Source: a phage. Taken from it: a DNA stretch of 64,000 bases. Made by a program: the position numbers and the translations under genes. This document shows positions 1-64,000 of this stretch, one piece after another. The stretch lies in the NCBI GenBank assembly GCA_033286805.1, contig GCA_033286805.1_4727.1. One strand, written 5' to 3'. Within the stretch, counting starts at the first letter, position 1. Each line of letters begins with the position of its first letter. The notes under the pieces are model-generated. The model ran no database searches and was not told the DNA's origin. It worked only from the letters and a program-made list of their open reading frames with translations.

Positions 1-1
1 T

Positions 2-1006
2 ATTAAGCTGCAGTTCAATCCACCGTCAAATGAACGTGTCGCAATTATGCATGAACGTATTGCACGCGATAAAATCCTGGGTGGACGTGATAGTACCGGT
101 TTCCTGTTTTCGGCAACCTCGATTATCACCATGAAGCACGCAATCGAATTAGCATTAGAATGCTGCTACATGGCCAACGTACCGAACCTGGATATCCAGC
201 GTTTGAAAGACATTATTCCGGTTACCGATGTTCCAGCACTGTTGTTGAACGTGCTGGTAACCATGTATCCGTACGGATATCCTTACGTACAGACCTGCTA
301 TCAGAATCCAGAAACCTGCGACTATCGTGTTGAAGATACCGTAAGCTTTGCGAAGCTCTATCAAGTTGACAACAGTGCGATTACCAAACGTATGCGACAG
401 ATCATGACCGAAGGTCCGGTCATGACCGATGAACTTTTGCGTGAGTATGCAAACGAACTGGGTGAAACAAACTCCCGTACGCTGGATCTGTCCGACAACG
501 GTTCTGTTATCATTGAACTTGAAGTACCGAAGATCTCACGACAAATCGCCATGGGCGAGCGCTGGTTAAGCGATACCCTGGAAGATCTGCGTGATATTCT
601 ATCGCGTCCGTCAATGACCGAAGAAGAGCGCGATCGTGTTATTCGTGAACGTCAGTTCTATAGCTGGATGCGTCAGTATGATGCATGGATCAAATCGATG
701 CATGTGTCAGTAAACGGCACCATGCGTCGTGTAAGCGATGCGGATACAGCAACGGTATTAGCGCAGCTGTCTCGTGATAGTGATCTTCGTGAACGCTATA
801 TCGATGGGTTGATGCAATTCATCGGTGATTCGACGATTGCGCTCGCAGCAATGCCTGCCTGGAAATGTCCGAAATGTAATGCCGATATTGCTGACAATCT
901 GCGTGACCAGAAATACTACGATCTGATTGCTTTGGATGTACCCCAGCTTTTTTTTACCCTAAACTCCGTCCAATCTCTTCAGGAGGGGATGGACGCGGTA
1001 TTCTAA
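2..1006 (+). CDS. hypothetical protein, 5' end truncated by window edge
   Basis: ORF 47..1006 has no in-frame stop upstream back to position 2, so the gene starts outside the window. No motif recognised. Confidence 0.5.
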   Translation: MKLQFNPPSNERVAIMHERIARDKILGGRDSTGFLFSATSIITMKHAIELALECCYMANVPNLDIQRLKDIIPVTDVPALLLNVLVTMYPYGYPYVQTCYQNPETCDYRVEDTVSFAKLYQVDNSAITKRMRQIMTEGPVMTDELLREYANELGETNSRTLDLSDNGSVIIELEVPKISRQIAMGERWLSDTLEDLRDILSRPSMTEEERDRVIRERQFYSWMRQYDAWIKSMHVSVNGTMRRVSDADTATVLAQLSRDSDLRERYIDGLMQFIGDSTIALAAMPAWKCPKCNADIADNLRDQKYYDLIALDVPQLFFTLNSVQSLQEGMDAVF

Positions 1007-1068
1007 TCGATCCGCGATACGGGTTACATGACGGACAACTTGTTCGTAATGATGGAAAAATCTGGGAA

Positions 1069-1428
1069 TTGCTGTTAGCGCGTAAAGGCGATGGTGGCAT
1101 GAAATTGAACATCGAAATGGGTATTGCGTACGATACCATGTTTGGTTTGTACGATCGGGTTAACGACTGGACGCCGTTGAAATGGGTGGCTCAGCACCCC
1201 GCTGAAGATCCCTGGGACAGATTAGGGATTAAACCCTTAATCGAGGATTATGTCCGATTCGGTATTAAAGAGTTCATGACGCTGGATGCGTTTTTAAAAG
1301 CACCGTATCCTTACGCGCAAACGGTACTCAAAATCGCACAAGACGAACTGCGGAAACGTAGTGCGGTACTGGACGACGATGAGGACAAGTTACGACGAGA
1401 AGAAGAACGTTTACGAAACGGAAAATAA
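1069..1428 (+). CDS. hypothetical protein
   Basis: 119-aa ORF; start may be the internal ATG near 1099. No motif recognised. Confidence 0.4.
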   Translation: MLLARKGDGGMKLNIEMGIAYDTMFGLYDRVNDWTPLKWVAQHPAEDPWDRLGIKPLIEDYVRFGIKEFMTLDAFLKAPYPYAQTVLKIAQDELRKRSAVLDDDEDKLRREEERLRNGK

Positions 1429-1429
1429 A

Positions 1430-1939
1430 ATGGCAAGATTTACCAGTTTGATTGGATTGGACATTTGGGAAACACCGGCTGACGTTCGGGTTATTCCTGT
1501 CAACACCGTCGGTGTGATGGGACGTGGTCTTGCCAAGCAGGCAGCCGATCGTGTGCCCGGTCTTCTTGAAGCGTACCGTAAGCAATGTCAAGATGGGTTT
1601 AAGGTGGGCGAAGTCGTGTCATATCAGCATGGCGAGAACGATCAGCTCACTTACGTGTTGTTTCCATCAAAATCGGATTGGCGTGAAAGAACACGACGCG
1701 AGTATATCGTTAACGGTTTACTGGCGTTAAAAGCATGGTTATTGGAGCTTCAGTTCGAAAGAGATGGCTTCTCATACCACCGTCCGGCTGAACCGTTGAT
1801 TGTCGCAATTCCTCCGGTTGGTTCTGGTTGCGGTAATATCGGTTACGGACAATCCGAAACAATCCAGCCTCAGTGGGTACGCGCACAAATCAAACAGTAT
1901 CTTGCCACCGTGCCGAACGTTCATTTCTACTTGTTCTAA
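1430..1939 (+). CDS. macro-domain-like protein (putative ADP-ribose binding/processing)
   Basis: ATG at 1430 follows the upstream stop at 1426-1428. N-terminal VNTVGVMGRGLAKQ glycine-rich loop resembles macro/TARG1-type ADP-ribose-binding motif. By-eye call only. Confidence 0.45.
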   Translation: MARFTSLIGLDIWETPADVRVIPVNTVGVMGRGLAKQAADRVPGLLEAYRKQCQDGFKVGEVVSYQHGENDQLTYVLFPSKSDWRERTRREYIVNGLLALKAWLLELQFERDGFSYHRPAEPLIVAIPPVGSGCGNIGYGQSETIQPQWVRAQIKQYLATVPNVHFYLF

Positions 1940-1955
1940 CGCAACGGTAACATAA

Positions 1956-1987
1956 CCCTCTCCCAACCCAGCAGGGAAGGGAGAGGG
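1956..1987. terminator. GC-rich nested stem-loop between convergent genes
   Basis: CCCTCTCCC / GGGAGAGGG arms around loop AACCCAGCAGGGAA; lies between plus gene end 1939 and minus gene end 2005; TTATG follows on minus strand. Confidence 0.45.
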
Positions 1988-2004
1988 CTTATGCTGTTAT
2001 GCTA

Positions 2005-2379
2005 TTAATGTTCGTTCCAGATGGCATCTTCCGGTGGAACAATAGGATCTTTCTTCGGCATTGATGGCACTTCATGACGATGTTTACGGAACTGCCTATC
2101 AATAACCTCACGAAGCCGGTACGCGTCAACCCATGTTGATTTATTGAACAGCTCCAATGTCACAGTTAATCGTGTTCTTGACATTGAATAGCTTTTCTTT
2201 GCAATCAAATTGGGATAATTCAGTTGAGCGAACCACGCACGTATTTGTGCTTCGGTAAAAGCGATGCTGTAATAACTAAGTTTACCGTCATTAAAATCGT
2301 GCGCGTGGGTGTAGCGTCCAGCGTAACGCCAGACAAGATGCACATTCAGATCGATCCATGGTGGGGTGGTATCAGCCAT
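2005..2379 (-). CDS. hypothetical protein
   Basis: 124-aa ORF, first gene of the long minus-strand run. Confidence 0.45.
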   Translation of the reverse strand: MADTTPPWIDLNVHLVWRYAGRYTHAHDFNDGKLSYYSIAFTEAQIRAWFAQLNYPNLIAKKSYSMSRTRLTVTLELFNKSTWVDAYRLREVIDRQFRKHRHEVPSMPKKDPIVPPEDAIWNEH

Positions 2380-2388
2380 GTGTTACCC

Positions 2389-2958
2389 TCAACGATTCTT
2401 CATCACTTTACCCAGGCTTTCGATATTATCCCAAAAGCGATTTTTACTTGGCGCATCGCCAACGATAACCGACATCAAATCGCGACGTTCGCGACTGATG
2501 ATGCCCTGTGATTTCCAGATCACCATCGTCCAGCAAGCTGCCAGAACGAACAGATGGTTAATGCTCGGTTTGGTTTGCGCGATGAACGCAAGCCATGCCC
2601 AGATACCGGTGTATACTATCGTCACTAAAAAGAGCGAGATTGTTGCAACGACAACAACGAAGTTTTGGACAGCGGGTTGATTAGCGTTATCATGAATAGC
2701 GGTAAGATCAGGAAGGTTACCTTCAACTGAACTCGTTTCATCGATTTCCAATTCTTCGATTTCTTTTCGTGTGTCGGGAGCTAATCCGGCATCATCAAGA
2801 TGCTTTTTTAACCGCTGTATACTTAATCGTTGACCGACAGGAATGTTGATGTTGTCGTAACTATTAAGCGCATCAACCAGGGAGCGTCCATCAACGAGAA
2901 CCAAGCTCGCGGTACCCATCGTTTGCGGTTTTATTTTGTAAAGGTCTTTTACTTTCAT
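2389..2958 (-). CDS. hypothetical membrane protein
   Basis: 189-aa ORF with hydrophobic C-terminal segments (VVVVATISLFLVTIVYTGIWAWLAFIA, LFVLAACWTMVIW). Confidence 0.45.
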   Translation of the reverse strand: MKVKDLYKIKPQTMGTASLVLVDGRSLVDALNSYDNINIPVGQRLSIQRLKKHLDDAGLAPDTRKEIEELEIDETSSVEGNLPDLTAIHDNANQPAVQNFVVVVATISLFLVTIVYTGIWAWLAFIAQTKPSINHLFVLAACWTMVIWKSQGIISRERRDLMSVIVGDAPSKNRFWDNIESLGKVMKNR

Positions 2959-2979
2959 GTAGACACCACCTCCAACGTG

Positions 2980-5592
2980 TTAAGCGTCCGGCGTAAAATC
3001 AAAAGGAATGTCCGTACGAATGATATCGTAACGTTTTCCTAGGAAATAAAACTCTTCGGGAACCTGACCAGGAATAATGCTATCGCCGATGAACTGCGGA
3101 TACGCCCAGATGTACTGAGTGAGTCCTTCGAACATATCCAGGTTATTTGCATGGTTACCCATGATACGTTTCCAGAGTTCGCGTTTATACGGTGTTTTAA
3201 CATCGAATCCATAAAGCGGTGCAAGATCTTCACCAGGAACAAATCCCAGGTAATAATGGATCTGACTAACCGGGAAACCAAGCGTATCTCGCGGAATGGT
3301 GATCGCTTGCTCTGCCTTGGTGACATGCGTCTCAATAATCCAGTCGTAGCACTCCGAATAGAACCGGTCGAATTTCTCTGGGTTATACCACGCTTTGGGA
3401 AGATTGAGTTTCTCCGTGAACGCGTTCGACATGATCGTCGGCAAGAACGGAAGAACACCGGTTTTGATCTGCGTGTATTTCGATTTTACCCGATTAACCA
3501 AATTCCAGCAACTGTATCCTAACTGTTCGTTACAAAACTCAACGTAGAGATCGTAGTCACCACCGGATAATGGGTTGTTAATATCACCGATGTCTGCGGC
3601 ATATTTGTTGGGATATCGGTTATTGAAAGCCAGTTTGGTTTGGTAATCGTAGATACACGGTTTGTTGTTCGCTGTATTGATCCACCACCAGGGTTCACCT
3701 ACTTGCACACAAATGTCCTGGACATGGGGGTAGATGATATCAGCAAACGCGGTTAACACATCCCCTAACCACGCCATCGCCTGTTGGTTACATGGAGACA
3801 GCAACCAGGACGGTGGTGTGTATCCGGTTGCTGCGATGTTTCCTTCCCAATCCTGCTGCGCCCACTCGAACGGGCAGGCTGTACTCATCAATTCGTAACT
3901 TAAACTGATGGTGACAGAGAAATGGTGTTTTGCGGCGTATGCAGCGAAAGCTTCATGCCATGCGATACAGGGTGGATTTAATACATCCGTGGTGTTCACC
4001 AGTAACTTACCTGCACTTGGCGTCCAGACAGTATCGTAGAAATGCGACATTCCAACATAGTGCACTAATTCATCCTGATATCCAGCATAAACCAGGTTTT
4101 CAAATACACGCTCTGGCGTGATGTTGTAATGGTCATCATAAGCGGTTATCGCACGAAGTTCGTGTGGCGTACAATGATGGCGATTAACCGTCATTTCCTG
4201 ATACACCCCATCGATAGGAAGAATCTCGAGGGTTAAACCAAGATCGATCGGTGTTTCCAGATAGGTCGTTTCTGTAGCACCTTCTTTATAATGTCGAGAA
4301 CTCATGCTGAACATCAACGACGTTACCGATTCGAGTTCGATAGGCTCGTCAGCATAGAACCCCGCCATTGCGTCATTGAAATCGATCGTTACGATTGCGC
4401 TTCTACCGTCTTCAGAGACATCGGTGGCGTATCGGGTTAATGAGATATACTGACGGCTATCGTCTTTGTGTACGACGGTTAAAACCGGCGGGTTTTCGGT
4501 ATCTGCAAAGTTACGCTGATCGCCAGTAAACGTGATCTTCGCTTTAAAGATCAAACCGAATAACGACGTCATGGGATCATACGCAATACAACCGTGATCC
4601 AGCGTATCCGTTGTCCGCCATTCTATCCCGACCAACCCGTTAGCGGTATGGCATCGCATATACGCATTAAGGACCATGTCTTCACTGACAACCGCGAAGT
4701 TCTCTGTTGACTGACCGTTGATAATCCAATACATCGGTTGCCAGAGGTTACGCGTACCTTTTGCGTAGCGGTAGGTTGGCGCGCCTTTAGGGTTGCCGTT
4801 ATTAAGATGGAATACAGCAGTACCTTGATAATGGTCGTTCGTATTAATCGGAACACTGTAAGCATCACCGAGATCCGTACGTTCCACCTTCTTGACTGTT
4901 GCGTTTTCAAATAACCCACGCAGCGCGGGTAAACCGATATCATCAGGCGCGTTTTCTCGACGAATCGCATCCGCGATGCGGTGGGCTAGGGCGGGGTAAA
5001 TGGTCTCACCCTGTTGTAGGTTTGCAAGACCTACAAAGCGATCGGGAGCGATGCCAGCAATCAATAACTCAACATCACCCTTCGTTCTATCGTCATTAAG
5101 ATATTTCAGTCCGGTAAGGTCAAGATGCTGAATAAGCGACAACAGGTTGTATTTACGGTTTTCAACAGTTAGTACAAGATCGCCTGCCCAAACCAAACTT
5201 CCCTCATCCGCTGTTACTTTAACGGATTGTCGGCCTGTGGTAGACGTTGTTGTCGTTTTATTTAATTGTCCTTGTAGGAAGTCGGTTGCGAGGTCAAAGG
5301 CAATACCGTAACGGTCAGCGACCGCTTGCATGATTTCACGTAACTGGGTATCTTCTTCAATGATAATCTTGACAGGTATTCCCAAGAACGCTTTAGCGAG
5401 GTCTCGTTTAACCAACGAGACGAATACGGATTTGTAGTATCGGCTTCCATCTTTCCCTTTAAAAAGAATGGAGGTTGTTTCGGGTGCCGATAGAACACGT
5501 GCAAATACAACATCGTCGGAAGTAAGAGAAAGTCCGTTTTTCTCGTTGACCAATCTTAGTATTTCATTTTGCGCGGTTTCATGTAACTTCAT
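2980..5592 (-). CDS. putative tail fiber/tailspike-like protein (shared N-terminal module, paralog A)
   Basis: 870 aa; N-terminal ~150 aa (KRDLAKAFLGIPVKI ... ADRYGIAFD) shared with ORFs at 11326, 15669 and 52039; large divergent C-terminus; sits beside the tail fiber genes. Confidence 0.55.
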   Translation of the reverse strand: MKLHETAQNEILRLVNEKNGLSLTSDDVVFARVLSAPETTSILFKGKDGSRYYKSVFVSLVKRDLAKAFLGIPVKIIIEEDTQLREIMQAVADRYGIAFDLATDFLQGQLNKTTTTSTTGRQSVKVTADEGSLVWAGDLVLTVENRKYNLLSLIQHLDLTGLKYLNDDRTKGDVELLIAGIAPDRFVGLANLQQGETIYPALAHRIADAIRRENAPDDIGLPALRGLFENATVKKVERTDLGDAYSVPINTNDHYQGTAVFHLNNGNPKGAPTYRYAKGTRNLWQPMYWIINGQSTENFAVVSEDMVLNAYMRCHTANGLVGIEWRTTDTLDHGCIAYDPMTSLFGLIFKAKITFTGDQRNFADTENPPVLTVVHKDDSRQYISLTRYATDVSEDGRSAIVTIDFNDAMAGFYADEPIELESVTSLMFSMSSRHYKEGATETTYLETPIDLGLTLEILPIDGVYQEMTVNRHHCTPHELRAITAYDDHYNITPERVFENLVYAGYQDELVHYVGMSHFYDTVWTPSAGKLLVNTTDVLNPPCIAWHEAFAAYAAKHHFSVTISLSYELMSTACPFEWAQQDWEGNIAATGYTPPSWLLSPCNQQAMAWLGDVLTAFADIIYPHVQDICVQVGEPWWWINTANNKPCIYDYQTKLAFNNRYPNKYAADIGDINNPLSGGDYDLYVEFCNEQLGYSCWNLVNRVKSKYTQIKTGVLPFLPTIMSNAFTEKLNLPKAWYNPEKFDRFYSECYDWIIETHVTKAEQAITIPRDTLGFPVSQIHYYLGFVPGEDLAPLYGFDVKTPYKRELWKRIMGNHANNLDMFEGLTQYIWAYPQFIGDSIIPGQVPEEFYFLGKRYDIIRTDIPFDFTPDA

Positions 5593-5614
5593 TAAAAACC
5601 TCAGCCCTTTAGAA

Positions 5615-6256
5615 TTAAATGTACTGCTTACCGCCCACGAAGGAAGTTAACCAGTTCCCGCTGACGAGTTGTGATACCCAGCCTGGAACGGCTCTACCAT
5701 TCTGGCTCATGATGTTACCACACCAACCAGGGAATCCGGGACGGATGTAATAGAAAGTTAAATTGTAGAGATGGCAATTCCATACCGCAACGTTATGTTT
5801 ACCAGAAACCGCTTTAAAGACAAACGCGACAGGTAACGGAGACGATAACAATTCGGTCACAGGGACGGCTGACCAGTTCGCATTCGCGTTCCATGGCTGC
5901 CAGGTATGGCTACGCGAGTCACCGTTAACGTTACCGTTGCTACCGCGTCCGCCCGCGTTCCACCATAGCGACGGACTCATGTTCTTAAGTGAGGTAAATT
6001 GCTGTGGTGGAATATTCGGAATGATAACAGGGTTGGTACCTTGTCCGTGTTTCTTTTCTTTTGCGTTCACATACCCGCTTATCGATTCCAGGTATTTGGT
6101 ACCAGGATAATTGTTCTGGACTTGTGTCGCAATATCACGAACGTCGAACGTCCAGCAGATCATGGTGTTGTAGTAAGCGTCGGTGTTATCGTGCCATGAG
6201 TTACCATCTTGTAAACGTGCGCCGCTATTCGGTGTTTTATCTGTGCTTATAGCCAT
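5615..6256 (-). CDS. hypothetical protein
   Basis: 213-aa ORF, Trp/Asn/Gly-rich; no motif recognised. Confidence 0.5.
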   Translation of the reverse strand: MAISTDKTPNSGARLQDGNSWHDNTDAYYNTMICWTFDVRDIATQVQNNYPGTKYLESISGYVNAKEKKHGQGTNPVIIPNIPPQQFTSLKNMSPSLWWNAGGRGSNGNVNGDSRSHTWQPWNANANWSAVPVTELLSSPLPVAFVFKAVSGKHNVAVWNCHLYNLTFYYIRPGFPGWCGNIMSQNGRAVPGWVSQLVSGNWLTSFVGGKQYI

Positions 6257-6438
6257 GGTGTTGTCCTATACGTTGGTGGTTGAGGTGGCGGATATCGGAT
6301 GCGTGTTGTCGTCAGGTAATACATACAGAAACGCCCACTGATAAAACAGTAGCTTCTTTTAAATGGAATTTAGATATCGCGTATTTCTACCTCGTTTCTA
6401 TTCTCAAAAAGGAAATTTCATACGATGACGCCATAGCA

Positions 6439-6468
6439 GCTCCTCCTTCCCTGACGGGTTGGAGGAGC
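6439..6468. terminator. GC-rich stem-loop
   Basis: GCTCCTCC / GGAGGAGC arms; loop TTCCCTGACGGGTT is the reverse complement of the loop of the hairpin at 41502; immediately after the stop of gene 6477..6983. Confidence 0.35.
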
Positions 6469-6476
6469 ATACTTAA

Positions 6477-6983
6477 TTACTTACTGATAACCTCAACGGA
6501 GTTGGGATCAGCGATCAATGCACGGTCGGTAGAACAATTGAAGAAGACCGTACCAACACCATCACCGTTCGAGTTCAGGGTTGAACTTGCGTAAGACAGG
6601 GTTGGTTTATTCATGCGGTAGAAGCGTTCGCTGGTTGCGGTATTGAACCCCAGGTCAACGTAGTCTTTCACCGTGGTATACAACTGGGTGGACTCGAAAA
6701 CGGTTACCGGAGAGTCGACGGTAAATTGACTGCCTTCGTCCACAACCAGAACTTTATCGTTCCAGATTTCAGTGGTTGAGAACTTCGGTTTCCAATGTTC
6801 GAATTCCTGGGTTGCACCCCAGCAAGAATACACAGCGAGATTGCTGTTCTTCTCGACAGGTTTCAACCCCACCAGTTGTGTCAGGTCTTTATCCAGGTTC
6901 GGTAAACCTTCCAGCGTAGCACACCCACCCAGAGAAAGCACCATTAGCATACCAAGAACGATCGCGCAAAGTTTCTTTGTCAT
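6477..6983 (-). CDS. putative lipoprotein
   Basis: N-terminus MTKKLCAIVLGMLMVLSLGGC has a signal peptide and lipobox-like LGGC; 168 aa. Confidence 0.5.
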   Translation of the reverse strand: MTKKLCAIVLGMLMVLSLGGCATLEGLPNLDKDLTQLVGLKPVEKNSNLAVYSCWGATQEFEHWKPKFSTTEIWNDKVLVVDEGSQFTVDSPVTVFESTQLYTTVKDYVDLGFNTATSERFYRMNKPTLSYASSTLNSNGDGVGTVFFNCSTDRALIADPNSVEVISK

Positions 6984-7024
6984 CGGATTTCCTCATGTGT
7001 TAACGGGAGTGATTTCCATAGTAA

Positions 7025-7441
7025 TTACACAGTTGTAGGAAATTCCGGCCAATCGATATTTGGTGCAGCATCGGTATCGACAGCAGTCACCGCATCAGTG
7101 TAATCCAAAACAGCATTAAGTCGGGTCGTTTCTTCCTGAGTCAGTTTTCGCCCAGCCCGTAATTTTAACTGAATAAGATCGATGGAAGCCAGCGCAGAAT
7201 CAATCAAAGATTGTTTTATCTGTTCTGCCTCGGCGACGAGATCTTCGTGTTGCCGCTCGGGTTCCGGAGGTGCGGTAAACTCACCATTTGAGTATGACCA
7301 ACCTATTCCAGGTGACACAGCCTCCTTATCGTCGATATGAACCAACTGCTGATTGTCGAATATATCGAGCTCTGCTTCACCGTCGTAAACAATCGTGTTT
7401 ACTACCACCCCATTTTCAATAACAGCGTATGATGTACTCAT
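7025..7441 (-). CDS. tail fiber assembly chaperone (Tfa-like)
   Basis: Start taken at internal MSTSYAVIENG (ATG ~7441), abutting the fiber gene stop. C-terminal region (LIQLKLRAGRKLTQEETTRLNAVLDYTDAVTAVD ... IDWPEFP) resembles lambda/P2-type Tfa proteins. Confidence 0.6.
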   Translation of the reverse strand: MSTSYAVIENGVVVNTIVYDGEAELDIFDNQQLVHIDDKEAVSPGIGWSYSNGEFTAPPEPERQHEDLVAEAEQIKQSLIDSALASIDLIQLKLRAGRKLTQEETTRLNAVLDYTDAVTAVDTDAAPNIDWPEFPTTV

Positions 7442-10400
7442 TACATAAACTCCTCGATGATGCAAATCCCATTAGCACCACGCCCACCAGGCTTAGCGGT
7501 TCCTGAGTAAGAGTTATCGTAAGCACCGCCACCACCCGAACCAGGCGCGAGGCCGTTATGGGCGGTGCCAACACCAGCGCGACCGCCACCGCCCCAATAT
7601 GACGCACCCCCACATCCACCGACGGCAAGAGTACCGGCTTGTCCATCGTTACCGTCTCCGCCCGGAATGCGTATATCCCCGGTAGTAGGTACGCCCCCAT
7701 AGCCACCGCCAGTGTTTGTGACAGTTGTTTTTCCTGCGCCTTGCCCGCCGGGAGCAGTTAGCAGGGATGCAAATTTACTATCCCCACCCCCGTTCCCAGA
7801 CGTCGCCCCAGAGCCACCGGAACCACCAGAACCAATTACAACAGAATAACTAGCAGCTGTTACCGTTATAACCGAAATTACTGTTCCGCCAGCGCCTCCC
7901 CCAGCGCCAAAAAACGTTTCGCTGTTGGAATAAGCCTGACAGCCACCGCCGCCACCGCCGCCACCGGTTATTGTTACTCTAATCCGTTTTGTTCCTTGTG
8001 TTGGGGTGTACGTCCCTGACGATGTGAAAACACGCATGTTCAGTAAACGTCCGACATATCCGCTAGAATCGGCTAAACCAAGATCTTTAGCTGCTAACGT
8101 GATATTAGCTGTACCGTCAAACGGTTTACCGTTAATCGTGCGCGCGGTCTGCAACTTCGTCGCCGTTGCTGCGTTTCCTGATGTGTTCTGGTTCCCCGCA
8201 GCGTTAACACCCGGCAGATTGATGTTCGCACTACCGTCGAAAGATACCCCACCAATGGTGCGGGCTGTTTTCAGTTTTGTCGCCGTGGCAGCATTACCGG
8301 TTGTGTCTTGGTTACCGGTGGTGTTTACCCCAGGCAGGTTGATATTTGCCGTTCCGTTAAATGAAACACCGCCAATCGTCCTTGCTGTTTGAAGCCTCGT
8401 CGCGGTAGCGGCGTTACCCGTCGTGTTCTGGTTTCCGGTTGTGTTCACACCAGGGATACTATCTTTCGAGGTGTAGATCTGTGCCCATTCTGACCAGTTC
8501 GAATCGGCCGCATCACGACGTGAACGTAGGTAAGCTGGAGCGTATGCACCTGAGGTACCTGACCACCCAATGAGGATTTCACCTTCACCGACCGATGAAG
8601 CCCCTTTAAGATGAATGACGTTACCATAAGCGGTGGGATACCCGTTATTGTACGCTTCATACATCTGGATGCCCGCATTGCTGCCCTGAGCCGTGTTAGC
8701 TAATGCCGTAACACGACCTTTGGAGGCGAGAGCGGTAATACTGAAGCTAATATCCTTAGTACCGTCAAAGGCGACCCCATTAATCTTCCGTGCTGTTTGG
8801 AGTTTCGTGGCGGTAGCCGCATTACCAGAGGTACTCTGATTACCTGCTTTGTTCACGCCAGGCAAATCAATGTTGGCTGTTCCATCAAAGGACACGCCCC
8901 CTATGGTTCTCGCTGTCTGGAGTTTTGTTGCTGAGCCAGCGTTTCCGGAAGTGCTTTGATTACCTGCCGCGTTGACACCTGGTAGGTTAATGCTAGCAGA
9001 GCCATCAAAAGAAACTCCACCGATCGTGATTGGTGTTTTCAATTTCGTGGCTGTCGCAGCATTACCCGTCGTATTCTGATTGCCAGCCGCATTAACGCCT
9101 GGTAATGCGATATCGGTCGTACCATCGAACGCGACACCACCGATTTTACGGGCAGTCTGTAGCTTGGTCGCTGTAGCCGCGTTGCCGCTGGTATTTTGCG
9201 TGCCCGCTTTATTTACGCCTGGTAAATCAATGTTCGCAGTACCATCAAAAGAAACACCCCCGATGGTTCTCGCGGTCTCAAGTTTGGTTGCGCTTCCTGC
9301 GTTTCCGCTGGTGTCTTGGTTTCCCGCTGCATCAACACCCGGTAGACTGATGCTGGCCGAACCATCGAAACTCACACCACCGATCGTAACAGCGGTTTTC
9401 AATTTCGTAGCGGTTGCAGCGTTCCCCGTGGTATTTTGGTTACCTGTCGCATTCACACCCGGTAATGCAATATCCGCTGTTCCGTCAAAGGCAACGCCAC
9501 CGATTCTACGTGCAGTTTGTAGCTTGGTTGCACTAGCAGCGTTACCGCTGGTATTCTGGGTGCCAGCTTTGTTAACACCAGGGAGATCGATGTTAGCAGA
9601 ACCATCGAAGCTAACGCCACCTATCGTTCTTGCAGTAGCAAGTTTAGCTGCTGTAGCAGCGGCGTTACCGACTTTTAACCATTCGCCCCATGGACCATCC
9701 TGGCCGTTCCATGATGCCGTTAAACTACGTACGTAAATATTGCCGGTACATACAGTGTAACGTTGCGTTCCACCGAATTGCCCGGTTGGGAGCACTTCAA
9801 TGTAACCTGCGGCATTTGCTTCAGGGAAATTGTGGGCGACGTCCGCGTTCGTTGATACTGGTTTAGACCAAATACCCACAGACGCTTCAACCGGACCGTA
9901 CGTATTCAGATTTGCGTCGGTGGGAAGTTGTCCTCGAAAACGCTGGAATTGTGTTGCCGATAACCCCAACGTTGTTTGCATGCTTTCAATGCTGGATTGC
10001 TGAAGTAACGTCCGTGCTGTCGACGTAATCACGGTAAGCGCAACTTTATTAACACCGGTGAAATACGGGAGTTTGTCTGCTGATGTCGCTAAACCTGAAA
10101 AGGCGGTCAGTAATGCGTTAAGGGGCTGCTTCCCAGCTAACGCATTTGTTACCGTCGTTGCGAAATTAGGATCACTTCCTATAGCTCGAGCCAGCTTATT
10201 AAGCGTATTTAGCGTCGCTGGTGACGAGTCGATCAGCGCCGTGATCGCACGCATCACAAATTCCGTGTTGGCTATCTGTCGACTGCTATTGTTAACTGCT
10301 GCGGTGGGCGCTGCTGGCGTACCAGTGAATACAGGGCTATTAAGATCCGCCTTGAGGGCGATGAGACGTTTAAGCGCTTCAACATCAACTTTCAGGTTTT

Positions 10401-11319
10401 CCCATCCGATGAGAGAACCACCACTGTTGGTATGATAACGGTTGTACCAGAAGTCACCGTTAACGCCAAAAAAGAATATACATTTCTCTTCGTTTTGTGG
10501 ACCGGAACTATTTCGTGATGAGTCGATATATTTGATTTCAATAAGACCGCTAAACACCACTCCTGGGATTATATTGTTGTCTCCAGCTGATTGTGATACT
10601 TGGTACATCCCCGGGGTTGCAGCTTTAACCCACGTTAAGAATTCTGTTACTCCAGCGTTACCGCTGAAACGCTTAACGTCGGTAAGTATCGCCCCATAAC
10701 CGAACATACCGGGTAAAGCAACTCGCCCATCGGTACGGTCACGAATATCTGTTGCAACAACAGGCAATTGTTTACGAACGGCATTAACCGCTTTAGGCGT
10801 GGCCGATTTTGTCTCGTCGTCGCTATCGGTTTCATTACTTAGAATAGTTAAACCGCGTGTAGTAGTAGTTGCATCAGGAAGAAATGCGTTATCCAACACC
10901 TTAAGCTGTACTGCACTCGTATTACTAACAACGACATGCACTTGACAGTTAAGAACGCTGGTTGCGCCTTCGGCAGGCGTAGGCTTATATCTTTCTGGTG
11001 CACTGCAGACGGCAATCAGAACACCTTGGTCGTCATACAGACCGATCTCACGTACCCAGAACCCACCTTGACCAGCAGGAATAATACCCTCAACGATAAT
11101 CCTAGTTGTGCTATCACCATCCGCATGGATATTAGAAACTTCCCCACGATAAACTTCGTGAACAAGCGCTGTTTGGCTGGCGGTAGGGGTTGGGATCGAG
11201 CCGTTACCATCACCAACGGCAAAGTGTGTGATTTTTAGTTTCTCACCGTCGGGAAGTAACGCAGCGGTGATACGTTCTGCTCCTTTATCGGTAACTACCG
11301 TTATATATGCTGTACTCAT
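7441..11319 (-). CDS. long tail fiber protein
   Basis: 1292 aa. N-terminal tail-fiber/collar-like domain (PTPTASQTALVHEVYRGE); eleven 39-aa tandem repeats; C-terminal polyglycine-rich region (GGGGGGGG ... GGGAGG). Confidence 0.75.
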   Translation of the reverse strand: MSTAYITVVTDKGAERITAALLPDGEKLKITHFAVGDGNGSIPTPTASQTALVHEVYRGEVSNIHADGDSTTRIIVEGIIPAGQGGFWVREIGLYDDQGVLIAVCSAPERYKPTPAEGATSVLNCQVHVVVSNTSAVQLKVLDNAFLPDATTTTRGLTILSNETDSDDETKSATPKAVNAVRKQLPVVATDIRDRTDGRVALPGMFGYGAILTDVKRFSGNAGVTEFLTWVKAATPGMYQVSQSAGDNNIIPGVVFSGLIEIKYIDSSRNSSGPQNEEKCIFFFGVNGDFWYNRYHTNSGGSLIGWENLKVDVEALKRLIALKADLNSPVFTGTPAAPTAAVNNSSRQIANTEFVMRAITALIDSSPATLNTLNKLARAIGSDPNFATTVTNALAGKQPLNALLTAFSGLATSADKLPYFTGVNKVALTVITSTARTLLQQSSIESMQTTLGLSATQFQRFRGQLPTDANLNTYGPVEASVGIWSKPVSTNADVAHNFPEANAAGYIEVLPTGQFGGTQRYTVCTGNIYVRSLTASWNGQDGPWGEWLKVGNAAATAAKLATARTIGGVSFDGSANIDLPGVNKAGTQNTSGNAASATKLQTARRIGGVAFDGTADIALPGVNATGNQNTTGNAATATKLKTAVTIGGVSFDGSASISLPGVDAAGNQDTSGNAGSATKLETARTIGGVSFDGTANIDLPGVNKAGTQNTSGNAATATKLQTARKIGGVAFDGTTDIALPGVNAAGNQNTTGNAATATKLKTPITIGGVSFDGSASINLPGVNAAGNQSTSGNAGSATKLQTARTIGGVSFDGTANIDLPGVNKAGNQSTSGNAATATKLQTARKINGVAFDGTKDISFSITALASKGRVTALANTAQGSNAGIQMYEAYNNGYPTAYGNVIHLKGASSVGEGEILIGWSGTSGAYAPAYLRSRRDAADSNWSEWAQIYTSKDSIPGVNTTGNQNTTGNAATATRLQTARTIGGVSFNGTANINLPGVNTTGNQDTTGNAATATKLKTARTIGGVSFDGSANINLPGVNAAGNQNTSGNAATATKLQTARTINGKPFDGTANITLAAKDLGLADSSGYVGRLLNMRVFTSSGTYTPTQGTKRIRVTITGGGGGGGGCQAYSNSETFFGAGGGAGGTVISVITVTAASYSVVIGSGGSGGSGATSGNGGGDSKFASLLTAPGGQGAGKTTVTNTGGGYGGVPTTGDIRIPGGDGNDGQAGTLAVGGCGGASYWGGGGRAGVGTAHNGLAPGSGGGGAYDNSYSGTAKPGGRGANGICIIEEFM
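8095..8454 (-). repeat. second block of the same 117-bp coding repeat, ~3 copies
   Basis: Fiber residues ~956-1075 repeat the same 39-aa unit after an intervening non-repeat domain. Confidence 0.6.
8740..9663 (-). repeat. in-frame tandem coding repeats, ~8 x 117 bp, inside the tail fiber gene
   Basis: Repeated unit encodes IGGVSFDGSANIDLPGVNKAGTQNTSGNAATATKLQTAR. The same periodicity produces spurious antisense ORFs at 9080..9736. Confidence 0.7.
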
Positions 11320-11325
11320 GGTGTT

Positions 11326-11853
11326 TTATCCTGGATAAATAGTGATGATATCACCAATGACGGTTGTGGCACCGGCGTAAAGATGAGCCGGAGATACATC
11401 ATGTTGGTTTGTCACAGTAAGATCCAATCGACCACGCCAAACCATGGAGGTATTCGCGATGGGGATAGAAATCTTTTTGGATATATCGTCACGAAAATCA
11501 ATAACAGTGGCAAGGGTAACCGCATCAAAATCAACATCGGGATCAAAGACGAACCCGTATTGATCTGAAATCGCCCGAATAATGGCATGTATAGTTGTTG
11601 TCTCAACAGACTCTAAAACGATTTTTACCGGTATTCCTAAAAATGCCTTCGCGATATCGCGTCGGGCGTAAACGATAAAGCATTCACCGCACCACTTTGT
11701 TCCTTCATTTGCTGTGACGATCACTTTTGCCCTGTTAGCACCAGAACTCCCATCCAAGGTTAATGTAAGATCGGAGTTGCTGAACACGCTACCGTTACGT
11801 TGGTTTATCAACGTAATCAGTTCGTCTTTCCATGGTGGGTAAAGTGAACGCAT
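11326..11853 (-). CDS. short paralog carrying only the shared N-terminal fiber/spike module (paralog B)
   Basis: Start set at MRSLYPPWKDEL (ATG verified at 11851-11853) by alignment with the other three paralogs; contains ARRDIAKAFLGIPVKI ... SDQYGFVFD. Confidence 0.5.
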   Translation of the reverse strand: MRSLYPPWKDELITLINQRNGSVFSNSDLTLTLDGSSGANRAKVIVTANEGTKWCGECFIVYARRDIAKAFLGIPVKIVLESVETTTIHAIIRAISDQYGFVFDPDVDFDAVTLATVIDFRDDISKKISIPIANTSMVWRGRLDLTVTNQHDVSPAHLYAGATTVIGDIITIYPG

Positions 11854-11966
11854 AAGCGCACCCTCCTCCAACAATCAAATTAAGATATATAACTCCTCGA
11901 AACCAAAGTGCGATTCGAGGTAAGCGTAAACAGTCCAGACGACCGCATAAAATTCCGCGCATATTA

Positions 11967-11998
11967 CCCCTCTACCCCGACAAAGCGAGATAGAGGGG
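11967..11998. terminator. GC-rich stem-loop
   Basis: CCCCTCTA / TAGAGGGG inverted repeat in the intergenic region downstream of gene 12059..15655. Confidence 0.4.
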
Positions 11999-12036
11999 AG
12001 GTTAATACGATTATGCTATTGCACTCCAAAGTTCAT

Positions 12037-12053
12037 GGGGCGGTAACCGCCCC
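12037..12053. terminator. short perfect palindrome hairpin
   Basis: GGGGCGG-TAA-CCGCCCC immediately after the stop of gene 12059..15655. Confidence 0.45.
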
Positions 12054-12058
12054 ATCGG

Positions 12059-15000
12059 TTAAATTGTCGGTTTTACATCACGTAATAAGGCAATATAATA
12101 GCCTAATCCTCGGAGGATCTCCCCACTCCAGAAACCAAAATACATTCCGTCTCTGCCGAGATTAGCGCTATCTGGTGCGGGACTCCACCCACCGTTCATT
12201 ACGTCATCAACGGTGTAGCGGTTGATGTAGTTCTCAACGATTTCGTTATACGCATTAACAGCAACAGAATAGCCTTTATCGTTGGGATGTCCGTACAACA
12301 TTGCTAACGACGCACCAGCCAACCATAATCCTGCCATGTGACCAGTAAAGTCATTAGGGATAAAAGCAGGGGGTTTATCCATCGGAAAATCCGTAGGAGA
12401 TTGATAGGCGTTTTCCTGTTGATACGTAAACAAGAAATCAATCCAATGACTGATGTAAGTGGTTAATTTCTCAGGGACGGCTAAACCACGATCAAGCAGT
12501 CCAGCATAAAGCCGCACCGCTGAAAAGAAAGCCCTCGGCTGATAACCAGACCATGCTGTCTGATCGCCGAAATGGTACATCGTAAAATCATTAACTTTTG
12601 ATCCGCTTGGCGCATCCCAACGATCCCACACGTACGCACTTGCCCCTGGCCCTAAAACCCCGAATTTCTGATAATACCACTGCTGCGAGTCATACCAGAA
12701 ATTCACAACATTCTGAATCATGAGGTCACGTCGTTCAGCCGATACGTCCATATCCAGGAAGACCCATGGATGTTGGTAGCCGGGATAAGGCTGACCACGC
12801 CAACTGTCGAACGTCGGTGCGTTAGGGATATAGTTGTTAGAGAACGGAATAATACCCGGAGTATAAGGCAATGGATCCAGACGTTGGTTGACAATCGTAC
12901 AATCGCCAACACGTAATGTTCCCTCCGCCTCAAAGGTTGCTTTTAACGTAAACAGCATGGTATATCCGTCATCCGTGGTGTAAGTTGACGGTGGATTGTT
13001 GATAGCGTAAAGCTTAAATACCCCTTCAGCGATATCGCTGTCATCAGGCAAGAACAGAATTTCAGTTGAGCCATCACCCCACACAGGTGCAGAAGGTTTA
13101 GGGTCAGTGTCAACATGGTTCGGTTGATACCCTGAGAGCGTCCACCCATTCGCCGAAAGCGTCAATGTATTTCTTGCTGTGGTGGCCGGTAGCATATACC
13201 ACCATCGCCAACCATTTGCATCTTCTACACGAACGTTGTAGTCAATCGACGCGAAATAACTGACCTGCCTTACGATCTGTTTTGCGGTTGGATTGAATTC
13301 AAATTGCCCGCCTGCCGCAGTAAGCTGCGCTTTTAGGAACAACCCATCCCAGGAATCTTCCACCGCTTCGCTGAATTCTGTTGTAATTGCGACATCGTCT
13401 TTCCAGCCGACTTTATCAGCCGATATCAACACAGAACCTGTAACAGCATCGCCGGTTGGCGTTGAAGCTTCATCAACCGCATCAGCAGGAATCAACGAGC
13501 CTATTTTGAAATCCCATTCTTTCGGCTCAGCACTGGAAGGTAATACCAGCTTGTATGTTTTGGCTTTCGCTTCGGTTTTGTCCAAAGAAAGCGATAATGA
13601 GATCTCAACCGGAATTGCAATACCTGCCGTATCCTTACCTCCGCAGGTTACACGAAGAATTGAATTACGATTGACACGGAACGGAATGGCCTGCTGTTCA
13701 AGATAAATTTGTGCTGAAGATGCTTGAATCACGATCCAGCCATCGGTATCACGTGTGATTGTGAACGGTGCTTTCGATGGGTACGTATACGTGTAAGCGA
13801 TACCGTCGGTGTCGTAACGATCGGTTCCTTTTACTTGACGGAAGAACTTATCGTTGGCGTCAATACGGGTATATTCTTCAATCGTAAACAAAGATGCCTT
13901 GTACGCTTTCTGATAACGCTCCTGCTGCGTTAAACGATATAAGGTGTAGGCTGCTTCACAAAACCATTGTTCGGCGTCTGACGCGTTTCCCATGTAGTCT
14001 CTGGTGACCGGCACCTGGATCGGTCGGTTATGCTGACACTCGTTCGTTTTGATGAGGTATCCGCCATATTCAACAGGAACACGCGGTGCCCATGCAACCA
14101 AGTAAGAACCGCTGACGGATTTATCTTTGAGTACGATGGTACCTACCTCATCGTCAGTACACGCTTCAAGATCGTCTCCGTCAGCACTTACGTAACGTTT
14201 TGTGCGTAACGCAACTTTCTCGATAGGGAACACCGTACCCTTTGTATCCCAGTCAATCGTCCCATCATCATTGGTTTTGAACACATCGGCGTTCAAATTC
14301 TGCCAGCCGAGTTTACCCTCATAGACCTGAACAACAAGATCCATGTATTCCCCGAACGTTGGTGCCCCATGTGTTATTTTTCCAATACCGTTGGTGAATG
14401 TAACCGCTGTGTCATGGAAACCGCCATGTGTTGGGTAATCGTCTTTTGCAAGAGGATAATGGGCCAACACAGGTTGTTTACCATTAACAATCCAGTTAGC
14501 GATCCAGCGTGTCGGTGTATCCGGTGGTTCAAGGCCTGCATAGAACGCTTTTATATACGCATCGAACGATGTCTCTGCTAATGTGAGATAATGCGCTTTA
14601 AGCTTGGTGTCATCCGTTGTATGACTGAATATACCCGCACCCAGAATTAACAACGACTGTCCTTCTGTTGTTGCGTCACCATCCGGTTGTGCTTCTTGTC
14701 GTGTTGCTGCAATGAAATGACGGTTGTTTACCATGACCCCGCTTTCATTTAACACGTAATGATCGGTTTCTGGGTCGGTAAACGTTCCTGTGTTTCGGGT
14801 TAAGAATCTTGCATGGCCATAACCAACGAAATTAACCGGCGACGCTGTAATCACCCATTTACCGATAAGTTGAGCAACATCATTATAACGCTCGGATGCG
14901 GTGATTTGTTTCACGTACCAGTCTTTATGGTTAAATGTCCAAAGCAGGAAGTAATAAGTTGTATCGATTTCCATCACTGGGAACGTCGGCGTTAACGGCT

Positions 15001-15655
15001 CCAGCATTAAGTAGTTGCTCCAGTCAATCTGTCCGCCAACAACCGATGGGGTAATCTCTAATAACTGACACCATTCATAACGGTCCGGTACACTACTGTA
15101 CGTTGTTGGTAAAGGTAACTTGTATACGCCAGTACGATTCAGATCGAACGCTTTTCTAGCCGATCCTAAATCAACATAAATACTCGACGATGTGCTTGCA
15201 TCAGATGCCTCCAAAGCACCTAACGTTGACCGATACATTGAGATGAACAACGTATCTTTCCAGTAAGGGTTATCCTTGATTGGTTCTAAAGCGATTTGTG
15301 CGGAGATGCTGTTCTGTGTCCCTAACTGGTATGTTGCATTTAAAGATTCTTCTGTGAAATAACTTTCTGCAATCGTCAGATGGAACTGCTCGTTCAATAA
15401 CGCGAGTGCGGCGCGGCCAGTAACATCCTCGTTACCGGTTTCTTTTTTCACGATCGCGCCGAACGGAAACAGTGTCGCGAATGACCGTTTTGGTTTATTA
15501 ACCGTAACCGTCCCTGTGTAATTTCCAACACCGTCAAGTTTTTGACTATCGCCAACAGCAGTGACTGCGATACCATCAGCCGGGATATTTGTTTTATTTA
15601 GCACATTGAGTTGGTCAACCAGATCCTGCTTATCGTCAGGTAAGAATGTCGCCAT
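12059..15655 (-). CDS. large hypothetical protein, probably structural
   Basis: 1198-aa ORF between fiber/spike paralogs; no catalytic motif recognised. Structural role inferred from context only. Confidence 0.55.
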   Translation of the reverse strand: MATFLPDDKQDLVDQLNVLNKTNIPADGIAVTAVGDSQKLDGVGNYTGTVTVNKPKRSFATLFPFGAIVKKETGNEDVTGRAALALLNEQFHLTIAESYFTEESLNATYQLGTQNSISAQIALEPIKDNPYWKDTLFISMYRSTLGALEASDASTSSSIYVDLGSARKAFDLNRTGVYKLPLPTTYSSVPDRYEWCQLLEITPSVVGGQIDWSNYLMLEPLTPTFPVMEIDTTYYFLLWTFNHKDWYVKQITASERYNDVAQLIGKWVITASPVNFVGYGHARFLTRNTGTFTDPETDHYVLNESGVMVNNRHFIAATRQEAQPDGDATTEGQSLLILGAGIFSHTTDDTKLKAHYLTLAETSFDAYIKAFYAGLEPPDTPTRWIANWIVNGKQPVLAHYPLAKDDYPTHGGFHDTAVTFTNGIGKITHGAPTFGEYMDLVVQVYEGKLGWQNLNADVFKTNDDGTIDWDTKGTVFPIEKVALRTKRYVSADGDDLEACTDDEVGTIVLKDKSVSGSYLVAWAPRVPVEYGGYLIKTNECQHNRPIQVPVTRDYMGNASDAEQWFCEAAYTLYRLTQQERYQKAYKASLFTIEEYTRIDANDKFFRQVKGTDRYDTDGIAYTYTYPSKAPFTITRDTDGWIVIQASSAQIYLEQQAIPFRVNRNSILRVTCGGKDTAGIAIPVEISLSLSLDKTEAKAKTYKLVLPSSAEPKEWDFKIGSLIPADAVDEASTPTGDAVTGSVLISADKVGWKDDVAITTEFSEAVEDSWDGLFLKAQLTAAGGQFEFNPTAKQIVRQVSYFASIDYNVRVEDANGWRWWYMLPATTARNTLTLSANGWTLSGYQPNHVDTDPKPSAPVWGDGSTEILFLPDDSDIAEGVFKLYAINNPPSTYTTDDGYTMLFTLKATFEAEGTLRVGDCTIVNQRLDPLPYTPGIIPFSNNYIPNAPTFDSWRGQPYPGYQHPWVFLDMDVSAERRDLMIQNVVNFWYDSQQWYYQKFGVLGPGASAYVWDRWDAPSGSKVNDFTMYHFGDQTAWSGYQPRAFFSAVRLYAGLLDRGLAVPEKLTTYISHWIDFLFTYQQENAYQSPTDFPMDKPPAFIPNDFTGHMAGLWLAGASLAMLYGHPNDKGYSVAVNAYNEIVENYINRYTVDDVMNGGWSPAPDSANLGRDGMYFGFWSGEILRGLGYYIALLRDVKPTI

Positions 15656-15668
15656 TATTTACTCCACC

Positions 15669-16499
15669 TTAATCGTAACTAAAATAAAGTTTGCTGCTGA
15701 CGCCGCTATCGGAATGAGGTTTTAATACCAGAACAGAGCTTCCGAACGACGGAAGTATTGGAACATCTAAATCGTTCGCATCGGCAACTTTTCCATTATA
15801 AACGACATTGGCTGTTGTGATGAGTTCCCAAGCTAAGGTATAACTCATTGAAATCAGCGACGAGGCTAAACGGAATGCGTTGTATCCTTCTGGAGTATCT
15901 CCAACCGACATCGAACGTATCGCATCTTGCGGTGGTAAATTTAGCTTGATGCCGTAGGTGCTGAATGTGTGGAAATCCCCTTGTTTACTATCTTCTGGAT
16001 AATACGAGGTTAGCGGTTCTCGCACCGTAATCAGTTCGCTAATATCGGTACTTACATCTTTTCGTGCGAGGAATTGAAACGTACCGTGCCATGATGCCGA
16101 TGCGTCAGAACGAACGGGAACAGATATGGTTTTCTCGCCGCTTTCAAATTTAACCTGTGATGCTAACGCTGAAGAATCAAAGATCGTTAAATCGATCTTC
16201 AACCCATATTTCTTAAACAGCTGCGTTAAGCAGTCTGCTATCGTCGTCTTATCAGCAACGACAATAAAAGGTTGGTGTTTGATAAAGAGCTTATTAATGT
16301 CTCGACGTTGAAGATAAACCTGTACGGGGTCTTCGACGTAGTAAACCGATTGTGGTGCGGGGGCTATAGAAAGGCGTAACCGACCCGATGCACCATACCA
16401 GGCTGGCGTTAACGTAACGTCTGACAGGGACAACGGATGCTGGAGATAGGCGTTTATTTTAGATAACACTTCCTCCTGCCATGATGCTTCAGGATACAT
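15669..16499 (-). CDS. paralog with shared N-terminal fiber/spike module (paralog D)
   Basis: 276 aa; LQRRDINKLF ... FKKYGLKIDLTIFD ... ISVPVRSDASASWHG aligns with the module in 2980, 11326 and 52039. Confidence 0.5.
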   Translation of the reverse strand: MYPEASWQEEVLSKINAYLQHPLSLSDVTLTPAWYGASGRLRLSIAPAPQSVYYVEDPVQVYLQRRDINKLFIKHQPFIVVADKTTIADCLTQLFKKYGLKIDLTIFDSSALASQVKFESGEKTISVPVRSDASASWHGTFQFLARKDVSTDISELITVREPLTSYYPEDSKQGDFHTFSTYGIKLNLPPQDAIRSMSVGDTPEGYNAFRLASSLISMSYTLAWELITTANVVYNGKVADANDLDVPILPSFGSSVLVLKPHSDSGVSSKLYFSYD

Positions 16500-16556
16500 G
16501 CTGACCTCATAGATGATCGTTGATAGGAAAGAGACCTAATTCATACCATGGGAACC

Positions 16557-16614
16557 TCAAAAAAAAAAACGAAAAATAGGGAAACGGTGTTCATCCTTTT
16601 TAGGGATGAACACC
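16557..16614 (-). terminator. rho-independent terminator
   Basis: 12-bp stem CGGTGTTCATCC / GGATGAACACCG, followed on the minus strand by a long U tract (complement of the A run at 16557-16569); just downstream of gene 16636..17211. Confidence 0.7.
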
Positions 16615-16635
16615 GCGTACCGTTATATCGAACGA

Positions 16636-17211
16636 TTAGTAAGGAATCAGATCGTTAAGCTTTTCTTCTTCAACGACAAAGAAGTTGTTCTGGTCGTCTA
16701 AATCTGTTAACAGGACTTGTCCGACAGTAAAGCAGGTGCCGCCCTTCTTAGGTATCCATACCGGCTCATTCGTTACCTTATCGGGATACCATTTGAAACG
16801 ATTGGTATCCAAGAAGAACGCTGCTTTGTTCGCTTTATCGGTTGAACGATAGCTAACCAACGCAGGCCACTCAATCCAGGTGTTTGTGCATGGTACATGT
16901 AAAGGATACCATGCGCGCCAGCGTTTGCCTGGGTTGCTAGGATCAACCCAATACTCGGCAGTCAATACAGCATCTTTATAATGTTTCTGCATTAACATTT
17001 CGAGCACAAGCTCATTACCTTTTGATGCATCTAAAGTCACTTCCGTCATATAAAGAGATTTAGGTAACTCAGACTGTTTTGCGGGTGTTACAACACCGGT
17101 AACCAACGGTCTGCTCGGTTTACGTTTCTGTTCTTTCCGACGTGTGTAAAAGAATAGTCCGACAGATACAGCAACAAGTACAATAAACAACACTACCTTA
17201 ATCCAATTCAT
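16636..17211 (-). CDS. hypothetical membrane-anchored protein
   Basis: N-terminal hydrophobic helix MNWIKVVLFIVLVAVSVGLFFY then basic stretch; 191 aa. Confidence 0.5.
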   Translation of the reverse strand: MNWIKVVLFIVLVAVSVGLFFYTRRKEQKRKPSRPLVTGVVTPAKQSELPKSLYMTEVTLDASKGNELVLEMLMQKHYKDAVLTAEYWVDPSNPGKRWRAWYPLHVPCTNTWIEWPALVSYRSTDKANKAAFFLDTNRFKWYPDKVTNEPVWIPKKGGTCFTVGQVLLTDLDDQNNFFVVEEEKLNDLIPY

Positions 17212-17948
17212 TCGTCAATGTCTCCTTCTGCAAACAGGGTCAATTTGATTTCGGGATCATAGAACATGGTGATCACACCATCTCGCTCTGCTGAACGCTG
17301 TGCTGTCCATATTAACTGTTCATCCCGAATATCAAACTTATACCGTTCGTCGCTAACCACCGCTTCCGCATCGACATAGTGATAAATGCCACCTTCAGGA
17401 TTCTCAATCCAACCACGTACCATCAGACGGTCTTTCTGCTTACGTGTGAAGAATCTATACGGATCTTCGCAGGTTTGCCAAACGTCACCGCTCTCGCTTA
17501 CCAGTTCGTCATACACCTTCGAAAGCTCGTCAGGCACTGGAATCAAAATGTTATCCTGATAGCCTGACCAGAAACGACGTACGTCTTGTAATAGATCGTC
17601 GCTTTGTAGTTTAACCACATGCGTGTGATTCGCAAAATCAGTTTTTGATTCGCTGAACCAAAACGCTTTTTCGTTCCCTACAACGACATCGATTCGATCA
17701 TGTTGAACACAAACCCACCCATAAATCCATCCGTAACCATCAACGTTATATAACGTTGTTTGGTAACTGACAATATCGATATCATCAAACGATGCTAATA
17801 AAGCTTTAGCCGCTAGAAGCGGGGAGAAGTTTTTCGATTGCGATGCTTTACGGATGTCTTCTTTGATGAGTAATTTACCGTGAATTGGATGTTCAATAAC
17901 AAAACCACAGGAGAGCATGATGCTTCCTTGATAACGTGCTTCTTGCAT
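17208..17948 (-). CDS. hypothetical protein
   Basis: 246-aa ORF; 4-bp overlap with the downstream gene. Confidence 0.5.
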   Translation of the reverse strand: MQEARYQGSIMLSCGFVIEHPIHGKLLIKEDIRKASQSKNFSPLLAAKALLASFDDIDIVSYQTTLYNVDGYGWIYGWVCVQHDRIDVVVGNEKAFWFSESKTDFANHTHVVKLQSDDLLQDVRRFWSGYQDNILIPVPDELSKVYDELVSESGDVWQTCEDPYRFFTRKQKDRLMVRGWIENPEGGIYHYVDAEAVVSDERYKFDIRDEQLIWTAQRSAERDGVITMFYDPEIKLTLFAEGDIDE

Positions 17949-18122
17949 TTCTATTCCTCAAATAAAGATTGTCTTTTAACGCGACATGATTACAAGTACA
18001 CAGGTTACTGGATTTCTGTAAAAGTTAATTTTCGTAAACTAAAAGAAAATGTATCCGTGTTTCTTGGTTCTTCCCCTCCACAGCCTCAGGAAGAGAAGAA
18101 CCGTTTGCTAAGTTGTTATGTA

Positions 18123-18380
18123 TTAAAATGCATTGATTGGACTGCTCAACGCTTTATCGCGGATTTGAATCGCCGCCAGCATTGCTTTCTGGTACGAATC
18201 GTAAGCATCAACAGAAACCGTCATATCAACCAATTTCTCTAATACGGATTCAGCCGCTTTTACACGAACGCGGAACTTGGTGATTGCGTTATCTTTGTTA
18301 CGATAAACCGTGATGTGGTGCAGCGGTTGAACGTTAGTTTTATTGGTTTTAACGGATTTAGTTGCTTTGATCGTTTTCAT
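18123..18380 (-). CDS. hypothetical small basic protein
   Basis: 85-aa ORF; imperfect hairpin downstream (~18060-18110). Confidence 0.4.
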   Translation of the reverse strand: MKTIKATKSVKTNKTNVQPLHHITVYRNKDNAITKFRVRVKAAESVLEKLVDMTVSVDAYDSYQKAMLAAIQIRDKALSSPINAF

Positions 18381-18434
18381 GATGATTTCCTTCTTTATTA
18401 GGATGATTACATTTAGTCAGTTTAACAGCATAAA

Positions 18435-18459
18435 CCCTTCCCGCCTTACGCAGGAAGGG
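18435..18459 (-). terminator. stem-loop terminator
   Basis: CCCTTCC / GGAAGGG stem followed on the minus strand by UUUAUGCUGUU; downstream of gene 18474..18971. Confidence 0.5.
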
Positions 18460-18473
18460 CATACGGATTTGTT

Positions 18474-18971
18474 TTACGTGTGTCGTCGTTTACCAAAGAA
18501 AATGTGGCTGTCTACCACGGTGATATTGGTAGCATGTTTTCTGAAATGTTTAGGGCGAAGATGTTTCGCGTTAAAGAATACGGCTCCTCGTGTTGGGTCG
18601 GCTTTATGGTAAGCCGCAATGTCAGTATAACGTAATGTTGCGACCTCTCGTGCTATTGCTCTTGCTCGCTCAAAAGCAGCATGATCGCGTATGACAATAC
18701 GCCTTTGTTTTGTCCAGGGGAATTGACCTCTTTGCAGTACGACGTCTCTGACGTTCGTAGGGAATCGGTAGTCCATAGATCGATTATGTATTAAAAACGC
18801 CACGGAGTATTGCCCTTTTACAGATTCGCCTCTGGCTTCCATATACACCGCACATGCGACGATCTCTTTCCGGCAATCGATTCTAGGCCCTGCGTTCACT
18901 GATGCTTGACTGAACGGTGTAATAAGCAGCATAACAAGCCCTAAAATCAACGTGTGTAAAATACCTTGCAT
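18474..18971 (-). CDS. SleB-like cell wall hydrolase with signal peptide (candidate endolysin)
   Basis: N-terminal signal sequence MQGILHTLILGLVMLLITPFSQA; motif ACAVYMEARGESVKGQYSVAFLIHNR resembles the SleB/Hydrolase_2 family. Confidence 0.6.
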   Translation of the reverse strand: MQGILHTLILGLVMLLITPFSQASVNAGPRIDCRKEIVACAVYMEARGESVKGQYSVAFLIHNRSMDYRFPTNVRDVVLQRGQFPWTKQRRIVIRDHAAFERARAIAREVATLRYTDIAAYHKADPTRGAVFFNAKHLRPKHFRKHATNITVVDSHIFFGKRRHT

Positions 18972-19223
18972 CTTAATAACCTCACGATAAGGTGCTGTCC
19001 ACTGGCGTCTTGATAACGCATCCCGTCATCGGGTTGTTCTATTCAGCGGGCAGCAGGTTAGCGTCAGATGTTTGCCCGACATCCACGACAGAAATAAACG
19101 GTACTGAAAATACGGTCTCCTCTGGTTTGGCAATAAACATAACGTTGGATAACAGAACCCATTTCCCGCATCCAACGCGGTAAAGGTGTACATCGTTTGA
19201 ATTCATATAGTTTCTCAAAGATG

Positions 19224-19544
19224 TTAACCTCTACCGTCGAGCCATAGGTTGTATTTATCCCGAATGTACGGATCACGATAAATACGTCGATAGACTTGAT
19301 GCGGTATAAACTTGCAATGTACGAGTTCGTCGCTTAATTTATGCCGTCGCTCCATACCGTTGTGAATACGACGTATCTCCCGGATATTAAAGGTTGTTTT
19401 ATTCAAGAGAATAGACATAATGGCGGATCGATGATCCAGATTAAAGATCGCCATCACGCTTCGTATCTCGCGTAAAACAACTTCTCTATCGACAAGGATG
19501 CGATTAGTTAACTTAAGATTCTCCGTGATACCCATAACCTTCAT
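19224..19544 (-). CDS. hypothetical protein
   Basis: ORF 19224..19628; start probably at an internal Met because the upstream ORF overlaps. Confidence 0.3.
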   Translation of the reverse strand: MKVMGITENLKLTNRILVDREVVLREIRSVMAIFNLDHRSAIMSILLNKTTFNIREIRRIHNGMERRHKLSDELVHCKFIPHQVYRRIYRDPYIRDKYNLWLDGRG

Positions 19545-19884
19545 CCTCGACACGTCGACACATCGGTAAAAATAAACACCAGCTTGTTGCACTGAGGATC
19601 GCCGTTGCGATGATATTTGCGATATCACTCAATCGAGCATCGGCTTGCCACATAACAAGCATGAAAAGAACGTACGCGAACCCATACACGACAAACCGTC
19701 TGATGTTACGCGTCGACCACGTACAAATATACAAAAGGGGAAGCTGCCCTATAACACAAACGATGGTTCGGATAACGTAATAAACGCGTTCCGTCGTTGT
19801 TTCAAAATCGATATTCGTTGCAGAAATCCCAATCATTATAAAAGTGAAAATGAAATAGATTTTTGCGTATGTCTTTAAACTCAT
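19513..19884 (-). CDS. hypothetical membrane protein
   Basis: 123 aa with several hydrophobic segments (IYFIFTFIMIGISA; VYGFAYVLFMLVMW). Confidence 0.45.
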   Translation of the reverse strand: MSLKTYAKIYFIFTFIMIGISATNIDFETTTERVYYVIRTIVCVIGQLPLLYICTWSTRNIRRFVVYGFAYVLFMLVMWQADARLSDIANIIATAILSATSWCLFLPMCRRVEDEGYGYHGES

Positions 19885-19900
19885 GGCTTTTCCCGATCGT

Positions 19901-20098
19901 TTATTTGTGTTTTCCTACATTCCTCAACAAGGTAACGATAACGAATACCGCTATCATCAAGAAGACGAACCATAACCCTACGTTAATTCGGGCAGCAGGT
20001 TCATCGACCATGAAGAACATCATCCCACAAAACCCAATGACCATCCATGCTAGAACCATCCCCGTTAATCCCCGTAGTAGCATATGTCCCATCATGAA
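19901..20098 (-). CDS. hypothetical small membrane protein
   Basis: ORF 19901..20134; start probably at internal MMGHM. Hydrophobic (LAWMVIGFCGMMFFMV; LWFVFLMIAVFVIVTLL). Confidence 0.35.
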   Translation of the reverse strand, partial: FMMGHMLLRGLTGMVLAWMVIGFCGMMFFMVDEPAARINVGLWFVFLMIAVFVIVTLLRNVGKHK

Positions 20099-20268
20099 CT
20101 CCTTCTTACTTTTTCTGATAAAGCGATGATTCAAATTTTAGAAACACCGCTAACGCGAATGCGAGTAATAACGCACGTACCCACATACCTCCTTGACAAC
20201 TGTTGTACAACATAAAGACCAGAGCAATGCCGCCCATATGTAGGCGGCACTTATCGAACAATGTTGGT

Positions 20269-20496
20269 TTATACATAAGAGATTAAACGTTGAATGATTT
20301 TTACTTTGCCTTTACCTGGACCTTTCTTGCGGCGATTCAACAGTCGGATACTGTTTCCAGTTACGGTGTCGCCATCATAATCAGCCCGGAACTGTGATAA
20401 AAAAGCAGGCTGTATCGGATCGACACCAGGATTGCTGTGGAAAGGATTGAGACTTAAAAGAGGGTTAGCTGGAATCATCGTATTGTCCTTACTCAA
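20269..20496 (-). CDS. small protein with KKGPGKGK basic motif
   Basis: 75-aa ORF; C-terminal RRKKGPGKGKVK matches the motif seen in three tandem small ORFs at 37615-38182. Confidence 0.35.
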   Translation of the reverse strand: MSKDNTMIPANPLLSLNPFHSNPGVDPIQPAFLSQFRADYDGDTVTGNSIRLLNRRKKGPGKGKVKIIQRLISYV

Positions 20497-20847
20497 TTAT
20501 TTACCCAGATAGAGATATTCACCGCCCTGAACAACACCGGTTGCAGGATCAACAAGTATACGAACCCGCGCGTAGGTCTTGAAAGAGGGGTTGAAAACTT
20601 CGAAGTCTGCCACTTTCAATTTCACGCTGGGGTTGGTAGGGTTCTTAACTCCGGGAAGTTCTTTCGGGGTACCGAAATCAACACCGCATTCTTCAAGGTC
20701 TGCTGGCGTCATGCTCTCCATGGCCATGTAGATTGCTTTCGCTTTATCGTAAACTTCTGGGCTATCCAGCAATCCAGCCTGCGCTGAACCGACAACACTA
20801 CCGAACAGAATAGCAACAGCAACAAACAATTTAGTTAACGTTTTCAT
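20497..20847 (-). CDS. hypothetical secreted protein
   Basis: Signal peptide MKTLTKLFVAVAILFGSVVGSAQA; 116 aa. Confidence 0.5.
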   Translation of the reverse strand: MKTLTKLFVAVAILFGSVVGSAQAGLLDSPEVYDKAKAIYMAMESMTPADLEECGVDFGTPKELPGVKNPTNPSVKLKVADFEVFNPSFKTYARVRILVDPATGVVQGGEYLYLGK

Positions 20848-20883
20848 GATATTTTCCTCGAAAGTAAAATGTTACAATACTTA

Positions 20884-21306
20884 TTAACGTACGGCCGCCA
20901 CACTGTTAGCGCATGCCTGAATATCATCGGTATTTACGATGATGGTTTCGTTAAACGCACGAATACGCGCACGACGTGCTTCTTTAAGGCTGGCGATTGC
21001 GCTAGCAGCTTGATCTGTATTCGCAAGGCTAATAACCGGGATCAAACGCATGTCAGGACTGCAGATATTCAATGCTTGGTATACACGTCCATTGATTCCT
21101 ACGGTATCAGACATCGGATAGTGCGCACGGCATTGAAATTGACCCATGACAACAAGCGAACGATCGGAGATACCAATCTGATAACGACCGTCTTCGCTGT
21201 AGGCGTAGCAGTTATTCCCACGAGCCATCCAGTTAGCCTGTGCTTGCGTGCTAACAAAAGCCAGGGTGGTGACGATAGCGAATACGATATTTTTGAACAG
21301 TTTCAT
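20884..21306 (-). CDS. hypothetical secreted protein
   Basis: Signal peptide MKLFKNIVFAIVTTLAFVSTQAQA; 140 aa with several Cys; ATG verified at 21304-21306. Confidence 0.5.
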   Translation of the reverse strand: MKLFKNIVFAIVTTLAFVSTQAQANWMARGNNCYAYSEDGRYQIGISDRSLVVMGQFQCRAHYPMSDTVGINGRVYQALNICSPDMRLIPVISLANTDQAASAIASLKEARRARIRAFNETIIVNTDDIQACANSVAAVR

Positions 21307-21341
21307 GATAAAGATCCTTATTGAAATAAAATCGGTATAAA

Positions 21342-21361
21342 GGCCCCCATTTAGGGGGACC
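21342..21361 (-). terminator. stem-loop terminator
   Basis: CCCCC / GGGGG stem followed on the minus strand by UUUAUACCGAUUUUAUUU. Confidence 0.5.
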
Positions 21362-21364
21362 TGA

Positions 21365-21682
21365 TTAGTTTGCGCGTAAGAAATGACCCAGAACCGTTAC
21401 GATTGGAAACAGCCCTGTAACAGTATCATCGCCCGAAAACATCATCATTGTTCCGTTAACGGTGATGAAACGGATGTCGGTTGCGGACCCATCGATAGCG
21501 ACAAAACGCATCGAGTTCGGTGGAAGGTCCTCAACCACTTCCACGAGATACTCGCGATTATCAAAGGCTTCTTTAACACGACGCATGAAACGAATCAGTG
21601 TTCCTTCCGCGTCGGCTTCCAAATGACCTAAGATATCGCGATTATTACGAATAGCAAATACAGCCATTTTAAACATACACAT
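21365..21682 (-). CDS. hypothetical protein
   Basis: 105-aa ORF. Confidence 0.45.
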   Translation of the reverse strand: MCMFKMAVFAIRNNRDILGHLEADAEGTLIRFMRRVKEAFDNREYLVEVVEDLPPNSMRFVAIDGSATDIRFITVNGTMMMFSGDDTVTGLFPIVTVLGHFLRAN

Positions 21683-21747
21683 CTTGACATCCTTTTATAT
21701 TGGATTGATTGCTAATAATTCAAGGTGAAGCTGATTACTGTATTGCT

Positions 21748-21772
21748 TCACCTAGGTAATATAGCCGTGAAA
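21748..21772. promoter_or_regulatory. conserved 25-bp intergenic motif, copy 1
   Basis: CACCTAGGTAATATAGCCGTGAAA, near-identical to the motif at 49690-49714; 66-90 nt upstream of minus gene start 21682; adjacent to hairpin GGTGAAGC..GCTTCACC. Confidence 0.3.
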
Positions 21773-21790
21773 ATTAATGTATTAACCTAT

Positions 21791-22747
21791 TCACGCTTTT
21801 GCTGAGTAGGGTTGGATCTCATTAATTCGTTTAACCACAACCTCAGGGAAAAGTTTGAGTATCTCATCAGGTGGTATCGCACCTTCTGTCCAACGATAAC
21901 GTTCAACCATCTCGATGCGTGGACTCCCTCCGACGTCAGCGATACGAAAGATGCAGGCGATGCCTAAATCGAAGCATACGCTGTAAATATCTTCCGTACC
22001 TCCTTTATCTGCAAGTATTTTCGCAAAATGCTCGTTATCAGGAAGAATGGCTAAATTACGGATACACCAAACATTATTCCCCATTTCTTCAAGTTTTGGG
22101 TAGGTTAAAGTGTGCCCGTATTGTGTTAACCATCGATGATTTTCGAGGTAGAAGTCCTTATCTCCGGGTCGATAACTCCGTAACACCGCCGTGTAGAAGA
22201 GATTGGGCATATCGAGCAGTTCTTGAATCGTTGGACCCGTATGCTCCCAGAGACAGATTTGTTTACGGTCTATATCGTAATCTGTGACGTTACTCACCTC
22301 CCAACTTATCGTAAGTTCATCGGCAACATGCCAACCTAAAGCCTGTTCACCACCAAGCAGATTAACAATGGCTGTTATTTCATACTTGTCAAATACGCCT
22401 AAATTACGCGGCGGCTGCATCGTACGTAATGGCTCCCACAGCACACTGTAATCATAGAGCAAATGGCGACATAAACTTTTTGTTAGAGGTGTCTGTTCAG
22501 TGAACAGTGGAAGAATCACCGTATCCAATAACGGGCGTAACGGATGACCATTCGGTGGTAACGGGGCAGCCAGCCGACCTCCTTCTTTGGGGTAATCGAA
22601 ACCAAACCCGTAACGCTCCGAAATGAGTGCAATCAGCACTTTTGCTACGCGGTTACGTAGCATGCGATGGATGTCATCACTGTAACTGAATTTCGGTTTA
22701 TTACCGCAAACGAAGGTGAAGTATCTGGGCGTTAGCGCAGCCATCAT
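21791..22747 (-). CDS. hypothetical protein
   Basis: 318-aa ORF. Confidence 0.5.
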   Translation of the reverse strand: MMAALTPRYFTFVCGNKPKFSYSDDIHRMLRNRVAKVLIALISERYGFGFDYPKEGGRLAAPLPPNGHPLRPLLDTVILPLFTEQTPLTKSLCRHLLYDYSVLWEPLRTMQPPRNLGVFDKYEITAIVNLLGGEQALGWHVADELTISWEVSNVTDYDIDRKQICLWEHTGPTIQELLDMPNLFYTAVLRSYRPGDKDFYLENHRWLTQYGHTLTYPKLEEMGNNVWCIRNLAILPDNEHFAKILADKGGTEDIYSVCFDLGIACIFRIADVGGSPRIEMVERYRWTEGAIPPDEILKLFPEVVVKRINEIQPYSAKA

Positions 22748-22754
22748 CTTTCCC

Positions 22755-23201
22755 TCAATCTAAATAGTACGTGATGGATAGGTCTTTTCCATCGAATACG
22801 ATATCCGTGCAATCGTGGATCGTCGGTAATACCATTTTTGCTGCTATTGGGACGTATGCCTGCAGTTCCATGAAGTTATTCATGCGGAACGCACGACGTA
22901 CCATCAGCGGTGTTAGTGTAAACGTTACGCTGACGTTACCGCTTGGGAGCAGGTGCATTATCGCATGCCCGTGATCGCACCAGCAATGGTTTTCGATCCA
23001 TCCGGTGTAAATCAGAATATCTTTATCTTCGTCGTAATAAGCAATGCCGGTCTGCTTTAAGTGGCTGGTAAATCGAGAGGCTTGCTCGTAGCCTGCACGC
23101 AACATTCGAGCAACCAGTCGAGTATTGTTGGCGATTCGATTCTGTTCGTTGGTTTTTGTGGTTTTGAAAATTTCGATACGTTCTGCTTTTGTAATTTGCA
23201 T
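22755..23201 (-). CDS. hypothetical protein
   Basis: 148-aa ORF. Confidence 0.5.
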   Translation of the reverse strand: MQITKAERIEIFKTTKTNEQNRIANNTRLVARMLRAGYEQASRFTSHLKQTGIAYYDEDKDILIYTGWIENHCWCDHGHAIMHLLPSGNVSVTFTLTPLMVRRAFRMNNFMELQAYVPIAAKMVLPTIHDCTDIVFDGKDLSITYYLD

Positions 23202-23283
23202 GATTACTGTCCTTTTGAAATATGTTTAGATAAGGAGGATTTACCGGGTATTAAAAAGTTATTTGGTATGTAATGTTTTTTTT

Positions 23284-23883
23284 TTACTTAGGTTCCAGTA
23301 TTGGTCCGAACAACCAGAATGTCAGACGCTGGTAAACCTGTTCGATGACTGCGGCTTCTGTTTGCTCTTCTAGCGCTTTCCCTTTCTTATGTTGTATTTC
23401 TGGCGGGATGTCGCCGTTGTAAACATACCCTGCTGAGAAGTCCCACGCCAGCCGTTTACCGAAAGTAGGTAAGAACACCTCTTCGAATCGGAACGCTTTC
23501 GAATTCCAATGAAGCAGCTGATCGGATTCAACATGTAAAGCTTTATTACGTTTGCTTGGCATGTTTCCGAAGTACTGAACGATAGCTGATTTCATAACCC
23601 GATCTGCGAAGTCTTTGGCTTCGACCTCATCGAGGGGAGGCAGACGATGCGATAGATTCAGCTTGCGTTGTTCAACATCTATCTTACGCATCGCTTTAAT
23701 CAAATCACCAGGAACGATTTTACCCTTATGGCCTTCCTGTCGGTGTATGAAACACCCCTGGAATAGCACGCAAAGTTCTTGAGGTGCTGTACTTTCCATT
23801 CGTCCGTAAGCAACGATCACCGAACGACGACGATCAATAACTTCGCGGATAAACCGCGGCTCAGTAATACTCACCACTGTCAT
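23284..23883 (-). CDS. hypothetical protein
   Basis: 199-aa ORF. Confidence 0.5.
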   Translation of the reverse strand: MTVVSITEPRFIREVIDRRRSVIVAYGRMESTAPQELCVLFQGCFIHRQEGHKGKIVPGDLIKAMRKIDVEQRKLNLSHRLPPLDEVEAKDFADRVMKSAIVQYFGNMPSKRNKALHVESDQLLHWNSKAFRFEEVFLPTFGKRLAWDFSAGYVYNGDIPPEIQHKKGKALEEQTEAAVIEQVYQRLTFWLFGPILEPK

Positions 23884-23927
23884 TTAAAGCCCTCTTTATC
23901 TTTTTCCATTTCTCTTTACATAACCAC

Positions 23928-24653
23928 TTAAGACGTTGCCATCTTATCTTCCAGAGACTTCTTCGGTAAACCATGGATAACTCCTTCCGGGGTTAAGAAC
24001 ACACAGTCTGGATTCTGCGTTCGCGAACGGTCTTCTGGGCTGTTCAACGAGAACAGCAACGCAGAAATACCTTTTGTCCGATTTAACGTTGCGACGATCA
24101 CATCAAGCTGCCGTAGCGCATCCGATACCGTTCGATGAGGAACGATTCGCGACTGTTTGAAGCTGGCTAACCGCCAAGTCTCGAACAAACAACGCAGTTT
24201 AAACACGTCGGACGGAATAGCTGTAGATCCCTGTTCGATAACCTCAACCCGATCAGCTTCAGGATAACCTACAGCAACCGCACTAAAGTGTCTTACCCCA
24301 TTATGAAAATCATTGATAGACGCTTCGGCGTATTTACATACCGTACCAGAAACGACCATCACTTTTGCTAAACCGCGATAATTGATCGTTAACGGAATAC
24401 GAAATACACGTAAAGCATGTTCCGGATTTAATGAGACGTCATTCACTTTCGCAGATACCAGCGCACCTCGTTCATATCGAGCTTTGAACGGCAGCCCATT
24501 ATAAACGGGGTTGATTACAACGCCCCCTGGGGAGGCGTTAGCGTTAAGATGAGTGTTAAGCCAATCGGATACTTCCTGCCTGCTGGTTACGATTAACATA
24601 AAACGGTCCTCCATTTCTTTTCCTTCATTCATGGCGCATATCTTCCAAATCAT
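23928..24653 (-). CDS. hypothetical protein
   Basis: 241-aa ORF; 29-bp overlap with the upstream gene. Confidence 0.5.
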   Translation of the reverse strand: MIWKICAMNEGKEMEDRFMLIVTSRQEVSDWLNTHLNANASPGGVVINPVYNGLPFKARYERGALVSAKVNDVSLNPEHALRVFRIPLTINYRGLAKVMVVSGTVCKYAEASINDFHNGVRHFSAVAVGYPEADRVEVIEQGSTAIPSDVFKLRCLFETWRLASFKQSRIVPHRTVSDALRQLDVIVATLNRTKGISALLFSLNSPEDRSRTQNPDCVFLTPEGVIHGLPKKSLEDKMATS

Positions 24654-25275
24654 CCTTTTGTTTTGTAAATTCTGATTGCTTGCGATAAACCTCCCATGAG
24701 TCGTATATACCGTAAAAGTTCAAATGGCGTGCATTTAAGTTCACAGTAAATTCTTCCACAGAGGCAAAATCCGAACGAAGCATCGAATGGAAGGTGTCAT
24801 CTCCAGTGCAGCCTCCGTATCCTTCACCCTGATAGACCAAAAGCTGGTGAGGTTGGATACGTGCGGCAACCAATGCAGCTTGTGGTTCGTCGTAAGGTGG
24901 CCATGACAGTAGAATAACGTCGTACTGTGAAAGATCGATGTTTGTGTAGTCGGCTTGCTGAATGTCCTCGATAAACGGGTGGGGATGTAATTCCGTATCG
25001 TAAGCGGTAATGTCCTCAACACCAAGTTTACGCAACACATAGGTCAGGTAACCTGTCCCACAACCCAGGTCAGCAACACGTCGCCCGTAACAGATGTTCG
25101 CTAACTGGAGTGCGGTATCCATGGTTAACAACGACCATCCAACGTGCTGGGTATATTCTTCACGGACAATCCATTGTTGATGGTGCGTCATCGGTTCTAA
25201 GATAGCAGCAAGCTGCTGGTACGGCAACGGCATTTTGGTTTCGCCTTGCGTGAGTAATGCGATAACATCGTTCAT
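24625..25275 (-). CDS. SAM-dependent methyltransferase-like protein
   Basis: Motif I VADLGCGTGY and SWPPY (D/N/S-PP-Y/F-like amino-methyltransferase motif). Start set at MNDVIALL (ATG 25273-25275) because the longer ORF runs into the upstream hairpin; an in-frame ATG inside TTATG at ~25296 is an alternative. Confidence 0.5.
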   Translation of the reverse strand: MNDVIALLTQGETKMPLPYQQLAAILEPMTHHQQWIVREEYTQHVGWSLLTMDTALQLANICYGRRVADLGCGTGYLTYVLRKLGVEDITAYDTELHPHPFIEDIQQADYTNIDLSQYDVILLSWPPYDEPQAALVAARIQPHQLLVYQGEGYGGCTGDDTFHSMLRSDFASVEEFTVNLNARHLNFYGIYDSWEVYRKQSEFTKQKDDLEDMRHE

Positions 25276-25298
25276 TTTGTTTCCTTTTATCGGCATAA

Positions 25299-25319
25299 GC
25301 CCTCCCATGTCGGGAGGGT
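25299..25319 (-). terminator. stem-loop
   Basis: GCCCTCCC / GGGAGGGT stem with TTATGCC following on the minus strand; between genes 25324..25752 and 24625..25275. Confidence 0.45.
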
Positions 25320-25323
25320 ACGA

Positions 25324-25752
25324 TTATTCATTTTCAATAACTTTAAGATTCGGTGTACCGAGCGTTTTCTTCACCAACGCCTCAGCGACGCGTTTCTCGA
25401 TGAAATCGGTCGCATTGCTTCCGTCTATCGTACGCATATCACCACGGAAATTGTTGAAGACCATAAACAAGTCACAACCGTCGATAGGTATCGCAAGATC
25501 ATAACTGACTTGTGATGCGGTGAAATGGACACCCACGACAACGGCGGGAACGAATTTAACCGCTGTGTTATCTCCTTCTTCTCCGGTTCCGAACGGAAGC
25601 TCAACACGATCACCGATAGAGAACTGTGAGACATCATTAATCGCGTGAGTTAGTGCGATTCGTTGCATGTCGGCGATCTTTTCCTTATTCGCGTCGCAAG
25701 GTAGGTCCAAGACTTCTTCCAACGTGAAGAATTTACGATCGAACCAGCTCAT
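25324..25752 (-). CDS. hypothetical protein
   Basis: 142-aa ORF. Confidence 0.45.
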   Translation of the reverse strand: MSWFDRKFFTLEEVLDLPCDANKEKIADMQRIALTHAINDVSQFSIGDRVELPFGTGEEGDNTAVKFVPAVVVGVHFTASQVSYDLAIPIDGCDLFMVFNNFRGDMRTIDGSNATDFIEKRVAEALVKKTLGTPNLKVIENE

Positions 25753-25753
25753 G

Positions 25754-26287
25754 TTAAGCTCCTTTGTGTTTTACGGACGATGTTAACCAGGACGATCTTA
25801 CCGTGAAACCCTCAGACTCGTAGAACGCCTGGGCTTCAGCGTTATCAGCACGAACATCCAGACCAATAGAATGCCCGCCGCATCGGTAAGCGATGTTGCG
25901 CGCTTCATTCATCAAGGCATGACCGATCCCACGTCCGCGATATTCGGGTTTTACAATAATCGATGTAACGTCATGAATGCCCATATGGCTCTCTGTATTC
26001 ACTTCCAAGAGGCCTACCGGTATCGAAGCGATAGCATCGATCATAACGACCAACATTGCAGTATCTGGTAAACGCTTTTCTAATTCTAAAGCATCGTACT
26101 CGCGTTTTAAATCGGGGATATTCTCAAACATAAACGTGGTAGCCCATGCCTCTGATTCTACATCGTCGAGAATACGGTACAGCTCACGAATCTGTCGTTT
26201 ATGTGGGTAAAGGTGTGGATCGGCAGCCGTTGAGGCGATAACGCAATAGAACTGTCGTTCATTAATAACTACTGTTTTGATGCTCAT
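25754..26287 (-). CDS. GNAT-family N-acetyltransferase
   Basis: Acetyl-CoA binding motif VKPEYRGRGIGHALMNEA and C-terminal AQAFYESEGF. Confidence 0.6.
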   Translation of the reverse strand: MSIKTVVINERQFYCVIASTAADPHLYPHKRQIRELYRILDDVESEAWATTFMFENIPDLKREYDALELEKRLPDTAMLVVMIDAIASIPVGLLEVNTESHMGIHDVTSIIVKPEYRGRGIGHALMNEARNIAYRCGGHSIGLDVRADNAEAQAFYESEGFTVRSSWLTSSVKHKGA

Positions 26288-26790
26288 GCTAAAATTCCCT
26301 CATTACCTAACAGTCGATTACGATGACGTCGGTACATTTGACAAAGTGTTGTGATTTGATAATGTTTGTTGTAACGTACCTCGATACGTTTTTGCACCTC
26401 TTTCCATGGAAGTTTATCGTATTGCCGATAACGATGGATTTCATTTAACATACGAAGACGAGTAGGATCGGTGTTCTTTATCGTCGTGAGCTTCACACGT
26501 TGATATCCACGCTGTAGTCCTGATTCGGAATACGTGACGTCAAACTCATCTTGAATGATGGTAATGATCTCCCGCCACCGACGGTTCTCGCCGTCACGTA
26601 AATGGACAACCCGCGATAAGATATCGTTCCGATTACGATGACTCAGTTTAATGTTAAGCATTGAAGCAATCGCGCTAATTGCTCTCTGACTCCGTCCTAA
26701 CGCTTCACCTATTTCTTTCGATGTCATGACGCCCGCGTTTCGGCGTATGAATGCGATTTCGGTTGTTGTGTATTCTTTACCTGCTGCCAT
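26284..26790 (-). CDS. Myb/SANT-like HTH protein, tandem paralog 1 of 6
   Basis: Modules YTTTEIAFIRRNAGVMTSKEIGEALGRSQRAISAI and WREIITIIQDEFDVTY shared with the five upstream ORFs; ATG verified at 26788-26790. Confidence 0.5.
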   Translation of the reverse strand: MAAGKEYTTTEIAFIRRNAGVMTSKEIGEALGRSQRAISAIASMLNIKLSHRNRNDILSRVVHLRDGENRRWREIITIIQDEFDVTYSESGLQRGYQRVKLTTIKNTDPTRLRMLNEIHRYRQYDKLPWKEVQKRIEVRYNKHYQITTLCQMYRRHRNRLLGNEGILA

Positions 26791-27254
26791 TTCTTACCAC
26801 GTGTGTTATAATAGTAACGCTGACAAAGATGTGTGTGACGGTACTCCCGTTTGAACTCGACGCTGATAATGCGAGCAACTTCTCTCCAGTTAACTCCTTC
26901 ATGCCGAAGTGCTGTAATACGGTCTGAAATTTTGCACCATTCATCTGGGTCGTATCGTCGTAGCTTGAGTCGTCGTATTACGGAGGCGACACTCGCTCTC
27001 GATCGGCCAAGATGATTTGACAGTTGTTTAACCGAGTATCTGTGGATATTGTCGCGAATATAGGAAATCTCGTTGTTCGTATATGCCTCATTGGTTCTCG
27101 ACGAAGGGAACAGCATATACAACTTATTCTTAATCGCGCTTTCTGTGCGTTGAAATACAATAGCCAGATCACTAACCGGTGGTCTGGGTATCTGATCCGC
27201 GTAACTCTCGAGGCGTGAGAGTTCCTCATCTGTCCAGCGACGGTATTTGCGCAT
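26724..27254 (-). CDS. Myb/SANT-like HTH protein, tandem paralog 2 of 6
   Basis: Start set at MRKYRRWTDEELSRL (ATG 27252-27254, preceded by AAAGGAG). Modules YTNNEISYIRDN..SVKQLSNHLGRS and WREVARIISVEF. Confidence 0.5.
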   Translation of the reverse strand: MRKYRRWTDEELSRLESYADQIPRPPVSDLAIVFQRTESAIKNKLYMLFPSSRTNEAYTNNEISYIRDNIHRYSVKQLSNHLGRSRASVASVIRRLKLRRYDPDEWCKISDRITALRHEGVNWREVARIISVEFKREYRHTHLCQRYYYNTRGKKWQQVKNTQQPKSHSYAETRAS

Positions 27255-27729
27255 AGGCAACTCCTTTGTTTTTCGTGTAGTAACACCAACGTTGATACAA
27301 CGCATGTTTATTCGTTGTAATCCCAAATTTAACAACAACGTCGTATGTGATAACATTCCAATTTTGGGTAACGTTAAGTCGTTCCGCGATAAACGCGATA
27401 ATCGCTTCCCGTTCTTGCTTGGTGAGCGCACGACGAATTCCATTAAGCCGTATAAACTGACGAACCGAGTCATACGAACGGTTTAAATCGTACGCAATCT
27501 CACGCAGCGATTTTTGTTTGATTACGGACTTGATGTACGCGCGTTCTTCTTCCGTATAAGGTCGATGCTTTTGGCGTTGACGTATTCCCAAACGTCCCAG
27601 ACGCGCGTCGATGCTGGCGCGTGTTCGTCCTGTCCGTTGTGCGATTTCATCAATCGTCATCGATGTGTTTAAGTACAGATGCGTGACGTCTTTCAGCTCG
27701 TCGTCACGCCATGGTTGAGATCGTCCCAT
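27226..27729 (-). CDS. Myb/SANT-like HTH protein, tandem paralog 3 of 6
   Basis: PWRDDELKDVTHLY; YTEEERAYIKSVIKQKSLREIAYDLNRS; WNVITYDVVVKF. ATG verified at 27727-27729. Confidence 0.5.
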   Translation of the reverse strand: MGRSQPWRDDELKDVTHLYLNTSMTIDEIAQRTGRTRASIDARLGRLGIRQRQKHRPYTEEERAYIKSVIKQKSLREIAYDLNRSYDSVRQFIRLNGIRRALTKQEREAIIAFIAERLNVTQNWNVITYDVVVKFGITTNKHALYQRWCYYTKNKGVAYAQIPSLDR

Positions 27730-28207
27730 CTTGTATCCCTCTTTTCTTTCTATGATGCCACCAACGCTGATAGACAGCCTGCTTCGTACGTGTTATACCG
27801 AAATGCGCATTAACCCGTTCAGCAATGTGGTGCCAATCCTGTGTTTCTTCCAACAATGTATCAACGAAGGCTACGAAGATCTTAGTATCAGCCTCGCTTA
27901 ACCGCTTGAAACCATGACGGTGTGCTATCGTTCTAATACTGTTTGGATCCCTGTTTAAATCGCGTGCGAGTTGTTTGTAACTTTTGTGTTTGCAGTGTGC
28001 TCTGATATATTCCAACTCATCGACACTGAAACGTTTATGCGGTTTACGACGTTCAACATTTAAGTATATCAACCTCGATTTAATTGCACCGTACGTTGTT
28101 TCCATGATTTCTGCGATTTCACGGATTTTTAATTTCGGGTGACGATAGTACAATTCCAGCAACTGTTCATCATCCTTACGATTCCATCGTCGTACTGGAG
28201 GTTTCAC
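27704..28207 (-). CDS. Myb/SANT-like HTH protein, tandem paralog 4 of 6
   Basis: RRWNRKDDEQLLELYY; FSVDELEYIRAH..SYKQLARDLNRD; WHHIAERVNAHF. First codon at 28207 appears to be GTG, so the start is uncertain. Confidence 0.45.
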   Translation of the reverse strand: MKPPVRRWNRKDDEQLLELYYRHPKLKIREIAEIMETTYGAIKSRLIYLNVERRKPHKRFSVDELEYIRAHCKHKSYKQLARDLNRDPNSIRTIAHRHGFKRLSEADTKIFVAFVDTLLEETQDWHHIAERVNAHFGITRTKQAVYQRWWHHRKKRGIQDGTISTMA

Positions 28208-28220
28208 AACGAGATTTCTC

Positions 28221-28688
28221 CTATTCTGCGCGTTTTAATGCTTGAGTGTAGTAGAGGCTATGAACACCGCTTAACGTGTAATGGGTGTTAAATTCGTTAT
28301 TGATGATATTCCGTATTCTCTCCCAGGTGTTATTCTCTTTTCTAAGGGTGTGTATTCGATAATAAATCATCTCTCGACGTTGCGCTTTGCATGCAACAAT
28401 ACCGTAACGGTAGCAGAGTTTAGCGATTGCATCCACGCTACGATTGAACATCACTGCGGCTTCTTTTACGCTATGCGTCTTAAGATAATCAGCTAACATC
28501 ACGCGTTCTTCGAAACAGCAATAGCGGTGACGCGACGTGAGTTTCCAACGCTTGCGATTACGGTTAATTCGACCTTGAACAGAGCCTTCTGTTCGGTCAA
28601 GCCGTGCCGCAATCTCTTGCATCGGGATACCGTTTCGGTACAGAGTAATCAATATCGCGTCTTCTTCGGGTGTCCAGTCCTTGACCAT
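28221..28688 (-). CDS. Myb/SANT-like HTH protein, tandem paralog 5 of 6
   Basis: DWTPEEDAILITLYRNG; CFEERVMLADYLKTHSVKEAAVMFNRS; WERIRNIINNEF. ATG verified at 28686-28688. Confidence 0.5.
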   Translation of the reverse strand: MVKDWTPEEDAILITLYRNGIPMQEIAARLDRTEGSVQGRINRNRKRWKLTSRHRYCCFEERVMLADYLKTHSVKEAAVMFNRSVDAIAKLCYRYGIVACKAQRREMIYYRIHTLRKENNTWERIRNIINNEFNTHYTLSGVHSLYYTQALKRAE

Positions 28689-28700
28689 AGTGCCACCCCA

Positions 28701-31391
<2,691 letters not shown>

Positions 31392-31471
31392 AAAATTGTC
31401 AAAATGTACATCAGCATAACGCCCGTGCCCGCCCGCGATGGGAGGGACACAGGCAATACGCTTTTATTTCA

Positions 31472-32104
31472 TCAAGACTTCACAACACATTCGACTTCGT
31501 CGTTCATATAAGCTTCGTATAACGACAGCACTTCCTTCATTTTAATTTCAGGTAGCGCGACGGAACGAATCGCTTTCAGGATATTCCGTGTTTGATGGTG
31601 TTTAACCTTCGCTTCACGTAGTTTACAGAATTGACGGATGCAGGTATTAACCTTACCCCCTTCCGCACGTTCGAGGGCGACATGCAGTTTCAGGTCCAGT
31701 AATACTTCCGTGAGTTCCTGGGTGGCAGGATCGTTACGAATAAGCCGTACTGTACGTTCATCCGGATTCAGCATCTCGAGATACTGAAGCTTGATATGTT
31801 CAGGTACGGGTTTCGTGTTCATCATGATGGCATCAAGCTGTTCCTTAACACCCAACTCATTGAACACGTAACGTTCGATGTTTACGACATGTGCTTTTCC
31901 TGACTCACCATAAACCGCCATCGCACGATAGTCATCAAACAGCACAGCATACAACAAATCCTGTTCCGGTCCGATGGTACCATCGATGAGCTTCGGCGCA
32001 TGCTTCTTTAAGAAGCCATAGCGAACAGCCTCATCCGGCATGAGCGTCCACGCATTAACGGGTTGCTTTACGAGTTCCATGTAACACCTCATCAAGATTA
32101 TCAC
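31472..32104 (-). CDS. hypothetical protein
   Basis: 210-aa ORF; start may be internal MELVKQ. Confidence 0.5.
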   Translation of the reverse strand: MIILMRCYMELVKQPVNAWTLMPDEAVRYGFLKKHAPKLIDGTIGPEQDLLYAVLFDDYRAMAVYGESGKAHVVNIERYVFNELGVKEQLDAIMMNTKPVPEHIKLQYLEMLNPDERTVRLIRNDPATQELTEVLLDLKLHVALERAEGGKVNTCIRQFCKLREAKVKHHQTRNILKAIRSVALPEIKMKEVLSLYEAYMNDEVECVVKS

Positions 32105-32375
32105 TTACACCTGGCGGTACCACGATACCGGTACGAATCACAGCAGCAACTTCCTGCATGCCTTTACCCTTCAACGCATAGGTTTCATATACCTTATTAC
32201 GTCGCGTCGTTAATCCAACAAATTTACATACGACCATGTTGTTTTCTGAAAGGTAGGCGGTGTCGAGTTCACCATGCAACAATTCTTTCTCTTTGGTATC
32301 AATACCCAATAACGCAATTTGATAAGCTGAAAGTTTCCAATAGCGCATGTTATCACCCAAACTGTTAAGAAGCAT
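32055..32375 (-). CDS. hypothetical protein
   Basis: 106-aa ORF overlapping its neighbours; start uncertain. Confidence 0.4.
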   Translation of the reverse strand: MLLNSLGDNMRYWKLSAYQIALLGIDTKEKELLHGELDTAYLSENNMVVCKFVGLTTRRNKVYETYALKGKGMQEVAAVIRTGIVVPPGVSDNLDEVLHGTRKATR

Positions 32376-32781
32376 CCTGTTTAATGTCGATGAGTATTTC
32401 CGTTCGAACCGGATTAGTCAGCACAGCACGCATGCGTTCAAGCATCATTGGGTTATCCGTAACCACCACATCGGCGTAACACAATGGATGACTTTCGAAT
32501 GCTTCGGTGTCACTTACTAACATAACGCCCATCACATTTACGTATTGCGGTATGCGTCCACGGATGCGCTGCCACATGTCTTGAGTAAGGTCTTCGTTTT
32601 CTAATGCAACCACGATGACAGGACTGATATTTACCGGGAAACGCGGATGCGCCGTGCGGCGAAAGGTCACCCAGCTTTCGACGTGGGATAATGCAAGTTC
32701 AAGAGAACAGCACTTTGGAGAAATCTGTATGTTTATTTGCTGAATCAATGAAAGGGGGTTTTGTACAGTCGCTTCAGCCAT
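32365..32781 (-). CDS. hypothetical protein
   Basis: 138-aa ORF. Confidence 0.5.
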   Translation of the reverse strand: MAEATVQNPLSLIQQINIQISPKCCSLELALSHVESWVTFRRTAHPRFPVNISPVIVVALENEDLTQDMWQRIRGRIPQYVNVMGVMLVSDTEAFESHPLCYADVVVTDNPMMLERMRAVLTNPVRTEILIDIKQDAS

Positions 32782-33759
32782 TTACTTTTTCCTGAAAATT
32801 AATGTCGGTAAGCCATTTCTTACAGCATAATACAACACTAAGAGGTTAATCTTGCCTGCGGATACCGTAAGCATTTTACGACGACGTGGTAAACTAACCG
32901 GTACGGTAGATGCCATCGTCGCACTGTTCTTGAACGTTTGGGAATAACGTCGCAGCGATGCTTCACCTAACAATGGAAGGAACAGATCCTCAGTAAGAAT
33001 ATCATCGCAGATATACGTAATCGCAAGTAACGGCGGATTCCACTCGTTCAGGAACTCGAAAATCTCGTTTGCGATACCCAGCGCGTTATTGGGAAGCGGA
33101 ACCTCACGAACGTATTTCTGATTGCCTTTATCCAGCAGGATTCTTGACATACAGTAATCGTGGATTATACCCGAAATATCATCCGCTGTTTCTGCGCTCT
33201 GCATCAACGCCTGTGCTTCTTCCCAGGTCAGTTGACGTTTTGTTTCGTAGTAGGTTGGTTTCAAAACCGCGTAAAAATCGTGGATTAAGCGACCAACGTC
33301 CCCACGGGTTTTCTCTGCCAACGCGATTGCGTACGCTTTCTTCTCCGCATCCGTTAAGATCTGATTACGCCACAACTCGTATTCGTCTAACAGCTCGGTG
33401 TATTTGGCTGTCCATTCAGAGGAAAGATAATAACCAATACTGTCAATCAATGCGTGCGTTAAAACACCCAGACGCTCGCGTCTTGGATCGACCGACGGCT
33501 CATAAACAAAAGGTAGCTTCGGTTTTTCAAAGCCGCTGGCTACAACGGTATCTGAAAAAGCGTTAGCGAAAACACCCATCGGTTTCCACGACGTAAGGAG
33601 ATCCTGATACAGCATCGGATGAACATTATTAATCGCTGTGAGTTTATCATCGAAAAGACTCACGCTTGGATGTTCGGCATTCGCAAGCTCAAAATAAATT
33701 CTTTCGAGCAACGCCTTTACCGCATCGCGTGTCTTATCGATTGGGCCAACAGAAGCCAT
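32782..33759 (-). CDS. hypothetical protein
   Basis: 325-aa ORF abutting the previous gene. Confidence 0.5.
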   Translation of the reverse strand: MASVGPIDKTRDAVKALLERIYFELANAEHPSVSLFDDKLTAINNVHPMLYQDLLTSWKPMGVFANAFSDTVVASGFEKPKLPFVYEPSVDPRRERLGVLTHALIDSIGYYLSSEWTAKYTELLDEYELWRNQILTDAEKKAYAIALAEKTRGDVGRLIHDFYAVLKPTYYETKRQLTWEEAQALMQSAETADDISGIIHDYCMSRILLDKGNQKYVREVPLPNNALGIANEIFEFLNEWNPPLLAITYICDDILTEDLFLPLLGEASLRRYSQTFKNSATMASTVPVSLPRRRKMLTVSAGKINLLVLYYAVRNGLPTLIFRKK

Positions 33760-33773
33760 GTAAATTATCCTCG

Positions 33774-34040
33774 TTAAAAAGTACCCATGATCGATAGGGC
33801 AATATGGTCTTTGTTCGCACGCGCTTGTAACGACATATCAAGACCGCTTTTCTTAATATGCCAGCGTGCCACCAGTTCCGGTTGGTCAACGGAATACAGC
33901 CCTTCTCGATGTTGATTCAACCATTTAGCAATCGGATGCAATTTATCGGGATTGACCACACCCAATTCCAAGCCGCCAGGTGTTAATGGTTTAGAATAAA
34001 AGTCAAGTGCGTTCCGTAAAAAGTCATCCTCGATGCTCAT
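33774..34040 (-). CDS. hypothetical protein
   Basis: 88-aa ORF. Confidence 0.45.
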   Translation of the reverse strand: MSIEDDFLRNALDFYSKPLTPGGLELGVVNPDKLHPIAKWLNQHREGLYSVDQPELVARWHIKKSGLDMSLQARANKDHIALSIMGTF

Positions 34041-34153
34041 CGTAGCATACCTACCATGCCAATTACGGCAAACAGTACGCCGACGGCGCTATACGCAAGC
34101 AGCGCTTTAGCAGCCCAAGATTTTATTTCCGTAAGCTCGTCATTATTCACCAT
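34037..34153 (-). CDS. putative small membrane protein, not in ORF track
   Basis: 38-aa ORF MVNNDELTEIKSWAAKALLAYSAVGVLFAVIGMVGMLR; ATG at 34151-34153 preceded by GAGGTG; its stop overlaps the next start in an ATGA arrangement. Confidence 0.35.
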   Translation of the reverse strand: MVNNDELTEIKSWAAKALLAYSAVGVLFAVIGMVGMLR

Positions 34154-34204
34154 GTTTCACCTCGTTCGGTTGTTGTCTGATCTCATACCTTTACTTAAGC
34201 GTAT

Positions 34205-34225
34205 CCCCCGTCATTAAGACGGGGT
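34205..34225. terminator. stem-loop
   Basis: CCCCGTC / GACGGGG inverted repeat immediately after the stop of gene 34231..34605. Confidence 0.35.
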
Positions 34226-34230
34226 GCTTA

Positions 34231-34605
34231 TCACCAGAGACGATTACCTTCCTCGTCCCACCAAGCAATCGCTTGTGTCGACTCGAATGTGTTAGGGCGT
34301 AATGTCATACCCTTGCGGTCAACGATTAACCGCAACTCGGTACCGAACCATTCAATCGAGATAAACAAACCCTTCCGAATGATTGCTTGATAACCTGATA
34401 GCCGCTCAAAGAGTCGTTGAAAGATCTCATCATGCCCACACGACACTAATGCTTCTGAATAGCGTCGCATCGATTTTGCATCGCTAGGTAAGCGTGTTTT
34501 ACAGTCCCACCATAACACAGCGTACATCAATGCGGCATTACGCAATCGTAACGATTGAACTGGTGTTAGCTGTCGTCCTTCAACATCATCGATAATAACG
34601 TACAT
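34231..34605 (-). CDS. hypothetical protein
   Basis: 124-aa ORF. Confidence 0.5.
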   Translation of the reverse strand: MYVIIDDVEGRQLTPVQSLRLRNAALMYAVLWWDCKTRLPSDAKSMRRYSEALVSCGHDEIFQRLFERLSGYQAIIRKGLFISIEWFGTELRLIVDRKGMTLRPNTFESTQAIAWWDEEGNRLW

Positions 34606-34838
34606 TGCGTCTTATTCCGCGTTTGTTTCCTTAACATGGACACATTCCGCATCGATAGTCACACCGGTAGAACGATGGGTCTCGCTGGTAGAATCAAATC
34701 CGCTGTTGAACAACATGGCGAACGTGTTATTATCCATACGAGCAAAGGTCTCCGCAATACGATCGGGATGAAAATCGGTGCGGTTGATGGTCGATTTCAC
34801 AAAAACTCCTATAAACAATTTAATTATTGGTATTAAGA

Positions 34839-35324
34839 TTAAAGCAGAATCTGCGGACAGCAGCATGATTCGTAACCACCTTCATGTGGTAACGTATTGC
34901 TGGTGTCAGGCCAAACAAGCTGGATACCTGCAACTTTTTTACCATAACGAGCGAAAGCCGATATCGCATACACTTCGTTGAAGGATTCAATATCCTCAAT
35001 TTCGCGCACGTCAAGACGCAAGGTTTCACCCGTACCCTTCAAAGTCAGATTGCCATCGAACGCGCCTAACGGGATGGTCTTTGCCTTCACCATGAAGTTA
35101 CCCAGTTTGTTGATTGCTGAACCAAGGGCAGGGCAGTAACCGGATACGAAGATTTCCGGCATTCCGTGTTCGGTTAGACCAACAGTATACATAAAGCCAG
35201 GCTCGTCGCTTCCCTCATCAGGAGCGACACTGATAATAGCCCATTGCTTTTTCTCGATATATTCTTCGATAAAATCGTCCAGTTTTGAAAAATTGTTTTC
35301 ATTAAGCTTAACTGTGTTACTCAT
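34839..35324 (-). CDS. hypothetical protein (DUF4262-like by eye)
   Basis: 161 aa; motif DEPGFMYTVGLTEHGMPEI recalls the YTVGL signature of DUF4262. By-eye call only. Confidence 0.45.
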   Translation of the reverse strand: MSNTVKLNENNFSKLDDFIEEYIEKKQWAIISVAPDEGSDEPGFMYTVGLTEHGMPEIFVSGYCPALGSAINKLGNFMVKAKTIPLGAFDGNLTLKGTGETLRLDVREIEDIESFNEVYAISAFARYGKKVAGIQLVWPDTSNTLPHEGGYESCCCPQILL

Positions 35325-35610
35325 GTTCTTTATCCTTTAATGCATTTTCTAACCAGCGGACATAACTTTCACGATAAAGGTGAATATGTCTTTTACCGTC
35401 GCGAAAGTTAGGGTCAATAAGATGAATCGCAGCATGGGTTGAAGTCATCGCATGCTGTAAATGTTTTCGTGTTAATCGCCCAAGTTTTACCCAGCGTTGA
35501 ATATACCGTGCGTCTGCCGCTAAACAGGTACGTTCATCGATGAAAGGTACCAATACCTGAACGATACTACCGTAATACACCATCGAACTGTTGAACATCT
35601 GCGTCTCCAT
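35317..35610 (-). CDS. hypothetical protein
   Basis: 97-aa ORF. Confidence 0.45.
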   Translation of the reverse strand: METQMFNSSMVYYGSIVQVLVPFIDERTCLAADARYIQRWVKLGRLTRKHLQHAMTSTHAAIHLIDPNFRDGKRHIHLYRESYVRWLENALKDKEHE

Positions 35611-35628
35611 GCAAATGGATGGGGCGGA

Positions 35629-35937
35629 TTAGTGAAGAATTACTGTTTGCGACCCTTTCTCGTATTCGGTAAGTAACTCGTCGTACCGACGATCGACTGC
35701 CTTGATTGCATTATCGATCTCCGACATATCTGATACAACAGATCGTTTCGCTTCCAGTCGATATACTAACGCATCACGCATACCCTCGGCTGCAGCGAGT
35801 TCGCAAGTTGCTTGATGTTTATTATCCGAAAAGACGAAGAATGGTTTGTTCTCTTCATCAGCCAGGAAGTAGTTACGAATCTCAACCAACCTTTCTTCTG
35901 GAACCAGTTCACAATTGTTTTCGTTCATTTTCATCAT
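35629..35937 (-). CDS. hypothetical protein
   Basis: 102-aa ORF. Confidence 0.45.
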   Translation of the reverse strand: MMKMNENNCELVPEERLVEIRNYFLADEENKPFFVFSDNKHQATCELAAAEGMRDALVYRLEAKRSVVSDMSEIDNAIKAVDRRYDELLTEYEKGSQTVILH

Positions 35938-35942
35938 CTCTC

Positions 35943-36275
35943 TTAAAGTTTTAACGTATTGACGCCGCTTATAAAGGCGTTGATTTCATTGTCGATGTTA
36001 CCGGTTTGCTCGATAATCTTCTCCACCATCAATCTTGGTTTGTTATAAGCAATACTTACAGCATCGGGACCATTCCCATACATGCTCGCCACGTAAATTC
36101 GAAGTTCTTTTAAACGATCAAGTAACAACTGCGCGATTTCCAGAACTTCTTCTGTAGCGGTCTGTACGTTGCATTCGCGTAACTTGTGCTCTAACAGCGA
36201 TGTCGCGGCATCGAGCATGGATGTGTATTTACGATAGTTATAAATATCAATTATAGCTGTCTGATTCATATACAC
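35943..36275 (-). CDS. hypothetical protein
   Basis: 110-aa ORF. Confidence 0.45.
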   Translation of the reverse strand: MYMNQTAIIDIYNYRKYTSMLDAATSLLEHKLRECNVQTATEEVLEIAQLLLDRLKELRIYVASMYGNGPDAVSIAYNKPRLMVEKIIEQTGNIDNEINAFISGVNTLKL

Positions 36276-36280
36276 GTTAT

Positions 36281-36649
36281 TTATTTATCGGGGTCTGGAA
36301 AATAGTAAAATCGCCAATGCAACATAGAGATCGCATTTCTTATTTGATTCGCACGAACACAGCGTCCGAGAAAGGACTTGTAGCAAGAATCGCAATCCAT
36401 GAACAACTCATGGCTCGATTTCATCAGAACCACGATGTCTCTTATATACGAATTGCAGTACTCGATAAACGGGTCTGTATCGTACGTATATTTCCTCGCA
36501 CTACCTATCCCCAACTCTCTATTTAACTCACGACAATTTATCATGAGCTTCACATAACGGATAAGCCGAACGAAGTCACGTAAATTACGATTAAACCAAT
36601 ATCGATACCAAAATGACTGTATACTCCGAACAGTTCTATTTAACTTCAT
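36281..36649 (-). CDS. hypothetical protein
   Basis: 122-aa ORF in a lower-GC stretch. Confidence 0.4.
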   Translation of the reverse strand: MKLNRTVRSIQSFWYRYWFNRNLRDFVRLIRYVKLMINCRELNRELGIGSARKYTYDTDPFIEYCNSYIRDIVVLMKSSHELFMDCDSCYKSFLGRCVRANQIRNAISMLHWRFYYFPDPDK

Positions 36650-37280
36650 TGATACCTTCTATTAGTTGTACAGCAACTTCTTTTTCGGTGCTATAAAAGA
36701 ACTTGCGGTGGAACTGAACAAGAAGCTTTTCGAATTTACATTGAACGATCTTTTTGCGTTCGATATGACCCAGGGAGAGCAAAGCACCCATGCAACGTAC
36801 CGCTTGTTCGAGAACCTGTTTCGCGGTATCGTGATCGTCCGGTAACGGTAAATCTTCCTCGTCATCTTTAGCGATAAGACGTCTAATGATGTTATCGATA
36901 CGTATCTCATCACCGTTAATGAAAGCGCCTTTCTCCCATTCATCAAATCGTTGATGGATTCGACGTTGTAAGTTGGCCCTGTCTTCCGTTAACTCTTTCA
37001 ACTGGCTTTCTAAGTGGGATACGGTACGGCGGTCGGTTTCAGTGAAGTTTTCCGATTCTTTGTACCACCAATCGTTACGCGCTTGTAAGTCATTAATGCG
37101 AGAAATCGTCCGACGACACTCGTTAACAAACGCATCGCCGTTCGATAGCTCCGTACCGAAATAGCATTTGTATTTATAACGCATAACACGGATTAAACGT
37201 TTCGTTAGAAAACCTTGTTTCTCCAGTTTCTTCTTCAGTTGGGTGTATTTCTCTTCTTTTGTTTCCGCGATATCTTTCAT
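36636..37280 (-). CDS. hypothetical protein
   Basis: 214-aa ORF, charged and helical in character. Confidence 0.45.
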   Translation of the reverse strand: MKDIAETKEEKYTQLKKKLEKQGFLTKRLIRVMRYKYKCYFGTELSNGDAFVNECRRTISRINDLQARNDWWYKESENFTETDRRTVSHLESQLKELTEDRANLQRRIHQRFDEWEKGAFINGDEIRIDNIIRRLIAKDDEEDLPLPDDHDTAKQVLEQAVRCMGALLSLGHIERKKIVQCKFEKLLVQFHRKFFYSTEKEVAVQLIEGINEVK

Positions 37281-37627
37281 GCCATATTCTCCGTTATATG
37301 CTTTAAACTGTTACGTATACTTTTCAATCGGTGGTTAAATCCGGAACGATAACATTTCCGTACAACCCTTGGCGCTCGCGCTTTATTCGCCTGATGAAGC
37401 TGTTCATTCACCTGCGACGCTATACGTAAACGCTCTAATAAAGAGCTCAACCGAATGACAACCAACGGTTGTTCTTTCACCTTCTCTAGTTTGAGTAAAG
37501 AGTCAATATGAAACTTTATATCGATAATCTGATTCCTGTTTTTGCGGTACTGATGAATATACCAGCATCGACGAAAATAGGCGATGCTAAGCATAGGGTG
37601 GATCCTCTTCAACGCTATCTCCAACAA
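37277..37627 (-). CDS. hypothetical protein
   Basis: 116-aa basic ORF. Confidence 0.4.
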   Translation of the reverse strand: MLEIALKRIHPMLSIAYFRRCWYIHQYRKNRNQIIDIKFHIDSLLKLEKVKEQPLVVIRLSSLLERLRIASQVNEQLHQANKARAPRVVRKCYRSGFNHRLKSIRNSLKHITENMA

Positions 37628-37812
37628 TACATCGGATTAGGTGATTTATGGCATTTATAAATACCTACTTTCTTCTGTCTACCTTTACCTGGGCCTCGTT
37701 TAACGCGTTTGTTATAAACACGACCCAAATATCGAGTGACGATAGATCGGGATAAATACATCGGATCGATATAATCCAGAGTACCCGCTTCTGTTTCTTC
37801 GAGGCATTGCAT
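37615..37812 (-). CDS. small basic protein with RGPGKGRQKK motif
   Basis: 65 aa; ATG verified at 37810-37812 with GAGGAG upstream. Confidence 0.4.
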   Translation of the reverse strand: MQCLEETEAGTLDYIDPMYLSRSIVTRYLGRVYNKRVKRGPGKGRQKKVGIYKCHKSPNPMYCWR

Positions 37813-37838
37813 GCGTAACTCCTCTTTCCTCTAAGAAG

Positions 37839-38042
37839 TCAATCCAGCATAAGCCACGGCATCGCTTTCGCGATAGAATCCACCGCAGCATTTGCGATCC
37901 TTCGTTCAGTCGTTGGTACCACGTGCGCCACGAACCGTTTCCCTTTATTGCAACCTTTCTTGTGTTTTCCTTTGACCAAACGAACACCAATCATGTCGTT
38001 GATAACATGATTTAGTATGTGGCGCTGTAGAGAATTAATCAT
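37839..38042 (-). CDS. small basic protein with KGKHKKGCNKGKR motif
   Basis: Track ORF begins at a GTG (38045); ATG at 38040-38042 taken as the start. Confidence 0.4.
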   Translation of the reverse strand: MINSLQRHILNHVINDMIGVRLVKGKHKKGCNKGKRFVAHVVPTTERRIANAAVDSIAKAMPWLMLD

Positions 38043-38182
38043 CACTTTTACTCCAGGCAGAGAAGATTCTCGGTTTTAGTTCTATCTGTCCGCATATCCA
38101 GGTGTATCTCCATTTACCTTTACGAGGACCTTTCTTATTTTTAACACCTATCAGAATACGATAGGGGTACGACCAAGTCATT
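38036..38182 (-). CDS. small basic protein with KKGPRKGK motif, not in ORF track
   Basis: 48-aa ORF MTWSYPYRILIGVKNKKGPRKGKWRYTWICGQIELKPRIFSAWSKSDD; ATG at 38180-38182 preceded by AGGAG at 6-nt spacing. Confidence 0.35.
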
Positions 38183-38210
38183 GTAAACTCCTAAATAAAT
38201 CTCAATGTTC

Positions 38211-38471
38211 TTAATGCAGTTGCTTCTTAAAACCTAATTTAAGAAGCGTCATTCTCTTGTCGATGGTATCTAATGCTTCCAGCAAGGATTCACGCTGTTC
38301 TTTCGTAAGCATATCGACGCGTAGACGTTCGTTAATTTCTGCTTTAAGCTGTATAGGAAGGGTTTGTGTAAGTATGCTATCAGCCTCCATCTCGTAACTA
38401 TTTTTCGGTGTGGGTAATGCTTCAGTAACACCGGTGAGATAAAAACCGATAGTGGTTACTCGTTCATCCAT
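38211..38471 (-). CDS. hypothetical protein
   Basis: Track ORF to 38537 begins with a non-ATG codon inside a hairpin; start taken at internal MDERVTT. Coordinates approximate. Confidence 0.4.
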   Translation of the reverse strand: MDERVTTIGFYLTGVTEALPTPKNSYEMEADSILTQTLPIQLKAEINERLRVDMLTKEQRESLLEALDTIDKRMTLLKLGFKKQLH

Positions 38472-38521
38472 TGCTTCTAGCAGTTCAGAACTTACTTCAT
38501 CCACGATAGTTCTCCGTATTA

Positions 38522-38539
38522 GGGTGGGCGTACCCACCC
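38522..38539. terminator. short stem-loop after thyA
   Basis: GGGTGGG-CGTA-CCCACCC palindrome just downstream of the thyA stop (38552). Confidence 0.3.
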
Positions 38540-38551
38540 TCGGTTGTTAAT

Positions 38552-39571
38552 TTACACCGCCACCTTAGCCTTGATAGCGGGGTGTGATTGATATCCGACG
38601 AACACAAAGTCTTCGTAACGGTAATCCGTAATACTTTCCGGTTTACGTACGATTGTTAGCTTCGGTAATGGGTACGGCTCACGGCTGAGCTGCTCTTTAA
38701 CCTGTTCGAAGTGGTTATGATAGATGTGGCAATCTCCACCCGTCCACACGAACTCACCAACGTCCATATTCAGCTGTTGGGCAAGCATATGCGTCAGCAA
38801 CGAATATGAGGCGATGTTGAACGGTGTTCCGAGCAACACGTCCTGTGATCTGGCTAACAGCATACAAGACAAGGCACGTGTTGGTACGTTATGCGCATTC
38901 AACCAAAGTTCCGTTTCACTATGTCGTACATCATCCGTAACCCACTGGGTTCTTAATACGTCGTTGCGTTGAACATAATCAACGCGTTCATCGACTGTGA
39001 GTTCGTGGGTATAGAACTGATAGAAACTGTGGCATGCTGGAAGCGCCATATCGTCTAAATCGCCTACGTTCCACGCGCTAACGATGATCCGTCGAGAATC
39101 AGGATCTTCTTTAAGCTGACGCATCACGTTTGCGATTTGGTCGTGGTGTTTAACATACAAGAGATGTTTGACCATACCGGCGTCAACAACACCGCAATAC
39201 TCATAGCCGCGTTGCATCAACTCACGAGTACGTTCTGTATCGTGCGGGACAACCATTTTGTAGTCGATCCATTCCCGCCATTGTTTGCCGTAAATAGGTC
39301 CTAGATTCCCTTCTTCGTCAGCCCACTCATTCCAGATGCGAACACCGTTATCCTGAAGATAAGCAACGTTTGTATCACCATTAAGAAACCAGAGCAGTTC
39401 GTGGATAACGCTCTTAAGGTGAATCTTCTTGGTGGTTACCAGCGGGAATCCTTTCTTCAAGTCAAAACGCATCTGACGTCCGAATACGGAACGGGTCCCG
39501 GTGCCTGTACGATCAGCTTTATCACGACCATTATCCATGATGTCTTGCAAAAGGTCCAAATACTGTTTCAT
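38552..39571 (-). CDS. thyA: thymidylate synthase
   Basis: 339 aa; near-colinear with bacterial ThyA ([27 protein letters not shown]; [13 protein letters not shown]; catalytic-region [10 protein letters not shown]; [16 protein letters not shown]) plus a ~30-aa internal insertion. ATG verified at 39569-39571. Confidence 0.9.
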
Positions 39572-39771
39572 TTTAATCCTCTAAGTGTTTCAAGTAGTTC
39601 CTGAAATTTATAACGATATTTAGGATCGCTTAACGTGTAGCAGCAACCATGTAACACGTTATACGCGAAATCGGCTTGTAAACCACGAACCTTCGGATCC
39701 AATGATAGATTCAACGGCGCATCATCAAAAATCCACGCCTCAATGTTCTTCTTGGATTCCTTCGTTAACAT
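39568..39771 (-). CDS. hypothetical protein
   Basis: 67-aa ORF; 4-bp overlap with thyA. Confidence 0.4.
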
Positions 39772-39903
39772 CGTTGTTCACCTCGTCGTAAAAGTAAATA
39801 GAGTTTTGTCGAGACGCCCTAATTACTTACAACGTCGGTTCTCCCGGCTTCAGAGAATTCTTAAAATCCGTTAGTTTTGATAGATAGGGTAAGACGGCAT
39901 AAA

Positions 39904-39924
39904 AGCCTCCCATTACGGGAGGCT
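39904..39924 (-). terminator. stem-loop terminator
   Basis: 8-bp stem AGCCTCCC / GGGAGGCT, loop ATTAC, followed on the minus strand by UUUAUGCCGUCUUACCC. Confidence 0.5.
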
Positions 39925-39936
39925 CCATCAATCAAC

Positions 39937-40485
39937 TTACTTCACGAGAACAGCGAATTCGAGAACGTAAATAGTCTCGTCATCCATCGGATTTGTTGTG
40001 GTATAGCCAGCAAATTGATAGCCCATATCCACGATAAACTCGCTAAGTTTATCGATGACTGATACCCCGATACGATCGTCAACAGACAGACGACATTTAC
40101 GGGTTATGTTTTGCCCGCGAGGAACGCCAGCTAACACGGATAGGAAATGTACGATCCGGTTATTGGTTGCGAACTGCTTGAAATCGTCGTAGTGTTTAAG
40201 GTCTTTCATCGCAGACTCTACAGTCATCCGGCGACCAGGTGATACATACTCAGAATAAGAATAAGCTGCAATCGTGCGGCGGTCTTCAGTGAGGTAAGTG
40301 TTCCCATCAGGATGATAACTTTCGATTGTTCCGTCTTCATAGGCGACGGTCACAACAGGTGCGCCGTATTCGTCGCGACCGAAATCAACTTTACATTTGT
40401 CCGAAAGCGGTAGAATCGTACAAGGCTTTGCATTGTTCTCATCAGGGAGATCGTAACCACTCATCATTTTCAAGAACATAGACAT
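39937..40485 (-). CDS. hypothetical protein, tandem paralog
   Basis: 182 aa; shares N-terminal NNAKP and C-terminal IVK-ending regions with gene 40572..41105. Confidence 0.5.
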   Translation of the reverse strand: MSMFLKMMSGYDLPDENNAKPCTILPLSDKCKVDFGRDEYGAPVVTVAYEDGTIESYHPDGNTYLTEDRRTIAAYSYSEYVSPGRRMTVESAMKDLKHYDDFKQFATNNRIVHFLSVLAGVPRGQNITRKCRLSVDDRIGVSVIDKLSEFIVDMGYQFAGYTTTNPMDDETIYVLEFAVLVK

Positions 40486-40537
40486 AATAGAACCTCATGA
40501 TAATAGATAATAGAAATGATAGATAGTACAGCAAAAT

Positions 40538-40561
40538 GAGGGGGTATTATCCCACCCCCTC
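40538..40561 (-). terminator. stem-loop terminator
   Basis: GAGGGGG / CCCCCTC stem followed on the minus strand by a U-rich stretch. Confidence 0.5.
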
Positions 40562-40571
40562 GCAGGGATTA

Positions 40572-41105
40572 CTACTTAACGATCGCGATGATTTTACCGC
40601 CCGCACCGGCGTAATATGCCGTTAAATTACCAGTAAACAACTCTTGTAAAAGACGATTTACGTGACTAACAAAGTTAGGATTGTCTGATTTTACAAACTC
40701 GATGTGACGCGTTTGTTTTATATCACGATCGATTAAGCGTATTTCCAACAACGCACGAATGAGGTTATCGTCAAGTTTACCACTTGCATCCAGCACTTCC
40801 CCATACGTCGTAGCACGGACGTCTGCATACATACGGTCAACATCATCCTTCCCAAAACCACAGGAATAGGCATACGTTGCGATGGTATTACCATTATCCA
40901 TCACGTAAACGTTACCGCCTGGGTAATCGATAAATCGTTGATCCTTATCACCATGAGCGACGAACTCCAGTGTCGGTCTACCTAGTGAATCACGATTGAA
41001 TTCGATAGTTGTCAAACGGTCAGGCACCACATGTAACGTAAACGGTTTTGCATTGTTACGATCGCTAGTATCGCAGTTGCCCATTACTTTTACGATAACA
41101 CTCAT
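40572..41105 (-). CDS. hypothetical protein, tandem paralog
   Basis: 177 aa; paralog of 39937..40485. Confidence 0.5.
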   Translation of the reverse strand: MSVIVKVMGNCDTSDRNNAKPFTLHVVPDRLTTIEFNRDSLGRPTLEFVAHGDKDQRFIDYPGGNVYVMDNGNTIATYAYSCGFGKDDVDRMYADVRATTYGEVLDASGKLDDNLIRALLEIRLIDRDIKQTRHIEFVKSDNPNFVSHVNRLLQELFTGNLTAYYAGAGGKIIAIVK

Positions 41106-41179
41106 GTTTTATTCCTTAGTAGTCCTAGTAGTAGTATTGAGGAATTTCACCTCATTAGATAGTCTATTTTGGTAATGTT

Positions 41180-41479
41180 TTACTGAAACAAGACATTAAA
41201 TTCGACGAGATACCCATCGGATCTATCACCACGATATCTGTTGCAGAAAACACCGAATTTCATCAAAAACACACATAACTCTTCGGCTTTGTATAGCGGA
41301 ATACGATTTTCGTCGAGCAGGGGGCACTTATGGCTAACCCGCTCCGACGAATCAACACAACACAAATAAAGAAGGAACCGAACGATGGCTCGGTTCTTAG
41401 TGAAGCTCTCGAATTCACCTGCGGTTCTGAACTCATCGAGGAGCTTTGTCGTTTTCTTCAATCGTTCACGATCAAGCAT
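41180..41479 (-). CDS. hypothetical protein
   Basis: Track start is a TTG inside the hairpin; ATG at 41477-41479 (MLDRERLKK) preceded by GAGG. Confidence 0.45.
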   Translation of the reverse strand: MLDRERLKKTTKLLDEFRTAGEFESFTKNRAIVRFLLYLCCVDSSERVSHKCPLLDENRIPLYKAEELCVFLMKFGVFCNRYRGDRSDGYLVEFNVLFQ

Positions 41480-41501
41480 GTTAACCTCAATACGAACATA
41501 A

Positions 41502-41533
41502 CCCTCCTCCAACCCGTCAGGGAAGGAGGAGGG
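41502..41533. terminator. GC-rich nested stem-loop
   Basis: CCCTCCTCC / GGAGGAGGG 9-bp stem around loop AACCCGTCAGGGAA; near-copy of the element at 1956..1987; TTATGTT follows on the minus strand. Confidence 0.45.
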
Positions 41534-41542
41534 GATATGCCG

Positions 41543-41857
41543 TTATTCTGTTTTCGGTGTTGAACCGTTCTTCTTGAAGTCGGATTCGTATTTCACGTTA
41601 GAATCGAGAACCTCACGAACGGTTTTATCCGTACAACCACGGGCGATGTATGCATTAAGATCGTCGCGTAATTTACGCATCGTTGTTTTATCCGCATCAG
41701 AAACATCTGACTTGGTAAGACGGAATGCGATTGCATCACGAATTTTATTCAGCGTTGCTGGGTTATTACGCTGCTCTGCAAATACCGCTTTGATGAATGT
41801 ACCGCTATCTTTCGAAGCGATGGCTGCATCAAGAATCTCAATATGCTTTTCAGACAT
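41543..41857 (-). CDS. hypothetical protein
   Basis: 104-aa ORF. Confidence 0.45.
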   Translation of the reverse strand: MSEKHIEILDAAIASKDSGTFIKAVFAEQRNNPATLNKIRDAIAFRLTKSDVSDADKTTMRKLRDDLNAYIARGCTDKTVREVLDSNVKYESDFKKNGSTPKTE

Positions 41858-41908
41858 CTTCTTTCCTTTAATAAACGATCATCGTCATATTCATTGCGCA
41901 GGACGCTA

Positions 41909-43162
41909 TCACTTCGGAAGCTTAGACACCGCCATGCTTCGCGCCATCGCAACGTCATACGCATCCATGATTGCATCACCGATAGCGGTATGACGGATCA
42001 ACGGAATACCCATATCTGGATACTCTTTGGTGCCTAAGATGGATACCGGTTTGTCTTGATATGCGGCAATCATCGAACGAATATCCTGAACCTGGTTATA
42101 ACGGCAGATTGGTTTGAAGCCTGCCTTACGGAACCAATGTTCTAATTGAGGCCAATCTGTTTCACCACGAGCAAGATAATAGAAGGTATCCTTACCGTAG
42201 TAATCAGTAAGCACATCACGAATTGTGTTAACAAACACGTTTACTTCGGTGATGGCTTCTTTATAACCCACCACCTTACAATGTTGAAAACAATAGTCAC
42301 GCGCTTCCTTCGGTGCTTTGGTTTGCCACCATTCTACTGTTGATTCACTGATGCGACCACCGTCAGCGATTTGACCATGAATGTCAGGGAAGATATCTAT
42401 ACGCGGGCCGTTAATAACAGATTCTGGGTTAGCTAGATCGAAGAACACCATACCGATTTCCAGCAGTACCCCGTTCTTTTCCAGACTGAGATTCTCAACA
42501 TCCAGACAAAAAGCGGGCTTCTCTACCGTTGAAAAATCAAAGCGTCCCTCATATCGTGGTGCTAGCTTAGCACCAAGGAACGTCTCTTGGATGAACTGGG
42601 AGAATGTTATATTCTCTGCTACTAAATCAATACCCAATTTACTTAGCAAAGGTATAAGTTCACGGTAGTTCTGCTTAATTAGCAACATTACTTGGTCGTT
42701 GACACAACAACTAATTGAGTAAAAGATATAAAAGATATCTAACGGTTTGTATGGAGCCTCAAAAATATGTTCCTGGAACGATTGGGCCAGCGCTTTATGT
42801 GTTTCCTCACGATGATTCATCAGTCGGTAAATAGCGCAACGCAGATAATGTCGAAGTGTTATCTCGTGAAGATGCGACGTATCTTCTTGAAATAACGTCA
42901 TGAAACCGTGATACGTATAATACTCTCCTCTTTTAATTTCTTCGTGGAGTTCTTTGTTCCCCTTTATTTCTTCTGGTGTTATCGGGTCGATCTGATCATG
43001 GATAATGTTGAGTAGATCGTCGCTGTGTACCTTAAACAGTTTTTCAGCGTCAAGATTAGGTAATGTCGCAATTGCTGCGTACATTAATGTTTCTGCGGGA
43101 TTAAGTTCTTTATTGTCGATTGTGATGGTTAAAGCCATTTTATTATACCTCATCGAAATCAA
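41909..43162 (-). CDS. putative 3'-5' exonuclease-domain protein
   Basis: 417 aa; C-terminal half has DEDDh-like motifs (FCLDVENLSL; IRHTAIGDAIMDAYD); N-terminal half unassigned. Confidence 0.45.
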   Translation of the reverse strand: MISMRYNKMALTITIDNKELNPAETLMYAAIATLPNLDAEKLFKVHSDDLLNIIHDQIDPITPEEIKGNKELHEEIKRGEYYTYHGFMTLFQEDTSHLHEITLRHYLRCAIYRLMNHREETHKALAQSFQEHIFEAPYKPLDIFYIFYSISCCVNDQVMLLIKQNYRELIPLLSKLGIDLVAENITFSQFIQETFLGAKLAPRYEGRFDFSTVEKPAFCLDVENLSLEKNGVLLEIGMVFFDLANPESVINGPRIDIFPDIHGQIADGGRISESTVEWWQTKAPKEARDYCFQHCKVVGYKEAITEVNVFVNTIRDVLTDYYGKDTFYYLARGETDWPQLEHWFRKAGFKPICRYNQVQDIRSMIAAYQDKPVSILGTKEYPDMGIPLIRHTAIGDAIMDAYDVAMARSMAVSKLPK

Positions 43163-43163
43163 A

Positions 43164-43505
43164 TTAGTTCAGTTCTGGTTTATTAGCAGCCAGACCAAGT
43201 CCAGCTAATATCACGTAGTCGTACCAAGTTTTTACTTTTGCTTTCGCTTCATCTAAACTATCTGCGTTGATGTGCTGAAACTCATCGTTGACTGGGAAAG
43301 GTAAATCGCAGTCGTAGCTGGTATAATCCTTCCAACCTTTCCATTCGATAGTTAAAGAACCAAAAACGGTCTCAGCGACAACATGGTTATAGCGACAGTT
43401 TTCACATGGCGTACGCTCTTCCGACCAAACAAGCTCATGCTGCGCTAAAAGTTGTTGTACGACCGATAACGGCTGCTCTTCATTAAGTTCGATACTGTCT
43501 ATCAT
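43164..43505 (-). CDS. hypothetical protein
   Basis: 113-aa ORF. Confidence 0.45.
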   Translation of the reverse strand: MIDSIELNEEQPLSVVQQLLAQHELVWSEERTPCENCRYNHVVAETVFGSLTIEWKGWKDYTSYDCDLPFPVNDEFQHINADSLDEAKAKVKTWYDYVILAGLGLAANKPELN

Positions 43506-44098
43506 CGCATACCCTCCTTTTCCTTATCGTAATCACTGCAAATATTGACAAACGCCGTATTATCAGACAGCCTGCTGACCATCTGACGGATTGCGGCCAA
43601 CGGTTCAAGTTTAGGATTGATTGATTCACCGGTCAACGCGCTTATCGCTCGTGTGATCTCAACCAAATCAACGTTCGGGTCTTTGTCATCAATAATGAGT
43701 AAACTCTTCGCCGGTTTCTGACGACGTTTGATGATCAACAAATACGTGATGAGGTTCTCACGCCAAGCGTCAGAATCCAGATTGCGTATCAGGGTTAACG
43801 CACGACGTTCTTCCGCCCACGATGGTTTCTCACGGATAACAGGCATGTAAGATAATTGCTCAGCAAGCCCTTTCAAGCTGACACGGTTGGTGCCGCCAGG
43901 ATGCTCGCTAATCCGCAACATCTCGGTTAACAGACGGACATAGGCGGCTGTTGTCGAAACACCCCTCAGCGGCAGAAACACATTATGTCCTGGAACCCCA
44001 TCGTGACTCAGCGGTGCGATATACGCCATGAATCGCCGAATATCATCATCGGTCTGTTCTCCAGCAACGAACTTAAACGCTTCACGTAAAACGCTCAC
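43502..44098 (-). CDS. hypothetical protein
   Basis: 198-aa ORF. Confidence 0.45.
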   Translation of the reverse strand: MSVLREAFKFVAGEQTDDDIRRFMAYIAPLSHDGVPGHNVFLPLRGVSTTAAYVRLLTEMLRISEHPGGTNRVSLKGLAEQLSYMPVIREKPSWAEERRALTLIRNLDSDAWRENLITYLLIIKRRQKPAKSLLIIDDKDPNVDLVEITRAISALTGESINPKLEPLAAIRQMVSRLSDNTAFVNICSDYDKEKEGMR

Positions 44099-44384
44099 TA
44101 TGAAGTCTCCTTAATGTTTCTTGCATACGTAGTCTCTCCGGCAGGTACAGACGTTTGTATAGATCAATTAACAGATAACGCATAACAGAAGCGACCACCA
44201 GGTATTCACCTTCAGCTTCCGAATAACGTATCATGTTAATTGGGTAATTCAAATAAGAATAAGAAAAGAGATCATCGTTGGTAAGGTGATGATCTTCAAG
44301 ATACTGACGAAACAATTTTGCTAAGGCATCGTACTCCATTCCGTAGTAACACAACGACACCTGTCTTGCAGATAGTCGTTTCAT
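44082..44384 (-). CDS. hypothetical protein
   Basis: 100-aa ORF. Confidence 0.4.
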   Translation of the reverse strand: MKRLSARQVSLCYYGMEYDALAKLFRQYLEDHHLTNDDLFSYSYLNYPINMIRYSEAEGEYLVVASVMRYLLIDLYKRLYLPERLRMQETLRRLHSERFT

Positions 44385-45223
44385 GCTGGGTTACCTTTTA
44401 GTTTTCCACGTAACATGTCGACAACGCGTGAGGGATCAGAAATAACATTGGCGATAAGATGATCGATAGGTAGGTCGAGAATGATATTCTTCAGCTGGAA
44501 AGCCGTATCTTTACGACGCACGCCGTAGAACACGCCATCTTTAAACACAACCTCGTACGAAATGGGGAGCTGGCTAATAACCGTGTTAGCGTAATCACCC
44601 AACCACATCGACCCCGCCATCAGATGCGCACAAACAGCATGACTAATACGCACATCTTTGTTCTTCCGGTTAACGTCTTTGGTTTTCGACATGGTAACCA
44701 GAAGCTCACCGATCTTACTCAGCATATCGTCGTATACCCCAAAGAACTTAATCAGTTGTCGGGCACCTAACGATATATATGTTTCTCGTGGTAAGACACA
44801 ACACACCTGCGGTAACGTTCCAACACCATAGACACAACTGTGTGGTGATAATGGAAGCAAATCAGCAACCGCGTTCTTGATGTTGTTATACTCAACGATA
44901 TCGTTGAACGGTGAAAGACCTTTCGTAATCGGTTTATCAATCGCCACATCGAACTCCGCGAACGTCCATGCTGCTTTACGCGGTTCCCCTTTCTGGTACG
45001 GTGGAGCCAGTACCGCGACAACACGAAGTCGATGTTCATGGGTATCACGTAGCTTAAGTTGGATACCCTCACCGTCACCCTCACGCACAAGTGAGTAGCG
45101 GCTTGCGCAGTCATCACATACCACCGTTGGTTCGTGTTGACCGTATGCTGCAAGCATCGGTTTACTAAGATCTTTATCACAGTGTTTACAGCGATGATCC
45201 TGTTCCTGATAACTGATTTTCAC
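44381..45223 (-). CDS. hypothetical protein with N-terminal Cys4 zinc-ribbon-like motif
   Basis: CKHCDKD ... CDDC near the N-terminus; 280 aa. Confidence 0.5.
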   Translation of the reverse strand: MKISYQEQDHRCKHCDKDLSKPMLAAYGQHEPTVVCDDCASRYSLVREGDGEGIQLKLRDTHEHRLRVVAVLAPPYQKGEPRKAAWTFAEFDVAIDKPITKGLSPFNDIVEYNNIKNAVADLLPLSPHSCVYGVGTLPQVCCVLPRETYISLGARQLIKFFGVYDDMLSKIGELLVTMSKTKDVNRKNKDVRISHAVCAHLMAGSMWLGDYANTVISQLPISYEVVFKDGVFYGVRRKDTAFQLKNIILDLPIDHLIANVISDPSRVVDMLRGKLKGNPA

Positions 45224-45238
45224 ACCGAGACCCCTTTG

Positions 45239-46195
45239 TTAATGCAAGACACGATCTGCTGGAATTATCGAGGCATTGCTGTCGGACAGATTCGTCGCTT
45301 TACGATCAGGACTGAATCGACGAGCGTTCTCTTCATGGTAGTTGACGGGGTTATCCTGTTTTAACAGTTCCATTGCCTCATCAAACGTTAGTTCCCGAAA
45401 TCCTCTTGGATAGAGGAACAGGGGTTCATCAACATCCAGCCCTTTAACAAACCCGTGTGACAACCAGACGCTACCATCAGCACTGTAAAGAACCGGCTCA
45501 ACGTCATAATCCAAGACGTATTGATACCAGTAATTAAACAGTTGGGCGATCCATCGATTACGTAATAAATAATCGATTACAACCGCACTACGCACGCTGT
45601 GGCACCAGCCGATCTTACCATCAACTTTCTGCAACAACGTACCCTCATTTGCTTGATGAATAACCGCATTAAATAACCACGCGAGATCGGTTGCGAAAAG
45701 TGCGGCTTCTTGAATATCGCTAATGTAACGCACGGGTATCGTCAGATGCGTGCGGTAATGCGACATCGCCTCTTCGTAGTTGTCTCCTTCGATGCAGAGA
45801 GTCCCGTTTGGTGACAGATGTCCCTGATTCAACGACTGACCAATATAAAGATCAGCGATCGCGTTAATATATTCGACGGTGCCCAAGGTTAACTCAGACA
45901 TAAAAGAATCGACATCAACAGCCATCGATGTGCTGGAAACAAACGGATTGGTTGGGCGAGTTGTATTAGAGAAAATAATCGACCAAATCGCTTCGTGTTT
46001 TTCATCCGATGGCATAAACGAAATATGGCGTTCCGCGCTATTATCGACAACAAATACCTTTACGGTTTTCAAGCAGTTAGTACAAACATAGCACGTGTTC
46101 GGCAACGGCATATCCGAAAACATATCGTAACGAATAGATGCCAGCGAAATGTCATGTCCGCAATGAGGGCATGTCGTATCAATAAGCGTTTTCAT
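45239..46195 (-). CDS. hypothetical protein with N-terminal Cys4 zinc-ribbon-like motif
   Basis: CPHCGHD ... CYVCTNC near the N-terminus; 318 aa. Confidence 0.5.
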   Translation of the reverse strand: MKTLIDTTCPHCGHDISLASIRYDMFSDMPLPNTCYVCTNCLKTVKVFVVDNSAERHISFMPSDEKHEAIWSIIFSNTTRPTNPFVSSTSMAVDVDSFMSELTLGTVEYINAIADLYIGQSLNQGHLSPNGTLCIEGDNYEEAMSHYRTHLTIPVRYISDIQEAALFATDLAWLFNAVIHQANEGTLLQKVDGKIGWCHSVRSAVVIDYLLRNRWIAQLFNYWYQYVLDYDVEPVLYSADGSVWLSHGFVKGLDVDEPLFLYPRGFRELTFDEAMELLKQDNPVNYHEENARRFSPDRKATNLSDSNASIIPADRVLH

Positions 46196-46425
46196 TATTG
46201 AATTCCTTTTGATAAGAATAACTGAATATCGGTAAACTGTTCTTCAGGAACATCGTCAGCAGCCGTTAGAACCTTAGAGCCATGTTCATTGAGGTAAGCT
46301 TCCCGTAGACAACGATGACGTCGATTGGCTTCCTGGAACTCAGTGTCCGTCATGTAAACCAGCGTAAACTTCGAACGTTTATTCGGATTGTATCTCTTAT
46401 TACGTTTCTTTGGTTTCTTCGCCAT
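46195..46425 (-). CDS. hypothetical small basic protein
   Basis: Start taken at MAKKPKKRNKRYNPNKR because the longer ORF runs into the upstream hairpin; coordinate approximate. Confidence 0.4.
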   Translation of the reverse strand: MAKKPKKRNKRYNPNKRSKFTLVYMTDTEFQEANRRHRCLREAYLNEHGSKVLTAADDVPEEQFTDIQLFLSKGIQ

Positions 46426-46438
46426 AATAGCCTCGTGA

Positions 46439-46464
46439 AGGTGGATGGATACACCCATCCACCT
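46439..46464. terminator. stem-loop
   Basis: AGGTGGATGG / CCATCCACCT 10-bp stem immediately downstream of gene 46474..46995. Confidence 0.4.
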
Positions 46465-46473
46465 TCCTCCATG

Positions 46474-46995
46474 TTAAAGTGCGTTCAATTCTTCAGGTGT
46501 ACGTACAGTACGCGTGTTGGGATCAACCATTGCTGGCACACCCGCTGGACATTTACGGACATCGATCCGCATCTCCGGTTCGATCGGACGAACGCGATAC
46601 GTTTTGCCATCATCGGTTAACACCGAAATGGTCAACGCTTGGTTCAATTCACTAACGAAGTTCACCAAACGTTGTTGTCCGCCCTTCGACCAGAAGTTAA
46701 GATCGGTTTCTCCATTGAAATAACTGATTCCATCAGCGGTTCCAATCGTGATTTTAACGATACCCGGATAGTCACGAAGAAGAGGTGCCTGATAACCTTC
46801 ATCTTCCGTATCCAGTTTTACCCACACGCCTCCCGTAGACAAACAGTTAACTTCCAAGGCGGTTGGTGCGCTGACTTCCGCCGATGACCAGGTATACATC
46901 GTGCCTAGTTTAGCGTGTCCGGTTTCCAGCTCGCTGTAATCCCAAGCATGTGCTGATGCCGTAACAAATAAAGCCGCAAGAAACAACTTTTTCAT
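46474..46995 (-). CDS. hypothetical secreted protein
   Basis: Signal peptide MKKLFLAALFVTASAHA; 173 aa. Confidence 0.5.
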   Translation of the reverse strand: MKKLFLAALFVTASAHAWDYSELETGHAKLGTMYTWSSAEVSAPTALEVNCLSTGGVWVKLDTEDEGYQAPLLRDYPGIVKITIGTADGISYFNGETDLNFWSKGGQQRLVNFVSELNQALTISVLTDDGKTYRVRPIEPEMRIDVRKCPAGVPAMVDPNTRTVRTPEELNAL

Positions 46996-47050
46996 TCTTT
47001 TCGATTCCTATTAAAAGTGACCGATTTCTGTGGTCGAGATTGCTAATAAA

Positions 47051-47512
47051 TTAATTCCGGTTTTGTTTCCGTATTGCACGGTTACGTTTACGTTCTTGGT
47101 CTTTGACTGTACCAAGAAACTTCTTTAATTCTGACGGTTCGAGTGTACCCTCACGTACCACACCGTTTTGTTCGATATGGTACGACCAATAACCAACTTC
47201 AGCCGTTAAGGATAACGTTGTCGGTTGTTCGTCAGGTAACGATCGGGGTGAGAAAATAAAGAGTAATTCAAAAGGCGTTTCTCGGCTGATGGTGGGACGG
47301 ATACTAACGTCAAGACCCTCCCATCGCTGAGGTTTAAATATTCCTCCAGCAGCAATGATTGTCTCCGAGCGTTGATCTACAAGCTCGGCTAATTCACGAT
47401 CATCGTTGAAATAAATATCGTGAAGAATATCTGTGTCGATAAAAAACCCGCGTTCCAAATCGTGACGAACAATGGAATTCTTCATTCTGCTGCCTTTGTT
47501 GTTTGTTTTCAT
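47051..47512 (-). CDS. hypothetical protein
   Basis: 153-aa ORF with basic C-terminus. Confidence 0.45.
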   Translation of the reverse strand: MKTNNKGSRMKNSIVRHDLERGFFIDTDILHDIYFNDDRELAELVDQRSETIIAAGGIFKPQRWEGLDVSIRPTISRETPFELLFIFSPRSLPDEQPTTLSLTAEVGYWSYHIEQNGVVREGTLEPSELKKFLGTVKDQERKRNRAIRKQNRN

Positions 47513-47561
47513 GTCCTATACGAACACGAAAAACCGTTAATTTTTACCATAACCACATGCG

Positions 47562-47837
47562 TTAAAATTCCACACCGCGACCCGTCATCGACGAAGGAAC
47601 CGCGCGATAATAGAAGTAGATGTAATGGTCACGATGGCTAAAATAGTTTTTGCAAGCATAGAACTCTCCAGATCCAATGAATGATTTAATACGTGTAACT
47701 TGAGGGTGTCGTGCGATTAACGCCTGTATGACGATTTCCATTTGGTGTGCGCTCAAACCAGGTCGAGCTGCAACATGATAATGAAGCTCCCTAAGAAATC
47801 GTTTCCAGGGATCAGGTTGTGTCGATGATCGAGACAT
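47562..47837 (-). CDS. hypothetical protein
   Basis: 91-aa ORF; ATG verified at 47835-47837 with AAGGAG upstream. Confidence 0.4.
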   Translation of the reverse strand: MSRSSTQPDPWKRFLRELHYHVAARPGLSAHQMEIVIQALIARHPQVTRIKSFIGSGEFYACKNYFSHRDHYIYFYYRAVPSSMTGRGVEF

Positions 47838-47874
47838 CTTTATCTCCTTAACGGTTGCTGGTAACGCGGCATAA

Positions 47875-47894
47875 ACCCTCCCCGAAGGGAGGGT
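47875..47894 (-). terminator. stem-loop terminator
   Basis: 8-bp stem ACCCTCCC / GGGAGGGT with CGAA loop; TTATGCC follows on the minus strand. Confidence 0.45.
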
Positions 47895-47903
47895 GATTAA
47901 CGA

Positions 47904-48461
47904 TTACTCCATCCATACTTCTTCGTCGTAATGATTTTCTATCGCATTACGCCAAAAACGCACGGTGTCCAAACTAATCGGCGCATAAAAATGCTGATCA
48001 ACGCCGACATTAAGTCCGTTGGCCTTCGCTAACATACAGCGATGAATATGACCGAATAGATTGAAGTAGCCTGGGTTTCTTTCGCTGGGCTTATGGCATA
48101 GCCAGTAGGATTCGTCATTGCTAATCGGCAACACCAACGGATGTTCATAAACCGCAGCAAACCCCATACCGAGCAATTTATCACGCCATGCTTCAAAGCT
48201 TAATCCTGTTGCTTTGTATGCGTCTTCGTCCCAATTCCCCAATACCAATTGAACCTGGATATCAGAACGAATGGCTTCCACGAACTCGAACTTACCCCAA
48301 TCACCTAAATGCCATAACACACTGTTCTTTGGAAGCTTGTTGATGGCTTTCAGCATATGCTGGTTCATATCGGCGACGCTTGCGAACGGACGGCGTGAAT
48401 ACGTCCATGTACGCTCGCTATCAAAATGGGTATCCGACATAAAGAAGATGGACGGGGTCAT
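47904..48461 (-). CDS. calcineurin-like metallophosphoesterase
   Basis: Ordered motifs FMSDTHFD, LWHLGDWG, LVLGNWDE and FGHIH match the D-x-H / GD / GN-[HW]-D/E / GH-x-H phosphoesterase signature. Confidence 0.65.
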   Translation of the reverse strand: MTPSIFFMSDTHFDSERTWTYSRRPFASVADMNQHMLKAINKLPKNSVLWHLGDWGKFEFVEAIRSDIQVQLVLGNWDEDAYKATGLSFEAWRDKLLGMGFAAVYEHPLVLPISNDESYWLCHKPSERNPGYFNLFGHIHRCMLAKANGLNVGVDQHFYAPISLDTVRFWRNAIENHYDEEVWME

Positions 48462-48940
48462 TGATCTAATTGCTCCAGAAATGCACGACCCGATTTACTT
48501 GCTTTTAAATGCTGTTCTGCGGAAGTAAGCAGAAGATCGGTTGGTGTATATGCAGCGCTACCTTTCCACGCTGTTTTCAGTTTACCCTTTTCGATACTGA
48601 ACTGAATCAGTTGTTGGGTACCGAAGTTAAGCGTGTTCGTCGCGGCGCTAAATACACCACCCATCATGCTGTAACCAAAGACTTTCACGTTTTCCGTGTA
48701 GAAGTCATTGTCGATCAATTTGTTCTGGAGCTCGAGTTGGTCGGACGGCAGCAATCCCCCATCGAAGACGCTTAAAATACCAGCCAGGCGATACATACTC
48801 ACCTTTCCTGAAACGCCCACCACGTAGTTGCCGTACACGGTTTCTTCCAGTTTAGCAACAACGGTGCGATCGTCGGAGGTTTTCATCGAAACCTCAATAC
48901 CATCACCAACTTCTGTTAACGTTAAATCAACGATACTCAT
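48458..48940 (-). CDS. hypothetical protein
   Basis: 160-aa ORF; 4-bp overlap with the downstream gene. Confidence 0.45.
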   Translation of the reverse strand: MSIVDLTLTEVGDGIEVSMKTSDDRTVVAKLEETVYGNYVVGVSGKVSMYRLAGILSVFDGGLLPSDQLELQNKLIDNDFYTENVKVFGYSMMGGVFSAATNTLNFGTQQLIQFSIEKGKLKTAWKGSAAYTPTDLLLTSAEQHLKASKSGRAFLEQLDQ

Positions 48941-48962
48941 TCATTATTCTCCGCTTTCATGT

Positions 48963-49649
48963 TTAACACATGATTTCACCATGTTTCTTTTCAACATACG
49001 TATAAACGTCATCCAAATAAGCAATGAGTTTATCACGATCCGCACAGAGCGATTTAATCATCGCAATCTCTTTCATATAAAGCTGCTGACCTAACGCCGG
49101 ATAGGTAATCCAAGCGTAGCCGTCAGGCGCAAATTTAGAAATAAGATAATCGGCGGTTTCCTGTAATGCGAACTCTTTGCTCATCTGGCCGTAACGATGT
49201 TCGATTGCACGGATACCAAAACGTTCGCTATCGAGACGACCCATATCCGCCAGACGAAGCACCTGAGAAGCAACAGAACTACGTGGACCAGAGTGCGAGG
49301 CACGATGTTCAGCAATAAGTACGCGTATCTCCTCGATGTCTTCCGGTGTGAAAATATCCTGCTCGTTACGAAGCAGGATAACCGATGCACGAATACCACC
49401 GATAAGGTGGTGGTATGTTCTGTTTTCGTGGCAAGCGATATCATGCATAAAAGCAGCGGTTAATAGACGACGACGTTCCGTGGGTCTGATGATCCCAACC
49501 ACATCAGCAAGTTCATTTGCCAGTTCAACAACAGCAAGCACATGTTCTTCTTGATGTGCAAGATCGTTCTTCCGAATATTTTCAATTACTTCAGCGCGAG
49601 TTTCCTGAGATAAGAAATTTAAACAATCCAACGAATATAAAGATTTCAT
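48963..49649 (-). CDS. HD-domain phosphohydrolase
   Basis: His ... His-Asp pattern (HQEEHVLAVVELANEL ... AAFMHDIACHE) typical of the HD superfamily; first gene of the minus-strand run. Confidence 0.55.
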   Translation of the reverse strand: MKSLYSLDCLNFLSQETRAEVIENIRKNDLAHQEEHVLAVVELANELADVVGIIRPTERRRLLTAAFMHDIACHENRTYHHLIGGIRASVILLRNEQDIFTPEDIEEIRVLIAEHRASHSGPRSSVASQVLRLADMGRLDSERFGIRAIEHRYGQMSKEFALQETADYLISKFAPDGYAWITYPALGQQLYMKEIAMIKSLCADRDKLIAYLDDVYTYVEKKHGEIMC

Positions 49650-49689
49650 CGCACGTACCTCTTTGAATCTATTAATAAATTTTCTTTAC

Positions 49690-49714
49690 TCACGTAAGTA
49701 ATATAGCCGTGAAA
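49690..49714. promoter_or_regulatory. conserved 25-bp intergenic motif, copy 2
   Basis: TCACGTAAGTAATATAGCCGTGAAA in the divergent region between minus gene start 49649 and plus gene start 49858; matches 21748..21772. Confidence 0.3.
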
Positions 49715-49793
49715 GGATTTGTGTTGGTCCGTTTCGATGCCCATCGTATTTTATGGATTGTCGAATGACGTCATTTTAAGGGACATCCCCGGC

Positions 49794-49829
49794 CTCCTCC
49801 CCAGGAAAGGTGTGGGGAGGAGTTTTTAT
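49794..49829 (+). terminator. terminator-like hairpin with T tract in the divergent region
   Basis: 9-bp stem CCTCCTCCC / GGGGAGGAG followed by TTTTTAT on the plus strand, ~30 nt upstream of the helicase ATG (49858). Confidence 0.45.
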
Positions 49830-49857
49830 CATACATTCTATTAAATCGAGCGCGATT

Positions 49858-51939
49858 ATGTTGGATAGAATCAATCGTTTAATGAACCGAATAACGGTTA
49901 AAAATCAGAGTAACAATACCGTGCATATCGGGGGTATCGATGCCTGGCGTCTTTCAGATGACATTCAGCGAATATGGGGTACCTCCCGATTTATGAAACA
50001 TATGTTTCGTAATTTCTCTTCTAGTGGACTCAGTCTCCACAATTTTTACCTTCCCGATTTCGTTTATATTCTCGAAACGATCATCGAAGCAAAGAATACC
50101 CGCAGTAATAAACGCATGCTGAAACACCTTATTGAGGTACTGCTGCAGGAAACCTGGTTGCAAAATACCACAATCGAGCAACCTGCAATCCTCGATAAAG
50201 CACGCATGAACAAAATGCTAACGCTCTCCCTGTTCGATTATCAAGATGAGTTTATCGACATCTATAACCGTAACGTACCTAAATATCGACTGAAAGGATA
50301 CGTGTGTGCGATGGGTGCGGGTGCTGGTAAAACAATCACCGCATTGGCTTTAAGCGCCGCAATGAACGTCGACGTATTTGTGGTCTGCTGTCCTAAGAAC
50401 ACCATGCGTTCAGCATGGCAATCCGATGTAAACAAAGCCATCGTTGACCCCGCAACAGAAACCGCATTCTGGTCAGATACAATGCCACCATCACAGCTGC
50501 AGAAAAGCGATAAGTATTATTTTCTGCATTACGAGTCGATGGGTTTATTAAACGATGTAATGATCAAGCATAAACGCACCGCGAAGCGAGTTCTTATTGT
50601 TGTTGACGAAAGCCATAACTTCAACGACAAGAACAGCCAACGTTCCCAACGACTGGTTGATCTCGTACAGACGATGCGTCAGACCATGAATGCTGATGTT
50701 CATGTCTTGTTTATGTCGGGTACGCCTGTTAAACAAATGGGTTCTGAGATGATCCCGTGTTTAGGTTGTATTGACCCAATGTTCCAAGGACAGGTGGTCG
50801 ATAGCTTCAAAGCAATTTACGGTTTAACCAGCAGTCGCGCTAACGATATCCTCAGACATCGTCTTGGGTTCATGATGCATGTCGTACCTAAAGAGGCTTA
50901 TCGTAAAACCCGTCCGGAAGTTCAGGACGTTTACGTGAAGCTCCCTAACGGTAGCGATTATACCATCTCAAGTATCCGCGACGACATGGCGATATTTGTA
51001 CGCGATCGGGCAAAGTATTACAAGGATAACTGGGGGCATTACAGAAAGATTTTTGATGACGCCTTGGACTACTATCGTAAGACTATTCGTACCGATGGTG
51101 AACGTAAAGAGCTATCTCGATACGAATCGATTGTTGCTCGTTTCCAGAAAGGTTACGACCCCGTCAGAGACAAAGAAGATGCGATGTTCTGCAACGCGTT
51201 TGAAAAACGTTCCATCATGCCGGTTCTTCCTTCCGATTTAAGGGTTGCTTTCAAAGACGCCAAGAGCGTCATCAAGTACGTTGGGTTGAAAATTCAGGGT
51301 GAAGCGTTGGCACGTGTTCTAGGTGCAGCCCGCATTCGGTGTCATGTCGACATGGTGGAGTACATCGACTTCGAAGGGTACATCAATAACGCCGAAGCCA
51401 AAGTGTTGATCTTCACGTCGTACGTTCAGGTGGTTGAACGCGTCGACAACATGCTTCGTGATGCGGGTTTCTTACCTGAACCCATTTACGGGAAGACCAA
51501 CAAGAACATCAACCAAATACTTGCTCGTCTACGCGATGATCCTGACAGCGGTCCCGCTATCGCAACATTTGATAGCTTAGCTGAAGGGGTTCCGATGCTG
51601 ATGTGTAATGTCGGCCTTTTCCTGAACAATCCATGGCGTTCATCCGATGAAATCCAAGCCATCAGCCGTCTCGATCGTGTAGGGCAAACGCAGCCCGTTC
51701 GGATTTATCGTTTCATGTTGGATACAGGAAGCGAGGGTAACGTTTCTACACGTAGCCACGAAATCATGGAGTTAAGTCGACAGCTTGTTGAAGAAATCAC
51801 GGGTGTCAAATATGTAGTGAACAAGCAAGACGATGTTAACTTGCAAGAAACGTTGGCGATGGAAGGATACGATCAATACGTTACCGTAAACACCACGGAA
51901 TACGATATTAAACCGCGACCTGCATTCTTGGAATGGTGA
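49858..51939 (+). CDS. SF2-type helicase/ATPase
   Basis: Walker A-like CAMGAGAGKTITAL and DExH-like box VLIVVDESHNF. Start set at ATG 49858 (MLDRINRL); the longer track ORF starts at a GTG inside the hairpin. Confidence 0.55.
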   Translation: MLDRINRLMNRITVKNQSNNTVHIGGIDAWRLSDDIQRIWGTSRFMKHMFRNFSSSGLSLHNFYLPDFVYILETIIEAKNTRSNKRMLKHLIEVLLQETWLQNTTIEQPAILDKARMNKMLTLSLFDYQDEFIDIYNRNVPKYRLKGYVCAMGAGAGKTITALALSAAMNVDVFVVCCPKNTMRSAWQSDVNKAIVDPATETAFWSDTMPPSQLQKSDKYYFLHYESMGLLNDVMIKHKRTAKRVLIVVDESHNFNDKNSQRSQRLVDLVQTMRQTMNADVHVLFMSGTPVKQMGSEMIPCLGCIDPMFQGQVVDSFKAIYGLTSSRANDILRHRLGFMMHVVPKEAYRKTRPEVQDVYVKLPNGSDYTISSIRDDMAIFVRDRAKYYKDNWGHYRKIFDDALDYYRKTIRTDGERKELSRYESIVARFQKGYDPVRDKEDAMFCNAFEKRSIMPVLPSDLRVAFKDAKSVIKYVGLKIQGEALARVLGAARIRCHVDMVEYIDFEGYINNAEAKVLIFTSYVQVVERVDNMLRDAGFLPEPIYGKTNKNINQILARLRDDPDSGPAIATFDSLAEGVPMLMCNVGLFLNNPWRSSDEIQAISRLDRVGQTQPVRIYRFMLDTGSEGNVSTRSHEIMELSRQLVEEITGVKYVVNKQDDVNLQETLAMEGYDQYVTVNTTEYDIKPRPAFLEW

Positions 51940-51946
51940 TTAAGAA

Positions 51947-51970
51947 GCTCTGCCTGACATCAGGCAGAGC
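51947..51970 (+). terminator. rho-independent terminator
   Basis: Perfect 10-bp stem GCTCTGCCTG / CAGGCAGAGC with ACAT loop, followed by TTCATGCTGTATTTGTTG; 8 nt after the helicase stop. Confidence 0.6.
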
Positions 51971-52038
51971 TTCATGCTGTATTTGTTGCAAGATCGTATG
52001 ACGTATATGCGTTGTACTTATTTAATAAGGCAGAATAA

Positions 52039-53490
52039 ATGAAACTTAAACAAAGCTGGAAAGACGAACTTCTCGCGTTAGTAAATAGCAAAAACAGTTT
52101 ACAGCTGACATTAGCCGACGTAAAATTTGAGTTAACTGAACCGGTAAGCGAAGTGCCCGGAACGGTTGTTGTTACGATCAAACCGAACGATGATAGCCGT
52201 TACTTTAACGAGCAGTCTCTGACCTACATTCGTCGAGACATCGCTAAAAACTTCACCGGGATCCCGTTACGGGTTATCGTTAAAAATGATACCGCCGTAA
52301 GGGATATCATCAACACGATCGCTGAACGTTACGGATTGGTATTTGACACAACCGTCGACTTCCTCGAATCCGAACTGAATAAACAAATTACGTTCGAAGA
52401 CACCGGTATTAAAGACATTACGGTTCCGGTTGCAAACACGTCTTATGTTTGGGCTGGTAATCTTCAGTTCAATATCGCTAACGATACGTTGAGCTTGATT
52501 ACGATCATCAAGCAAACCAATCTTACGAATCTGGTTTATCTGGATGGTGTTGAATCTAACACATCGGGTTCGTTACTATTAGCAACGACCTCGGTTATCG
52601 GCGAAAACGGAAATGCCGAAACAACTGAAGGTGTCCTTGACGCCGCGTACTTCCAGAATATCCTGAACGTCATGGTTCGTTATGGTGATATTACCAGCGA
52701 ACAAATGCAACAAGCAATGCAGACAATTAACGGAAGCGAAGACGCTCGTAGAGTAGAGGTGCGGTCATACGGTGACGCCGAATTATTGGTAACCACCAAG
52801 AAAGATTGGGTTATCGGTAGCCTTAAGGGTGCTATGGTTGTTGGTCACGCTTCACCTAAACCAATCCAATACGTTCTTAAAACAAAAGGCGGCACCATTA
52901 TATTGTCATTAGATGGTTGGACAAATGTCAATATCGATTGGGGTGATGGGAATAAGACGACGCAGGACTCCGGCGATAATGAATATCAGCACAATTACGC
53001 GGACACTACAGAACGTACGATCGTCGCTACGGGTACCCCTACCAACGTTGAAGATACAGACGTACAGCAAAGCTTCACCGGTGGTAACATCACTGAAATC
53101 GTTGACTGGAACAACGGATTACCTAAGGCCCCATCATTACTTGCGGCGAACAGTTTAATTAAGGTTCCCGATTATATCCCGGCATACTGGACATCGTTAG
53201 AAGGTATGTTTACGCGATGCAGCGCTATTAACGACGTGAACATCACCAAATGGAACACCCGCAACATTACTTCAATGAAGGACCTCTTCTACGGTTGCGC
53301 TACGTTCAACCAACCGATCGGTTCGTGGGATGTTTCGTCTGTTAAGAATGCAGACAATATGTTGTCTGGGTGCTTCGCGTTCAATCAGGATCTGAGTGGT
53401 TGGACATTCCCGGCAGGCACTTCACACATCAACTACGACGCCATGACCGCCGCATGGCAGGCTGGTTATAAACCACACTTCACCGAGTAA
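52039..53490 (+). CDS. fiber/spike-module paralog C with BspA/DUF285-like C-terminal repeats
   Basis: N-terminal module (RRDIAKNFTGIPLRVI ... AERYGLVFD ... VPVANTSYVWAGNL) shared with 2980, 11326 and 15669. C-terminus has MF..C..FNQ..W[DN]VS repeats typical of DUF285/BspA-type repeats. Confidence 0.6.
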   Translation: MKLKQSWKDELLALVNSKNSLQLTLADVKFELTEPVSEVPGTVVVTIKPNDDSRYFNEQSLTYIRRDIAKNFTGIPLRVIVKNDTAVRDIINTIAERYGLVFDTTVDFLESELNKQITFEDTGIKDITVPVANTSYVWAGNLQFNIANDTLSLITIIKQTNLTNLVYLDGVESNTSGSLLLATTSVIGENGNAETTEGVLDAAYFQNILNVMVRYGDITSEQMQQAMQTINGSEDARRVEVRSYGDAELLVTTKKDWVIGSLKGAMVVGHASPKPIQYVLKTKGGTIILSLDGWTNVNIDWGDGNKTTQDSGDNEYQHNYADTTERTIVATGTPTNVEDTDVQQSFTGGNITEIVDWNNGLPKAPSLLAANSLIKVPDYIPAYWTSLEGMFTRCSAINDVNITKWNTRNITSMKDLFYGCATFNQPIGSWDVSSVKNADNMLSGCFAFNQDLSGWTFPAGTSHINYDAMTAAWQAGYKPHFTE

Positions 53491-53512
53491 AAAAAAAAAA
53501 ATAGATAGCATA

Positions 53513-53547
53513 TCTTCCTCCCTACCCATAACGGGCGGGGAGGAAGG
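53513..53547. terminator. bidirectional terminator between convergent genes
   Basis: A11 run, then nested hairpin CTTCCTCCC / GGGAGGAAG, then TTTATGTCAATTTAATTT; between plus gene end 53490 and minus gene end 53564. Confidence 0.6.
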
Positions 53548-53563
53548 TTTATGTCAATTTAAT

Positions 53564-53902
53564 TTAGAACCAGAGTTCTTTCATGAGGTAAGCTTCCATA
53601 TCGTAGATAAGCCACTCGTCAGGGATTTCTAAAGGATCGTCTTCGGTTAAGGTCAGCATGTGCAGGGCGAACGCACGCTTAATATCGTTCAGCAGTTTTT
53701 CGTCGTCGTAACCTTCTGGTAGTTTACGGTCTACCAGCTGGGTTTGTTTATAGACATCGCGGAATGCTTCAGGGCTGTGTTTGTCCATCGGAAATTGTTC
53801 AGCAGCCTGAACCATAGAAAGCGTCCAGCTTACAACATTGTAACGCTCACCGTTAATTTCACTGAACTGATCATCGATTAAACAGATTTGTTGTACATTC
53901 AT
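53564..53902 (-). CDS. hypothetical protein
   Basis: 112-aa acidic ORF. Confidence 0.45.
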   Translation of the reverse strand: MNVQQICLIDDQFSEINGERYNVVSWTLSMVQAAEQFPMDKHSPEAFRDVYKQTQLVDRKLPEGYDDEKLLNDIKRAFALHMLTLTEDDPLEIPDEWLIYDMEAYLMKELWF

Positions 53903-54792
53903 TCATTTTCTCCATTCTTATCTTGGTCGCAATCACACTCTTCGACGTCTTTCTTACTTAAACGTAAGACGCCGAGTGCGGCATGCTTGAGTTCTTGCAA
54001 CGCGCTTTTCAGCTGACCTTCTTCATCGAAATCAAAATACTTCTCGTTGTAGCTTAACGCTGGAATCATATTTACGAGAGGTTCGATGGCGGGCATCAGC
54101 ATTTCAATGACGACCTTAGGATCAACAAAGCGTTCGAACCCTTCAGGAAGTTTGCTCGCTACAACCTTATCGTTTTTGATGTAGAATTTGTTCTTGAACA
54201 AATCGTCAAGAATAGCATTCTCTTCATCCGTACGTTTTGCGTGAGGACGATCGATCATCTGCACAAACACATCGCTCAACGCTTCAGGCAACGTCGGATT
54301 TTCACGAAGATAAGTTCCGGCTGGAATTTCAATATCGATCTTCGTCCACTCAACAACCTGGTGGTCTCGCGTATAGATGACGTCAACTTCCCATGCCAGG
54401 CCATCAGCGCTTTCTACGGTGTAACGTGTTTTCGCCTGGCCTTCAGGAGCCATGCGTTCGATCGCGTCAAACATCTCGACTGGGATTTCGACTTCGCTTT
54501 CCGTCGCATCACCTGGACCACGATACACCTTCGTGGTCATGATGTATTTCGGCTCTTCGTTATCGATCTGGATCGCACGTGCGCGCACCTGACCTTTCAC
54601 GCCACCAACGGCCGTGTTATCAAACAACCACTGATGTTGCACCATATGTTCGATTTTTGATGCGACTTGACGAAGACGTTCAACACCGTCTTCAGCCAGT
54701 TTACCAAAGAAGACCAGCTCACGTTCCTGCTGTGTCTCACCACTTAACATCATTAAATTGGCGATTTGTTTCACGCCTCTTACTTGTGACAT
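53899..54792 (-). CDS. hypothetical protein
   Basis: 297-aa ORF; 4-bp overlap with the downstream gene. Confidence 0.5.
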   Translation of the reverse strand: MSQVRGVKQIANLMMLSGETQQERELVFFGKLAEDGVERLRQVASKIEHMVQHQWLFDNTAVGGVKGQVRARAIQIDNEEPKYIMTTKVYRGPGDATESEVEIPVEMFDAIERMAPEGQAKTRYTVESADGLAWEVDVIYTRDHQVVEWTKIDIEIPAGTYLRENPTLPEALSDVFVQMIDRPHAKRTDEENAILDDLFKNKFYIKNDKVVASKLPEGFERFVDPKVVIEMLMPAIEPLVNMIPALSYNEKYFDFDEEGQLKSALQELKHAALGVLRLSKKDVEECDCDQDKNGENE

Positions 54793-54860
54793 ACATGCTC
54801 CGGTTATAAGGGCCTACATCGAGGCCCCTCATTGATTTTTGATTCCACCAAACGCTATCG

Positions 54861-57491
54861 TTACAATTCAAAATCTTCATCGATAACACGCTGGGTAAGC
54901 ACTTTGTCGCTGAAGAACTCCACCTTGCGCTGATGGTATTTACGGTGCGCTTCGATAGAAGTACATACCAGATACCAGAACGTTGGCGTCATTCCTTCAA
55001 ACTTCCCTTTCAGCTGACGCAGTCGTCCCAACACCTGAATGTTGCCGGTTCGTGACCCCATCGCTAACGTCATGAACGTCATCACCAAGTCAGGAAGGTC
55101 GATACCGGTACCTGCCGATTTCACGGTTGTAACGCTAATATCGTTATCCAGCAAGACCATGAAATCTTCTTCAGCAGTATAAGGACCGATCTCTAGCTCA
55201 GGAATACGTTCACTGAGATAATGCGACAACGACTTACACATATCAACGGTTGCACAATACACCAGCATCTTCATACCTTCCTGATACTGGTTCATAAAAC
55301 CTTTGATAATAACGGTATAGATGAAGTTAAAGTACGCGAGTTTGAGTTGCTTGTTCTTCATGATAGACTGTTCAAATATCGTGTGCGAATAAGCTCCACC
55401 AAACCCTTTGTATCTGACTTTATCTGTACTGCGTAGTCGATATGTTACCGCATTTACCGCAATGTATTTCTTGTATTCGCCTTTCGCATAACGGGCTTCT
55501 TTCGGATACATCAAATACAGCATCTGTTCGATAAACGGATCATCGGATACCGCTGTTGCCGACAGATAAATGATTTCCGGAATATTGGCGTAACACTTGA
55601 CCTTAAACAAGAAATGCAATGCTTCGTGACACTCGTCATGAATCAGCAAACCTATGCCGGTCTTTTCCCAAAACTCAGCGGGATGGAAGGCATATGGCGC
55701 AACGCAGTTATTCTTCTCGTAGTCCGCAATATAACGTTGGAACATGTTCAAGGAGAACAATGCGATTTTGAAGTCGAGTTCACCCTGTTCAACCAAGGTT
55801 TGAAACTCCAGCATGCTGTAACGAGGAATGTCGGGATGCGGTGGATCCTCCTTAGCGTTCCCGCGTATCTCGATAACATCCCCTGGTTCCATCCCGAAGA
55901 AGTTCAGCAGCGAGCTTCGCCAACCTGGCATATACCGTGGAGAAAGTATAATGCCTGTGCGCACACCCCGTCTAAACACGATTTCCTGCGACATCGCGGT
56001 GTTGTGTGTGACGATAAAGTCTTTCACCACAAACAACGCTGAAGGATCATCGATCGTAATGCAACGTGCATCCGCAACACGGGAAGGTTTGATTGACAGT
56101 ACACGCAGCATACTTTCGAAGTATTGTCCGTCGACAGGACAACGTTCCAGCTTCTTCGGAAGTGTAACGATTTCATGTGGACGTTTATACCGTATCGTAA
56201 CCATGTACGCCAATCGTCCCTTATGTCTTTCCCCCTTGTAGGTGTAATACGGTTGTTTAATACGTAGACGAGCATATCCACCGATCGAACGAACCAAGTA
56301 GATAACGTCATCTGAAAGCTGTTTGCTCGAAGTACAGAAAACAATAGATCCGCCTTTATCTACCGTTCCGTCGGTATCGATAAGACCTGCAAGTATTTCG
56401 CAACGCTGTCTATGCGACGCCATCATGTACTGTTTCGGAACAAACTTCTCCCAGGCTCGTTTACCCATCAACCCCAACTGATCAAGCGCGGATGCTGTCT
56501 CCGACCGCCCACCGTAATTGATTAACGTTGCGGCAGGCGTCTTCGTTACCGCATAGTCGTATTTGTCACGGTACTGTATTTCACAGTCATCAGGAAGACG
56601 ACTTAACACCTTATTCAAGATGAAATCGTCAGGAGTTGTAATGATTGGAGATGTCGTTAAATGACCGTCCCCTAACAGAACACCAAGCACGTACGGATCA
56701 AGCGGTAAATCTGCATCAGGAGTATCCTCAGACTCACAATACGGAATGTAAAGTCGTTTATTGGACAGCTCCAGGATACGAATCATCTCAAGTGTATTGA
56801 TAACCCGCATGGGATAAGGATTGTTTTTGTCCCATCCCCAGTTAGGTCTCATGCACGCCCAGAGATGCTCGCCGCAGGCTTCAACACGACGACCGTCAGC
56901 AAAGACAATCTCATAGAGCTGTTTTGCTTTATGGTCGAAGATATTGGTTACCTTCGTTGGTCGGCCATTAGCAGCCGTGATGGTATCACCTAGCTTCAAA
57001 TCGCCTAATTGACGCCATCCGCCAGGGACTTTTACGAGCGTGGTAAGCGGATTCGCTTTACCAGACCCCGTTTGAGCGGTGTTTAGGCTCATTCTGAAGG
57101 GGGTATCCTTACCCCCGTTCATGTACTCCAGCCATTCTTGTTGATCTTCACGCCACGGAAACTTCCATTTCTTTACGAACTCCACTTCCTTACCTGGTAC
57201 CGGATCGTGATAAACGATTTCCAACCACTCTTTTCGGATTCCTCGAGAGAAGATAAAATCCAAAAACGATTTCAACTGTTCGCGGAGTAAGTATACCTCG
57301 CTATAATCGCTTCTCGCTGCGGCGTAGGTGTTAATGGTATCGGTGACCATTCTCCGTGTACGAGGGTCGCGTCGTTTCCGTAGATGCAAACAACGGTCTC
57401 GAAGGTAATGGCCAATCAAATGGGCAAATCGAAGTCCGTATCCGCTCAGCCTCATGCCATGCGAGAAGACGTCGATACGAGCTAACTTCAT
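54861..57491 (-). CDS. SF2 helicase-like ATPase interrupted by an intein
   Basis: Motif I AQTGSGK is followed by ~352 inserted residues ending HN, then T and the rest of the extein including DExH box LLIHDECHE. ATG at 57489-57491 overlaps the beta-prime stop (ATGA). Confidence 0.65.
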   Translation of the reverse strand: MKLARIDVFSHGMRLSGYGLRFAHLIGHYLRDRCLHLRKRRDPRTRRMVTDTINTYAAARSDYSEVYLLREQLKSFLDFIFSRGIRKEWLEIVYHDPVPGKEVEFVKKWKFPWREDQQEWLEYMNGGKDTPFRMSLNTAQTGSGKANPLTTLVKVPGGWRQLGDLKLGDTITAANGRPTKVTNIFDHKAKQLYEIVFADGRRVEACGEHLWACMRPNWGWDKNNPYPMRVINTLEMIRILELSNKRLYIPYCESEDTPDADLPLDPYVLGVLLGDGHLTTSPIITTPDDFILNKVLSRLPDDCEIQYRDKYDYAVTKTPAATLINYGGRSETASALDQLGLMGKRAWEKFVPKQYMMASHRQRCEILAGLIDTDGTVDKGGSIVFCTSSKQLSDDVIYLVRSIGGYARLRIKQPYYTYKGERHKGRLAYMVTIRYKRPHEIVTLPKKLERCPVDGQYFESMLRVLSIKPSRVADARCITIDDPSALFVVKDFIVTHNTAMSQEIVFRRGVRTGIILSPRYMPGWRSSLLNFFGMEPGDVIEIRGNAKEDPPHPDIPRYSMLEFQTLVEQGELDFKIALFSLNMFQRYIADYEKNNCVAPYAFHPAEFWEKTGIGLLIHDECHEALHFLFKVKCYANIPEIIYLSATAVSDDPFIEQMLYLMYPKEARYAKGEYKKYIAVNAVTYRLRSTDKVRYKGFGGAYSHTIFEQSIMKNKQLKLAYFNFIYTVIIKGFMNQYQEGMKMLVYCATVDMCKSLSHYLSERIPELEIGPYTAEEDFMVLLDNDISVTTVKSAGTGIDLPDLVMTFMTLAMGSRTGNIQVLGRLRQLKGKFEGMTPTFWYLVCTSIEAHRKYHQRKVEFFSDKVLTQRVIDEDFEL
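56001..57056 (-). mobile_element. intein with LAGLIDADG homing-endonuclease domain (in-frame within the helicase)
   Basis: Two LAGLIDADG-type motifs (VLGVLLGDGHL; ILAGLIDTDGTV), Hint-like N-terminal block (LKLGDTITAANG) and C-terminal VTHN followed by Thr. Residues ~146-497 of the host ORF; first intein residue appears to be Ala, so the N-boundary is tentative. Confidence 0.65.
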
Positions 57492-59494
57492 AACGTGATT
57501 ACATCCTCCGGTTTAGGTTCTTTACGCGGTAAAAGCATGTAGTCGATCGGATGATCCGGCTTCATGGTTGGGATATAACTGTTCGGGTTTTGGAACGCAT
57601 CCAGTTGCTCTTGGTGAGCGAACTTCATACTCAAGGAGCGCATGTTCATGTTCTTCTTGAAGGTACTGAAGTATCGTGTTGTTCCCTGTTTCGGCATGCG
57701 ATAATCTTTCGTGTGTGGCGAACGAATCATGCTGGCGTAGAGAATAACGTCGAGATGCGAAAGGTTCATTCGCAGACGCTGGGCACACAGGCGATGCCAA
57801 TAATACAGCACGTTTGCAACTTCTTCCGGTGTTGCTTCGTCTTCCGAGAGGAATCCGGCACTGAAAGAACCTTTCCCGAATTTGAACTCACGTTCGATTT
57901 CTTTTGCGTATTCCATCATGTTTTTGTGGATTAACGGCATCTGGAATAACGTACGTGAATTGTCCCAATGTTTCAAGTCGAAAATCACAATCCCGTCAGA
58001 CGTCACTTCCCAGCTATGGCGTTTAAGATAACGGATAAACGCTTTACTCGGGACGACGGGACGTCCACAGAAATCGAAATTGACTTTGAGCTTACGATAG
58101 CTTTCATCTTTCCTGTCGTAAATCTCCATATCACAAAGCGTCATGTTAAACAGACGTTGCGGTATCAGCGAACTGATTTCTTCCGCTTCGGCTACATCGT
58201 ACAACATGTTCGCAAGACCTAACTTCATCTTAATCAGCACGTGTTTACCTTTCAGCTCACGTGCGAGTTTGATGTCGTTCATGTTCTGGCTGTAGCGAAG
58301 GATATGTTGATATTCCGGCGGGATTGGTGCTGTGGATACCGTTGACGAACCATCGTGGTGTTTGGTGGAAAGAATGTTCTGCGTTACCTGTTGCGAACAG
58401 GTACGCGCTGCGCCATCGCCAACATTATCGGTTAGTGCGAAGTTATGACTTAATTCACCATAACACGTTGTACATACCCCAGCAGGATCGGGATGATGAC
58501 AATAGTTAACGGAGCGCATGCGTACCGTCGTGCCGATCAATTCTTTCATGTGTGGTTGTATAGCTACCAACGAACCGTCATCACGAATAATGAATCGACC
58601 ATGGAAGCCACGCAGGTCGGTCTCATCGCGGATTGGCATCGGGATGGTCTCTTTACTACCACAATCACCAGGATGAAGTCGTTGTACAACCGCTGTCGCT
58701 ATCTGAAGTTCACGACCGAAATATTCAGACTTTTTAATCTGCTCTTTGTTGAACAGCAACGATTTCGCCGCAGAACGACTTTCTTTCAAGCTGTCGGGAA
58801 GAGAGATCAAACCAGCTGCGTATGACCGCATTACTGGATCACGGAATATCTCGGAGTTAATATCAGTCAAGAATCCACGCATCCCAATACACTGTAGCAC
58901 CTGCCCAATCGAAACGTGTTCGGTTCTTACCGCACGTGCAATAGGGTTTGCATGTAACGTTTTATCGGTGCTCAGTACCTTCGTCAGTTTCTTGTATGCG
59001 CTTTCGATACCTTCGCGGGTGGGTTCCGCTTCAGCGATGATTTTCTTAACTTCAGGGTGTACAGTAATCTGATAAAAATCATCCGCACAAATAGTTGTTA
59101 CGTATTCCTCCAACGCATACGTAAAGAAGTTATACACATTGTTAAACATATCGAACAATGCTTTCCAGAGAACCTCGCGATTCTCTTGTGGGTAAGCATA
59201 CATACATTGACGATACGCTGCGCTTTGCAACGCAACCGACGAACCAGCAGTAAACTTGCGTTTATCGACCAGGTTCTCTTTTGTCAACGGTGTCTCAGGA
59301 TACATGCGATGCACAGACCAATGCATGTAACTAAAGAAAATGCGTCGCGCACGTAATTCATGAACGCCATCGTCCATCTCGATATATACACGGTCATTAG
59401 GCTGTGCCCATTCGAACACCTCATCAACCGGCCAGTGCATAAGCTCGCGTGCCCTCACACGACGTTTCGTGGTGGTCGTCTGTGTTGTATTCAT
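57488..59494 (-). CDS. divergent multisubunit RNA polymerase beta-prime subunit fragment (C-terminal portion)
   Basis: RMRSVNYCHHPDPAGVCTTCYGELSHN aligns with E. coli beta-prime [26 protein letters not shown]; the following GDGAARTCSQQVTQNILSTKHHDG aligns with trigger-loop region [24 protein letters not shown]. ATG verified at 59492-59494. Confidence 0.65.
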   Translation of the reverse strand: MNTTQTTTTKRRVRARELMHWPVDEVFEWAQPNDRVYIEMDDGVHELRARRIFFSYMHWSVHRMYPETPLTKENLVDKRKFTAGSSVALQSAAYRQCMYAYPQENREVLWKALFDMFNNVYNFFTYALEEYVTTICADDFYQITVHPEVKKIIAEAEPTREGIESAYKKLTKVLSTDKTLHANPIARAVRTEHVSIGQVLQCIGMRGFLTDINSEIFRDPVMRSYAAGLISLPDSLKESRSAAKSLLFNKEQIKKSEYFGRELQIATAVVQRLHPGDCGSKETIPMPIRDETDLRGFHGRFIIRDDGSLVAIQPHMKELIGTTVRMRSVNYCHHPDPAGVCTTCYGELSHNFALTDNVGDGAARTCSQQVTQNILSTKHHDGSSTVSTAPIPPEYQHILRYSQNMNDIKLARELKGKHVLIKMKLGLANMLYDVAEAEEISSLIPQRLFNMTLCDMEIYDRKDESYRKLKVNFDFCGRPVVPSKAFIRYLKRHSWEVTSDGIVIFDLKHWDNSRTLFQMPLIHKNMMEYAKEIEREFKFGKGSFSAGFLSEDEATPEEVANVLYYWHRLCAQRLRMNLSHLDVILYASMIRSPHTKDYRMPKQGTTRYFSTFKKNMNMRSLSMKFAHQEQLDAFQNPNSYIPTMKPDHPIDYMLLPRKEPKPEDVITL

Positions 59495-59639
59495 TATTGC
59501 TTTCCGATTTAAATGGTTTTATCATACGGTTTACCAAATCCGTTGGACTTTACTATCGTTGTGATAGCATCGGGAATCCCTTCCCTTAGGTTATGTAGGT
59601 GTTAATATATCTCCACTGCTGGCCTTTATGTCGGCAGCA

Positions 59640-60125
59640 TTATCCAGCTTTCTGTTGTAAAGCGTATGGATCCATAGCGTCAGACATATCCGCAAAAACG
59701 GTGAGAATAAACCCCTTTATCTGTCTCACCTCGGTTACACGAAGCCCTTTATCATTGCGATATACGTTTTCTTCACCGACCAACTTTGGTCGAATAACAT
59801 AAACTCCATCAACAAGCGGGAATGTCGGATACGGATAAATACCGATACGAATGATGTTTGGGTGATCGCCTAGAAGGTCACGTCCAAACTTATCGACTCG
59901 ACCATAAATCGCCCCATCCACACCTTCCACTTCAATGAGATCGTTTCGAATATCCTGAAATAGCTGCTCTAACGTGTCGGCGGGGTACGTATATGCGACA
60001 CCTAACGCTGGATCCTCAATGGTTTTGACACTGAATCCGTTAAGCCAAACAATCTGTTCATCCGCCCATGTTTCTTCATATACCGTTAATCCATCGCCGT
60101 ATATGTTGGCGTGTGCTATCTCCAT
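59640..60125 (-). CDS. hypothetical protein
   Basis: 161-aa ORF between the RNAP subunit genes. Confidence 0.45.
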   Translation of the reverse strand: MEIAHANIYGDGLTVYEETWADEQIVWLNGFSVKTIEDPALGVAYTYPADTLEQLFQDIRNDLIEVEGVDGAIYGRVDKFGRDLLGDHPNIIRIGIYPYPTFPLVDGVYVIRPKLVGEENVYRNDKGLRVTEVRQIKGFILTVFADMSDAMDPYALQQKAG

Positions 60126-60239
60126 AATCTCATTTCCTCTTATACGTTAGGATAGATGACATGTTGGATATACGTTGCCTTTGCATATATTGCTTTATTT
60201 CCGTCAGAAATAACGGAAAATAAAAACAACGACATAATT

Positions 60240-60269
60240 CCCTCCCACCTCCACATGGGAGAGGGAGGG
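60240..60269 (-). terminator. rho-independent terminator
   Basis: CCCTCCC / GGGAGGG stem followed on the minus strand by GAAUUAUGUCGUUGUUUUUAUUUUCC; just after the stop of gene 60283..60645. Confidence 0.55.
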
Positions 60270-60282
60270 TTATTCGTGTTTA

Positions 60283-60645
60283 TTATTCTACGCTGTCTTC
60301 TTCCGTATCTTCCTCTTCGGAACCATCGAATGTTTTCATTGTGACGGTGGTATCCCAGTTAGCCGCGTAATCAGCCATCGCTTCACGCAGCGCTTCTTCA
60401 CCAGCATCACCAGCCAGGTCAAGTACAACCAAACCCTGTGCGACGTTTTGAGCAACGGTATCAATAACGGTTGCATCTTCTTCAAAACTACGTACGGGTT
60501 CAATGGTACCTACATCAACAGCGTAGTTCGTGGTTGCTGTAAACACGGCGACTTGTAGCGCATTGCTATCTTCATCATGCAGTGCTGCTTCAATACCGAT
60601 CGGACGAGCCAGTTCTTGTAGTGTTAATTTGCGAATTAAGTTCAT
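60283..60645 (-). CDS. hypothetical acidic protein
   Basis: 120-aa ORF with highly acidic C-terminus (SEEEDTEEDSVE). Confidence 0.45.
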   Translation of the reverse strand: MNLIRKLTLQELARPIGIEAALHDEDSNALQVAVFTATTNYAVDVGTIEPVRSFEEDATVIDTVAQNVAQGLVVLDLAGDAGEEALREAMADYAANWDTTVTMKTFDGSEEEDTEEDSVE

Positions 60646-60677
60646 TATGTTTTCCTCAGGTGAATGTTAGCAATCGT

Positions 60678-61103
60678 TTAAAACTTTAAAACTTTTTCGA
60701 TACGATGGTTGACGAGTTCATTGAACGACTCTTCAGCTTGTTCGATGATTTCATCAACGTCGATATCTAATTGTTGGGGTTGGATAACATGCTCTTTCAT
60801 GGTTTCCAGCCAGTATTCGGCTTTAATCATGACGTTAGCGACGTGTTCGACCTGGCTGCGTATGTCGACGATCTGGCAGTCAGGATTGTTAATATCGATG
60901 ATGTGTCCGTGGTGGTTGATAAAACCTAGCTTATTTGATGCCCTTACCGCATCGCGGGTAAGTTCTTGCAAGATTAAATTATTAACGTAGTTCACTGCTA
61001 CGGAACGATTTTCGTTATCACTCATACCAGGGATCCTCTTTAAGTCATCACATTCTAGTGTTAAGCAGTTAAAATAAACCGTTCCTTTTATCAGCATAAA
61101 CAT
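60678..61103 (-). CDS. hypothetical protein
   Basis: 141-aa ORF; ATG at 61101-61103 directly abuts the upstream hairpin, so the second ATG at ~61097 may be the real start. Confidence 0.45.
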   Translation of the reverse strand: MFMLIKGTVYFNCLTLECDDLKRIPGMSDNENRSVAVNYVNNLILQELTRDAVRASNKLGFINHHGHIIDINNPDCQIVDIRSQVEHVANVMIKAEYWLETMKEHVIQPQQLDIDVDEIIEQAEESFNELVNHRIEKVLKF

Positions 61104-61132
61104 CCTCCTCCCACCACATGGGTAGGAGGAGG
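61104..61132 (-). terminator. stem-loop abutting a start codon
   Basis: CCTCCTCC / GGAGGAGG stem; on the mRNA the 3' arm GGAGGAGG is followed immediately by AUGUUUAUG. Confidence 0.4.
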
Positions 61133-61143
61133 CGTAATATGCA

Positions 61144-61554
61144 TCAGAAAGGAGGACGATCTTTAAATTCTAGCAACGTGTCTTCGAAGCAAGCGATGAG
61201 TTCAGACTGCAATTCGGTACGGCCTTGTTCACCGAAGAGTTCCAGCAACATTAACCCCCGAGCGGTCTTCGTAGCAACCTCTTCGCAGATGCGGAGATCG
61301 CGAACTTCATCATCGCCGACATCTTTACGTAACTGCGCTGCAATGGGCTTAAGATTACCGTTTTCATCGTGTTCGTCACGAAATGCATCATAAGCCGCAT
61401 CGATGTTCGCGATCCGTGTCAACCCTTCAGAATCCCGCCAGTCTCGATATAATCCAAGCAGACGGTTATGATTCTTCGTTTTGACGTTCGGTGCTGGAAG
61501 GTTGCGCAACAGATGTGGTGTAATCATTGCTATCACGCTATCCGAATGATCCAT
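61144..61554 (-). CDS. hypothetical protein
   Basis: 136-aa ORF. Confidence 0.45.
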   Translation of the reverse strand: MDHSDSVIAMITPHLLRNLPAPNVKTKNHNRLLGLYRDWRDSEGLTRIANIDAAYDAFRDEHDENGNLKPIAAQLRKDVGDDEVRDLRICEEVATKTARGLMLLELFGEQGRTELQSELIACFEDTLLEFKDRPPF

Positions 61555-61565
61555 CGTATACCTCG

Positions 61566-63899
61566 TTAGCTTTCGCAGTCATCTGCGTCGATGATTTGTC
61601 CGCCAGCAACGTTCAGTTGATGATACAGAATCCTCAACGCACGGTTGCCGCCAATGGGATACTTCTCGAAGTTGGTCGCAATAGGAATCGCTGACGGTTT
61701 ATCGGTCGCATAGATGCTTTCAGTGATGCTATCCACCTGTTTTGGATTGTTCGCATAATCCATAAAGACGCTTGCGAACCATCCGCCAGCAAAGGCGGTA
61801 ACTTCGCGATGTTCAGATTCACCACAGTAACGAGTTGGTTGCTCTTTACCCGGAGAACTGTATTTATCGCTATTACTGAGTTTCGACGGTAATCCATGCG
61901 CTTGCAGTTTAGGGATGCCCACCGCTGACCAGTCGTTCGCCGTCTTCTCCAACATCATGATGTACGTGTCACCGATCGCAATATCGTTCTTGGTTGTCCG
62001 CCATTGCCCAGAACGTCCACGATACCGTACAGGACCTTTCTTCAACGGGAACTCACGAATCAGATTCTCCATACGTTCTGAACCTGCTGCGATACTGTCC
62101 GTCGGGATATAAACTTCCGTACCGTGGCGCTGTACGTACCGTAAATGATCCCATTTATCCTCATCCGTGATACAGTATTTTTCAACAACCTGTTCCACGA
62201 ACTCAGGACTGACGATATAGTAGTAGCGCATCAGTGTGTTCCAAGCGGTCTCCAGATCGCCTGCATCCATCACCGGTTTCAGTTCACGCATGATCTGATC
62301 ACCAACGCCGTTGATGTACGGTGCGTTAACACGACTTAAACTCATCCTTTTGATTACCGTACTATCGTCGAACATGAAGTCCGCAACGTTACCCCATTGG
62401 TCGACCGGCATTTCATCGTCTTCCATGATGTCGGTTACGACGAATTTATCACCCGCCATACCGGTGAATTTAAACCCGATACCTGGAACGACGTCGTACG
62501 TGTACGTGATGGTCACACGCCAATCATCGAGATTCTCTTTGCGGTAATCGCGAGTCGGTAGCACATGACGTAGCTGTCCGTTGGGATTGCGGATATCAAT
62601 ACCATGTTCAGCATCAGCCAGGTTCAACCACCACATCACCGTTTGATGATGACGTATCGGCGTACCAACGCGTTCACGTTCGTACTTACGAACAGCATCC
62701 TGAATCCGGGTGTAAAGCAAACCGATTGCGTTCTCGTATTTCAGGAATTGACGATACGGAGGACGCATCTTCTCTTCCATCATAATCGCACGCTCGCGGG
62801 CTTGACGTCCAGAACGACGATGTCGATCGCTGACAACATCGATATCCGTTACACGCGCATTCGGTTCCGCGTAAGTGAGGTCATCGTAAACATAATCCAC
62901 GCGCTGAAGATTACACGTCATCATGTCAACAACGCTAAGGATAGGATCGATTTCGCGTGTTGCTGCGAGTAACCCATCCTTACGAATACGCTCACCGTTC
63001 TCGGGTATTGCTTGATATACCTCGTCATCACCGTAGAGATTGATTGGGTATCGCGATTTACCTGACGTGATTGTTCGCTTCTCAATACCGGTACTGGTGA
63101 AATGCTTCAATACACCACGACGGGCAACGCCACCATCTTCAATACACTGATAGAAGCTACCGAAACACACCTTGCAATCGCGACCGTAGCCCCACTCGCG
63201 CGTTTCTTGATTGATCGCTGGGCTTTCCATCAAACGAGAATATCGCGGTACGATCTGGCCTCGACGGAGGGAATGGAACAAGTTGGTTGGTCGAAAACGG
63301 AAACCGTACTGCTGATGCATGATGTGATGCTCAGGCACTTCGAGCAAACGCAGTTCGTGACGGTTACCATCCTCTTGGTTTTCATACAGCACGTAATGCA
63401 TCGTGTTTGTTTTGATGCTGTTTGCTGTATGCCCCGGTTGGAAACGTGGGATGATATCTATGATGCGAGATTCAACTGGAAACTCTACTGACCACGTGTT
63501 CTGTCCGTACTGGTATTCGATCCCCGTCGTCAGTCGGGACGGTTTCGCATCTTTGATAACCAACGCTTGGCTAAGATGTCCACCAAACATCGCAGCGCGC
63601 TGTGCTGAGTTATAATGCAATAGCCCGTTAAGTCCTGTCCCTACGCCAGTATACTCCTGTTTAATGGGAATGATTTTACCTTCAGCGATTGCCTGCTTCA
63701 CAGATTCATAAAGAGGTTTTTCTTTATAATGCATAGGACTTCCTATTATCGAATTGAGGTACGTCATGTCTAACACGCCCCTGAACGACTTTCTTAAGAC
63801 AAACCCCGATGACCTCATCCACGATCTTGATTTCAGGAACGTTGTTGAGATGCATCTGGAATATTTCAAAAATGCCGGACTGGTCTCTACGATAGACAT
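61566..63899 (-). CDS. divergent multisubunit RNA polymerase beta subunit fragment (C-terminal portion)
   Basis: [20 protein letters not shown] aligns with E. coli beta [46 protein letters not shown] with [52 protein letters not shown] with [22 protein letters not shown]. Start could be 63899 or the internal ATG at ~63734. Confidence 0.7.
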   Translation of the reverse strand: [777 protein letters not shown]

Positions 63900-64000
63900 A
63901 CCACCCGAACGCGCCTACGAATTCGATGGTAACTTTTATGGATTGTGTCGTGTTCTGCTCGGTGAGGGCAGTGAACCAATGCACTGGATAACCATGAGAC

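Follow-up and report, generated by a model that had tools for sequence, protein, structure and literature searches.

The window analysed here, a stretch of 64,000 nucleotides of phage DNA, is approximately 96% identical to the nucleus-forming Escherichia coli jumbo phage Goslar. Positions 36500-39600 align over their full length with Escherichia phage vB_EcoM_Goslar (NC_048170.1) at 96.1% identity, and positions 18500-22500 align with another part of the same record at 96.5% identity. Three consecutive small open reading frames (ORFs) and a distant fourth, designated A to D, each contain one copy of a short basic motif, as an earlier note on this DNA had observed. These and the other genes discussed here are located on the minus strand. 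ORF A (37615-37812) encodes 65 aa with the motif KRGPGKGR (37678-37701) and a pI of 9.8; ORF B (37839-38042) encodes 67 aa with KKGCNKGK (37938-37961) and a pI of 10.7; ORF C (38035-38181) encodes 48 aa with KKGPRKGK (38113-38136); and ORF D (20269-20478) encodes 69 aa with KKGPGKGK (20305-20328). The pI values of the four proteins lie within the range 9.8-10.7. Two of the frames offer a choice of start codon. A GTG at 38045 would extend ORF B to 68 aa, and the Goslar annotation and all database homologs use the ATG at 38042. The frame of ORF D is open to a TTG at 20496 (75 codons); the ATG at 20478, which gives 69 aa as in the Goslar annotation, is the likely start. The Shine-Dalgarno-like sequences reported upstream of these ORFs were found for all four (GAGGAG for A, GGAG for B and AGGAG for C), and that of ORF D, AAGGA, precedes the ATG at 20478 and not the TTG at 20496. 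The start of ORF B overlaps the end of ORF C, an arrangement typical of translational coupling.

ORFs A, B, C and D are the orthologs of Goslar gp137, gp138, gp139 (RefSeq accessions YP_009820822-824) and gp102 (YP_009820787), respectively, with 88-100% amino-acid identity and the same order and strand. Therefore, the 48-aa ORF C is not a new gene: it had been described as missing from the annotation, and it is already present in Goslar as gp139 (YP_009820824.1). Its existence on the minus strand was borne out, and its coordinates are shifted by one nucleotide (38035-38181, not 38036-38182). In the Goslar RefSeq record, each of the four genes is labelled ‘hypothetical protein’ and carries no functional annotation. 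All four are thus annotated genes; neither the motif that they share nor their partial paralogy is mentioned in that record, and both had gone unremarked. The main texts of the Goslar papers searched, and the supplements of one of them, do not mention these proteins, and our search found no paper on the motif. The papers retrieved with the string ‘gp138’ concern other phages (PhiPA3; by title, phi92 and others) and not Goslar gp138.

How exceptional is the motif? In a six-frame scan of the 64-kb window, the pattern [KR][KR]G[PC].[KR]G[KR] occurred at four sites, one in each of ORFs A to D, and the same scan of the whole 237,307-bp Goslar genome returned the identical four sites and no others. 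By chance, 0.007 sites would be expected analytically, and 0.02 (maximum 1) according to 100 third-order Markov shuffles. The pattern was drawn up post hoc, from sites already seen, and this is immaterial because the excess over expectation is far too large. A core hidden Markov model built from all the subfamilies gave at least 38 bits for each of the four members and at most 9 bits for the next best open frame. The motif always lies in frame and on the coding strand. The underlying DNA had also been described as conserved, which is correct for ORFs C and D, sharing 21 of 24 bases, and not for ORFs A and B, in which Gly is encoded by GGC or GGG and Arg by CGA or AGA, so that they differ at synonymous positions or by K/R exchanges. 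Because the peptide pattern is kept despite these codon differences, they fit conservation at the protein level, from which the DNA similarity follows.

The earlier note had proposed that conservation of the small ORFs be sought in relatives, and it was found there. The reading frames are held in other Goslar-like genomes and contigs (nine in all for ORF D, seven to nine for ORFs A, B and C), and they are intact in every genome that possesses the gene. The gene order thyA-gp140-C-B-(A)-gp136 is retained in diverged Goslar-like contigs from public assemblies (L012-L016 and L141), in which the identity of B falls to 66% and that of C to about 55%. ORF A is present in Goslar, L004, L013, L015, L016 and L141 and absent from L012 and L014. 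The dN/dS ratios (Nei-Gojobori) were 0.31-0.52 for A, 0.12-0.33 for B, 0.24-0.29 for C and 0.29-0.56 for D. Between the window and Goslar, all three nucleotide differences in ORF C are synonymous, one of eight in ORF B changes an amino acid, and eight of 14 in ORF A do so. Across the genomes, codons for Gly, Lys and Arg in the motifs of B, C and D vary synonymously, and the motif residues are nearly invariant. Because the frames remain open in diverged genomes, dN/dS is below 1, and the motif codons vary synonymously, the situation that the earlier note had named as evidence for a DNA or RNA element, a conserved DNA motif in broken reading frames, does not obtain here; the coding reading stands. 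The absence of any Rfam match at E values up to 1 in window positions 36000-40000, together with the lack of a local excess of promoters or terminators around A-B-C, argues against an RNA or DNA element. We consider it very probable, from these comparisons of sequences, that ORFs A to D are real genes whose motif is constrained at the protein level. As accessory genes they are restricted to the Goslar-like chimalliviruses, with four members per genome, as was shown by the searches described here.

The neighborhood of thyA differs among the relatives in further respects. In L013 (positions 75-2202, the counterpart of window positions 38552-39571), thyA is split into segments of 249 aa and 99 aa by a GIY-YIG/NUMOD3 homing-endonuclease gene, an organization that resembles the intron in the td gene of phage T4; no such insertion interrupts thyA in the window. 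In L012 (1170-1454) and L014 (1061-1345), an extra gene of 94 aa, which is absent from this position in the window and in Goslar, lies between thyA and the gp140 homolog. By eye, the C-terminus of its product (...LSGMSGKEVAMRYGVTPPCVTQIV...) has the look of a helix-turn-helix.

ORF D, recovered from nine genomes in all, is a composite of a constrained and a rapidly changing part. Its C-terminal segment, IRLLNR.KKGPGKGKVKI.QRLI.YV, is almost invariant (26 codons, dN/dS 0-0.1), in contrast to the fast-evolving N-terminal part, for which dN/dS is 0.5-1.3; the ortholog in L147 has an in-frame deletion of 5 aa. Residues 32-37 (20349-20366) read ADYDG[DE] in nine of nine orthologs, and the six residues that follow are hypervariable (TVTGNS, VVTRTR, SVIGNR, TVIGNH or IVTRTH). 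This hexapeptide superficially resembles the Mg-binding loop NADFDGD of the RNA polymerase beta-prime subunit; homology was rejected, as the match to the RNA-polymerase beta PHROG reached an E value of only 0.2. The surroundings of ORF D include the predicted membrane proteins gp100 and gp101, the signal-peptide proteins gp103 and gp104, and an endolysin gene 1.3 kb away. Furthermore, the stop codon of ORF D overlaps the ATG of a 56-aa hydrophobic ORF, MYKPTLFDKCRLHMGGIALVFMLYNSCQGGMWVRALLLAFALAVFLKFESSLYQKK (20106-20276), which has been left out of the Goslar RefSeq record, where a 176-nt gap occupies its place. Goslar and seven further Goslar-like contigs carry this ORF intact, with few amino-acid changes. 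Judging from its sequence, it probably encodes two transmembrane segments and is probably a gene for a small membrane protein, overlooked in annotation and coupled in translation to gp102.

Do the four proteins constitute a family, as had been proposed, or do they merely share a motif? The answer differs from one member to another. In a comparison of the subfamily alignments with hhalign, A and D were aligned with 92% probability (E 7e-7) over 38 columns, which span an N-terminal [LV]D.I.P.[YF]LS segment in addition to the motif. When the motif columns were removed, the similarity was retained at P of about 9e-4, a score reached by one of 100 column shuffles. A and D are, on this evidence from aligned sequences, diverged paralogs. 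The long form of C was aligned with D at 65% probability; after removal of the motif the match was not significant (18 of 100 shuffles), and we regard C, weakly linked as it is, as probably a diverged paralog of A and D. B, in contrast, was aligned with A, C and D at probabilities of 1-10%, over 6-14 residues that comprise the motif only; it has the motif with its flanks and its tandem position in common with the others, and no demonstrable common ancestry. The term ‘family’ is thus appropriate to A and D beyond the motif, applies less firmly to C, and has no demonstrable basis beyond the motif for B.

The N-terminal regions of these proteins are variable or dispensable, as seen in the occurrence of short and long forms of C, the fast evolution of the D N-terminus, and the presence or absence of A. 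This variable content of A and C genes among relatives suggests that the invariant unit consists of the motif and its flanking strands. Trp, Tyr, Lys and Arg are abundant in C, whose protein cluster comprises 71 member sequences on 26 contigs. Used alone as a database query, C retrieved its own cluster only, and the C profile added two forms of 93-96 aa. These long forms, found in L013 and L141, carry two different N-terminal extensions, and the window and Goslar contain the 48-residue core only. An AlphaFold2 (AF2) model of a 96-aa relative of C (mean pLDDT 47) contains a helix followed by a beta-hairpin, with strands at residues 55-62 and 72-79 joined by the loop FKKGPRKGK, and the hairpin is the best-scoring part of the model. 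It is possible, at the low confidence of this model, that the motif of C is situated at the tip of a beta-hairpin.

B has an invariant C-terminus, KAMPWLMLD. Its AF2 model, based on nine sequences (mean pLDDT 58), consists of two helical regions; the loop that joins them contains the motif and is modelled with low confidence. Searches with tblastn against 50,697 phage records and scans of IMG/VR located B in Goslar and one Goslar-like contig only. A protein-database search recovered homologs down to 66% identity, and an exhaustive HMMER search with the B profile against 1.84 billion representative proteins returned Goslar-type B clusters only, with no relative outside the Goslar-like phages. 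The C-terminus of B (...IAKAMPWLMLD, 37839-37868) resembles the segment that precedes the hairpin in the long forms of C (...AVKAMWLYPYR and ...RYKAIWLYPYR; L013 2577-2858 and L141 4334-4624). This match, which is very short, hints that the C-B-A array may derive from a duplicated helix-hairpin unit in which the gene boundaries have shifted.

Pfam, PHROG and NCBIfam contained no credible match to A to D or to the long C, nor did PDB sequence searches yield one, and no characterized nucleic-acid-binding family was matched in these databases. Several individual candidates were rejected. For C, the long form gave a noise-level match (E 0.64) to Csy1 in PDB, and a likeness to AP2, H-NS or GIY-YIG that was suggested by eye had no profile support. 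For B, an origin as an N-terminal fragment of a class I aminoacyl-tRNA synthetase (GluRS) was considered; the best PDB profile match (E 0.17 over 34 residues) was noise, none of the nine members had a Pfam match, and the HIGH motif is lacking. The match of A to the C-terminus of polyphosphate kinase (PPK), with an E value of 0.48, was likewise at noise level and had no Pfam support. The B/GluRS and A/PPK alignments are suggestive by eye despite these E values.

What might these proteins do? We propose that each is built around one module, in which an exposed K-K-G-P-x-K-G-K loop connects a strand of hydrophobic or aromatic character to a second strand or to an amphipathic segment. In this proposal, the Lys/Gly/Pro loop, which in C would form the tip of the hairpin, would act as a polyanion-binding element; it may contact DNA or RNA at the backbone or in the minor groove, comparable in this to basic hairpins of ribosomal proteins, HU/IHF arms and AT-hook-like loops, and the proteins would be small nucleic-acid binders that act during infection. 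As a whole, this explanation, namely that A to D are real accessory genes with a polyanion-binding and most likely nucleic-acid-binding loop, seems to us plausible, at somewhat less than an even chance. Binding to nucleic acids specifically is suggested, tentatively, by the amino-acid composition, by the low-confidence hairpin geometry, and by the placement of ORFs A, B and C within a long operon downstream of thyA. The modelling of the B motif as a disordered loop between helices speaks against a hairpin in that protein, and the membrane and secreted proteins encoded around D suggest another target. A basic composition cannot by itself tell one target from another.

Alternatively, the octapeptide could be a short linear motif for one common partner, such as a shell or import component of the phage nucleus or a host factor, and could function as a targeting or docking signal common to small proteins that otherwise differ. 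Such a partner would account for the presence of the same octapeptide between unrelated flanks; the sequence on either side of the motif in B is wholly unlike that in A, C and D, and an invariant motif module adjoins variable N-terminal regions. Moreover, the phage is a nucleus-forming chimallivirus and belongs to a group for which published work describes selective protein import into the phage nucleus. However, the motif occurs in only four proteins per genome, and the long annotated replication and transcription genes of Goslar all lack it. We regard a common partner as unlikely.

The surroundings of D raise another alternative, in which the basic and aromatic module, like amphipathic membrane-targeting sequences, would bind anionic membranes; the site of action would then be the cell envelope or the early infection vesicle, and the target would not be nucleic acid. 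D is flanked by membrane and signal-peptide proteins near the endolysin gene, its stop codon overlaps the 56-aa hydrophobic ORF, and its C-terminus (KVKIIQRLISYV) is basic and amphipathic; the Trp, Tyr, Lys and Arg content of C would also suit such a role. Nevertheless, A, B and C lie downstream of thyA in an early-type, nucleotide-metabolism operon whose vicinity contains no membrane genes, and none of A to D has a transmembrane segment. Membrane binding, an idea that comes from gene context, appears to be a distinctly unlikely role for the set.

It is also conceivable that A to D are decaying remnants or chance ORFs, derived from homing endonucleases or captured host genes, and that the motif is a coincidence of low complexity. 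The loss of A from two relatives, the short and long forms of C, the faint likenesses of B to GluRS and of A to PPK, and the activity of homing endonucleases in this region of relatives, such as the GIY-YIG gene inside the L013 thyA, would be compatible with this. It is nonetheless highly improbable: dN/dS is well below 1, the frames are intact, the motif is invariant, the one indel is in frame, four motif sites stand against the 0.02 expected, the PDB matches are noise, and no endonuclease or aminoacyl-tRNA synthetase was matched in Pfam. Finally, the notion that what is conserved is the nucleic acid itself (AAGAAAGGTCC..GTAAAGG), with a role in regulation or recombination or as a structured RNA and with peptides that are incidental, draws on the 21 of 24 motif bases common to C and D and is effectively refuted by synonymous variation, given that A and B use different codons for the same peptide pattern, that Gly, Lys and Arg codons vary synonymously, and that the motif, which in every case is read in frame from the coding strand, has no Rfam match.

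What do these proteins offer? Chimalliviruses separate their own DNA from the cytoplasm, and to our knowledge it is poorly understood how their small accessory proteins find their targets, be these DNA, RNA, the shell or membranes. A lineage-restricted set of four proteins with variable N-termini and an invariant basic loop that is predicted to be exposed provides a tractable handle, since the proteins can be synthesized and the motif can be mutated. The value of the present observation is that of a lead and not of a discovery, as it concerns already annotated hypothetical proteins that share an uncharacterized motif. As a long shot, we also consider that the octapeptide might be a portable phage targeting peptide that takes unrelated small proteins to one destination and that has been reused in phrog_32989, a widespread group of marine-phage proteins. 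Were this true, candidate destinations would be the phage nucleus, along with its DNA, mRNA and ribosomes, and the early infection vesicle, and the fast-evolving N-termini of gp102 and gp137 would represent variable ‘payloads’ of an arms race.

The proposed polyanion-binding loop can be compared with known systems. The core of the AT-hook is R-G-R-P, and the AT-hook of HMGA and the Q/RGR loop of H-NS are basic loops that enter the minor groove. The Goslar-type proteins resemble them in presenting a short, exposed segment rich in Lys, Arg, Gly and Pro within a small basic protein; in contrast, the Goslar-type motif has the order G-P-x-K-G and lacks Arg-Gly-Arg, and the motif of C is embedded in a predicted hairpin, whereas the AT-hook lies in a disordered tail. 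Membership of the AT-hook family (Pfam PF02178) was rejected, as none of the four motifs contains RGRP and neither an AT_hook nor an H-NS match was obtained at E values up to 1. Basic beta-hairpin arms are found in HU/IHF and in ribosomal proteins, for example the hairpin containing ...VKGPKNRKF... near the C-terminus of bL27, and these have in common with the model of C two strands joined by a Lys/Gly/Pro tip; a hairpin in an HNH endonuclease that carries the octapeptide, described below, is of a similar kind. The Goslar-type proteins differ in that they show no sequence or profile similarity to HU/IHF or ribosomal proteins, are much smaller, and lack the remainder of those folds.

Homing endonucleases were considered as a further source. 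An assignment of A to D to fragments of homing endonucleases of the AP2/integrase, HNH or GIY-YIG type was rejected, with no Pfam match for any of these; likewise, in phmmer comparisons with the six-frame ORFs of Goslar, L012 and L013, endonucleases included, nothing rose above noise.

The octapeptide itself is more widespread. A scan of IMG/VR with the back-translated octapeptide listed at least 120 matches, and about half of the matches listed belonged to phrog_32989, a group of marine-phage proteins of approximately 55 aa, some of which end in ...GATGTQRYRIKKGPNKGKIL. These marine loci (L025-L139) include L041 (1301-1477), L048 (7322-7492) and L072 (6325-6507), with proteins ending in ...EVEIGATGTQRYRIKKGPNKGKIL. 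In L048, the neighbors of the phrog_32989 gene are presumably counterparts of the T4 neck proteins gp13 and gp14 and the tail protein gp15, and in L072 and L121 the neighbors are of a kind that we take to be podovirus-like, and the gene would stand last in the structural module. The phrog_32989 proteins resemble the Goslar-type proteins in being small phage proteins with an identical K-K-G-P-x-K-G-K octapeptide that follows a Y-x-I strand. They differ in that hhalign aligns only 8-11 residues of the motif with the Goslar-type proteins, at 20-75% probability; membership of A to D in this group was rejected, as they gave no match at E values up to 1, whereas five marine proteins matched at 1e-10 to 1e-16. 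Also among the matches listed, the octapeptide occurs in long proteins of about 500-600 aa and, between two strands, in an HNH endonuclease (GYGKMSMRF-KKGPRKGK-VKSALAHRV). Although these proteins are not detectably homologous to those of Goslar, the occurrence of the same octapeptide in an HNH endonuclease and in phrog_32989 fits the idea of a portable, exposed basic loop.

Follow-up and report, generated by a model that had tools for sequence, protein, structure and literature searches.

A metallophosphoesterase (MPE) and an HD-domain phosphohydrolase are encoded two genes apart in a phage-derived contig (GCA_033286805.1_4727.1), which raises the question of whether the two enzymes make up one system and on which substrates each of them would act. 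The locus was analyzed within a 64,000-nt stretch of this DNA, hereafter called the window.

Organization of the locus and its relation to phage Goslar

Three closely spaced ORFs were found on one strand within 47904-49649 (Table 1). They occupied exactly the coordinates first noted in an earlier reading made from the letters alone (the sequence-only reading), and the HD gene was indeed the first of the minus-strand run, divergent from a plus-strand SNF2 helicase gene. One gene separated the HD and MPE genes; it followed the HD gene after a 22-nt gap, and its stop codon overlapped the start codon of the MPE gene by 4 nt (ATGA).

The region showed 96.6% DNA identity to Escherichia phage vB_EcoM_Goslar (NC_048170, MK327938), a 237-kb nucleus-forming jumbo phage. 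The order, spacing and strand of the three genes were identical to those of Goslar gp157, gp158 and gp159, and the names of the Goslar genes are also used below for their orthologs in the window. The protein identities were 98.9% for MPE/gp157, 97.5% for gp158 and 97.8% for HD/gp159, with the MPE differing from gp157 by P4S and M74L and the HD protein differing from gp159 at five residues. The dN/dS values against Goslar, which were 0.10 for the HD gene, 0.11 for gp158 and 0.024 for the MPE gene, showed that purifying selection acts on each of them and hence that they are real genes. Both the GenBank and RefSeq records of Goslar label gp157 as 'metallophosphoesterase family protein' (COG4186), gp158 as 'hypothetical protein' and gp159 as 'HD domain-containing protein', and the finding at the level of domains was thus already public. 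A search of the Goslar literature for gp157 and gp159 gave no mention beyond Table S4 of a virion preprint (see below), and neither of them is discussed in the core-genome paper.

Table 1. Positions of the three genes and the flanking hairpins in the window.
Feature	Position	Strand	Basis
HD-domain phosphohydrolase, 228 aa, YpgQ/YedJ-type (Goslar gp159 ortholog)	48963..49649	-	Pfam HD, phrog_3921
Orphan 160-aa protein (Goslar gp158 ortholog), abundant virion-associated	48458..48940	-	No family match; Goslar LC-MS/MS
Small binuclear metallophosphoesterase (MPE), 185 aa (Goslar gp157 ortholog), aq_1665/COG4186/D29 Gp66 family	47904..48461	-	
GC-rich hairpin ACCCUCCC-UUCG-GGGAGGGU, then UUUAU; likely terminator	47875..47894	-	Read from sequence
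Hairpin between the divergent genes, upstream of the HD gene; plus-strand terminator in Goslar	49794..49818	+	Goslar 142891-142915

The downstream hairpin, located 10 nt past the MPE stop codon, consisted of an 8-bp stem capped by UUCG and followed by a short stretch rich in U; the RNA fold of 47860-47910 gave -19.7 kcal/mol (z -2.4). It is unannotated in the Goslar record and was missed by a consensus scan. The upstream hairpin (-22.4 kcal/mol, z -1.4) bounds the three-gene unit on the 5' side, and no terminator-like structure was detected between the three genes. Judging from this arrangement, the HD, gp158 and MPE genes are probably transcribed together, although gp158-gp157 may also have an internal promoter of their own, and translation of gp157 would be coupled to that of gp158. 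The motif TATATTAC, the PhiKZ early-promoter consensus, preceded the start codon of the HD gene by 47 nt and was rejected as a promoter because it was not enriched in the window (2 occurrences vs 2.7 expected). A sigma-70 scan, which is inapplicable to phages with their own RNA polymerases, gave no promoter, and no RNA family of Rfam was found in 47400-50100.

Placement of the HD protein in the YpgQ/YedJ clade

The identification of a metallophosphoesterase and an HD-domain protein in the sequence-only reading was confirmed by Pfam and PHROG matches as well as by complete metal-binding motifs. The HD protein matched Pfam HD (PF01966; E 4.2e-8, 33.9 bits, cut-off 22) and phrog_3921 (5e-30), listed as 'unknown function'. 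Its metal-binding motif was complete (H36, H69-D70 and D135), accompanied by H32, R77, H80 and H115-R116-S118. The profile score, the invariant H...HD...D motif and the all-helical AlphaFold model (pLDDT 96.4) placed the protein in the HD-domain superfamily.

An exhaustive HMMER search collected 331 cluster representatives of this HD family, and H32, H36, H69, D70, R77, H80, H115, R116, S118 and D135 were invariant in 60 aligned members. The family was present in 94 phage records, nearly all from jumbo phages of 210-295 kb with ~30-34% identity, the hosts of which include Erwinia, Aeromonas, Vibrio, Klebsiella, Serratia and others. A word-indexed homolog search with the HD protein returned only a near-identical relative, and one with a profile returned only seven proteins. 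The single sequences of the HD protein and the MPE likewise had no match among PDB sequences, so that family profiles were required. The HD family profile detected 2pq7 (6.6e-16), E. coli YedJ (6.5e-13), 3djb (1.2e-6) and B. subtilis YpgQ (2.5e-4), along with Lin1889, SE1688 and the HD domain of exopolyphosphatase.

The metal ligands of YpgQ are H29, H58, D59 and D124, and its active site is lined by H25, R136, F140 and H158 (PMC8177086). When these residues were mapped from their spacing and the alignments of 2pq7 and YedJ, not from a direct alignment of YpgQ, all eight positions were present in the phage HD family (F140 as Y or F), with a spacing of 4/33/65/12/4/21 compared with 4/29/65/12/4/22 in YpgQ. 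The HD protein of the window was identical at six of the eight positions; at the other two, H stood in for the aromatic residue and Y for the His. As these two pocket positions are changed in the Goslar lineage, the specificity of its HD protein could differ from that of its relatives.

YpgQ and YedJ have been described as Mn2+-dependent (d)NTP pyrophosphohydrolases (PMC6692503), and PenF of Streptomyces, a member of the same clade, as a nucleoside 5'-monophosphatase (PMC11592144), the substrate-contacting Arg, His and Lys residues of which have counterparts in the phage HD family. On these sequence grounds, the HD protein is placed in the YpgQ/YedJ clade of (d)NTP pyrophosphohydrolases. Compared with YpgQ, YedJ, 2pq7 and PenF, the phage HD clade showed an identity of only 15-20%, and possessed ~40 more C-terminal residues together with the invariant R77, H80 and H115-R116-x-S118. 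Owing to these ~40 extra residues, the phage clade aligned better with the catalytic domains of class-I phosphodiesterases. The HD protein did not conform to the PDEase_I profile and the ~320-aa, 16-helix domain of the class-I 3',5'-cyclic nucleotide phosphodiesterases (PF00233), nor did it carry the HD plus GYP signature of the HD-GYP c-di-GMP phosphodiesterases.

The earlier view that sequence says nothing decisive about the substrate was too pessimistic, as remote homology restricts the candidates to mononucleotide hydrolases of the YpgQ/YedJ/PenF type for the HD protein and to the family of D29 Gp66 for the MPE, although the exact substrates of gp159 and gp157, as well as their physiological roles, are predictions. 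For the HD protein, the genomic context was informative: the gene order DHFR-HD-ThyA, with 4-nt overlaps or 1-nt gaps, was found in the Vibrio phages pTD1, phiKT1028 and Aphrodite1. Based on this context and the YpgQ-type active site, a role in the nucleotide pool was the best supported one for the HD protein. gp159 is thus most likely a nucleotide-pool enzyme, probably a (d)NTP pyrophosphohydrolase. Accordingly, of the two roles offered in the sequence-only reading, processing of nucleotide pools or of second messengers, the former suits the HD protein and the latter gained no positive support.

We propose that gp159 would act as a standalone HD hydrolase, in which an Mn2+ (or similar) ion held by His and Asp residues would hydrolyze (deoxy)nucleoside phosphates. 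Our best guess for the reaction is dNTP to dNMP and PPi, by which the deoxynucleotide pool would be cleaned or re-routed, and the products might feed the thymidylate synthase and thymidylate kinase of the phage. ThyA (thymidylate synthase) and Tmk (thymidylate kinase) are both present in the Goslar annotation, in which no dUTPase, dCMP deaminase or RNR is annotated. For phages having ThyA with neither dUTPase nor dCMP deaminase, the placement of the HD protein suggests a possible source of dUMP or a possible means of cleaning the dNTP pool. With it, phrog_3921 also gains a position in the YpgQ/YedJ clade and a genomic context of thymidylate synthesis.

The MPE as a member of the D29 Gp66 family

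The MPE matched Pfam Metallophos_2 (E 3.7e-8, 34 bits, cut-off 27) and phrog_547 'phosphoesterase' (1e-30). The metal-binding motifs D10-x-H12, G53-D54, G75-N76, H123 and G137-H138-x-H140 were complete, and were invariant or nearly so among 81 sequences; in motif III, His was replaced by W (Y in the family). The protein, for which the AlphaFold model had a pLDDT of 97.2, is a member of the binuclear metallophosphoesterase (calcineurin-like) superfamily. Its family was found in 133 taxonomically scattered phage records, with the nearest relatives in Yoloswag-type Erwinia phages (42-47% identity), followed by those in Enterococcus, Bacillus, Streptomyces, Sinorhizobium and Flavobacterium phages.

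Gp66 of mycobacteriophage D29 showed full-length homology to this family (hhalign probability 98.4%, E 1e-14), as did aq_1665, and the MPE was assigned on these grounds to the aq_1665/COG4186/D29 Gp66 family. The two proteins are similar in length (199 vs 185 aa), and all of the metal-binding motifs and the C-terminal 'VG(V/L)D' align. In contrast, their identity is ~23%, Gp66 has the canonical GNHD in motif III where the MPE family has GN(Y/W)(E/D), and D29 is a 49-kb mycobacterial siphovirus, unlike a Goslar-type jumbo phage. Gp66 is reported to be a 2',3'-cyclic nucleotide phosphodiesterase (Dutta et al. 2014; summarized in PMC12287305) and is the only characterized member of the family. 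Aquifex aeolicus aq_1665 (PDB 1xm7, COG4186) is a structural-genomics protein without assigned function, and therefore gives no functional information on the MPE family. From the homology to Gp66, gp157 would most likely be a phosphodiesterase acting on the 2',3'-cyclic phosphates of nucleotides or RNA ends.

Around the MPE gene, Pfam assignments for the 142 genes lying up to 3 kb away at 22 non-redundant viral loci revealed no recurrent partner. Tandem MPE paralogs were observed in some Enterococcus-type phages. In Yoloswag-type phages, a gene for an Acb1-like 2H phosphoesterase was located 3-4 genes downstream of the MPE gene, and this was seen in one lineage only.

If RNA ends were the substrate, the MPE could participate in RNA end-healing, making the 2',3'-cyclic phosphate ends generated by host anticodon nucleases or HEPN RNases ligatable in a manner analogous to the phosphoesterase domain of bacterial Pnkp or lambda phosphatase in vitro. 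We consider such a function unlikely, because neither an RNA ligase nor a polynucleotide kinase was found in the whole Goslar annotation, no RNA-repair partner recurred near the MPE gene in the 22 loci, and our search found no member of the MPE family reported to act on RNA ends rather than on free nucleotides.

A nuclease function of the MPE, with damaged DNA or that of the host as the target and comparable to mycobacteriophage A10ZJ24 Gp48 or the ligase-associated nuclease MPE/PdeM, was judged to be very unlikely. The host-DNA-degrading Gp48 of A10ZJ24 has been described as highly similar to Bxb1 gp47 (RDF), and the hhalign probability between Bxb1 gp47 and the MPE family was 0.6%, with no homology beyond the superfamily motifs; Gp48, being likened to a protein of no detectable relationship, is therefore probably unrelated to the MPE. 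The match of the MPE to PdeM (TIGR04123) scored 19.8 bits against a cut-off of 150 and covered 30 residues, and the nuclease fold scores of the MPE were no better than those for LpxH or lambda phosphatase.

Degradation of immune second messengers

[quoted passage not shown] The resemblance is to Acb1 and Apyc1, which are likewise small phage-encoded phosphodiesterases acting on nucleotides, and the MPE gene of Yoloswag-type phages has an Acb1-like gene nearby. However, Acb1 has the 2H phosphoesterase fold and Apyc1 the metallo-beta-lactamase fold, so that the known signal-degrading phage enzymes differ in fold and family from the HD protein and the MPE, neither of which matched Pfam Acb1 or another anti-defense family. 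PADLOC detected nothing for the MPE and a marginal match of the HD protein to the Cas10 HD region (E 0.017). The Acb1 neighborhood was limited to one lineage among the 22 non-redundant loci, and the HD gene resides amid thymidylate-synthesis genes in Vibrio phages. Moreover, the HD protein is conserved across chimalliviruses with differing hosts, which fits a housekeeping function better than an arms-race gene. The counter-defense literature searched mentioned neither gp157 nor gp159. Immune-signal degradation thus received no positive support, and we regard it as rather unlikely for these enzymes.

Virion association of gp158 and possibly of the MPE

The gene located between the two hydrolases is an orphan. 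No family of Pfam, PHROG or NCBIfam was assigned to gp158, and tblastn detected its relatives only in Goslar. The genes of ~160 aa downstream of the HD gene in other chimalliviruses, or of the MPE gene in Yoloswag, were tested as gp158 homologs and proved to be unrelated. The proteins of RisingSun, Miami, ACP1 and OBP have a common N-terminal hydrophobic segment that is missing from gp158.

A 2026 preprint on the Goslar virion reports label-free quantitative MS of purified virions, with a gene numbering that is the same as in the Goslar records used here (bioRxiv 10.64898/2026.04.21.720040). In its Table S4, gp158 was detected at ~926 copies per virion (19 peptides, 62% coverage), the MPE at ~75 copies (14 peptides, 63% coverage) and the HD protein at ~1.1 copies (2 peptides). 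gp158 was among the most abundant proteins unplaced in the cryo-EM model and appears in the text only within a group of ten abundant proteins without a known function, and the MPE and the HD protein are never named (bioRxiv 10.64898/2026.04.21.720040). The same table includes the non-virion proteins PhuZ (~170), chimallin (~126), ChmC (~78), exoribonuclease (~59) and thymidylate synthase (~20) (bioRxiv 10.64898/2026.04.21.720040), indicating that the virion preparation carries abundant intracellular phage proteins. The abundance of gp158 is well above this background. That of the MPE falls within it, and packaging of the MPE is therefore a lead, not a result.

The MPE may nevertheless be carried in virions; these published data, undiscussed in this respect by their authors, hint at possible transport of a phosphodiesterase inside Goslar virions, beside the very abundant gp158. 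gp159, on the other hand, would probably be cytoplasmic and unpackaged. A further step, which we think quite improbable, would be that the MPE and its coupled gp158 are packaged and delivered together with the DNA, providing a ready phosphodiesterase in the early vesicle or cytoplasm that removes 2',3'-cyclic-phosphate RNA damage or a cyclic-nucleotide alarm before phage expression. If this were true, the packaged MPE would represent a pre-loaded enzymatic counter-defense in a nucleus-forming phage.

The two hydrolases are not a conserved pair

The chance of finding the HD and MPE genes within two gene positions was ~1.6%, assuming random placement with one copy each among ~247 genes. This closeness is nominally unusual, but was not replicated in any other genome examined. 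Six-frame ORFs were searched with HMMs of both families within ±10 kb at 36 MPE loci and within ±3.5 to 10 kb at 12 HD loci, all outside Goslar, the HD loci being compared via annotated phage records. No HD gene of the gp159 family was present within ±10 kb at any of the 36 MPE loci, and none of the 12 HD loci contained an MPE gene of the gp157 family. A further 'putative phosphohydrolase' near the HD gene of Salmonella phage SA002 belonged, according to Pfam, to neither of the two enzyme types. Among the loci examined, the adjacency of the HD and MPE genes is confined to the Goslar lineage and does not represent a conserved pair; the link between both enzymes that their proximity had implied in the sequence-only reading was consequently not upheld, each family occurring elsewhere without the other. 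The neighborhood is best explained by accessory genes accumulating in a variable genome region.

We therefore favor, with a probability of roughly 0.6, the interpretation that gp159 and gp157 are accessory enzymes of a Goslar-type chimallivirus, independent of each other rather than parts of a two-enzyme system, having the predicted substrates proposed above. The HD and MPE genes would share a short transcription unit through lineage-specific gene placement. As it stands, the locus is of little importance, since both genes had been annotated, members of either family are common among large lytic phages, and the two genes came to lie side by side by accident in an accessory region of one lineage. 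What the analysis added is the placement of the proteins with YpgQ/YedJ and with D29 Gp66/aq_1665, the thymidylate-synthesis context of the HD gene in jumbo phages of Vibrio, and an association of gp158, and possibly of the MPE, with the virion.

The contrary interpretation, a three-gene module in which the MPE and the HD protein act in sequence on one substrate, for example with a cyclic phosphate opened first and the phosphate removed afterwards, and with gp158 as a partner, appears highly improbable. The same strand, the 22-nt gap, the 4-nt overlap, the flanking hairpins without an internal terminator and the ~1.6% chance of such closeness are all compatible with it. Nevertheless, the arrangement is unique to the Goslar lineage, gp158 is an orphan, and the virion abundances of the HD protein, gp158 and the MPE are unequal (~1:900:75). 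The position of the HD gene elsewhere in chimalliviruses is also different and conserved: in most of them, it occupies the end of a block after the head-maturation protease gene, just before the tail tube/sheath genes. As this usual slot is filled by gp213-216 in Goslar, the HD gene appears to have been relocated in the Goslar lineage.

Residue exchange and domain matches of the HD protein

The HD protein of the Goslar lineage carries His where 51 of 60 relatives have Tyr or Phe, and Tyr where His is found in 57 of the 60. These positions, residues 151 and 168 of the window protein, are the counterparts of F140 and H158 in YpgQ, so that two residues of the substrate pocket seem to have been swapped reciprocally. 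Some of the HD family members in alignment A1 also matched Pfam PF24391 (HD-CE) (6/60) or Ppx-GppA domain III (4/60), and the window HD protein matched neither of the two.

Location of the HD gene

In other chimalliviruses the HD gene follows that for the head-maturation protease and precedes those for the tail tube and sheath. In Goslar this slot is occupied by gp213-216, and it seems that the HD gene moved to a new site in this lineage. The HD ortholog of the Vibrio jumbo phages pTD1, phiKT1028 and Aphrodite1 lies in a tight arrangement between the genes for DHFR and thymidylate synthase; in phiKT1028, a homing endonuclease interrupts the latter gene.

The region upstream of the HD gene contained TATATTAC, the PhiKZ early-promoter consensus. 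The motif was rejected as a promoter signal, as it occurred just twice in 64 kb, which is the chance level. The mechanically called start of the helicase ORF falls within the upstream hairpin, and the start annotated in Goslar corresponds to window position 49856.

Coordinates of the features in the window, in Goslar and in the surveyed loci (L-handles)
Feature	Location	Strand	Remark
HD protein	window 48963-49649	-	
Orphan gene, Goslar gp158 ortholog	window 48458-48940	-	between HD and MPE genes
TATATTAC motif	window 49698-49705	-	47 nt upstream of HD start codon
SNF2/ResIII helicase ORF	window 49810-51939	+	mechanical call; GTG start at 49810
Goslar gp213-216	NC_048170 200278-203839 (= L057 5278-8839)		usual chimallivirus HD slot
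DHFR-HD-thymidylate synthase	L041 9393-11657; L050 2900-4867; L046 3393-5091		Vibrio jumbo phages
Acb1-like 2H phosphoesterase	L005 11617-12267; L008 12540-13163		Pfam Acb1
Tandem MPE-family genes	L019, L022-L025, L027, about 10000-11200		Enterococcus-type phage contigs

Abundance of gp158 in the virion

The stop codon of gp158 overlaps the start codon of the MPE gene. No family match was found for gp158, and its homologs were confined to Goslar-type phages. LC-MS/MS of Goslar gave an estimate of ~926 copies of gp158 per virion, and gp214, within gp213-216, was likewise very abundant at ~865 copies (bioRxiv 10.64898/2026.04.21.720040). Table S4 of the same study also lists, for purified virions, PhuZ (~170 apparent copies), chimallin (~126), ChmC (~78), the exoribonuclease gp147 (~59) and thymidylate synthase (~20); a mid-abundance entry alone cannot be taken to indicate a packaged protein.

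Relatives of the MPE and their neighbours

In Yoloswag-type Erwinia jumbo phages, an Acb1-like gene was detected 3-4 genes downstream of the MPE gene (E 2.6e-15 and 8e-12 in L005 and L008, respectively). The existing annotation of these Acb1-like genes is merely hypothetical. The tandem MPE-family pair of the Enterococcus-type contigs is followed in L022 and L019 by a third MPE of the Metallophos type. An MPE 98% identical to that of the window (P0002) is named in NCBI as a protein of 'Escherichia coli', and its 24.7-kb contig is presumably Goslar-like phage DNA within a bacterial assembly.

What the first reader, a model, noticed from the sequence alone, without database searches (positions are those of the whole stretch)
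49650..49857. Terminator-like hairpin with T5 tract inside the divergent region upstream of a plus-strand gene
Between divergently transcribed gene starts (49649 minus, 49858 plus) there is a 9-bp GC stem followed by TTTTTAT on the plus strand. No upstream plus-strand gene exists for it to terminate, so it is either an attenuator or structured 5' leader of the helicase transcript, or an insulator against antisense transcription running through the minus-strand block. The conserved 25-bp motif lies in the same region.
Basis: partly seen in the sequence, partly recalled or inferred. Interest (0 to 1): 0.4.

Follow-up and report, generated by a model that had tools for sequence, protein, structure and literature searches.

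The report
Leader terminator hairpin before phage helicase
A real terminator-type RNA hairpin ends a very strongly conserved stretch of about 85 bases just upstream of a jumbo phage's virion helicase gene, and most likely acts as a promoter-proximal stop or attenuator of a kind already described in related phages.

Summary
The window is a close relative (97.9% identity) of the nucleus-forming E. coli jumbo phage Goslar.

**The hairpin is real.** It has a 10-bp stem (49794-49803 / 49813-49822), a 9-nt loop and a TTTTTAT tail. The expected number of comparable sites is 0.05 in the whole window. The Goslar GenBank record already annotates the orthologous spot as a putative terminator.

**Its class is partly matched.** The pyrimidine/purine stem and T-run fit the conserved phiKZ-type terminator class, which has about 15 copies in the window and about 40 in Goslar. 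It lacks that class's downstream TATG-C-Y-G-T module, and it is the only copy in the window with no co-oriented gene upstream.

**The surrounding block is exceptionally conserved.** Across 8-10 Goslar-like genomes (down to 82.6% identity), 49743-49802 is the only stretch in 8 kb where every 60-nt window is invariant. Within 49745-49822 the only substitutions are one compensatory stem pair. The block starts at a TATG, the phiKZ late-promoter core. The 35 nt between the hairpin and the helicase ATG vary freely.

**Best reading (confidence 0.5).** A promoter-proximal terminator or attenuator in a leader of about 103 nt, giving a short RNA of about 70 nt. This matches the 5'UTR terminators mapped in phiKZ and 201phi2-1.

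**Main rival.** An orphan insulating terminator against antisense transcription.

The 25-bp motif is a separate element, probably the early promoter of the opposite-strand operon. No transcript data exist for this phage.

The parts
49794..49822 (+). Terminator-type stem-loop. The 5' arm CTCCTCCCCA is at 49794-49803, the loop GGAAAGGTG at 49804-49812 and the 3' arm TGGGGAGGAG at 49813-49822.
   Evidence: Sequence; folds. All 10 pairs are kept in 10 genomes, with one compensatory change (A49803>G with T49813>C in L011). The 3'-arm plus T-run PWM score is 10.1, against a class median of 8.7. Goslar annotates it as a putative terminator.
49823..49829 (+). T5 run followed by AT (TTTTTAT), the U-tract of the terminator.
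   Evidence: T-richness is kept in relatives, but TAT is not: the variants are TTTTTA-C, TTTTTACC and TGTTTT-C. It lacks the class-typical TATGCYGT; the tail score of -7.6 is below all 32 standard members.
49743..49793 (+). Invariant block upstream of the hairpin (CATCGTATTTTATGGATTGTCGAATGACGTCATTTTAAGGGACATCCCCGGC). Inferred to be the promoter plus the 5' part of the leader or short RNA.
   Evidence: 0 of 49 columns are variable in 49745-49793 across 10 genomes, with one 1-nt insertion in L011. 49743-49802 is the only stretch in the 8-kb alignment where all 60-nt windows are invariant.
49752..49755 (+). TATG, the candidate nvRNAP late-type promoter core. The inferred start site is G49755, 39 nt before the hairpin and 103 nt before the ATG.
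   Evidence: Invariant in all genomes. The phiKZ late promoter is T(-3)ATG(+1), with all four bases required in vitro. TATG alone is only weakly predictive: 8.2 per kb in sense-strand intergenic DNA against 3.7 per kb in coding DNA.
49764..49775 (+). Perfect 12-nt palindrome AATGACGTCATT inside the conserved block.
   Evidence: Unique in the window. There are exactly two copies in the 237-kb Goslar genome; the other lies between the early promoter and the start codon of chimallin gp189.
49685..49721 (-). Neighbouring element, not part of the hairpin unit: the extended 25-bp motif (minus strand ...TTTCACGGCTATATTACTTACGTGAGTAAA), the probable virion-RNAP early promoter of the gp159 operon.
   Evidence: 1 of 37 columns is variable. 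About 8 copies exist in Goslar, all oriented toward minus-strand genes whose starts lie a few tens to about 120 nt downstream (distances read from the annotation tables), including chimallin. A second copy is at window 21748-21772. phiKZ has CTGTAATATAGA at the orthologous place.
49858..51939 (+). SNF2/DEAD helicase gene (Goslar gp160, orthologue of phiKZ gp203), the gene downstream of the hairpin.
   Evidence: phiKZ gp203 is packaged in the head, associated with the DNA and non-essential.
48963..49649 (-). HD-domain hydrolase gene (gp159), the first gene of the divergent minus-strand operon.
51947..51980 (+). Standard-type terminator after the helicase gene (GCTCTGCCTGACATCAGGCAGAGC plus TTCATGCTGT), used as the comparison case.
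   Evidence: Relatives show stem covariation, loop changes and a conserved TTATGCYG tail.

Best explanation
The hairpin is a genuine intrinsic-terminator-type RNA stem-loop of the kind that chimalliviruses (phiKZ-like, nucleus-forming jumbo phages) use throughout their genomes. Here it sits inside the 5' leader of the virion SNF2 helicase gene rather than behind a gene.

Inferred mechanism:
1. The phage non-virion RNA polymerase starts at or near the conserved TATG (G49755).
2. It transcribes about 40 nt of invariant leader and reaches the 10-bp GC-rich hairpin plus U5 tract.
3. Most polymerases stop there, releasing a short RNA of about 70 nt.
4. The fraction that reads through makes the helicase mRNA, which has a 5'UTR of about 103 nt.

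The hairpin therefore works as a promoter-proximal terminator or attenuator that sets the level or timing of a late, head-packaged protein. As a side effect it also stops any plus-strand antisense transcription arriving from the 48-kb minus-strand block.

Shown: the hairpin, its class-typical stem, its non-chance occurrence, the extreme conservation of the TATG-to-hairpin block, the absence of a conserved element downstream, and the absence of a conserved ORF. Inferred: the start site, actual termination, read-through and any regulation of it.
For: 1. The hairpin is real and not a chance feature and is already annotated as a terminator in Goslar.

2. Its stem and T-run match the conserved phiKZ terminator motif BCCYCCCC..GGGRRGG..TTAT. 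That class is abundant here. The 3' half of the motif occurs 12 times in the window against 2.1 expected. Goslar has 26 tandem and 15 convergent copies. The focal arm score is above the class median.

3. In 49745-49822 only 2 of 78 columns vary, and those two form a compensatory pair. The flanks vary at 24% (binomial P = 2e-7). In 8 kb aligned across 8 genomes (down to 82.6% identity, 26.9% of columns variable), 49743-49802 is the only fully invariant 60-nt stretch.

4. The block begins at TATG, the phiKZ nvRNAP late-promoter core with +1 at the G. The orthologous helicase is a head-packaged protein, from which late expression is inferred.

5. The 35 nt between hairpin and ATG vary at 26%, with indels, and hold no conserved promoter-like motif. 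The promoter is therefore more likely upstream of the hairpin.

6. There is precedent. In a survey of six Pseudomonas phages including phiKZ, 42 mapped terminators lie in 5'UTRs, 34 of them with bimodal read-through. One phiKZ example gives a 71-nt RNA with more than 90% termination, confirmed by northern blot. 201phi2-1 has 8 sRNAs derived from 5'UTRs.

7. The focal hairpin and the other divergent-gap hairpins in Goslar all lack the TATGCYGT tail that 29 of 32 standard terminators carry. They look like a distinct, possibly leakier, subclass.
Against: No transcript 5' or 3' ends are available for Goslar or this phage.

TATG alone is only about twofold enriched in intergenic sense DNA, so the start-site call is weak. 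The surrounding GTATTTTATGG has no other copy in Goslar.

No convincing alternative (antiterminator) structure was found. Only the terminator stem is robust in the fold ensemble.

Covariation rests on a single event, and 51 of 500 shuffles do as well.

The hairpin is absent from the orthologous gap of RAY, Eowyn and Proteus phage 10. In phiKZ the gap hairpin faces the other way. The arrangement is therefore specific to the Goslar lineage.

Conservation of the block could reflect DNA-level functions instead.
Confidence: 0.5

Rival explanations
1. Orphan insulating terminator. The hairpin stops plus-strand (antisense) transcripts that run across the minus-strand early/middle block, so that they cannot enter the helicase gene. 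The helicase has its own promoter downstream of the hairpin or is otherwise independently started.
For: No co-oriented gene lies upstream. A palindromic cassette at 41502-41533 also presents a TATGCCGT on the plus strand. The only plus-strand hairpin with a T-rich tail that the scan lists between there and 49794 is a weak one at 49393-49416. Goslar has 7 hairpins on the antisense strand of intergenic gaps. phiKZ has a standard-type terminator with no co-oriented gene upstream in the orthologous gap, placed just upstream of the early promoter on the other strand. In the six-phage survey that included phiKZ, 9% of terminators were antisense to genes.
Against: The 35 nt downstream of the hairpin, where the promoter would have to be, vary freely and contain no TATG except the one overlapping the start codon. 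This model does not explain why the 50 nt upstream of the hairpin are the most conserved DNA in 8 kb.
Confidence: 0.25
2. Stand-alone small RNA gene. The TATG-to-hairpin unit encodes a trans-acting RNA of about 70 nt, and its position before the helicase is incidental. The shared 13-mer AAUGACGUCAUUU would let it pair with, or share a binding protein with, the chimallin 5'UTR.
For: The unit is compact and invariant, with a promoter-like start and a terminator end. The 12-nt palindrome occurs only here and in the chimallin leader region of Goslar. Intergenic sRNAs exist in 201phi2-1.
Against: No expression data exist. Complementarity to the chimallin leader does not extend beyond 12-13 nt (read from the sequences). 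There is no Rfam match. The helicase would then lack any recognisable conserved promoter.
Confidence: 0.1
3. DNA-level regulatory site. The 10-bp inverted repeat and the 12-nt palindrome are operators for a dimeric phage DNA-binding protein that controls the divergent promoters.
For: There are two symmetrical elements in an invariant block between divergent genes. The L011 double change preserves DNA symmetry as well as RNA pairing. The palindrome recurs at the chimallin early promoter region.
Against: The stem has the composition of the roughly 40 terminator hairpins and is followed by a T-run on one strand only. No binding protein is known.
Confidence: 0.08
4. Terminator of a small unannotated protein gene in the gap (ORF 49719/49737-49844), or an N-terminal extension of the helicase from GTG 49810.
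For: Both ORFs are listed mechanically.
Against: ATG 49737 is lost in L014, L015 and L017. Indels in L011, L014 and L015 shift both frames. Neither has a Shine-Dalgarno sequence. Homologues align from residue 1 of the 49858 start.
Confidence: 0.02

Closest known systems
Conserved phiKZ-type intrinsic terminator motif 5'-BCCYCCCCHWWDGGGRRGGBYTTATKYYGT-3' (Putzeys et al. 2024, PMC10914365; motif A of 201phi2-1, PMC11512511)
   Same: A pyrimidine-rich 5' arm (CCTCCTCCCC) and a purine-rich 3' arm (GGGGAGGAG), with a T-run plus AT directly after the stem. It sits in the same phage family and belongs to the same abundant class in this genome.
   Different: It lacks the downstream K-Y-Y-G-T part, reading CATAC instead of GCYGT. 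It has a longer T-run. The loop did not change in any of the 10 genomes compared. It has no co-oriented gene upstream. The TAT after the T-run is not conserved in relatives.
5'UTR-resident premature terminators and 5'UTR-derived ncRNA candidates of phiKZ (e.g. T102 before PHIKZ221, T131 before PHIKZ302) and 201phi2-1 (sRNA005)
   Same: A terminator lies between a presumed promoter and the start codon with no ORF in between. The predicted short RNA is about 70 nt, against 71 nt for T102. The sequence is conserved among close relatives.
   Different: Those cases rest on mapped start and end sites and on northern blots. Here the start site and the termination are inferred only. There is no sequence similarity to them, and the orthologous phiKZ gene (gp203) shows no such hairpin on its strand.
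Lambda PR'-tR' promoter-proximal terminator (6S RNA) read through by Q antitermination
   Same: The logic is the same: a short terminated transcript in front of late virion genes, with read-through needed for expression. This comparison rests on my own knowledge.
   Different: No Q-like factor, qut site or pause signal is known here. The polymerase is a phage multisubunit enzyme inside a proteinaceous nucleus. This is an analogy only.
Canonical bacterial Rho-independent terminator
   Same: A GC-rich stem of 9-10 bp followed by a U5 run.
   Different: The loop is 9 nt. The element is not located at the end of a gene. The host RNA polymerase is not the enzyme that transcribes this genome (phiKZ literature).

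Membership tests
phiKZ-type conserved terminator motif (Putzeys 2024) | GC-rich stem with a CCYCC-type 5' arm and a GGRGG-type 3' arm | tested here: met
   CTCCTCCCC / GGGGAGGAG. The 5' arm is 90% pyrimidine. The arm plus T-run PWM score of 10.1 exceeds the class median of 8.7 and is in the top 0.26% of all TAT sites.
phiKZ-type conserved terminator motif (Putzeys 2024) | TTAT directly after the stem | tested here: inconclusive
   Present in the window and in Goslar (TTTTTAT). In relatives it is replaced by TTTTTAC, TTTTTACC or TGTTTTC. T-richness is kept but TAT is not.
phiKZ-type conserved terminator motif (Putzeys 2024) | Downstream K-Y-Y-G-T (in Goslar, TATG-C-Y-G-T) | tested here: not met
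   The tail CATACATT scores -7.6, below all 32 standard members and no better than random TAT sites. It is not among the 12 window matches to GGGRRGGBYTTATKYYGT at up to 3 mismatches.
phiKZ-type conserved terminator motif (Putzeys 2024) | RNA 3' ends map at the element | not testable with these tools
   No Goslar transcriptome was found.
Canonical intrinsic terminator | Stable GC-rich hairpin followed within 0-2 nt by a U-run of at least 4-5 | tested here: met
   -19.6 kcal/mol with T5 immediately after the stem. The loop of 9 nt exceeds the 3-8 nt cap of the simple scan.
5'UTR premature terminator / 5'UTR-derived ncRNA (phiKZ, 201phi2-1) | Terminator between the start site and the start codon of the downstream gene, with no ORF in between | tested here: inconclusive
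   There is no conserved ORF and the hairpin ends 35 nt before the ATG. The start site is only inferred, from the invariant TATG 39 nt upstream.
5'UTR premature terminator / 5'UTR-derived ncRNA (phiKZ, 201phi2-1) | Short RNA (<250 nt) plus longer read-through transcripts sharing one 5' end | not testable with these tools
   Needs ONT-cappable-seq, Term-seq or a northern blot.
5'UTR premature terminator / 5'UTR-derived ncRNA (phiKZ, 201phi2-1) | Sequence conserved upstream of the equivalent gene in phages of the same genus | tested here: met
   49745-49822 is invariant in 10 genomes except for one compensatory pair.
Known cis-regulatory RNA families (Rfam riboswitches, leaders, sRNAs) | Covariance-model match | tested here: not met
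   Only chance-level hits (E >= 1, bits well below gathering) in 49500-50000.
Leader-peptide (ribosome-coupled) attenuator | Translated leader ORF with an SD, an alternative antiterminator helix, and coupled transcription-translation | tested here: not met
   No SD-preceded leader ORF and no stable alternative helix. Chimalliviruses uncouple transcription from translation (PMC12908238 abstract).
Sigma-70 promoter / host RNAP unit | -35/-10 hexamers in the gap | tested here: not met
   No promoter-like site in 49650-49857.

The most novel reading that the evidence does not exclude
The invariant TATG-to-hairpin unit may encode a discrete RNA of about 70 nt, or a leader bound by a dedicated factor. 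Its 13-nt motif AAUGACGUCAUUU occurs in the genome only here and in the leader region of the chimallin (nuclear-shell) mRNA. That motif could tie expression of the head-packaged helicase to that of the shell protein, either by palindrome-to-palindrome RNA pairing or through a shared sequence-specific regulator. Read-through of this non-canonical terminator (no TATGCYGT tail) would be the regulated step.
Probability: 0.1. Interest if true: 0.65.

Novelty: new member of a known kind. Interest (0 to 1): 0.35.

Why it matters
Gene regulation in nucleus-forming jumbo phages is poorly understood. They use their own two RNA polymerases, their late promoter (TATG) is too short to explain specificity, and ribosome-coupled control is not available inside the phage nucleus.

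A promoter-proximal terminator embedded in the most conserved noncoding block of this region gives a concrete, small and mutable target. It could be used to test conditional termination or antitermination by the non-virion polymerase in an E. coli phage that is genetically tractable.

On its own, however, it is one more example of an architecture already mapped in phiKZ and 201phi2-1, and the hairpin itself is already annotated in GenBank.

Tried and rejected
- **Rfam search.** Searching 49500-50000 at E <= 10 gave only chance hits.
- **Covariance model.** I tried to build a model of the terminator class from 32 Goslar members. The MAFFT alignment was not in structural register and RNAalifold returned no pairs. 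I replaced it with a PWM anchored on the TAT after the stem.
- **Coding explanations.** The small ORFs in the gap and a GTG-49810 extension of the helicase are rejected because start codons are lost and indels shift the frame in relatives.
- **Host promoter.** No sigma-70 promoter-like site lies in the gap.
- **Promoter family.** I searched for further copies of GTATTTTATGG to define a promoter family. The focal copy is the only one in Goslar.
- **Hairpin in distant relatives.** RAY, Eowyn and Proteus phage 10 have no such hairpin upstream of the orthologous helicase. phiKZ has one on the opposite strand.
- **Sources not available.** The supplementary start- and end-site tables of PMC10914365 and the 2014 J Virol phiKZ paper are not held. 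No Goslar transcriptome was found.
- **Minus-strand terminator.** The hairpin does not work as a minus-strand terminator. There is no T-run and no TATG on that strand.

Full report
**Identity of the window.** The region 48900-52000 is 97.9% identical to Escherichia phage vB_EcoM_Goslar, a nucleus-forming jumbo phage (chimallivirus). The gap 49650-49857 lies between the start of a minus-strand HD-hydrolase gene (Goslar gp159) and the start of a plus-strand SNF2/DEAD helicase gene (gp160). gp159 is the first gene of a minus-strand block of about 48 kb. gp160-gp161 form a two-gene plus-strand island. The same layout, with the helicase facing away from opposite-strand genes, is found in Erwinia phage RAY, Proteus phage 10, Klebsiella phage Eowyn and phiKZ (gp203). 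phiKZ gp203 is a head-packaged, DNA-associated, non-essential virion protein.

**The observation.** CTCCTCCCCA (49794-49803) pairs with TGGGGAGGAG (49813-49822) around a 9-nt loop, followed by TTTTTAT. Hairpins of this strength with such a T-run are expected 0.05 times in the whole window on both strands, and two are observed. The Goslar record already carries a 'putative transcriptional terminator' feature on it. The simple built-in scan missed it only because the loop exceeds 8 nt.

**The class it belongs to.** A sliding fold of the window and a tail-aware hairpin scan show about 15 intergenic hairpins of one type. They have a pyrimidine-rich 5' arm and a purine-rich 3' arm, followed at once by T(T)TATG-C-Y-G-T. 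Nearly all are on the coding strand between co-oriented genes, or are double-faced at convergent junctions.

This is the conserved phiKZ terminator motif BCCYCCCCHWWDGGGRRGGBYTTATKYYGT, defined from mapped 3' ends. Its 3' half occurs 12 times in the window against 2.1 expected. In the complete Goslar genome I count 26 tandem, 15 convergent, 7 antisense-intergenic and 4 'divergent' cases, one of which is an artefact of my gene calls.

I anchored 32 standard members on the TAT after the stem. Of these, 29 read TATG, mostly TATGC[CT]G. The focal element has a class-typical arm and T-run (score 10.1, class median 8.7). Its tail (CATACATT) scores below every member and no better than random. The two other clear divergent-gap hairpins (gp210|211 and gp231|232) also lack the tail. 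The weaker ones in gp12|13 (annotated as a terminator in Goslar) and gp22|23 lack it as well. The focal hairpin is therefore a variant of the known class, not a textbook member.

**Comparative evidence.** A metagenome scan with the helicase protein returned Goslar-like genomes whose helicase is 93-100% identical. Alignment of the gap in 10 genomes shows three conserved blocks separated by variable spacers:

| Segment | Coordinates | Variable columns |
|---|---|---|
| gp159 leader | 49650-49684 | 6 of 35 |
| Extended 25-bp motif | 49685-49721 | 1 of 37 |
| Spacer | 49722-49744 | 11 of 23 |
| Block upstream of the hairpin | 49745-49793 | 0 of 49 |
| Hairpin | 49794-49822 | 2 of 29 |
| Hairpin to helicase ATG | 49823-49857 | 9 of 35, plus indels |

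The two changes in the hairpin are A49803>G and T49813>C in the same genome, turning A-U into G-C. Two variable columns out of 78, against 24% in the flanks, gives P = 2e-7.

In an 8-kb alignment of 8 genomes (identity to the window 82.6-97.3%, 26.9% of columns variable, coding DNA included), 49743-49802 is the only stretch in which every 60-nt window is invariant. Nearby standard terminators behave differently. Their stems covary, their loops change or shrink, and their TTATGCYG tails are kept. Formal pair counting gives 100% pairing and one compensatory pair. That is consistent with an RNA stem but statistically weak, since 51 of 500 shuffles do as well.

**What the block contains.** It starts at CGTATTTTATGG. 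TATG (49752-49755) is the phiKZ late-promoter core, with transcription starting at the G and all four bases required by the non-virion RNA polymerase in vitro. A start at G49755 would give a 103-nt leader and an RNA of about 70 nt if transcription stops at the T-run. That is the size of the phiKZ T102 product, 71 nt.

The block also holds a perfect palindrome, AATGACGTCATT (49764-49775), and a small GGG..CCC helix. Only the terminator stem is robust in the fold ensemble, and no alternative antiterminator helix stands out. No Rfam family matches. The ORFs in the gap are not conserved.

**The 25-bp motif.** Its reverse complement (TTTCACGGCTATATTACTTACGTGA) has about eight copies in Goslar. All are oriented toward a minus-strand gene start a few tens to about 120 nt downstream (distances read from the annotation tables), including chimallin gp189. 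phiKZ has the related CTGTAATATAGA at the orthologous place. This fits the description of jumbo-phage early (virion RNAP) promoters as a phage-specific AT-rich element of about 10 nt centred near -10. It is a separate element that drives the gp159 operon away from the hairpin.

**Mechanism.** The best-supported reading is a promoter-proximal terminator or attenuator in the helicase leader. Four observations point that way:
- The conserved unit runs from a promoter-like core to the end of the stem.
- The place where a downstream promoter would have to lie is not conserved.
- The gene is a head-packaged virion protein in phiKZ, so late expression from a TATG-type promoter is expected by inference.
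- Terminators inside 5'UTRs with bimodal read-through are experimentally documented in phiKZ and 201phi2-1.

Ribosome-coupled attenuation is unlikely, because transcription and translation are separated by the phage nucleus. Any control of read-through would have to be polymerase-, protein- or RNA-mediated. The missing TATGCYGT tail suggests a leakier or differently recognised stop than the standard terminators.

The main rival is an orphan insulator against plus-strand antisense transcription. The two are not exclusive. phiKZ has an orphan standard terminator in the orthologous gap, facing the other way. Stand-alone sRNA and DNA-operator readings cannot be excluded.

**Limits.** There are no transcript data for this phage. 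The start site is inferred from a 4-nt core that is only about twofold enriched in intergenic DNA. The covariation evidence is a single event. The hairpin is specific to the Goslar lineage.

**Verdict.** The element is a new member of a known kind, and the hairpin itself is already annotated. The new information is the exceptional conservation of the TATG-to-hairpin unit and its deviation from the standard terminator tail.

Noticed in passing
window 47875-47894(-), 41502-41530(-), 39902-39926(-), 31420-31455(-), 18434-18460(-), 1955-1988(+/-), 53512-53548(+/-); Goslar genome-wide: Standard terminator hairpins are followed at once by TATG (29 of 32 in Goslar, mostly TATGC[CT]G), including at convergent junctions. 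TATG is the phiKZ non-virion-RNAP late-promoter core, which is 'necessary but not sufficient'. Terminator and promoter core therefore form one cassette. Either transcription restarts at the G, or the polymerase's own promoter signal serves as a pause or termination signal. The phiKZ terminator paper does not mention TATG in its text.
   Followed up: partly
window 49764-49775; Goslar 142859-142870 and 172929-172940: The 12-nt perfect palindrome AATGACGTCATT (13-mer AATGACGTCATTT on the mRNA-sense strand) occurs exactly twice in the 237-kb Goslar genome. One copy is in the helicase leader block. The other lies between the early promoter and the start codon of chimallin (gp189). About 0.01 copies are expected by chance.
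   Followed up: partly
window 49685-49721 and 21748-21772; Goslar 2548, 113778, 142781, 160772, 166050, 172959, 201925, 226676: The 25-bp motif TCAC.TA.GTAATATAGCCGTGAAA has about eight copies, all oriented to drive minus-strand genes, including chimallin. It is the probable early (virion RNAP) promoter consensus of Goslar, read as TTTCACGGCTATATTAC on the transcribed strand.
   Followed up: partly
Goslar 10008-10026(+), about 16805-16825(+), 187600-187640(+), 215350-215372(+) (outside the window): Other divergent gaps in front of plus-strand 'island' genes (gp13, gp23, gp211, gp232) also carry a hairpin with a T-rich tail 35-75 nt before the start codon. None has the TATGCYGT tail. This looks like a recurrent leader architecture for island genes.
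   Followed up: partly
L025 (phiKZ) 1733-1759: In phiKZ, the orthologous gap (PHIKZ204|PHIKZ203) holds a standard-type terminator (AAAGGAGCCC..GGGCTCCTTT + ATGCCAT). It sits on the PHIKZ204 strand, immediately upstream of the early-promoter element, with no co-oriented gene upstream.
   Followed up: no
Goslar 27746-27774, 71990-72018, 237249-237277, 15778-15809, 61009-61040: Identical or near-identical terminator cassettes (TCCTCCTTCCCTTACGGGTTGGAGGAGGG + TTATG) recur at distant sites, which suggests spread by duplication.
   Followed up: no
window 53491-53501 and gap 16500-16635: An A11 run follows the gp161 stop codon. On the minus strand this is a T11 run 14 nt after the double-faced hairpin at 53514-53546. 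A second T11 run lies on the minus strand in the 16.5-kb gap after a 14-bp hairpin.
   Followed up: no
window 51993-52004: ATCGTATGACGT, between the helicase terminator and gp161, is invariant in all 8 genomes while its surroundings vary. It is followed by ATATGCGT, a possible promoter for gp161.
   Followed up: no
window 8102-9649: A tandem repeat array with a 120-nt period (60-73% identity) lies inside the tail-fibre repeat protein gene (Goslar gp90).
   Followed up: no
window 48458-48940 (gp158): The second gene of the minus-strand operon next to the gap (gp158) is reported among the virion proteins present at more than 200 copies in Goslar (bioRxiv 10.64898/2026.04.21.720040). An operon headed by an early-type promoter therefore also encodes an abundant virion protein.
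   Followed up: no

Follow-up and report, generated by a model that had tools for sequence, protein, structure and literature searches.

Escherichia phage vB_EcoM_Goslar is a nucleus-forming jumbo phage of E. coli, belonging to the genus Goslarvirus in the Chimalliviridae. Its polymerase genes are already known: the RefSeq annotation carries the label 'RNA polymerase beta subunit', and gp165 and gp171 are labelled non-virion RNA polymerase (nvRNAP) in Table S4 of a virion study (bioRxiv 10.64898/2026.04.21.720040). The corresponding phiKZ proteins, gp74 and gp71-73, are represented in solved structures (7OGP, 7OGR, 8QUE and 9RJS), in which the enzyme, compared to its bacterial counterpart, has no α or ω and includes a σ-like fifth subunit as an integral part. 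The phiKZ structure paper assigns the bridge helix to L242-Y279, the cysteines to C288, C341, C350 and C353, and the trigger helix to T365-V383, and it names two conserved lysines of the double-psi β-barrel (DPBB), K386 and K394. A more distant system is the AR9/PBS2-type nvRNAP (PDB 7S00, chains C and D), with β and β′ that are likewise split; AR9 does not encode chimallin, and its enzyme is described in PMC9209446 as recognising uracil-containing template-strand promoters.

Here, we analysed a 64,000-nt stretch of phage DNA (contig GCA_033286805.1_4727.1; hereafter the window), in which a sequence-only reading had placed divergent, split C-terminal fragments of phiKZ-like β and β′ between 57488 and 63899.

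Relation of the window to Goslar

Judged by its sequence, the window belongs to a phage closely related to Goslar, at ~96% nucleotide identity. DNA identity of 95-96% was found over positions 1-25000 and 40000-64000, collinear with Goslar 91490-156031, in a comparison that covered the flagged region and three stretches, together about three quarters of the window. This high identity and collinearity place the window in Goslarvirus (Chimalliviridae); the phiKZ-like origin proposed earlier is borne out by homology, but the known Goslar genus and the non-virion nature of the enzyme had gone unrecognised. At the gp165/gp171 region, Goslar (NC_048170) has an identical gene order with the same five small ORFs in between, at 96-97% nucleotide identity and ~3-4% synonymous divergence. 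The β′ C-terminal protein (β′C) is 99.7% identical to Goslar gp165 (58 synonymous and 2 non-synonymous differences), the β C-terminal protein (βC) shows zero amino-acid differences from gp171 (70 synonymous, 0 non-synonymous), and the small ORFs differ from their counterparts by few residue changes and indels.

Table 1 Features of the polymerase genes and the intervening island, in window coordinates
Feature	Position	Strand	Remarks
nvRNAP β′ C-terminal subunit gene, 668 aa	57488..59494	(-)	Ortholog of Goslar gp165, phiKZ gp74
β′C elements			Bridge helix ~232-269; Zn site C278, C332, C341, C344; first trigger helix ~356-374
gp166-like acidic protein, 161 aa, pI 4.4	59640..60125	(-)	Goslar-like phages only
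gp167-like ORF, 31 aa, doubtful gene	60140..60235	(-)	Annotated in Goslar; start inside tail of H2
Hairpin H2, CCCTCCCTCTCC-CATGT-GGAGGTGGGAGGG	60240..60269	(-)	Just downstream of gp168-like gene; then T-rich stretch
gp168-like protein, very acidic, 120 aa, pI 4.05	60283..60645	(-)	Goslar ortholog in virions
gp169-like acidic protein, 115 aa	60678..61025	(-)	ATG preceded by AAGAGGA; longest ORF reaches 61103
Hairpin H1, CCTCCTCCTACC-CATGT-GGTGGGAGGAGG	61104..61132	(-)	Between gp170-like stop and gp169-like start
gp170-like acidic helical protein, 136 aa	61144..61554	(-)	Region's fastest-diverging gene
nvRNAP β C-terminal subunit gene, 722 aa from M56	61566..63734	(-)	Ortholog of Goslar gp171, phiKZ gp71-73
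βC elements			Fork-loop-like block; DPBB lysines K422 and K430; C-terminal clamp/flap region

Two genes match the C-terminal halves of a split RNA polymerase

We conclude, with a probability of roughly 95%, that the two large genes are the C-terminal β and β′ halves of a Goslar-like nvRNAP, and that the small-ORF block between them is a separate accessory island. Along its full length, β′C belongs to the gp74 family: it matches phrog_3015 in PHROGs (E=4.7e-170; residues 11-658 on profile positions 3-652 of 653) and phiKZ gp74 in the structure database (7OGP_D; E=1.3e-86, residues 11-654). Similarly, βC shows full-length homology to the gp71-73 family, with matches to phrog_3295 in PHROGs (E=2e-180) and to 7OGP_C (E=1e-85), and a profile E of 4.6e-182; both PHROGs families are named 'RNA polymerase beta subunit'. 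Homology to the phiKZ subunits is near full-length at ~30% identity, whereas the AR9 enzyme, the second-best structural-database match, is much more distant (profile E=6e-58 for βC and 1e-33 for β′C).

Both proteins also align with bacterial subunits, although each bacterial subunit is here split in two genes and the recognisable likeness is confined to short stretches. A β′C profile, over residues ~150-380, aligned to C. difficile β′ 674-912 (E=5.5e-13) and to E. coli 713-939, a stretch that holds the bridge helix, the DCG...C...C..C zinc site and the first trigger helix of bacterial RpoC. These three elements, shared with phiKZ and characteristic of the gp74 family, are all found in β′C, and all 6 orthologs compared keep its four cysteines unchanged, in register with those of phiKZ. 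The RpoC-like Cys cluster and trigger segment noticed earlier are thus present by profile alignment, but the supposed C-terminal position of the cluster was wrong, as it lies mid-protein.

For βC, a profile built from the window protein and four chimallivirus orthologs aligned the block 'SAQRAAMFGGHLSQAL' to 'DDANRALMGSNMMRQAVP' of bacterial β (9n9p_C 626-798), and 'GMAGDKFVV' to 'GRHGNKGIV' (9n9p_C 1034-1103). The same profile matched E. coli β 1051-1136 (E=1e-17) and also reached archaeal and eukaryotic second-largest subunits; a direct phmmer match extended to E. coli β 1241, including the 'GYMYMLKL' area. The DANRALMG-like, GxxGxKG and 'GYMYMLKL' blocks that had been picked out by eye were in this way all placed on bacterial β, corresponding in RpoB to the fork-loop-like block, the GxxGxKG motif and the C-terminal region. 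The DPBB with its two lysines and the fork-loop-like block, in which 'RAAMFGGHLSQA' aligns to bacterial 'NRALMGSNMMRQA', both features of the gp71-73 family, are present; K422 and K430 (722-aa numbering) are invariant and align to phiKZ K386 and K394.

Neither protein is a bacterial RpoB or RpoC proper, since each ORF covers a C-terminal half only and the Pfam gathering scores are missed. Among all seven proteins scanned, the sole Pfam hit was RNA_pol_Rpb2_6 at 16.3 bits, below the curated threshold of 23.4 bits, and no Rpb1 domain was detected. We attribute these misses to divergence, not to missing homology, and did not count the sub-threshold score against homology, since PHROGs, PDB and the profile searches settle the matter. 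The core of the sequence-only reading, divergent split β/β′ C-terminal fragments of phiKZ-like type, is therefore upheld by PHROGs, the phiKZ chains and the bacterial profiles; its alternative of no significant profile hit was not seen, both RNAP β and β′ being clearly matched, and we found no evidence contradicting the polymerase assignment.

Both minus-strand ORFs had been correctly located, but 63899 is the end of the longest ORF and not the likely start of βC. This start is most likely M56, with an ATG at 63734 and AGGAAG just before it, matching the Goslar annotation. The 165 nt upstream of M56 share sequence with the divergent gp172-like gene, whose start is at 63766(+). Although perfectly conserved, these 165 nt were rejected as a regulatory element because they coincide with the gp172-like 5′ end and because 100% identity is also seen in other 100-nt segments.

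The N-terminal partners had been said to lie outside the window, in agreement with the absence of any RNA polymerase family match among the ten other scanned ORFs of at least 318 aa; two ORFs outside that scan, of 709 and 483 aa, are annotated in Goslar as a DEAD/DEAH helicase and a BspA-family protein. Goslar gp175, the gp68-like subunit, and YP_009820872.1, the β′ N-terminal (DxDGD) subunit encoded beside chimallin, are labelled nvRNAP and map beyond the window end. A hidden β′ N-terminal fragment was considered and rejected: six-frame translation yielded one DxDGD motif, in a 75-aa ORF at 20269-20496, with ~0.5 expected by chance. This ORF belongs to a cluster of short hypothetical genes, and the endolysin gene is a few genes away.

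An island of small acidic ORFs between the polymerase genes

The two polymerase genes are separated by 2.07 kb of small acidic ORFs, whereas in phiKZ the spacing is 30 nt. Four ORFs had been noticed here (59640-61554), and all four are present; Goslar annotates five between βC and β′C, the fifth being the doubtful 31-aa ORF. Two further Goslar-like genomes have the same layout. Six other chimalliviruses lack the island, their βC and β′C genes lying next to each other, and no homologs of its proteins were found outside Goslar-like genomes in homolog and tblastn searches. The island thus appears to be an accessory insertion specific to the Goslar lineage, and not a part of the polymerase.

The individual proteins show the same restriction. 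The gp166-like protein, with no Pfam or PHROG hit, has seven homologs at 83-95% identity, of which five span the full 161 aa, all on Goslar-like contigs, and the 23 gp168-like homologs, all at least 87% identical, lie on ~240-kb Goslar-like contigs; against Goslar, the gp168-like gene shows 24 synonymous and 7 non-synonymous differences. The gp169-like protein was found by tblastn in Goslar only, and its 141-aa longest ORF is more likely a 115-aa gene (60678-61025). For the gp170-like protein, six homologs were found, all Goslar-like, two of which are just 53-54% identical; compared with L003 and L037, its nucleotide identity is 59-77%, against mostly 84-100% in the flanks. AF2 models computed from shallow alignments had a mean pLDDT of 42 for the gp166-like protein, unusable for a fold search, and of 48 for the gp170-like protein, likewise too poor. 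The gp168-like and gp170-like proteins share the pattern '...A.GL..L.L.G..G...L'; examined as candidate paralogs, they gave no BLASTP match to each other, and hhalign gave 36% probability over 35 columns.

In Goslar virions, LC-MS/MS yielded ~219 copies of gp168 and ~92 of gp169 per virion, with ~1 of gp166 and ~3 of gp170, as label-free estimates that the authors state to be good to about ±50% (bioRxiv 10.64898/2026.04.21.720040). By analogy with these Goslar data, the central pair of gp169-like and gp168-like genes most likely encodes virion-packaged proteins.

This pair is bracketed by two strong and nearly identical hairpins. In RNA folding, 46 nt containing H1 reached -24.9 kcal/mol (z=-5.5; 12-bp stem) and 61 nt containing H2 reached -25.7 kcal/mol (z=-4.9); H2 is a candidate terminator or RNA-stability element. 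Both share the core CCCATGTGG, which occurs twice in the 64 kb against 0.29 expected, and the pattern CCCATGTGG(N0-3)TGGGAGG has just 2 matches in the whole Goslar genome. We rejected the idea of a genome- or family-wide repeat after an IMG/VR scan, in which Goslar had two copies and other matches were single, on contigs of varied length. An Rfam scan of 54000-64000 gave no hits at E<=0.1, and scans for σ70 promoter and terminator consensus sequences gave counts at or below shuffled expectation, with H1 alone notable.

A rather unlikely but conceivable picture is that the H1/H2-bracketed gp169/gp168-like unit would be an insulated or formerly mobile cassette of packaged, injected acidic proteins, with the gp170-like or gp166-like protein acting as an nvRNAP modulator or counter-defence factor. 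We also consider it unlikely that at least one of the small ORFs encodes a lineage-specific nvRNAP accessory factor, co-expressed from the shared gene block and serving the assembly, import or regulation of the enzyme. The ORFs sit between two nvRNAP subunit genes and have the same orientation; they are also genuine coding genes that remain intact in each of the three Goslar-like genomes compared, with more synonymous than non-synonymous changes in all island comparisons except that of the gp170-like gene with L003 (25 synonymous, 31 non-synonymous). Moreover, gp166 and gp170 are nearly missing from Goslar virions and would therefore act inside the cell, and import of the phiKZ nvRNAP is described as needing dedicated small factors (bioRxiv 10.64898/2026.09.21.753271). 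Against such a role speak the abutting genes of the six island-free chimalliviruses, the restriction of all homologs to Goslar-like phages, the presence of gp168 and gp169 in virions where the nvRNAP is not found, and the strong hairpins that split the ORFs into units; the gp170-like gene, in addition, changes at a much higher rate than the polymerase genes do, which is more typical of host-interaction genes than of genes for partners of so conserved an enzyme. The earlier suggestion that the small ORFs are RNAP-associated consequently loses its footing, given their lineage specificity, their lack of outside homologs and the abundance of gp168 and gp169 in Goslar virions. The gp166-like or gp170-like protein may nevertheless bind nvRNAP, which is compatible with the data.

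Assignment to the non-virion enzyme

Both polymerase genes belong to the non-virion, not the virion, RNA polymerase (vRNAP). Since chimalliviruses hold two paralogous sets of split β and β′ genes, the two genes could in principle encode vRNAP subunits, injected with the DNA and transcribing early genes, and β′C has a weak local match to phiKZ gp80 of the vRNAP around the Cys cluster (31 bits, E=9e-5). In BLASTP, however, β′C matched phiKZ gp74 of the nvRNAP over its full length with 300 bits (E=2e-96), alongside the gp71-73 match of βC, and tblastn pointed to a single place per chimallivirus genome, the nvRNAP β′C locus in 7 of 7 examined. Synteny likewise matches the nvRNAP block. The order gp68-like, gp69-like, gp70-like, small reverse gene, βC, β′C and SF2 helicase is common to Eowyn, RAY, RSF1 and Yong XC32, and recurs in phiKZ and PhiPA3, where the small reverse gene is not annotated; phiKZ and the window are alike in having βC, β′C and the helicase downstream of the ChmC/gp68/gp69/gp70 block, although the phiKZ βC gene is interrupted (gene 72 between 71 and 73) and that of the window is one ORF. 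Finally, the nvRNAP-labelled Goslar orthologs gp165 and gp171 were at or near zero, with <=0.3 copies per virion compared to ~14-21 for vRNAP subunits by the same label-free estimates (Table S4, bioRxiv 10.64898/2026.04.21.720040). Sequence, synteny and the virion absence of the Goslar orthologs thus place both genes in the non-virion set, and a vRNAP identity is effectively refuted.

Strong purifying selection on both polymerase genes is observed, together with homology, motif conservation and synteny. That they are degraded or non-functional remnants of captured cellular rpoB and rpoC, as their C-terminal halves and missed Pfam thresholds might suggest, has a negligible chance of being right and is refuted by the conservation pattern, given this extreme selection, the catalytic-cycle residues invariant across orthologs just 24-33% identical, and the place of the phiKZ orthologs as subunits of an active, structurally solved enzyme.

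An intein in the adjacent helicase

The β′C stop overlaps the start of the helicase gene by 4 nt. This helicase carries a 352-aa intein that is absent in Goslar and is inserted, relative to Goslar gp164, exactly between GSGK and T of the Walker A motif. Class 3 inteins are recognised by insertion in a host motif, Ala1, a block B His-x-Trp, a block F Cys, a C-terminal Thr-His-Asn and a +1 Thr. The insert starts with ANPL, contains GEHLW and ARCITID, and ends in VTHN followed by T; Pfam detected LAGLIDADG_3 (E=1.9e-6) and Hom_end (E=3.8e-4). On these features, it is predicted to be a class 3 intein with a LAGLIDADG homing endonuclease.

Discussion

From phiKZ, whose enzyme has been characterised both structurally and biochemically, and from Goslar, we infer the assembly, timing, localisation and promoter use of the window enzyme, and from Goslar its completeness, with the other three subunits presumably encoded outside the window. 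βC and β′C would assemble with a β N-terminal subunit, a β′ N-terminal subunit bearing DxDGD and a σ-like subunit of the phiKZ gp68 family into a five-subunit enzyme without α or ω. In this enzyme, β′C would contribute the bridge helix, the trigger loop and the four-Cys zinc site, while βC would provide the flap region and part of the clamp, one double-psi β-barrel that carries the two conserved lysines, and a contact surface for the fifth subunit. The nvRNAP would then transcribe the middle and late genes of the phage within the phage nucleus, without relying on the host RNA polymerase.

The discovery value of the two genes themselves is small, with the Goslar genes annotated in RefSeq and labelled nvRNAP in the literature, and with cryo-EM structures at hand for the phiKZ orthologs. 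The analysis fixes the window as that of a Goslar-like chimallivirus, identifies the two genes as part of the non-virion enzyme, and takes the small ORFs out of the hypothesis that they are polymerase-associated. Of minor residual interest are the lineage-specific island, in which hairpins flank a pair of virion-protein genes, and the intein in the neighbouring helicase, whose three allelic states form a natural series for gain, decay and loss.

The polymerase genes of a Goslar-like jumbo phage

The flagged interval (57488-63899) is 96.3% identical at the DNA level to Escherichia phage vB_EcoM_Goslar. Three stretches of the window were searched (the flagged interval, 1-25000 and 40000-64000); they show 95-96% identity to Goslar and follow its order across 91490-156031. 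The window therefore belongs to a nucleus-forming jumbo phage of the Goslar type (Chimalliviridae, Goslarvirus). The window is distinct from Goslar itself and from L003, a second Goslar-like genome, in IMG/VR (~94% identical), and many further Goslar-like genomes of ~238-250 kb were found among assemblies of E. coli, Shigella and Salmonella as well as in metagenomes.

The two large minus-strand polymerase-like ORFs of the sequence-only reading were confirmed, with several small ORFs on the same strand between them. Both long ORFs are genuine genes under purifying selection: compared with Goslar, the gene for the C-terminal half of beta (betaC; Goslar gp171) carries 70 synonymous and 0 non-synonymous differences, and that for the C-terminal half of beta' (beta'C; Goslar gp165) carries 58 and 2, respectively. 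GGAAAG stands just before the ATG start of the beta'C gene, whose stop and the next gene's start overlap by 4 nt. For betaC, the start is most likely M56 (ATG at 63734, preceded by AGGAAG), in agreement with the 722-aa Goslar annotation; the longest ORF extends 165 nt further, into a region shared with a divergent gp172-like gene. The betaC and gp172-like start codons lie only ~31 nt apart (63734-63766), and any promoters of these two genes must therefore fall inside coding sequence. Eowyn, RAY, RSF1 and Yong XC32 share a small reverse-strand gene where the gp172-like gene lies.

Features of the polymerase region and its surroundings, in window coordinates
Feature	Position	Strand	Remarks
75-aa ORF	20269-20496	-	contains RADYDGDT
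SF2 helicase gene	54861-57491	-	876 aa; directly downstream of beta'C
Helicase intein	~56001-57056		352 aa
beta'C gene	57488-59494	-	668 aa
Hairpin H2	60240-60269	-	directly downstream of gp168-like gene
Hairpin H1	61104-61132	-	directly upstream of gp169-like gene
gp170-like gene	61144-61554	-	
betaC ORF	61566-63899	-	777 aa as longest ORF
gp172-like gene	start 63766	+	

Homology to multisubunit RNA polymerases

Both proteins match PHROGs 'RNA polymerase beta subunit' families end to end (beta'C, phrog_3015, E=4.7e-170; betaC, phrog_3295, 2e-180). Among all solved structures, their best matches are chains of the phiKZ non-virion RNA polymerase (nvRNAP), namely 7OGP_D (PHIKZ074; E=1.3e-86) for beta'C and 7OGP_C (PHIKZ071, i.e. 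gp71-73; E=1e-85) for betaC, followed in both cases by AR9 nvRNAP chains. A Pfam scan was nearly blank, returning one sub-threshold Rpb2_6 match, which confirms the earlier description of the proteins as divergent.

Elements of the catalytic cycle are conserved, and the RpoB and RpoC motif blocks first aligned by eye were borne out by profile searches. Profiles were built from the window proteins and their Eowyn, RAY, RSF1 and Yong XC32 orthologs (24-33% identical to the window proteins), with phiKZ added for beta'C only. The beta profile places '...SAPRAAMFGGHLGQAL' opposite 'DDANRALMGSNMMRQAVP' within residues 626-798 of bacterial beta (9n9p_C), and 'dlhGdKgVv' opposite 'GRHGNKGIV' within residues 1034-1103; the equivalent of the latter region in E. 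coli beta (1051-1136) was matched with E=1e-17. The beta' profile matches C. difficile beta' 674-912 (E=5.5e-13) and E. coli beta' 713-939, a region that contains the bridge helix, the zinc cluster (DCG...C...C..C) and the first trigger helix. Residues singled out in phiKZ (PMC8287921) have invariant counterparts here: gp74 C288, C341, C350 and C353 correspond to beta'C C278, C332, C341 and C344, and gp71-73 K386 and K394 to betaC K422 and K430. Judged from these profile matches and conserved phiKZ residues, each protein represents about the C-terminal half of the cellular subunit, as had been proposed.

Assignment to the non-virion polymerase

Chimalliviruses have two RNA polymerases, one virion and one non-virion. 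Four lines of evidence agree in pointing to the non-virion enzyme, which sharpens the initial assignment to a phiKZ-like split polymerase into the already known nvRNAP of a Goslar-like chimallivirus. Against phiKZ, the match of beta'C to the non-virion gp74 is full-length at 300 bits, versus only 31 bits, confined to the Cys cluster, with the virion gp80. Synteny is conserved, with a block of ChmC, gp68-like, gp69-like, gp70-like, small reverse gene, betaC, beta'C and SF2 helicase common to Eowyn, RAY, RSF1 and Yong XC32, and matched in phiKZ and PhiPA3 except for the small reverse gene. In RAY, the annotation names the two orthologs 'nvRNAP beta subunit 2' and 'nvRNAP beta' subunit 2'. Finally, Goslar virion proteomics labels gp165 and gp171 'nvRNAP', at ~0.25 and 0 copies per virion, compared to ~14-21 copies for subunits of the virion-packaged polymerase (bioRxiv 10.64898/2026.04.21.720040).

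A lineage-specific island between the polymerase genes

The small ORFs between the two genes had been suggested to be RNAP-associated, a proposal that the evidence does not support. They form a 2.07-kb island, found in the same order in three Goslar-like genomes, in which Goslar annotates five ORFs, gp166 to gp170 (gp167, at 31 aa, is doubtful). In all six other chimalliviruses examined, betaC and beta'C abut: they either overlap or are separated by no more than 71 nt. Four island proteins, with pI values of 4.05-4.97, are acidic; they fall into no family of Pfam or PHROGs, and a 5.8-billion-protein search or phage-genome tblastn recovered homologs from Goslar-like genomes only. Published LC-MS/MS of Goslar virions put gp168, which the authors of that study count among ten abundant virion proteins without known function, at an estimated ~219 copies per virion and gp169 at ~92, along with ~3 of gp170 and ~1 of gp166 (bioRxiv 10.64898/2026.04.21.720040). 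Given its absence from the six other chimalliviruses, its Goslar-like-only homologs and these copy numbers, the most plausible reading of the island is an accessory insertion specific to the lineage, whose middle pair (gp169-like and gp168-like), by analogy with Goslar, most likely encodes virion-packaged proteins; association with the polymerase is not supported, although the gp166-like and gp170-like proteins may conceivably have one. Predicted structures of the latter two were too poor in quality for use.

Island genes diverge faster than the polymerase genes, with a sharp hot spot at the gp170-like gene, which is 59-77% identical in nucleotides to two other Goslar-like genomes, while against the same two most of the flanking sequence, adjacent polymerase genes included, reaches 84-100%. 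Identity of the gp170-like protein to two of its Goslar-like homologs falls to 53-54%, with ORF length and both termini kept, a pattern typical of host-interaction or arms-race genes.

Two strong, mutually similar hairpins (H1 and H2), in each of which a CATGT loop links a polypyrimidine arm to a polypurine arm, border the gp169-/gp168-like pair. Short stretches containing either fold at ~-25 kcal/mol (z ~-5); the window contains just two copies of their common core, CCCATGTGG, and the entire Goslar genome just two matches to the fuller hairpin pattern. The hairpins may be terminators or stabilisers that insulate the pair from the flanking polymerase genes; a cassette boundary is a possible alternative role.

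Intein alleles and possible mosaicism

The neighbouring SF2 helicase has 876 aa here versus 524 aa in Goslar (gp164), the difference being an intein that interrupts the Walker A motif precisely between GSGK and T. This intein carries two LAGLIDADG motifs and class-3-like signatures (Ala1, GEHLW, ARCITID, and VTHN followed by Thr). In L003 and L037, which are also Goslar-like genomes, the same site holds a 229-aa intein with splicing blocks in common and without LAGLIDADG motifs; there are therefore three allelic states: none, mini or degenerate, and full.

Across 57000-64000, identity to three other Goslar-like genomes (L001, L003 and L037) changes from block to block; 58400-58700, for example, is 77-79% identical to L037 versus 91-98% to L001 and L003. 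Such shifts suggest recombination mosaicism within the genus.

Partner subunits and proposed role

As anticipated, the N-terminal fragments lie outside the window: a scan of ten other ORFs of at least 318 aa placed none in an RNA polymerase family (their products are tail fibre and tail proteins, an NAD-dependent ligase, thymidylate synthase, an exonuclease and unknowns), and two further large ORFs outside the scan (709 and 483 aa) correspond to Goslar genes annotated as a DEAD/DEAH helicase and a BspA-family repeat protein. A six-frame scan for the polymerase DxDGD loop gave a single hit in the window, in the 75-aa ORF, which is far too short for a beta' fragment and is consistent with chance; the neighbours of this ORF are small genes, and the endolysin gene is a few genes away. 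The Goslar gp68-like subunit (gp175) falls just past the window's right end, and the Goslar beta' N-terminal subunit gene adjoins chimallin.

By analogy with phiKZ, as described in PMC8287921 and PMC4666361, betaC and beta'C would join the N-terminal fragments of beta and beta' (the latter with DFDGD) and a fifth, sigma-like subunit integral to the enzyme, which would contain neither alpha nor omega subunits. Such an nvRNAP would transcribe the middle and late genes in the phage nucleus, independently of the host polymerase.
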